Below, piece after piece: positions 1 through 42,311 of a stretch of DNA of 42,311 nt. Position numbers and translations under genes: made by a program. Below the pieces are notes generated by a model, which had not been told where the DNA came from, did not search any database, and was given only the letters and a program-made list of their open reading frames with translations. This DNA comes from Octopus bimaculoides. Its lineage: Eukaryota. The stretch covers positions 32,227,312 to 32,269,622 of the forward strand of contig NC_068992.1 in assembly GCF_001194135.2 (NCBI RefSeq), given 5' to 3'. Numbering within the stretch: position 1 is the first letter of the stretch; every line of letters starts with the position of its first letter.

Positions 1-175
1 CATTGAGAGGTTTTCCATGCCATTTTTCATTCATAATATCTAAAGGGCGGGTTTTCAAGCGCTTAGCTTTTTCTGCGGGTGTTTCTAGTTCGTTTAATTC
101 TTGAATTTGTTGCAATTGGAATTCACTTAGATATTCCTTTGCCTGTTTTGTTACTGAGTAAGATGCTTTCTTGAT
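1..175 (-). mobile_element. R4/Dong-like non-LTR retrotransposon fragment (post-RT region), cut by window edge
   Basis: Manual minus-strand translation KKASYSVTKQAKEYLSEFQLQQIQELNELETPAEKAKRLKTRPLDIMNEKWHGKPLN; the ending resembles the W..KPLHG motif that follows the RT in R4/Dong ORFs. Confidence 0.6.
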
Positions 176-212
176 TTCTTCGATGAGAGATATAAATTCT
201 TGGCAAAACAAA

Positions 213-322
213 CAGGACACAGTAGTGTGTCGATAAGCCAGCTGGAGGAGATGCCCTCCTGGGGCTAAAGCAACAGTAACATCCACCCCTAGGGGTCAGC
301 CACACTTAAGTGGCAATGCACT
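213..322. repeat. Short hairpin-rich interspersed repeat, copy 1 (copy 2 at 19702-19786)
   Basis: Direct sequence match to 19702-19786; four hairpins visible; abuts a (TA)n tract. Confidence 0.8.
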
Positions 323-323
323 A

Positions 324-354
<31 letters not shown>

Positions 355-2304
355 GTTTGGTGTGTGTGTATGTGTATGTGCATGTATGTGAGTACGTAAG
401 CATGTATACATATGTGTGTATATGATCAAATGTATTTCAAACTTAGAGTTTGGAGATCATGATTATAATTTTAGTCTTTAACATTTATTTATATGATTGA
501 ATCAGCTGCACTCGGCATCCTATCTTCTTACTGCATATATTTTAATGTATATGTCTTAAGAACAATATTACATTTTTCAGCCAAACGTACGTAAGTATTT
601 TTGTGCGTGAGAGGTGGGGAGCTTGTATTATCTTATATTCCCTTATAAACGTAACACAAATTCCAAGTGTACATCTTTCTTTCCTAGTGACGAGACGTAG
701 TTGGTTGATATGTAAGATACTTCCAGGAAATTCATTCTTCAATTGGCTTAGTACTATTTTCAATAAGAATAAAACAGCCACATTAAATCTTATAATCGTA
801 CGCACCTTATAAATTTAGTATGTCTTTGAACATAAATCGTCCGACCATATTTCACTTTGAGCTAAAGAGAACTATAACCTTATTGGTAAGTAAATACTAT
901 ACTATTACATCACAGGAAATTTTCTCTACATTTTATGTGTACATTGCCCTAAATAAAATTATATAAGATCTTCATACACCAAAAATAGCATTCACCAATA
1001 TGTGACCACTGCATTAGAAATACGATAAATGCTGCTGGGAAAATTTGTATGCCTCTACAATTAAAATATGAACTTGAGATATTTAGGTATTTCATTGTTG
1101 ATTGTTGATTTTGCATGAATAATTCATGGAATATGCATTATGTGTGTCTATTGCTATGCCATTTGAAATATAATGTGCTATTCTTTCAACCCCATTATTC
1201 TAACAGATTCTATTTATCATAAGTATTATATTCAACTTTGCAAGGTGTATTTGTTATATTTCAGTGTTTCTATCCGAATCACTCACTCATTATATGTTCT
1301 GTTATTTCATTTTCATTTCTTTCATTCAACAATTTCCTTATCTTCTTCTAAATCATTTCAACTCATCTCTTCATTTATAGAGTTGGAATAAAATTCATGG
1401 CCATTTCAAATAATATTATAGTCTTTAATGTTGTATACAATTTGGAAATTACCGCACGGCATATATTTTGGAAGTTCTGAAGCATTGTTATACATGCAAC
1501 TTCTTAAATTTCTGCATACAATATAATATGACAATTCTGACGCATATCTAATATTTATGAATCAACATGAAAAACAATGCATATAAGCAAAACCAATGAC
1601 CTGAAACGTCTTACTGAACGTCTTGCGTTTCTATAAAAAAAGACAACCCGTTTAAACTTGCATGATATGTCATAGGTAGAAACCTCATCATTATCTGTTT
1701 CATACCACATTTCAGTATCAAAAACTACTAAACTAAAACGAAAAAAAAAATTATATACAGCATGATTTTTTGGTATAAACTCGTTTAAGTTTCTTTTCGA
1801 TATTGGTAAATATTCATATTGTATAGCGTTACTTACATTTCTGAACAGTGATTTGTTTGAGAAACGGCAATTTGTTTTGTTTGAGAAACGTCAATTCGTT
1901 TCTATTTCAATCTGTTTTAAAACATTTAAGATTTTAAAGTCATAAGAACTAATTTGAAGTGCTCAGAATGCACCACAACTACTTCACTATGTTAGTGAAG
2001 TATTCTAGATGGATCACCTATTACATTTCTTAACATTCAATATTATTGAATCGGGTGCTATAGATGGAAGCAACAGAAAGGCTGCCGTAAAACTATCTTA
2101 CAGCTTAATCACGAAACTCTGTTAATGGAAACTTTATTTACGCTCATAGTGAAAATTTTCAAACGGCACGAAATGTGTTCATTAAGCTGATTTTTGTGCA
2201 GACATGCTAAATATGTACATGACTGAGCAATATGAGTTATATTGGTTAGGATAATGATGACGGTGACAATAATTTAGTGAAGTTGAGGATGATATAGATG
2301 ATGA

Positions 2305-2321
2305 TGATGTTGGTGATGGTG

Positions 2322-2355
<34 letters not shown>

Positions 2356-2410
2356 CGACGACGACGATGATGAAGATAGTGATGATAAATGTGAGAGGAT
2401 GATGATTTCA
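2305..2410. repeat. (GAT)n microsatellite
   Basis: Seen directly. Confidence 0.9.
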
Positions 2411-2639
2411 TTTGCAATATTGTTGAATATGATACTAAAAAATAGTGAAAAACCTGTTTGTATGTTAATAGCAATTGTTCGTGATTCAAATATGGGACAT
2501 AATAAGACATAAGCCAATTAGAATTTGACATATATAAGAAGAAAGCAGCTCTTTTGAATAAGAAGTGAACGATATTATATATAACGAAATACATAACTCT
2601 TAGTTTAGTACCATGAGATTTATTAAATTAGCAACTTAT

Positions 2640-2665
2640 ACACACACACATACACACATGTGTGC

Positions 2666-2728
<63 letters not shown>

Positions 2729-2733
2729 TGTGT
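2640..2733. repeat. (CA)n/(TG)n microsatellite
   Basis: Seen directly. Confidence 0.95.
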
Positions 2734-2783
2734 GGAAAAACGTCAAGGTAGAAAATGCTAAAATAATTTTATAAAAAACATTT

Positions 2784-2819
2784 CAGTACCAGTTTCAATC
2801 AATGAGACTTTTTCAACTG
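2784..2819 (-). ncRNA. Minimal type I hammerhead ribozyme motif, U3-A8 core variant
   Basis: Minus strand reads CAG-UUGAAAA-AGUC(UCAUU)GAUU-GAAA-CUGG-UA-CUG: stem I CAG/CUG, stem II 4 bp, GUA triplet. Confidence 0.6.
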
Positions 2820-3115
2820 TAAGTATGGAAAATAATTAAATTTTGGAAAAATTAGAAGAAAAGTATTTTAAAAGAATATTTACATAGTATTCAAATACAA
2901 GGGGCATTTTCCTTGTTTATGCCTGTCTCGGTCTCGCTTGTNNNNNNNNNNNNNNNNNNNNNNNNNNNNNNNNNNNNNNNNNNNNNNNNNNNNNNNNNNN
3001 NNNNNNNNNNNNNNNNNNNNNNNNNNNNNNNNNNNNNNNNNNNNNNNNNNNNNNNNNNNNNNNNNNNNNNNNNNNNNNNNNNNNNNNNNNNNNNNNNNNN
3101 NNNNNNNNNNNNNNN

Positions 3116-3288
3116 AAAGAAGGAGGAGGAGAAGAAGAAGAAGAAGAAGAAGAAGAAAAAGAAGAAGAAAAAGAAGAAGAAGAAGAAGAAGAAGAAGAAA
3201 AAGAAGAAGAAGAAGAAAAAGAAGAAGAAGAAGAAGAAGAAAAAGAAGAAGAAGAAGAAGAAGAAGAAGAAAAAGAAGAAGAAGAAGA
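3116..3288. repeat. (AAG)n microsatellite next to an assembly gap
   Basis: Seen directly. Confidence 0.95.
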
Positions 3289-3479
3289 ATGTAGGAGTGC
3301 CATGATAGTTGTGTGTTAAATGGTCAAGAGCCCTGAAAGTGACCCGTTGTAGATGGTAGTAGTGATTGAATAATGTCGATGTTTTGGCTGAACGCTATGT
3401 TTCTGTTTGGGGAATTTCGATCTGGGATTTGTGCAGATTTACAACCAAAATAATATGTTCAACAACAATACAGAAGCCG

Positions 3480-3890
3480 TCAATAAAAAAGAGCGAAAGA
3501 CCCAAGTTTGGGATAGGCGTAAATTTAATTGAGGAATCAGAGTTTTCTTTCAAACAGGGACAACGTTTCACAGTGAAAAGCAACTTCACATGTACTTCGG
3601 AGAACCTGATATACGCACTAACCTGCTCTGCGTGTCAAGAGCAATACATAGGCCAAACAAAAAAACAGTACGTAAAAGGATGGCTCTGCTCAGATCCCAG
3701 ATCAAAATTCCTCAAAACAGAAAAATAGCATTCACCCAACACATTGACATTTGCGCCAACAACAAAAAGCCTAGCTTCAGAATTTCCCCCCTCTACCAAT
3801 TCAGGTATGATACAACTTGTAGCCAACGAATTAGTAGAGACTCTCTTTATTACAAACTACACACCCCTTTTGAACGCGTCTACAACAAAT
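3480..3890 (+). mobile_element. Penelope-like element fragment: GIY-YIG endonuclease, frameshifted
   Basis: ORF 3366..3728 has NFTCTSENLIYALTCSACQEQYIGQT. It continues in other frames as KRMALLRSQI..QHIDIC and ETLFITNYTPLLN, the typical PLE GIY-YIG layout. Confidence 0.85.
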
Positions 3891-4214
3891 GATATATCCA
3901 CCACGGCCTTTAGAATAACATACACACGCATATATTAAAAGTTATACACTCAAGAGATTCTCAATAATTCATTAAAAAACAGTCCCAATCACTGCTATAA
4001 TCCATAACGCGCCACTTTTAGGTCACTTAACCATTTAACACCCTACTACTATCATACTACCTACATTCCTTCTTATTCTCTCTTCTCTTTCTCTTTGGAG
4101 ATCTAGCGGTAGATCTGTATGATATGGAATTCTATAAACTTCCATTTTGGGTTTATCTTCTATTTTCTTAAACCATTCAGTCGTTGCACTGCTGTGTATC
4201 CATTGAGAAAGATT

Positions 4215-4925
4215 TGAGTGTGCTCTGATATGTGATAATATTATTTAATATGGATTTACTAATAATTGCTATTTGGCTTTTTGTGAGATTTATTAATCTC
4301 GTAAGTTATTGCTTGAATTATTCATATGGTCTAAAAGAGCTATGAAAGGATTTCATGGGATAAGCTTTTCTACTTCGTGTTCTATTCTAAACATTGTGAC
4401 TACCTTTTTGCTTGTACATTAATTGAATTAGAAATGGTAGAGTTTGTTTTCTTGTATGTTTTAGTTATGTTGTCGGTTGGTAATTTGCTATCTGTTTAGC
4501 TGTTTACTTCATAAATATTGTTCGCTATATCTGCTTTAATAAACATGTTTGCTGATGTTTTGAAAGATTTGATGTATGTCTGTAATGTGTGTGGAACTTG
4601 TTGCATCTTTGGTTGAATTTTACCTTTCTAACGAACTTTATAAGATCGCCTTCACATTTTTCTATGTCTTTGATAGGTGGAAGAGTTAATAAGATTTGAA
4701 ACCGTTATTGTCCTCTGCATGAGGGCTGCACGTAACTTTATCGAAAAAAAAGGCTTCCAGTTCATTCTCCACAGAACATTTTCTGCTTCGTCGATAACAT
4801 GTTTGATGTATACTTTCCTTGATGGAATAGGAATATTTTTAAAGGATGTCATTATTTCGTGTTTTTCCATGCTTTCTTTTGATTGTCTGTTCGTTTTTAG
4901 TACATAAACGGTGTTTGTTGACGTC
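4215..4925 (-). mobile_element. Penelope-like element fragment: N-terminal region leading into the RT, decayed
   Basis: Manual and ORF-track translation gives SFKNIPIPSRKVYIKHVIDEAENVLWRM.WK.FF, FIKADIANNIY and RLINLTKSQIAIISKSILNNI. These match recalled PLE ORF motifs (KNIPIPS, ADKT.N.Y, RLINP.KSEIG.ISK). Confidence 0.65.
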
Positions 4926-5077
4926 CGTAAGTTTGATACGTATATGTTGAACTTCTAATTTATGAATTAGTTCTACCATGGGTGTGTATGTGTGCGTGTG
5001 CGTGCGTGTGTGTGTGGGTATACTTACTTGGAAATGGATGCGTGGCGTTCAATTAATAATATAAATTATACATTATC

Positions 5078-5323
5078 TTTCTTAAATATTTGCTCCCTAA
5101 TCGAAACTTGATTCGTTCTTTGTCATAGCTCCATATTGCTTATGTGTTCGGGCCATCTGATTTTAAGTATATATTTTAAGTATATATCTGATTTTAAGTA
5201 TACATATATATCAACAGGTGCTTGCGTAGTATACTTAAATTCAAATGGCCCGAACACATAAGGAATATGGAGCTATGGCAAAGAACGAATCAAGTTTCGA
5301 TTAGGGAGCAAATATTTAAGAAA
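5078..5323. repeat. Fold-back element: ~93-bp inverted arms (5078-5170 / 5231-5323) with a short AT-rich spacer
   Basis: TTTCTTAAATATTTGCTCCCTAATCGAAAC...GGCCATCTGATTTTAAGTAT is the reverse complement, with a few mismatches, of ATACTTAAATTCAAATGGCC...GTTTCGATTAGGGAGCAAATATTTAAGAAA. Confidence 0.9.
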
Positions 5324-5879
5324 AAGTGGAAGTGTATTGGTAGTACAATTAGAAAGGACACACCGAATGTAGCGAAAAGTGTTTTACAGTAGAATCCGGA
5401 TGGATATAGAAAGAGGAGTAGNNNNNNNNNNNNNNNNNNNNNNNNNNNNNNNNNNNNNNNNNNNNNNNNNNNNNNNNNNNNNNNNNNNNNNNNNNNNNNN
5501 NNNNNNNNNNNNNNNNNNNNNNNNNNNNNNNNNNNNNNNNNNNNNNNNNNNNNNNNNNNNNNNNNNNNNNNNNNNNNNNNNNNNNNNNNNNNNNNNNNNN
5601 NNNNNNNNNNNNNNNNNNNNNNNNNNNNNNNNNNNNNNNNNNNNNNNNNNNNNNNNNNNNNNNNNNNNNNNNNNNNNNNNNNNNNNNNNNNNNNNNNNNN
5701 NNNNNNNNNNNNNNNNNNNNNNNNNNNNNNNNNNNNNNNNNNNNNNNNNNNNNNNNNNACTTTTATTTTCAAAATTTCTCATCTAAGCGTCTTAATATTT
5801 TCCGTGGTGTAGAGTTTACAATGTAATTATTCCTTTTCATTCCAGGTGCCATTATATTAAACATTTGCGAAGAGTAACC

Positions 5880-6150
5880 ATGTCACGCACAAAAAATCAG
5901 CAGAACTGTCATATTTTCAAAGAGGTTGTATTGTTGGGCAAACTAAGGCTAGTCTTAGCCAGCGAAAAGTTACCGAAAATCTTAAAATTATTCTTGCTAC
6001 TGTTAATAGAATTATAGCGCAATACAAAAACCAAGGAAATGCATCAACAGGTTCTCGTTCCGGCCGACCTAGGACCTCAGAAAGGAATATTCGCTGTTTG
6101 AAGAGAATTGTGGAAAACGAACCCCGTTCGAACGCTTCTGACATTGCAAG
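5880..6150 (+). mobile_element. Tc1-like transposase N-terminal (paired-like HTH) fragment, frameshifted
   Basis: Manual translation MSRTK/KSAELSYFQRGCIVGQTKASLSQRKVTENLKIILATVNRIIAQYKNQGNASTGSRSGRPRTSERNIRCLKRIVENEPR contains the ELS.F.RG.IVG and RSGRPR motifs. Confidence 0.85.
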
Positions 6151-8697
6151 AATTCTTAACGCTGAATCCTATCTATATTCTAGTAAATCAAGGATGGTAT
6201 TTTAATCTTGCACAGAATTTATCATATGCCAATACAGCATATGTAAGATGATAAAGACACATGTCCTACATCTTGTCTGGTTATTGAAGGAAGAAAGTGA
6301 CAGAGATTAGTGAATTACTACAATAAAAGTGTAAACATTTTTTCTCCACTTCGGTAAGAGGATTACAAACAGGATATCAAACACAAAGATATCTCACACG
6401 ACCTACTACAAACCACAATCGCAAAAACTAAATCGCAGGACAAAAAAAAAAACAAGAACCAGCAAGAGAATGCAAAGAATATTCAAATCTTTTCCGTGAA
6501 TATTATGTAGCAATGTGGTCGGATCATTGTACTATCTATTGCCAGTCATTTTACATCATATTACACCTGTAGCAGTTCGATGAATTTTGTATATTCCGCA
6601 TATAATTTCTTTGCGAAAATTTGCATGTTGTGTTGCATTGTATAATCTTGAGAAAAAGTTTTCGTTGATGGCATAAGCTCCTTCATCACAGTGATTCAAA
6701 TATGTTTTAAATAAAACATTCCTCTTACATATAGAGGGCTTTTTCAATTTTCTACGACCGTTATAAAGTGGTCACCTCTATGCACTTGTTACGAAGCTTA
6801 TGGATACTTTCGACTTCATCTTGAGCAATATCCGGTCCTTTAACCTTCATTTGATTGCAAACTGAAATATATCTTTCTTTGAGACCTTTCATGGTATGGA
6901 TTTATATCCATTCTTTAGACGTTTGGAATTTAAAATGTCAGATGAATTTCCACTTTACACAAGGCTGGTCTACGAGAGATATTGCACATATCTTCAAAGT
7001 TTCATTTATTTTTTTCTACTGGGTGAATATTGATTCTTTTCAACATATAACCACTGAGTTACATTTCGGATTTTAAATTTGCTTATATTATCCTTGTCCC
7101 TAGTTGAATTGTTTATTATTTTCAGGTATTGGCTAGCAATATGATTTCCTTCGTTTTTATAGTTTCTATATGACGTATTGTCACTCTATCGTTACCTGAA
7201 TTGTTAACCTTTAAGTATTAGAGTGTTTCCTCTTTTTCCTTACAGCACTTGCACTTGTTAGCTACCTTGAAATGATTAATAGCCTACAGATACAAGTGGT
7301 TACAGTAGATATTTCTGTATTCGTGCAATAGGTATTTGAGAATATAAGGGCGTGAACATTCTGTATCCACGATATTTCAACATACATTTTGGGTTGTGTG
7401 TTTGTAAAGTGCCTCATTATTGTTTGTAAAGTTCCTCATTATTTGAAAAATATTTCTCTCTAGTATCTTTAAATCCTTTTTCGTCTTGTTATTATTACAA
7501 ATATGAATGACACATTCGGATTACAGATATTATTAGATTATTTATCTATTTATATAATTAATTTTCTTTAAAATATCATTGCTACTTGTCCATGAATACA
7601 TTTTCTACGTTGTCTAAATCATTGGTTCATAATTATTTAGCATTGTAACTCTCATATATCTCTTAACTTATTATCAGTTTTCACTAATTTTCTTCGCAGT
7701 GGAGACGACACGTTACTTGATTTGATCGGAAAACCAATACATATTTTTTTAGTAAATGTATAGAGTGGGCAGATCTATTTACGTAGTTACCTACACCGTA
7801 CAACACAAAGTGTTTGACAACAGAAAATTTGTAGTAAAATTCTCGCCCATTTAACTCTAGTTCAAGTGACCAGCGACAACCTAATAAAAAGTGGTGAGAA
7901 AGATTTTGTTGAAAACATTCTGATTATTATATATATGGAGTTCTTCGCTACAGATTAACACATTTATATTACATTTTCATTCTAGGGTAAATGCCATACA
8001 TTTCTTCTTCTGGAGTCCACATTGTGCGGCAGTTAACTTTGTCTAGCCTTGACAGAAACTTTTTATCTCTTATCTTTGGAATTAGAAACGGTTTAGACAT
8101 GATGTTGTTCTTGTTGTTGTTGGCTGCGTCTCGTGTTTCCGAGCTTGCAATCCAGTTACTTTTCCTGGGTGTCTGAACCGCAGATGGTTTCGCAATCCAA
8201 GTGTTGCATGAAACATACGGGGACATTGTGGACAAGGGATAGAAGGGGTTGGTTTGGGAAGGAGAAGGCNNNNNNNNNNTGAGTTCAGTTCTTGCGACTC
8301 GGGCTTTCTCGAAGTCTGCTGAACCCGAGTTGATGGTGTGTCTCCAGAGGGGTCTGTTTGCCGAGATATCCTCCCAGTGTGCGGGGTCGATGTTGGTGCT
8401 TTTCAAGGTTGATTTGAGTTGGTCCTTGTACCGCCTCAAGAAGGCTCCACGAGGACGTTTTCCTTCAGACAGTCCACTGTAGAGACAGATCTTGGGAAAG
8501 CGGTATTCATTCATCCGACAGACGTGACCTGACCATCGGGGACGATGTTCAATGATCAAGGCTTCGATGCTCAGGAGACCTGATCTTTCAAGCACAGAGT
8601 TATTAGTGATGTGATTTTCCCAGTTGATGTTCAGGAAAGAGCGAAGTTTGGATTGATGGAAGCGCTCTATTTTCTTCAAGTCCTTACGGAAAACAGT

Positions 8698-10269
8698 CTA
8701 GATTTCACACCCGTACAGCAGAGTTGATACGACAACAGCCCGACAGACCATGAGCTTCGTTTTGAATGTCAGATCCTTGTTGCAAAAGACCCTGGCTTTG
8801 AGACGACCGAAAGAGGCATGACCTGATTGGATGCGATGTTCGATATCCCTACCAGATCCTGCAGTGGATGACAGAAAACTTCCAAGAAAGCAGAAATCCT
8901 CAACGACCTCAATTGATTGGTTGTTGATGGTGATATTGGAGCTATCAAGGTTGGTAAGAGGAGCTGGTTGAGTGAGCACTTTGGTTTTGGCGATGGTTAC
9001 TTTCAGGCCGAAGGTTTGATAAGCCCTGTTGAAGTTGTTTGCTGAAGTTTGGAGGTCCTCTGCAGTTGAAGCTGGGGCTGGGTTATCATCGGCGTATTGA
9101 AGCTCAGTGATCTTGTGCTTTCGACAGCGATGTTTTGATCGGAAACGCGACACGTTGAAAAGTCCGCCATCAAATCTACATCTGAGTTCCATTGCGGGGT
9201 TGTCTGTTGGAATTTCGGAGAGCATGGCAGCGATGTAGTGAGAAAACAGGGTTGGAGCAAGAACACATCCCTGCTTCAAGCCACAGGTGATCTTGAATTC
9301 TTCAGAGATTTCAGTCTGATAAAGGTCTCTTCCCCTCATGTCATCATGGAAACCCTTGATCAGCGAAATGAAGCCTCCAAGACAACCGTAACAATCCAGG
9401 ATATCCCACATAACCTCTGTTGGGACACTGTCGAATGCTTTTCCCAAGTGGTAGAAGATGAAAAAGACAGGTCTCTGCTGCTCCCGCCTCTTCTCCTGCA
9501 TCTGACGTGCACAACAGATTATGTCGATGATACCTCTTGACCTTCTGATACCACACTGTGACTCAGGAAAGACTGATTCAGCTGCCACTTGGAGACGTTT
9601 TGACAAGATTCGAACGATGATCTTGCCTGGGATTGAAAGCAGAGAGATGCCACGATGGTTACCACAAAGGCTCCTGTCTCCTTTCTTGAAGATGGTGACA
9701 ATGACTGCATCTTTGAGATCTTGAGGAATCTGTTTCTTCTCCCAGATCTGCAGAATCAGCATGAAGAGTCTTGCCCTAAGAGCAGATCCATCCGCTTTGA
9801 GGACTTCAAAGGGAATGTTGTAGGGTCCGGGAGCTTTGTTAGGTTTCATTTGATTGAAAGCGGTCATGAATTCGATATGGGGAGGGAGACGTGACAGTTC
9901 TGGTCTGACAGGGTGTTGAGGAATGTTCTTCAGCGGATCTTCAGAGGCAGTGGACGGGCGATTCAGCAAGGCTTCGAAATGTTCTTTCCAGCTATGAAGA
10001 ATCTCATCCTTCTCGGTGATGACAGTTGAGTTGTCTGCTGTTTTCAGCTGGAATGTTGATGATCGTTGGGGACCGTAAATTTCCTTGGTTCCAACAAAAA
10101 TGTTCCTCATGTCACGGCTGTCAGCATAGGATCGGAGTTGGACAGCTTTAGCTTGCCACAATTGATTCTCGATCTTGCGAATACTTCTTTGGCAGAGTGA
10201 TTTGGCTTCCTCGAATCTGGTGAGTTTCGTGGAACATGAGGGGTTCTTCAGATGTTCAATGAGTGCCAA
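8698..10269 (-). pseudogene. RTE reverse transcriptase domain (ORF fragment)
   Basis: KAPGPYNIP, NHRGISLLSIPGK, PESQCGIR, HLGKAFDSV (decayed DxxKAFD), GLKQGCVLAPTLF, LQYADD. The C-terminus continues in ORF 7969..8679. Confidence 0.92.
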
Positions 10270-10477
10270 TCGCTTGCCATCAACCAGGGTGGATATTTCA
10301 AAACTGTTTGAGTTGAACCAGTCTGTACGGGATCGCTTTTGAAAACCGATGTTCTCTCTCTCGCAGATTTGGTGATGATGTTCTTAAGTGTAATCCACTC
10401 TGCGTTGGGATAAGAGCTGTCACATGGGGGGTTTCATTTAACTGCTTTTCGACAGACTCTTGAAAAAGACGGACCTT

Positions 10478-11391
10478 CTAGAGGTCTCGGAGGGCAGTGG
10501 TGTCGTACTTCCTCCGGGAAGGTAGATTTGATCTTGGAGGGAATGTCTTCTTCTTCTTCAGAGTCCATCTTATCCGTGTGACTACCAGACGGTGGTTAGT
10601 CCAACAGTCGTCAGCAGACAGCATAGAACGAGTGATCAGAACATCCTTGAGATCACATTGTCTTGTGTTGGCATAGTCTAGGATGTACCAATGCTTGGAT
10701 CTGGGATGTTGCCATGTGGACTTGAAGCGGTTCCGTTGCCTGAAAGAGGTGTCTGTCACAGCAAGTTGGTGTTCAGAACACAGTCCAAGAAGAAGATGTC
10801 CATTTACATTGGAGTTCCCGACTCCGTCTTTCCCGACAACCTTCTCCCAAAGATGATGGTCTTTGCCAACCCTTTCGTTCAAGTAACCAAGTAGGAGAAT
10901 TTTATCTGAACTGGGGAGAGCTGTGAGTTGTTGGTCGTGTTAATGGTAGAACTCTTCTTTTATGTTGGAGCATAGATGGAAAAGATTGTGATGGAAGATG
11001 TTCAGAGGGGAATTCGGATGGACATGATTCTCTCCATGATGCAAGACGGAGTCAGATTGAAGGATTTTACGGGTTTTGTCTTGATTGCAAAACCCACCCC
11101 ATGCATATGAGGTTGCCCAGGCTCCTTTCCTTTCCAGAATATCGCATATCTGGAACCTTGTTATTCAAGCGAGCCTTCCCCTGAGAGCCAAGTTTTACTC
11201 AGAGCTGTGAGGTCCACATCGAAACAGCTCAGTTCGTGTGTGACGAGGGCTGTTCTTCTGGCAGGTCGATTTGTGTCCTTGTTATCTAGTTGTGTCCGTA
11301 CCTTCCAAGTTGCAAAGTTCGTTATAGTGTTTCGGTTGCAGAATGGGTGACCCGCTGAATGCAGTATTGCAGCCGGGTAGAGTTGCGACAT
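10478..11391 (-). pseudogene. RTE apurinic-like endonuclease domain (split over several frames)
   Basis: TWKVRT, LSKTWL (LSETRL), HGVGFAI, NERVGKD, TWQHPRSKHWYILDY, CWTNHRLV (DH motif decayed). Confidence 0.88.
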
Positions 11392-12664
11392 TCGATGTTT
11401 AGCCCATCTTTTCTAGGGCCTTCTTCACTTGAGGTGGGTTGCGAGAACCCTAAATAGGCTAGCCCAGTCGCGAACATAGCTACCACCCAACAGAGTTAAC
11501 GCAAGGTCAATGATTGAATGGTCATCACATGCTCACCTCCTACTTGTAGGATCGGGACTAGAGACTTCCAGCTCCATCAGGGTCAGTCCCCCTTATCCGT
11601 AGCCCGCCGCCATAGGACTTAGGCGGGGGAGTAGGAAAGGAAAGAAAATAACACTGGATGCCATGGCGTAATTTTGTTTAAGGTGGACCGCCACTTGCCA
11701 GGCAGAAGCCCACTCACTTGGATCAGAGGATGTCATCAGTGGCACCGTGGAGGAGACGTACTGACTTTGACCTGTGAGTTACAGCGAGCTGCCGTAGACC
11801 AGTTCCTTTAAGCCACGCCTTGTTGTAGCCAGCCCGCTTGGCATAGCCTTCTTCCGCTGTCACAGCCATTGAGAGACATAGATGTCGCTTCGTCTTCCTG
11901 ATCAACCGTTGAGGACTTGATGATTCTTTCTCGTAGCCTTAGCCTAAAGAGGCACCCTGCAAGGCAGCAGAGGAGGATCCAATTTTTACCCATTGCTGGA
12001 CCCCTAACAGGTGCCACCAAACCGGGCCAGAGCGGACCTCGGAGAAATGGCAATTAAGGGTGTCTCCACGCTCCCCATAACTCCTGTCCTCCCTGACTGG
12101 AGCTTCACCACCGTTTGCAGTTTTGAATCTTACCCAGGACATATTAGACGTGATATGTTTGATAAAACGCGTAATTCGGTTTACCTTATTTATAGATGCA
12201 TGACCAATGATTCCAAACTATACATATACTATTCAAGTAGTCAATGTGTCATTTTCCTCCTCAATACATCGATCATGGCATTGTTGATCACGCAGCCGTT
12301 CACTACATGATTTACATTCTATATTAATCTTTGCTCTTCTACAAACATAATTTTTTGTATAATTTTTCATGTGGAATAACTATGGTTGGTATACTTATTC
12401 CGCTTGTATAAGTAATTACAGTGGAGAATATTAATTAGCAAGATATATCGAAGCAAAATTTACAAATGCAGCATAAATATTAAAGGGAGCGTGTCTTTGC
12501 GTTCATATTTCGGGTTAAAGTGTGGGATTTTTAGTACCTAAGCTCTATATGAAAAAATAAAGAAACACAATAGTATTAACATGATAATATTAATAATTAA
12601 TAATATTAATAACTTGATAATATTAATATTAATATTCATAATGCTAACACTTTTTTCTCCCATA

Positions 12665-12840
12665 GGCAGTGGGAGTGAAATTTTCGAAGCGTTTAGTCGA
12701 TTATATTGACCTCAGTGTTCAAGGAATAATTACTACGACTCTGAAAGGCTGATAAGCAAATTGATCTCATAATGTAGTCTGGTCGAAATGGCACTTAGCA
12801 TGTTATCTGCTGTGCTAACGATTTTGCCTGCCCACCACCT
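12665..12840 (-). mobile_element. tRNA-derived SINE, decayed
   Basis: Reverse complement begins AGGTGGTGGGCAGGCAAAATCGTTAGCAC and aligns by eye to the copies at 21871 and 29585. Confidence 0.55.
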
Positions 12841-12849
12841 TAATAAAAT

Positions 12850-13943
<1,094 letters not shown>

Positions 13944-15870
13944 AAGAGAGAAGGCACTATACTGCAACGCAAGACCAGGCTTCGTCAATGCTCTCGAAGG
14001 ACATCTCTGTGTTAGACTGAAAAGAGAAACGGAGGGCTTAAAAGAGAACAAAAATCCAGGGCACTGAAATGGAAGAATAATATTGAAAGAAAGGTCCTGA
14101 ATGTAGTAATGGAGGAACTGAAACAGCGCCTCGTTACAAAGAAAACAACGATGGTAAGATATGAGCAAAGAATGAGGGTTTACCACCAGAATAGGTTATT
14201 CAAAGTAGATCAGAAGGGATTCTATAGAGAAAAAAATAGAAAGTGTACAGATGAAAAGTTGATACCAGATAACATTGAAAGTCAAATGTTTTGGAGTGAC
14301 ATCCGGCGCAAAGACAAGGAGCACAAGAAGGATACTGAATGAAACAAGCTGAAACAAACAGTAGTCTGTGCAAAACATGCAGAACTAGTCATTTCAGTTA
14401 GGGAAGTGAAGGAAATCAGCAAAAAAATTGAGCAACTGGAAGGCTCCGGGACCAGATAGATTTCAAGGCTACTGGATCAAAAGATTTGGTGAATGTAATG
14501 CGCGAATGGTTGCGCAACTCAACACCTTGTGAAATGCTGACCAAGGAACATCAGAGTGGTTGACATTGGGTAGGACAGTGCAGTGCCTGAAAATCATCGA
14601 AAGAGGCAATACGGTAGACAATTACAGGCCAATATCCTGTTTGGCACTATGTGGACGTTATTGACAGGAATACTCGCAGAGTCAATGTACGAACATCTAG
14701 AAAAAAAAAGAGAATCCTGCCTCATGAGCAGAAGGGGTGAAAGCGTAAGCGCATAGGTACCAAGGATCAACTCCTGAGAGATAAAACCGTACTGAGAGAC
14801 TGCAAGTGGAGGAAAAGTATCTTAGCCATGTCATGGTTCGACTATCGTAAGGCGTACGATATGATCCAACGTTCTTGGAATATGGAGTGTATAAACCTGT
14901 TTGGGATTGCATCGAATGTTGAGCGATTGCTTGTAAAAAGTATGGCAAATTGGATGACGGATCTGTGAGCATACAGAAGAGGTCTACGAACAGTAGAGAT
15001 TAGGAGGACATCTTCCAAGGGAACTGTCTATCCCCACTGATGGTTGTACTGTTTGATACCACTAACGCTGATTCTCAGGAAAGCAAAAGCTGGGTGTGTA
15101 TTCAAAAGCTGCCAACAAAAAGTCAACTAATTGTTATTAATGGATGATCTCAAACTTTATGGTAAAGATGAAGCCGAAGTCAGTTCCCTCGTTCATACGG
15201 TGTATGCCTTCAGTGCTGAAATCAGAATGGAGTTCGGACTGAGAAAGTGCAGTGTATTAATATTGAAGAGAGGCAAAATAAAATGCATGGACGGGTTAAC
15301 GATACCGTCGGGGAGGTTATAAATCAGATAGAACGGACGAGGTATAAGTACTTGAGGATTTTGTAAATGGACAAGTTGATGGAGAAAGAAATGACAGAAA
15401 AACTTGAGGTGGAGTACTTGCGCAGAATGAGACTGATCCTTAAGTCGAAATTAAACGGACAGAATAAGATAGAAGCGGGCGGATTCACTCCGTATATATG
15501 GAGCAGGGGTAATCTCATGGACAGTAGACGAACTAAATAAATTAGACTGAAAGAGAAGGAGGTTACTAACTTGGTATGGGTTACTCCACCCAATACGTGA
15601 CGTAGACAGATTGTACATACCAAGAAAAAAGGAGAAGTGGTCTTATTGGATTTGAACACAGCATTACAGCAGAAGAAAACAAAATAGCATGGTATGTAAA
15701 ACAGGCTACAGAACCGCTAGTATTAGAAGTAAGAAGATCAGGCATGTGTAGGATGAACGAGCGCAAAGCACTATACAAGAAATTGAAAACCAATGAAACT
15801 GAAATTAGGTGAGTAAAGAAAGGAAAGCATGGTCAATTTTATAGGGATATTGACGATAAGACAGACGGTA
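13944..15870 (+). mobile_element. R4/Dong-like LINE fragment including the RT domain, heavily decayed
   Basis: EELKQRLVTK..RYEQR..YHQNRLFKVDQKGFYRE, DNYRPISCL, KDQLL.DK.VL.DCK, WFDYRKAYDMI..SW, LLMDDLKLYGK, MEFGLRKC, VDRLYIPRKKG, KHGQFYRDI. Confidence 0.9.
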
Positions 15871-18699
15871 GTTATAGGTATATATAATTGAGTACATGTA
15901 CGTATGTAGAAATGTAGGAATATATTCATACATGTGCATATNNNNNNNNNNNNNNNNNNNNNNNNNNNNNNNNNNNNNNNNNNNNNNNNNNNNNNNNNNN
16001 NNNNNNNNNNNNNNNNNNNNNNNNNNNNNNNNNNNNNNNNNNNNNNNNNNNNNNNNNNNNNNNNNNNNNNNNNNNNNNNNNNNNNNNNNNNNNNNNNNNN
16101 NNNNNNNNNNNNNNNNNNNNNNNNNNNNNNNNNNNNNNNNNNNNNNNNNNNNNNNNNNNNNNNNNNNNNNNNNNNNNNNNNNNNNNNNNNNNNNNNNNNN
16201 NNNNNNNNNNNNNNNNNNNNNNNNNNNNNNNNNNNNNNNNNNNNNNNNNNNNNNNNNNNNNNNNNNNNNNNNNNNNNNNNNNNNNNNNNNNNNNNNNNNN
16301 NNNNNNNNNNNNNNNNNNNNNNNNNNNNNNNNNNNNNNNTATATATATACATATATATAATATGGATAGATGTATTTGTACTTTTGTGATTTGACACACG
16401 GCACTAACGCAGTTTCCTAATGTACGCTTACACACGAATTTCTAAGACGTCTTAGTGTCGTTGTATAAAATATTGCTGGTATATGCTGCACAATATTTAT
16501 TTTCATGTTATTACTCGCCAGTTGTATGAAATCTTCAGTTTTGAATAAACGTAAGAAAGACGCAAAAGAAATTACCTTAAAACGATATATGTACGAGAGT
16601 CATTCATCTATGGCTTTGGAATTGAGGTTTCCCGTTAGAGCCAGCTGTTGCGTCTTTCAGATTTACCAACGGTATTTGATATTTGTATCTTCTCTGAGAG
16701 AATACTCAGTAGCCTGTTATTCACTTAGATTTTCGTTGCTCAGTCTTCTTGTCCCTACCATATTCTACTATTAGACTTAGGAATTATTCTGTATCGCGGA
16801 CACAAACGTATGCTAACATATACGTGTCAGCTCATATTTTGCTATATAATTATCAGAGATTTTGCAGGGTACTTAAATATGTACTAGGAATGTGCTGAAG
16901 GAGTTTCCTAATTATTATGTACATCACTTAACAACATTGGAACTTCTTCTAGTGGAAGGATTAAATAACATTTCAAGTATACCTACACCAGCAAAATGTG
17001 AGATAATGACTTGAGTGTTAAAATAAATGTCATTTCTTGATATTTGTTATTGAAACCTGGGGTTTAGTATTGTGATATTTATGCAATATATCACTGTTAC
17101 TCTTACAATGTACGGAATTTACGATTAAATGCGTGAAATAGAAATCACCAAAACCACCAAATCATATTCAATTCTTAGTGAATAACATCTATCACTTAGA
17201 TTTGATAATTGACACATTCCATTAGATTGAATGATTGAAACCGCTATAACATCTCTATATGCACAACCTGCTCTCTTCAGAAAATGAAGTCGAAACATTC
17301 TAAGAAAAGACATTAAAGAGACAGAGAGGGAGAGAGAGAGGGCGAGAAAGAGAGGGGGATAACTAATAAATTGGAGGAAGAAGTAAACAATGACATTTCG
17401 GGATTATTTCTATCACATTGCCGATTTTTGCAAGTGCTGTGCATTCTTCTCTTATTACATTAAATGGCAGTCCAAACTAAGTATGAAAATTGCTGGCTAT
17501 ATGTGATTGCAAACAACTGTTCAAAGATAGGAAGAAAAAAGCTAACACTGTAAGCTGTAAGTTTATCAACAGAAATGTATGCAAAAGAATTATATAGTAC
17601 TTATGCCCCGTATACCGAAAAATGATGTCGTAGAAATGATAATAAAACAAGTAGATGAGTGGTTCATAAAAGGAGAAAGAAAGATATATTTGTGGAGGTG
17701 TGCATTAGAAAGAATTGTTTTCACCAATTCACCGAAATTTGCTTTTATTTAGACGTGAGGTTAATATAATGTGCTTAATACTATCACATATATGAAACAA
17801 CATAACATGTTAATTGGAAACATATTCTATATTGATGTTATTTCCAGTTAGTCATCAAATATATTGCGTGGTAATATCACTGTTGAACATTGTTGTACAG
17901 AAATTTAAATATAAAATATTGCTGACAGACACGACTTCCGAATACACCTTTTATAATGCATTTTTCAAGCTGTTTACAGCTCTACACTTTTCTCCCAGGT
18001 CAAGATGACAGTGATTATGTGATTTCGATGTCGGTACAACTTTAGTTTCTGACAATCGTTGGTTGGTGAGTAAATCTTGCTCTCTAAAGCCAGATCCGAT
18101 TAGAACATGTTTTGCTTTCTTCTTGCATTGCCTTATGAACTCTGCTGCACTCTTACGCAAAAGTTAAAAGTAATTGCATGAAGAGCTGAGTTGTCCCCTA
18201 CTGAACGACAGTTTATTATTCGGACGGTGAAGACACTATTTCAAACAAGGTCCGCTTAGACTAATCTTTTAACTGTAAGTGTAAGCTTACTATTCTCTGA
18301 TTTTATATACTACAGTAATTTCAATCAAAATCAAATTTATCAGGTTTCAGGGCCCATAATATTTTCATTGATGAATGAATATATATATATATATAAATAT
18401 ATATATATATATNNNNNNNNNNATGTAAGAAGAAAAAAGAGCGAAAATGCACATTGGGAATCAAAAAAGTAAAGGTTTTTTATGAAAAGTAATGATAGTT
18501 ATATACAGTTAGATGAACTAAGGTAGGAATAACAGTAATAACAATCATTATTGTGAATCGTTAAAGAGATTCAAACGTATACCGATTTCATAAAATTACT
18601 GTTCACTGGTATTGAATGTGCATCGATTACCGAACGAAGTCGGGTCTACTAGTCCCTGAGTAAAAGCATTTTGTGTAAGGGAAGTTAGTAGTTCTGGGT

Positions 18700-19660
18700 T
18701 TGGTTCAATTAGGGTAGATACAATAATGTAATGTGGATGATGTATGGGATGTATGAGGGTTAGTGGTAGTAATTGAAAGGTGAGTAGTGTTCTGAATCAT
18801 GTTATCTCTTCTTATTGAGTTGTGGAAGATATTTATTGATGAAAGTTGCCTCTTTATTCTTTCTTTGCTGTACTGAGGTGTTCTCTGAACATTGATAGAG
18901 GGGAAAATTAGGAAATTAGGATTAAGGATCATAGCACACCTTTCTATGTGTTCACTGACCTGTATCTGGCTGTATTGTGGGTGGCAGATTTGTTCTTTGT
19001 AAAGAGTGGTACTTCGACAGAGTGATATTCCTGTTTAGCCAATATACTGATTACCGCACTCTAAGCATGTAATGGCATAGATTGAGTTTTTCCGAGGCAC
19101 AGGTGAAATTTTATCTAATCTTAAATATTTCACCTTGTTTAAAGTGGAAATCTGAACCCTCCAACAGATGGAGGCATGTGCCACAGGTATGTCGACCACA
19201 TTATTTTTTTTACTTTTGGTTCCGTTGTTAATGGATATAGTCATGCGTTGGTTAATATTTTTTTCAATGATTTCGGTTGCATCTTGCTTTTGATAATTGT
19301 GTGTGAGCCTAAAATTTTGTTCATTGTTTTAACTCCTGTGAGGATGGGTACATTTTGGATGATAATATTGAAGGCTTCATTGTCTCTAGTGTTATGTGTA
19401 GTGATGCATGCTAGTATTTTAAAGTTTAGAGCAATCCTCTAAATACTTCTTCCAGTTCTTTAAATAGCAATGAAATGAGGTACCATATTTTTGTGGTAAT
19501 GGTTGTTATATTTTGAGTTCTGGATAACCCATTACAAGGTTCGCAATCACCGGGGCAGCTCGGCTTCCTATTGCAATTCCACAATAATGTCGATAGTAAA
19601 CTATATTGAACATGAAATAGTTGTTCAGTAGGAAAAATTTGATTGATGCGATTCTGAATC
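18700..19660 (-). mobile_element. Penelope-like element fragment: RT C-terminal half plus GIY-YIG, decayed
   Basis: YYRHYCGIAIGSRAAPVIANLVMGY (PLE RT motif G.AMGS..AP..ANL.MG), then FHFKQGEIFKI..NFTCAS and NSIYAITCLECGNQYIG; clearly related to the 3.5-kb copy. Confidence 0.85.
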
Positions 19661-19663
19661 TGT

Positions 19664-19699
<36 letters not shown>

Positions 19700-19701
19700 G
19701 A

Positions 19702-19786
19702 AGTGTATTGCCACTTAAGTGTGGCTGACCCCTAAGGGTGGATGTTACTGTTGTTTTAGCTCCAGGACACAGTAGTGTGTCGATAA
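19702..19786. repeat. Copy 2 of the 213-322 repeat, internally inverted, cut by a gap
   Basis: 19702-19760 is the reverse complement of ~264-322, while 19763-19786 matches 213-236 directly. Confidence 0.8.
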
Positions 19787-20332
19787 NNNNNNNNNNNNNN
19801 NNNNNNNNNNNNNNNNNNNNNNNNNNNNNNNNNNNNNNNNNNNNNNNNNNNNNNNNNNNNNNNNNNNNNNNNNNNNNNNNNNNNNNNNNNNNNNNNNNNN
19901 NNNNNNNNNNNNNNNNNNNNNNNNNNNNNNNNNNNNNNNNNNNNNNNNNNNNNNNNNNNNNNNNNNNNNNNNNNNNNNNNNNNNNNNNNNNNNNNNNNNN
20001 NNNNNNNNNNNNNNNNNNNNNNNNNNNNNNNNNNNNNNNNNNNNNNNNNNNNNATATATATATATATATATATACAGATATACACACACGTCAAATATAA
20101 GGATACAATCTTTCACAAAATCTCTATCGGTGGCCAGCATGGCCAGCATATTAAAATACCTTTTAAGATTAAAATTATAAACAATTATAAATAAGGGCAA
20201 AGGAAAGTAAATTTTGTATTTTCTATGCCAAAATGCTGAGAAATAGACTTTAGACCGTTTAACCACGTACAATATCTTTCACTATAAATACAAAACGCGG
20301 AAAGCAAGCTAATAGAAGTTTTTTAATCGTTA

Positions 20333-20393
20333 TTCCCGATTCGGGCCGATGTCTGGATTAATCCAAATGGATTCTTCCTTCTTCAGCGAGAAA
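20333..20393 (-). ncRNA. Type I hammerhead motif, unit 1 (GAAA to GACA and U16.1 to A; likely inactive)
   Basis: UUUCUCG-CUGAAGA-A-GGAAGAAUCC(AUUU)GGAUUAAUCC-A-GACA-UCGGCCCGA-AU-CGGGAA. Confidence 0.7.
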
Positions 20394-20800
20394 CGTAATG
20401 AGAATACATGCAATACTGACATATGCCAACGGGAAAAGTAGGCACAAAATCAAGAGTACATTTAAGTACCCCAAATGTATCTAAACAGAAATTCCGTAGT
20501 AAGCCTTAGCACATGTGTAGACGGTCAGGAAACTCACGTAAAGTTGTTAGCAGTTCCGAACTGAATGGCAATAAATTTACTTCTTATTAAAGGATAATAA
20601 TTTTAAAAATAAGAAATTATCGGTGGCCAGCATATTAAAATATCTATTAAAGTGAAAATTTTAGACATTTATAAATAAGGGCAAAAGAAAAGAAATGCTT
20701 TATGCCAATATGCCCTTAAATAGAGTTTAGATCGTTTAACCACATACAATATATTTCATTATAAATACACAGCCTGTTGAAACGTGGAAAGCAATCGTTA

Positions 20801-20860
20801 TGCCCGAATCGGACCGACTTCTGTATTAATCCAAAATGATTCTTCTTTCTTCGACCAGAA
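20801..20860 (-). ncRNA. Type I hammerhead motif, unit 2 (core decayed)
   Basis: UCGAAGA-A-AGAAGAAUCA(UUUU)GGAUUAAUAC-A-GAAG-UCGGUCCGA-UU-CGGGCA. Confidence 0.55.
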
Positions 20861-21219
20861 TATATGGAATACTTACATATACCCACGGAAAAAGCACACA
20901 TAAAGTAATGTGTACATTTATGCACCCCAAACATATCGAAGCAGAAATTCTGTAGCAAGTCTTAGCACACTTGTAGACGGTCAGAAAACTCATGTAAGGT
21001 GGTTGGCAGTGCCGAAGTGAATGTTAATTCATTACTTCTAATATAAGGATAAAATTTCTGAGAAAACAATAATTCTCGGTGGCCACTATATTAAAAACCT
21101 TTAAAGATGAAATTTATTAGCAAATATAACAAAGGGTAAAAGAAAAAAATCTTAATCCAATATGCTGAAAAATAGACTTTAGATTGTCTTATGACATATA
21201 ATATTTTACATTATAAATA

Positions 21220-21711
21220 ATCGGTCCGATTCGGGAATTATGAATTTTTAAAATTTCTGTTAGCTTGCTTTCGTCGTTTCAACACGCTGTGTATTTATAG
21301 TGAAAAGTATTGTACGTGGTTAGACAAGCAAAAGTATATTTTCAGCATAATGGCTAAGAATTTTTCCTTTCTTTTGTCTTTATTTATAAATGTTTATAAT
21401 TTTCACATTAGAAGGTATTTCGATATGCTAGCAACCCATAAGTTTTCTTTTTTTGGTGAAAAATTTCCTCCTTATTAGAAATGAATTTATTACCATTCAT
21501 TTCGGGACTGCTAACCACTTTACGTGAGCTTCCTGGCTGTCTACACGTGTGCTATGGCTTACTATGACATTTCCGTTTAGATATATTTGGGGTACTTAAA
21601 TGTACACATGATTTTGCGTCTGCTTTTTCCGTGGGTATATGTAAGTGTCCCATTTATTCTCATCGTATTTTTCGCTGAAGAAGGAAGAATCCTTTTGGAT
21701 TAATCCAGAAA
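21220..21711 (+). ncRNA. Unit-length monomer whose two ends are the two halves of an intact hammerhead
   Basis: The start 21220-21237 is ATCGGTCCGATTCGGGAA (stem III, AUU site, stem I 3'). The end 21668-21711 is TTTTTCG-CTGAAGA-A-GGAAGAATCC-TTTT-GGATTAATCC-A-GAAA. Confidence 0.75.
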
Positions 21712-21870
21712 TATGAATAGATTATGATGATGTTCAGTAAAATATTAATTATCTATATAGTTATTGAATTATGGTGCGAAGACAAAACGAGAATGTCCAG
21801 GAATAACATTTTCCCACTAAGCTCAGTGAAAGAGACCCAATGGCGTTCATAATTAGGAAACAGATTTTAA

Positions 21871-22085
21871 GGCGGTTAGCTAGCGAAATGGTTAACATGC
21901 GGGGAATAATGCTTAGCAGAATTTCGTCCGTCGCTACCTTCTGAGTTCAAATGCCACCGAGGTCGACATTGTCTTTCGTCCTTTCGGGATCAATTAAATA
22001 AGCAGCACTCGAGCAGTATGGTCGATGTAATCGACTTATTTCCTTCCCCGAAATTCCCGGTCGTGTTCCAAAATTTGAAACTAAT
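21871..22085 (+). mobile_element. tRNA-derived SINE
   Basis: Head GGCGGTTAGCTAGCGAAATGGTTAAC, B-box-like GAGTTCAAATGCC, core GAGGTCGAC..TGTCTTTCGTCCTTTCGGG; related copies occur elsewhere in the window. Confidence 0.7.
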
Positions 22086-23469
22086 AATTTGCGAAAAGAG
22101 CCGAAAATTAGTATAACATAAATAATATGTCACGAAAGTAATTTCAGCAATGACCATCTATTATAATGGTCGTATAGAGTTGTGCTTCTACATTTGTTCC
22201 ATAGAATAAATATACTAGTAACAGAAATTAACATAATGTTAACTGCTCTATAATATAATTCTGCCATGATAACTGATAGCTATAATGGAATATTCAGTGA
22301 AACACATCAGTTTATTTAATAATTTATTGCATTTACGTTTTGAAATCTTCTGGGGTCGAAATATTAACTTCATTATATCAAGGGAGTGAACCAAGACAGG
22401 AAGTGATCTATGTCTGATGTTTTTCAAATGTAACATCTACCGGTATATAACAATATTTTCATTACTTTACATTCTGCTTTTAACTATATTGGGCGAATGA
22501 TATCGATTTAAATTATTCAATCGTTCCGTGAGTATTACCATGTTTCACAACTTACATGAAAATGCACAGCGTTAAACATCCGTGTTCCTGTGGGGAACGC
22601 CATTTATTTTTATATATAGCTATATCAGTTGATAACATAATGGACATATTTCCAAATCTTAATACTTTGGATACAACCATCAAAGTATCTGTATAAATCT
22701 GAAATTCAATATGTGTAAATGTAAATGTAAAATTACATTTTCGTGCGAATCTCGAAAATGAATGAGTTTTCACTGGTTTCATAACGAAATACATTTTTCG
22801 TATATTCTTGATTAGAACCCCTAATAGCATCCCATTAGCATGTAAACATAAGTGTTATTTAGCATTAATGTCAAACGCTGAAACTTAAATAAAAATACTA
22901 AAAAATATTTTTTTTGCTGAAAATTGAGTGAAAGTGAGTAGGAATTAAAAGGAAGCTGATTCGTTTCTTCAATGCCAGTACAGTCGTTTCTTTATATTTC
23001 AAAAAGTAACTACTCTAATACTTCGCGTAATGATCTAGCGCCTTACACTGTTCTTTGATAGAACGAAGCACAGTAATTTCGCAAAATAAATGTTATACAT
23101 TCATAAATCTCTTTCAAGTGCATAATCACTTGCATGTGCCTGACTCTGATCTTTCCTTCAGTCACTCAATTAGCTTGCACATTGGTTTTCTGCACGCATT
23201 CTCAGTCCACAACTCCTCAATTACTCCTTTTTTTTTTTCTGAAAAGCTATCTAATTAATAAACTTCCAAATAAAATTGTAATTCAGCGAAAAGCTAGTTA
23301 AGAGTACGGTATATATTTATAGGAAAACAAATTCATTGTTTTCAACTATAGATGTTCTTAAATCATATTTGCTTTCATTTTCTGATTTTCTCAATTTTCG
23401 CATATAATTAGACGAGTCCAAATTTTGCAATATTTTCAAATGTGTTTGTTTGCGGCATATATACCTAGA

Positions 23470-24190
23470 GCGGGTAAAATTACCAAGATTCATGGGTGTG
23501 TTCTCTCCAGCGGTCTTTGTTCCACATCACTGCTTCCAAGTTCTCTGTCTCCCAGAAACCAGTGTCTGTCATTAGGGCATCAGCATGTGTCATCCTCGGT
23601 TTCCCTCTTCAAGTGCAGTATCAACTCTAAATGACGGTGAGCATGTCCAACAAATCTAAGTCTCCCCTCTGTTATTTTCGAGCAAACTATTGGAAAGCTG
23701 TCGTAGAACTCTGAGTTCTTCATCTTCAGTGTATACTGACTAATCTTCAGAGCCATCCCCAGCATTCTTCTGCATCAGCCATCCTCTATCTGAGTGAGTT
23801 TCTTGGTCAGTGTCCAAGTCTTACAACCATCCAACAGCACAGACACCACTGAAGCAAAGAAAAATCTCAAACTATGGTATACTGTCCAGCCTTTGCGGTT
23901 CCTCTCAACTATATCATCCTTTGTGTTCTAAAGCTTTGCTCCCAGATACAGGAGGTCCTCAACCAACACCAGTGGCTTCCCGCATAGATTCATTATCTTC
24001 TCTGGCTTCTTAGCGTTCTCTACCCGATACGTCGACTTAATTTCATTCATTTTCAGCCCCACACTCATCGACACTGTCTCCACCTCCTACATCATCTCCT
24101 ATATTTCAGGTGACCAAAACTGTTCAAGCGGTGGAAGGTTTTATCTGAGGTTGATAGCATCGTGATCGCTGGTGCGCTGAACACGTTCGT
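23470..24190 (-). mobile_element. RTE-like LINE fragment (RT thumb / C-terminal region)
   Basis: Manual translation LRFFFASVVSVLLDGCKTWTLTKKLTQIEDG*CRRMLGMALKIS...EGRLRFVGHAHRH matches the recalled SVLLYGCETWTLT / RMLRMAL / RLRFAGH pattern. Confidence 0.8.
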
Positions 24191-24589
24191 TACCTCAATC
24201 CGTATGTAATTTCACACAGATGAATATGCTGTGTAGTCTAATTTGGGAACGTATGCTTTCCTTATTCGAAGTGGGCCATATCACTGCAGGCTTAACCAAA
24301 AACATTTGCTGTGCAAAACCTGTGATGTTGCAGTTAATCACTGTACTGTAAGCAGATGATTCGATATATTCGATATATTTCTTTCTACTTACAAGAATTC
24401 TACGGTCTGGCAAGGTCAGATACGGCTAAAATAGTTATTCTTATGTCGAGCCCCAAGCCAAAAAAGGCACTTGAGCAGTATCAGCACTTGGGCAGTATCA
24501 GGCCAGTTCGGCATCTCACTGAGCCATTGTACCCTCATTTGTTAAAATATTCTCATTTGTTAACAAAAAGCAAGTTCAACTGCAGCAAG

Positions 24590-24925
24590 ATAACGTATGA
24601 GAAAACTGAACTGATGCAACACCTAACATATAGTCCGGATGTGGCCCCCATGGATTACTACTTGTTCCGACTCATAGCACACGAGCTGCGACTGTGACAC
24701 TTCCTCAACCAAGTGGTCATGGAATATTCAATGAAGGAGTTCTACGTCTCGAAGGACAAGAACAAGTATTAGCGTGGGATCAAAGAACTAGGAGAAACGT
24801 TGCTTCAGATGGAGCAACACGATAGCCCCTACTTTGACTCTACGCTCCTTTTATTGTAACTTGAAGATTAAAGGATTTTAGTAACATGTTACGTCACTAA
24901 ATATTGCAAAATGTTTGACTCAACG
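24590..24925 (+). mobile_element. Mariner transposase C-terminal fragment
   Basis: QHLTYSPDVAPMDYYLFRLIAH (mariner YSPDLAPSDYHLF motif), followed by EFYVSK..RGIKEL..DSPYFD. Confidence 0.88.
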
Positions 24926-37379: not shown

Positions 37380-37436
37380 ATCTTGAAACTGTTTCTGGGA
37401 TATCCCAAAATATGGGATATCCTGTCATCGGAGACA
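37380..37436 (-). ncRNA. Decayed hammerhead-like motif
   Basis: GUCU-CCGAUGA-CA-GGAUAUCCCA(UAUUU)UGGGAUAUCC-CA-GAAA-CAGUUUCA-AGAU: perfect 10-bp stem II, U4 to C, stem III broken. Confidence 0.45.
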
Positions 37437-38189
37437 CAAGGAAAATGTGAATAGTATAGGTCACGGAAACGATGAAATAAAGAACAGAAGAAATAACGAA
37501 ATGAAGAAAAATGTAACAAAAGTTCTCAGTTCAACTGTCCGATAGTGTAGATGCGAGTCCATAAGTCGTTAGAGACAATCCTATTTAAATCTAGGTATGA
37601 AAATAGTCTTCATAATGTAAATATTTAGAGAGAAGCATGATCATATCGATGGTTCGTATGAGAATAACAGAAGTGGATATTGAGGGATAAAGAGTAAGAA
37701 AAATAAGCAGAAAGAGAGAGGTATTGGTAGGGAAGCTGGCGGTACAAGGAGAGGAGAAGGAACTCAATTGACAGGTCATTGGCAAGGATTGGGAGGAAGA
37801 ATAAAATAAGGAATATAAAAATATAATGTGGTGAAACGGAGGGTTCATGGGTATTTTTATATTTTATATATATTTTTAAATAACTATATTTTGTTTATAT
37901 ATTCTTTTATATATTTTTATATTATTTTCTCTTTTCTGTGAATACTTTTTTGTATCTATACTTGTAAGACAAAATCTTTTGCTACTTAAGCAACCAGTAA
38001 AACATATATTTTTTACTTTGAAAACGGCTATTGACCTGGTTACTGGAGCTTTCATGTGTTATTGGTATTGTTGATTTTACTTGTTAAATTTTTTGTTATC
38101 GTTCAACTCGTTTTGCTTTTTCGTTACTGTCTATTTCGAAACACTTTCTCTGCTGTTAGCACAGTTGTTTTTGTGATAGTTCTTTCTCC

Positions 38190-40115
38190 TAAAGGGGTGA
38201 ACTGTTCTATTATTATGTATAAAAAGTTTTACACCATGAGTCAGGAAAACGCTGACCAGGAAAAACTATTAGAACTTCTTATCGACGAGGTAATAGACGA
38301 TATGTTCCCGGAATTAGAAAGTAATACAACCATTGAAATCGTAAATCGATACCAAATGGAGAAAGATGAGAATGACAAAGCAAACTTTGAGGCAATGGCT
38401 AGGATGAACATCGAAATTATAAATTTAAACTTGACTGAACTGGAAAAATTCAAATGCCCCATCAAATAAGAAGGAAGGAATGTAAAACTAACACCATCCG
38501 TTGAAGTTACGCATATGACCAAAAGAAAGACAATCGTTTACAAGATGTAATCGCTAAAGGAAAAACATGGCATCGAAGGGGGCCATAGAGAAGTGACTGC
38601 AGCCTAACTGGCAAGATAAAATCTACGTTTCATCGGTGGCAAATTTGCCACCGAGGAAGTCAAGTTCCCAACAGAAGAAATAGCCAGGTAACATTCCACA
38701 GCCTCCTTTATGTCATCAGATTTGTGCTCCTCCTCCTGGCTGACATTGCAAGGCCTATTTCCAAGGTAAATATGGAGGAAATACCACCAGAGATGGACGT
38801 AGCCTGACTGGTTGCGGCTATAAATTTAGACTGGGAGGATAAAATTACCATCCTCCAAGTAAAAAAGCCCACCAGCAGAATTAACCGGGACAGACCTTGG
38901 AGATATTAATTCAAGCAGCCTAGCAGGATTTAGAATACTCACCGACGATGTCATCATACCAGATGATATCAGACTGAGGGTTAAGGTGGAGGGACGTAAG
39001 CCTTGGTGCTACAAGTGTGGTCAAAAAGGTCGCATAAGGGCTGAATGCCCACCGACAGCCGCAACCCCNNNNNNNNNNCAAGCCACTACAACGGACGTCA
39101 ACCCACAGAAAACCACTATTGAGGAACAAACAACATGTAACGAACAAACAGAATACACCGACTAGACTAATGTTGCCCCCCCCCCCAAAAAAAAAGAAAG
39201 AAAAAATCCTCCTCCAACCCCCTTAGACACCAACACACACGCATCCGCTTCGTATGCTCAAGAACCACAAACCCCCCTCCCACCACCGATCAGAACATCT
39301 AACACCCACAGACACGAACGCATTTTTTTCTCACGTAAAAGCACCACAAACTCCACTCCGACAACCGCCCAAAACAATTATTAACCTAACATCCATTAAC
39401 ATGAATAACAATGAATTAAAAGGCAGGATAAAAAACAATAAAAACATAACATCATACAATACGGTTAACAATCCAAATATCCCCAAAATTGTACAAATAT
39501 TTAACATAAATAACATAACCTATGGACAATTAAAGACGATATACCCAGGAAATAAAAAAAAATTACCCGGACGCTTGTACAACCGATTCCTCAAAGGAGG
39601 CACCCCACAAACCACACCTCAAGACAATTAATAATGAGGTGGTTACCATCCCCATTCCTCAAAAACTAAAATCATAAGGAATCCTTGTCATGTTTGCACT
39701 TAATCTAAGATGTATAAATATACGTGGCCTGGGGTCGGATTGGAAACAAAACAGCCTCCTTAATGACCTCAGATCACATAGATTGGATTTAGTAGTTACT
39801 ACTAAAACTAGACTGAGTGGACTGCAAGATTTTCCACCCTTCCTAAATGGCTACAATAAATTTATTTCTCTAAGCCAACGTGGATGGAGAGGGGGAGTCG
39901 CTATTCAACTAAGGAGAAATTTGCATTTAGAAGTAAGAACATTCTTTATAGACCCGGAGGGCTTCTTGGTCGTATTTGATGTGATGCACAGCTGCGGTAT
40001 GTTCTTCAGGTTGGTGGCTGACTGTGCTCCCTGTGGACCAGGGCAGTCGGACTACTTCAGAAGCCTAGAGACATTTCTAGGGACATCGCACATTTTAGTG
40101 TTATTAAGTATGCTA
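38190..40115 (+). mobile_element. Tx1/L1-like LINE 5' half: decayed ORF1 with zinc knuckle and APE N-terminus
   Basis: VKVEGRKPWCYKCGQKGRIRAEC (CX2CX4[H to R]X4C) near 38990-39050. ORF 39690..40208 reads INIRGL..KQNSLLNDL..GGVAI..IDPEGFLVVFDV..FRLVADCAP..FRSLETFL. The start boundary is approximate. Confidence 0.8.
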
Positions 40116-40235
40116 GGACACAACAAACTCTTAAGCAAACCAAGTGCAGATATGAACACCATATGGGAACCGGTATTAAGGAAGAATATGAGAATATTAG
40201 ATTTATAAGCCCTAAAATTCACTCCATAATTGCCC

Positions 40236-40510
40236 ACGAGCATATGGTCTAGTGGTTAAGAGCGCGGGCTACTAAACCCAAGATTCTGAATTCGATTTCA
40301 GGCAATAATAATAATAATAATAATAACAACAACAACAACAACAGCATTGAAATATACCTTAGGAGTGTGAACCCAGGTTCGAAATTTCCCCAAGACACCT
40401 GATGAAGGCTGGAGGGTATATCAGACGAAACCTTGCGTTAACAACAAACAACACGAGGAGAAGATGTAAATAATGTACAAAATTCCTCATCTCTTAAATA
40501 TAGAACTGTA
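40236..40510 (+). mobile_element. tRNA-derived SINE with an (AAT)/(AAC) linker and a hammerhead-bearing tail
   Basis: A-box TGGTCTAGTGG (40245-40255), degenerate B-box GAATTCGATTTC (40288-40299), microsatellite linker, then the HHR motif. Confidence 0.75.
40394..40439 (+). ncRNA. Minimal type I hammerhead motif in the SINE tail (one mismatch per helix)
   Basis: GACAC-CUGAUGA-A-GGCUG(GAGGGUAUAU)CAGAC-GAAA-CC-UU-GCGUU. Confidence 0.65.
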
Positions 40511-42009
40511 CATCAAAATCATTCCGGCATTGTCCATTTCTTTGTTCATGGTAACCATTCTACATGTACAAAGTGAGACTGGACTGTTATTTCACCTCAT
40601 CTAGCACATTATCTAACACAGACTATAAAGTTTGAAATATTTCACAGAGATATATTTAATGATATTCTGTGTCTGAAGGAAGATACCTGTCGTTACTGTT
40701 CACTGACATTCCTTGCCTCCTATGTTTCTACTATCTCTCTTTAATGTAATGTGGCATGTCTGTAGCGACTTTTCTGCATTACAGAAACCTAATATTAGAC
40801 TGTAATGGCATTCGTTGAATAAAACCTTGCTAGAATGTTAGTATTACTACGAATTCGAATTACACTTTTCAAAAAAGTAAATATGCTCAGTATTCTGATG
40901 ACTAAATGTCTCAAAATTATTTCTGCTTAATGTTGTCCACTTTCTGAAATAGGACACGGTCTCTATACATTGGAACATTTTTATTTTCCAATATTTCAAA
41001 CTATTTTCATTATTGCATAATAAAAGACCGTCAAAAAGTTGCATATGGCGTATCTGAAGTTATTTGCAAGTTGTGACAATCATGAGGATGCTATTAGTTG
41101 CAGATGTGATATCTAATGTAAACCAGTGAAGGATATTATTTTATGCAACATACGTTTGGGCTTGTAAAGAAGACAGCTTCCGTATTTCGGTGTCTTCAAA
41201 CATTAAGCTACCGTTCAAAAAGCACGAATTCAGTGTAGTGTCACACCGACACATTACGGAAAATGCAATGATGCATATTTATATCTTGAATAATTATATA
41301 TTTATGAATCTCTCCCTCTTTAAACAGAAACTGTATGAAGGCAACGGTATCACAAGTAGGAGAAAGAGAACAAACTCAAAAGAAAAGTAGCATTTTCGAC
41401 GAAGCGACCACCGCGAATATTATCGCAGGTAGTAGAGAACACTAAAGAAAAATCTATATTACTTCATAAATTATCTGTTCCGTTAAGGAGGATAAATTTA
41501 ACTGTTGAAAATATTCAAAGAGTTAAGGAAGGACTTTTAAATTAGGTAGTCAGCTATTTTGAAACCCATTAATATATTAGCTTCCTTCAATTTACATTAT
41601 AATTGCGTTTAACCAAAGTTTGGTGGAAGTATATTTCGTAGTACAAGCAGCAAGTTTTTTCCCCACTGATATTTCTAATTGGATTCCTATTATCATTAAA
41701 TCATACAGACGGCAACTGTTATTATCATCTAACCATCTTAGTTCCAATATTAAGAACATAAAAGGTGTTAACTTTTTACACTCTGATACGTTGCACCAAC
41801 TGCAGTTCGTTTTCATTACAAACGATTATTTTATTCCTTTCCTTGCAATACTTGGACAGAAATTCATGGCTCAAGAGTATTCTAGTACCAATTAAGTTGA
41901 ATTGTCCTGCACTGTTTCTATAATTGTCACGTCATGTTCGTCGAATACTCAAAAATACAACTAATGATAATAATAATAATAATAATAATAATGATAATAA
42001 TAAAAATAA

Positions 42010-42311
42010 TAATTACGATACTATGAAAATGAAAATAACCGAAGAACTGAAAACCACAGATCTTAGAATGGACCACAGATTATATCTCCCAAAAATCAAA
42101 ATAGACAATAAAACAACATCAATAATAAATAGCATAAACCTGGCCGTCACGGAACTAACAACCACAGAAACAACAGGCAATATCACTGAGCTAAATGACA
42201 TGATATATGCGGCAGCCACTGCAGCCACAAAAGAAGCAGGATACTCACTCAAACCCTTCTGAACAGGAGTTCTACCACCCAAACAGACCTTGTGGATAAA
42301 TAACATCCAGA
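42010..42311 (+). mobile_element. R4/Dong-like LINE fragment (pre-RT region) starting from an (AAT)n tract, cut by window edge
   Basis: RLYLPKIKIDNKTTSIINSINLA...NITELNDMIYAAATA resembles the recalled LPKL...ITELN.LIYAAA block; preceded by (AAT)n at ~41961-42012. Confidence 0.7.

What the first reader, a model, noticed from the sequence alone, without database searches (positions are those of the whole stretch)
20092..21712. Retrozyme-like array: ~490-nt tandem units, one hammerhead per unit
Seen: units spaced 493 and 456 bp, with no coding signal. Each complete unit has the same HHR: stem I UUU(C/U)UCG/CGGGAA, CUGAAGA, stem II GGA-AG-AAUCC/GGAUU-AA-UCC, GAAA, stem III AUCG(GUC)CGAU, AUU triplet. 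Different copies carry different inactivating changes, so the consensus core is fully intact. Established: metazoan non-LTR retrozymes are tandem repeats of a few hundred nt with type I HHRs that self-process to monomers and circular RNAs. Inference: this is a retrozyme family, with a unit at the long end of those I know.
Basis: partly seen in the sequence, partly recalled or inferred. Interest (0 to 1): 0.85.

Follow-up and report, generated by a model that had tools for sequence, protein, structure and literature searches.

The report
Dead hammerhead-ribozyme repeat in octopus DNA
This is an old, mutated copy of a known kind of mobile repeat ("retrozyme") that carries a small self-cutting RNA motif once per ~490 bases. 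It sits in an octopus-type genome next to a relic of its presumed helper element, and none of the self-cutting motifs at this locus is still intact.

Summary
The picture needs three corrections. First, only about 2.3 units are head-to-tail, on the minus strand. The last unit (21219-21712, plus strand) is inverted, head-to-head. Second, no genomic HHR is intact. One has A14C and U16.1A, one lost stem I plus C3U4 in a 12-nt deletion, and one is split across the two ends of the inverted unit. Rfam finds no hammerhead at any threshold. Third, the reconstructed motif has CUGAAGA/GAAAU/AUU and three stems, but an A·A at 10.1/11.1 and a long, interrupted helix II. Chance is unlikely: 0.00175 expected hits per 40-kb window at the observed stem I and III strengths. 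Low GC (34%), no ORF, 5' truncation, an inverted head-to-head copy, flanking TA tracts and a Penelope-like element relic ~430 nt away all fit a decayed non-LTR retrozyme insertion in an Octopus genome. Unit length is ordinary for the class (51-972 bp published). No other family copies, RNA or cleavage data could be reached. I rate it a new member of a known kind, of modest interest.

The parts
20088..20349 (-). Unit Ma: the 3'-truncated last unit of the minus-strand head-to-tail run. Homology ends at about 20088-20090 against a (TG)n(TA)n tract (20054-20087) and a 267-N assembly gap (19787-20053).
20333..20393 (-). HHR-a, the only contiguous near-complete hammerhead-like motif. Stem I 5' is at 20393-20387 and CUGAAGA at 20386-20380. 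A10.1 is 20379, helix II is 20378-20355 and A11.1 is 20354. The G-A-C triplet at 20353-20351 carries A14->C. Helix III is 20350-20340 with U16.1->A at 20340, and U17 is 20339. The homologue of the cleavage site lies between 20339 and 20338. Stem I 3' is 20338-20333. The motif is predicted inactive.
   Evidence: no Rfam hit
20350..20817 (-). Unit Mb: a complete 468-nt unit. It lacks 21 nt that are present in P1 and Ma near the unit start.
20800..20853 (-). HHR-b, a wrecked motif. A 12-nt deletion removes the stem I 5' strand and C3U4. Helix II pairs are broken without compensation, and GAAA has become GAAG. Helix III and UUC|GGG are retained, with the cleavage-site homologue at 20807/20806.
20818..21219 (-). 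Unit Mc: the 5'-truncated first unit of the minus-strand run. It starts about 70 nt into the unit and is joined head-to-head to P1.
21219..21712 (+). Unit P1: one inverted, exactly unit-length copy (491 nt plus a 3-nt AAT terminal redundancy). It is circularly permuted, beginning at A14/A15.1 (the start of helix III) and ending at GAAAU, 11-12 nt upstream of the cleavage site.
21220..21238 (+). The 3' half of HHR-c: helix III AUCG-GUC-CGAU, U17 at 21231, the cleavage-site homologue at 21231/21232, and stem I 3' strand CGGGAAU. It is intact but separated from its 5' half.
21669..21712 (+). The 5' half of HHR-c: stem I UUUUCG (21669-21674), CUGAAGA (21675-21681), A10.1 (21682), helix II (21683-21706), A11.1 (21707) and GAAAU (21708-21712). 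It is intact and abuts unrelated flanking DNA.
18807..19661 (-). Context: a relic of a canonical EN+ Penelope-like element. It has the RT motif B/C region, an internal deletion, then the CCHH/GIY-YIG endonuclease, with stops and frameshifts. It lies on the same strand as the minus-strand units, about 430 nt from the array, and is bounded by TA tracts (19666-19695 and 18379-18412).

Best explanation
The locus is a fossil insertion of a hammerhead-bearing, non-autonomous tandem-repeat retroelement of the metazoan non-LTR 'retrozyme' type, in an Octopus genome (O. bimaculoides or a close relative).

Family-level mechanism. This is inferred from the published retrozyme model and is not shown here. 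Head-to-tail units are transcribed as multimers. At each unit junction a type I hammerhead forms and cleaves after AUU, just before CGGGAA. The ~491-nt monomers are ligated into circles by host RNA ligase. A Penelope-like element (PLE) RT/GIY-YIG endonuclease then copies the RNA back into DNA.

What this locus shows directly. It has 2.3 head-to-tail units with a 5'-truncated first unit. An inverted copy is joined head-to-head at that 5' end, a TA microsatellite lies at the outer end, and a PLE relic lies 430 nt away. This is the insertion architecture described for PLE-type integration.

The inverted copy is exactly one unit long with a 3-nt terminal redundancy, and its ends lie 11-12 nt from the cleavage site. 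That is what copying once around a circular or multimeric template would give, not copying a cleaved linear monomer (inference).

The locus itself is dead. All three hammerheads are disabled, and the copies have drifted to 74-82% identity (pairwise JC 0.21-0.31).
For: Searches show no coding frame. GC is 34%, against the <45% given for the class.

The reconstructed junction motif has CUGAAGA, GAAAU and AUU, which meets the published catalytic-centre criteria CUGANGA/GAAAY/RUH. Stem I is 6 bp plus a U·U plus 5 bp. Helix II is 3 bp plus a 2x2 loop plus 5 bp, and helix III is 4 bp. The hammerhead fold costs -16.4 to -17.3 kcal/mol against an MFE of -17.9.

The chance expectation is 0.039 per window with the lenient descriptor and 0.00175 at the observed stem I and III strengths.

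The 62-nt motif differs at 5 of 62 positions between the two best copies, against 81 of 403 in the rest of the unit (Fisher p=0.02).

A mismatch at the base of helix II has a published precedent. Axolotl HHR_Amex2 has a U·U there and still self-cleaves (22% in 1 h as a monomer, better as a dimer).

The PLE insertion hallmarks are 5' truncation, partial tandems, an inverted 5'-truncated copy adjacent to the 5' end, and microsatellite bias. They match the Mc/P1 junction at 21219/21220 and the TA tract at 20054-20087.

PLE relics in the window are supported. PLEs are reported in Octopus genomes. The class co-occurs with PLEs and is related to their pLTRs. The circular fold of P1 has z=-2.5 against shuffles. 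The host is identified by a LINE that is 90-92% identical to O. bimaculoides CM046611.1.
Against: No contiguous intact hammerhead exists in the window. Rfam hammerhead models give nothing even at E<=10 on a 96-nt slice.

The 'intact' motif exists only after joining the two ends of P1 or taking a 3-copy majority. It has a non-canonical A·A at 10.1/11.1, a helix II far longer than in the four experimentally validated retrozyme hammerheads (4 bp), and a rare AUU triplet.

No compensatory changes were seen in any stem. HHR-b decayed without compensation.

No other family copy could be found, so copy number, multimers, intact copies and expression are all unknown.

Self-pairing of the unit is only moderate (62% paired, z=-2.5). 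The unit shares no detectable sequence with the neighbouring PLE relics.
Confidence: 0.65

Rival explanations
1. The repeats are not an independent retrozyme family. They are part of the terminal (pseudo-LTR-like) repeat structure of one complex Penelope-like element insertion, the one whose RT-EN relic lies just across the TA tracts and assembly gap on the same strand.
For: The PLE relic B (19661->18807) has the same orientation as the minus-strand units and is only about 430 nt away, of which 267 nt are an assembly gap of uncertain true size. Canonical PLEs carry hammerheads in their pLTRs and form tandem/inverted structures. Retrozymes and pLTRs are phylogenetically intertwined.
Against: No similarity to the unit is found downstream of the EN of either PLE relic, where a pLTR should repeat. 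A different interspersed repeat (19696-19786, also present at 213-354) and two TA tracts lie between the relic and the array. The unit recurs three or more times at about 490 nt with no ORF between copies. Published text describes PLE hammerheads as minimal variants, whereas this motif has a 4-bp helix III.
Confidence: 0.15
2. It is an ordinary locally duplicated or satellite-like repeat. The hammerhead resemblance is a coincidence of an AT-rich sequence, assembled by picking the best half-motifs from different copies.
For: No genomic copy is intact. Rfam is silent. There is no covariation, and the A·A at 10.1/11.1 fails a strict descriptor. The lenient descriptor would hit about once per Mb by chance (0.039 per 40 kb), which is thousands of times in a Gb-sized genome.
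Against: At the observed stem strengths the chance rate is 0.00175 per 40 kb, before counting the 5 extra helix II pairs and the 5-bp distal stem I. All core elements occur in the right order, on the same strand as the unit, once per unit. Both halves are intact in P1, and the motif is less diverged than the rest of the unit (p=0.02). The PLE-style architecture and the neighbouring PLE relic are not expected for a plain duplication.
Confidence: 0.12
3. The locus is a currently active source of ~490-nt self-cleaved or circular RNA.
For: There is none beyond the family resemblance. P1's two half-motifs are intact.
Against: HHR-a has A14C and U16.1A. HHR-b lacks stem I and C3U4. HHR-c's halves are in the wrong order with no downstream unit. 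Two functional flanking hammerheads would be needed to release a monomer.
Confidence: 0.03

Closest known systems
Metazoan non-LTR retrozymes (Cervera & de la Peña 2020, PMC7229834; Li, Clavereau & Pollet 2026 preprint, 10.64898/2026.07.22.740005)
   Same: Both are non-coding, low-GC, head-to-tail repeats of a few hundred nt with one type I hammerhead per unit. Short arrays are normal, since 75% of families have at most 7 units. Both co-exist with PLEs. The class is already known in a mollusc (mussel, ~350-390 bp). A mismatch at the base of helix II is known in axolotl HHR_Amex2.
   Different: Here every hammerhead is broken. Helix II is 10 positions long with an internal AG/AA loop, against 4 bp in the four validated examples. 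There is an A·A at 10.1/11.1 and an AUU triplet, and Rfam does not detect the motif. One unit is inverted. No RNA, circle or cleavage evidence exists. I found no cephalopod example in the searchable literature.
Penelope-like element pseudo-LTRs with hammerheads (Craig et al. 2021, PMC8557442, and works cited there)
   Same: Both show tandem plus inverted head-to-head copies, 5' truncation and an association with microsatellites. A canonical EN+ PLE relic lies 430 nt away on the same strand.
   Different: There is no RT/EN ORF inside or between the units. The unit sequence is unrelated to the DNA flanking the two PLE relics. According to the cited papers, PLE hammerheads are minimal variants.
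Classical hammerhead satellites: newt satellite 2 (~330 bp), Schistosoma Sm-alpha and the cave-cricket pDo500 (~500 bp) family. The last two are recalled from my own knowledge and were not checked here.
   Same: These are tandem DNA repeats transcribed into self-cleaving unit-length RNA with a type I hammerhead. pDo500 has a similar unit length.
   Different: Those are large, homogeneous arrays with demonstrated cleavage. This is a 3.3-unit degenerate locus with no sequence similarity tested or known.
Plant LTR retrozymes (PMC4918200)
   Same: They are non-autonomous retroelements that propagate through hammerhead-processed circular RNA.
   Different: Plant elements have type III hammerheads inside ~350-bp LTRs, GC above 55%, a PBS/PPT and Ty3-type mobilisation. 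None of these features applies here.

Membership tests
Metazoan non-LTR retrozyme | Head-to-tail tandem repeats (dimer or more) of a short non-coding unit (150-450 bp in PMC7229834; 51-972 bp in the 2026 preprint) | tested here: met
   There are 2.3 units head-to-tail on the minus strand with spacings of 452-491 nt, plus one inverted unit. No frame is open across copies.
Metazoan non-LTR retrozyme | A type I hammerhead in each unit with catalytic centre CUGANGA / GAAAY / RUH and 'perfect helix topology' | tested here: inconclusive
   Only the reconstructed motif (P1 ends joined, or the 3-copy majority) has CUGAAGA/GAAAU/AUU with three helices, and it has an A·A at 10.1/11.1. None of the 3 genomic motifs is intact. 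There is no Rfam hit.
Metazoan non-LTR retrozyme | Low GC content (<45%) | tested here: met
   GC is 34% in P1 and Mb.
Metazoan non-LTR retrozyme | Loop 1 - loop 2 tertiary contacts typical of type I hammerheads | tested here: inconclusive
   Stem I has an internal U·U (P1) or a bulge (HHR-a) 6 bp from the core. Helix II has an internal AG/AA loop and a UUUU cap. I could not test whether these interact. Mussel retrozyme hammerheads also lack the archetypal contacts.
Metazoan non-LTR retrozyme | Self-cleavage of the transcript at the predicted site | not testable with these tools
   This needs in vitro transcription of a consensus dimer.
Metazoan non-LTR retrozyme | Expression as unit-length linear and circular RNA | not testable with these tools
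   No transcriptome access was available. A six-frame pseudo-protein search for assembled copies found nothing.
Metazoan non-LTR retrozyme | Highly self-paired predicted circular RNA | tested here: inconclusive
   The circular MFE of P1 is -109.7 kcal/mol, z=-2.5 against 200 dinucleotide shuffles, with 62% paired. Mb gives z=-1.9. The signal is moderate and not rod-like.
Metazoan non-LTR retrozyme | Many dispersed copies or arrays in the genome | not testable with these tools
   No eukaryotic genome collection was available. There are no further copies in the 42-kb window or in 22 kb of O. bimaculoides DNA. Pattern scans of other collections gave only chance hits.
Metazoan non-LTR retrozyme | Co-existence with autonomous Penelope-like elements in the same genome | tested here: met
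   Two canonical EN+ PLE relics lie in the window, at 3441-3884 (+) and 19661->18807 (-). PLEs are reported in Octopus genomes.
PLE pseudo-LTR (part of an autonomous Penelope-like element) | The repeat is the terminal region of an element encoding RT + GIY-YIG EN, and recurs at the other end of that element | tested here: not met
   No RT/EN lies within or between the units. The unit has no similarity to DNA downstream of either EN relic, and there is no hammerhead-like motif there. One caveat is that a 267-N gap separates the array from relic B.
Rfam Hammerhead families (RF00163 and relatives) | Score at or above the gathering threshold of a hammerhead covariance model | tested here: not met
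   There was no hammerhead match at gathering score or at E<=10, for the whole window and for a 96-nt slice. The joined or consensus motif could not be submitted to the tool.

The most novel reading that the evidence does not exclude
An octopus-lineage retrozyme family carries an atypical hammerhead, with an A·A in place of the 10.1-11.1 pair, a 10-position interrupted helix II and an AUU cleavage triplet, which current covariance models miss. This locus would preserve a genomic footprint of its life cycle. That footprint is an exactly unit-length, circularly permuted copy with 3-nt terminal redundancy (reverse transcription once around a circle). It is integrated head-to-head with a 5'-truncated multimer at a TA microsatellite, beside a PLE relic, giving direct structural evidence that PLE machinery mobilises retrozyme circles in cephalopods.
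Probability: 0.3. Interest if true: 0.5.

Novelty: new member of a known kind. Interest (0 to 1): 0.3.

Why it matters
If confirmed genome-wide, this would add cephalopods to the animals that carry hammerhead retrozymes. It would also supply a hammerhead variant that standard models overlook, which is useful for improving ribozyme searches. The head-to-head, unit-length, permuted insertion next to a PLE relic is a small piece of structural evidence for the still unproven idea that Penelope-like elements mobilise retrozyme RNA circles. Octopus genomes are rich in SINE, LINE and PLE elements and are studied for RNA-level regulation, so an abundant circular RNA family would be worth knowing about. 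This particular locus, however, is a dead relic and has no evident function.

Tried and rejected
(1) I ran Rfam at gathering score and at E<=10 on the window, on 2.8 kb and on 96 nt. There was no hammerhead, only microsatellite or hairpin artefacts.

(2) Tandem Repeats Finder did not report the array. ARAGORN found no tRNA-like part.

(3) I tried four routes to other family copies.
- Exact-pattern scans of metagenome, prokaryote-genome and viral collections with the helix II motif, a conserved unit 20-mer and the helix II-III junction gave 0 hits or chance hits only. L001 matched over 22 nt only. L002-L005 are four bacterial 19-mer matches, about the number I estimate by chance from the collection's size, and their files could not be read for a BLAST check.
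- A six-frame pseudo-protein of the units searched against 5.8 billion predicted proteins, hoping for spurious ORFs on assembled copies, gave nothing.
- Exact look-ups of window ORFs gave nothing.
- 22 kb of O. bimaculoides DNA fetched through a LINE protein held no copy.

(4) A word-indexed homologue search with the frameshift-corrected GIY-YIG peptide found nothing. The exhaustive HMMER search did find homologues.

(5) I considered reading the units as coding. A 38-aa frame is open in three copies, but stops occur in all frames and no homologues exist, so I rejected it.

(6) I considered whether the PLE relic extends through 19696-19786 into the gap. I rejected this because that stretch is a separate repeat also found rearranged at 213-354.

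(7) A 6-nt match (ATGAAT) just after P1's end could mean a second unit with an 18-nt deletion. Homology does not continue, so I treated it as chance or microhomology.

(8) I considered building my own covariance model from the four published retrozyme hammerheads. I did not do it, because the only intact version of the motif (the joined P1 ends) cannot be given to the search tool.
Full report
WHAT IS IN THE SEQUENCE

Reading 19500-22300 on both strands, a repeat search and blastn of one unit against the window show one repeat family, confined to 20088-21712.

In RNA sense there are three units head-to-tail on the minus strand:
- Mc, 21219->20818, is 5'-truncated and begins about 70 nt into the unit.
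- Mb, 20817->20350, is complete at 468 nt.
- Ma, 20349->20088, is 3'-truncated.

A fourth unit, P1 (21219-21712), lies on the plus strand and is joined head-to-head to Mc.

Pairwise identities are 74-82%, giving JC distances of 0.21-0.31. Tandem Repeats Finder missed the array.

The left end abuts a (TG)n(TA)n tract (20054-20087) and a 267-N assembly gap, so the array could be longer in reality.

All six frames of every unit are full of stops. A six-frame search found no protein relatives. GC is 34%.

THE HAMMERHEAD MOTIF

No genomic motif is intact.
- HHR-a (20393->20333, minus strand) is contiguous but has GAAA->GACA (A14C) and U16.1->A.
- HHR-b (20853->20800) lost the stem I 5' strand and C3U4 in a 12-nt deletion. 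It has GAAG in place of GAAA and three uncompensated breaks in helix II.
- HHR-c is split. Its intact 3' half (helix III, U17, CGGGAAU) is at 21220-21238 and its intact 5' half (stem I, CUGAAGA, helix II, GAAAU) is at 21669-21712.

The HHR-c halves lie at the two ends of P1 in the wrong order for a hammerhead. They form a contiguous motif only if P1 is circularised or repeated.

My descriptor scan finds nothing in the real window, even with a 1-bp helix III allowed.

Rfam reports no hammerhead at gathering score, or at E<=10 on the whole window, on 2.8 kb, or on a 96-nt slice around HHR-a.

Joining P1 head-to-tail gives this motif: UUUUCG-CUGAAGA-A-GGAAGAAUCC-UUUU-GGAUUAAUCC-A-GAAA-UCGGUCCGAU-U|CGGGAA.

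It passes the descriptor only if the pair next to the core (10.1-11.1) may be a mismatch, because two adenines face each other there.

Otherwise the motif meets the catalytic-centre criteria used by the group that defined the class, CUGANGA / GAAAY / RUH.

A mismatch at the base of helix II has a precedent. The cloned axolotl Ax353 unit reads CTGATGA-T-GCC...GGC-T-GAAA and self-cleaves, 22% in 1 h as a monomer and efficiently as a dimer.

The hammerhead fold is within 0.6-1.5 kcal/mol of the MFE.

IS IT CHANCE?

In Markov simulations of the window, the lenient descriptor hits 0.039 times per 40 kb on both strands. That is about once per Mb, so it is not impressive on a genome scale.

Requiring the observed stem I (6/6) and helix III (>=4 bp) lowers this to 0.00175 per window, about 2e-5 per 491-nt unit. 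That figure does not yet count the five extra helix II pairs or the 5-bp distal stem I.

The 62 motif positions differ at 5 sites between P1 and HHR-a, against 81 of 403 in the rest of the unit (Fisher p=0.02).

It is weakened because two of the five differences hit core or closing positions, and because HHR-b decayed freely. That pattern is what a neutral fossil of a once-selected motif should look like. I saw no compensatory pair changes.

I conclude that the motif descends from a real hammerhead, with confidence of roughly 0.8. All copies at this locus are dead.

CONTEXT AND HOST

A LINE at 9058-12142 is 90-92% identical at the DNA level to a copy on Octopus bimaculoides chromosome CM046611.1. 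The best named protein hits are O. bimaculoides. A SINE-like repeat next to the array also recurs in that octopus locus. The window therefore comes from O. bimaculoides or a close relative.

- Relic A lies at 3441-3884 (+), next to an (AAG)n tract.
- Relic B lies at 19661->18807 (-).

The two endonuclease peptides are 44% identical (E=3e-23). Relic A has a sub-threshold GIY-YIG hit.

An exhaustive HMMER search found 316 homologues. The ~740-aa ones carry RVT_1 plus a C-terminal GIY-YIG. tblastn with these proteins maps RT motifs B/C and the endonuclease onto relic B.

Relic B is on the same strand as the minus-strand units and about 430 nt from the array. Two TA tracts, a fragment of another repeat and the assembly gap lie between them.

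The 491-nt unit shares no detectable sequence with either relic or its flanks.

HOW IT MOST LIKELY WORKED

Published work describes metazoan non-LTR retrozymes as low-GC tandem repeats with type I hammerheads. They are transcribed, self-cleaved and circularised, and they co-occur with PLEs. A 2026 preprint derives them from PLE pseudo-LTRs and gives family lengths of 51-972 bp, with most families having at most 7 units per array.

PLE insertions are characterised by four features:
- 5' truncation
- partial tandems
- an inverted 5'-truncated copy adjacent to the 5' end
- a bias for microsatellites

The locus shows all four.

P1 is exactly one unit plus a 3-nt (AAT) terminal redundancy, and its ends lie 11-12 nt upstream of the cleavage site. 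It was therefore not copied from a cleaved linear monomer. One turn around a circular or multimeric template would explain it. This last step is my inference.

Transcription, cleavage, ligation and PLE-mediated reverse transcription are all inferred from the class, and none is shown here.

RIVALS

The array could be part of the PLE relic's own terminal structure (0.15). Against this, the unit is absent downstream of both endonuclease relics, and another repeat intervenes.

It could be an ordinary repeat with a coincidental motif (0.12). This is unlikely given the statistics and the architecture.

It could be a currently active locus (0.03). The sequence excludes this.

COMPARISON, NOVELTY, SCORE

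The locus works like, and is best filed as, a degenerate member of the non-LTR retrozyme class. Membership is met for tandem non-coding units, low GC and PLE co-existence. It is inconclusive for the hammerhead itself and for self-pairing. It is untestable here for cleavage, circles and copy number.

The locus differs from validated examples in four ways: the A·A at 10.1/11.1, a long interrupted helix II (against 4 bp), the AUU triplet and the inverted unit.

The unit length is not unusual. I found no report of hammerheads or retrozymes in cephalopods in the searchable literature. The class is already documented in a mollusc and many other phyla.

My verdict is a new member of a known kind, with interest 0.3.

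Noticed in passing
window 18807-19661 (- strand): This is a relic of a canonical EN+ Penelope-like element. It has the RT motif B/C region (CGIAIGSRAAPVIANLVMGY..., KYLEDC), an internal deletion, then the CCHH/GIY-YIG endonuclease (NSIYAITCLECGNQYIG), with stops and frameshifts. TA tracts bound it on both sides (19666-19695 and 18379-18412). It lies 430 nt from the hammerhead array, on the same strand.
   Followed up: yes
window 3441-3884 (+ strand): This is a second Penelope-like element relic, with only the frameshifted GIY-YIG endonuclease part. It is 5'-truncated against an (AAG)n microsatellite (3117-3289) and an N gap. It is 44% identical in protein to the relic at 19 kb.
   Followed up: yes
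window 5078-5323: There is a near-perfect inverted repeat with 94-nt arms (96% complementary) and a 58-nt spacer, which looks like a foldback or MITE-like element. It causes spurious sub-threshold matches to plant miRNA families in Rfam (MIR841, 79 bits against a gathering score of 200).
   Followed up: partly
window 8116-12142 (- strand); also 39690-40208 (+) and 35567-35983 (-): The first is a LINE with an open 523-aa RVT_1 ORF (8698-10269), 90-92% identical in DNA to a copy on Octopus bimaculoides CM046611.1. This identifies the host lineage. The ORFs at 39690-40208 and 35567-35983 look to me like further LINE fragments, but neither had a Pfam hit.
   Followed up: partly
window 21875-22097 and 34051-34211: This is a SINE-like interspersed repeat directly right of the array. 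A second copy occurs in the window and three related copies occur in the 22-kb O. bimaculoides locus L006.
   Followed up: partly
window 19667-19786 and 213-354: A short repeat adjoining a TA tract recurs near the window start in rearranged, partly inverted form. It separates the PLE relic from the assembly gap. Its nature is unknown.
   Followed up: partly
window 20349-20587 vs 21474-21712: Because P1 is inverted relative to Mb and Mc, the locus contains 239-nt inverted arms (85% complementary, 886 nt apart). A read-through transcript would fold into a long imperfect double-stranded RNA, a possible small-RNA source.
   Followed up: no
window 20358-20474 (-), 20826-20993 (-), 21587-21703 (+): The same short reading frame (38-55 aa, ending ...AEEGRI(L/H)LD at the TAA inside helix II) is open in three unit copies. 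No homologues were found, and I judge it a coincidence of the AT-rich sequence.
   Followed up: partly
whole window: The window has a very high density of microsatellites (54 TRF rows, including long AAG, CTA, AAT and TTA tracts) and ten N gaps. This is typical of a short-read scaffold, and array lengths near gaps are uncertain.
   Followed up: no
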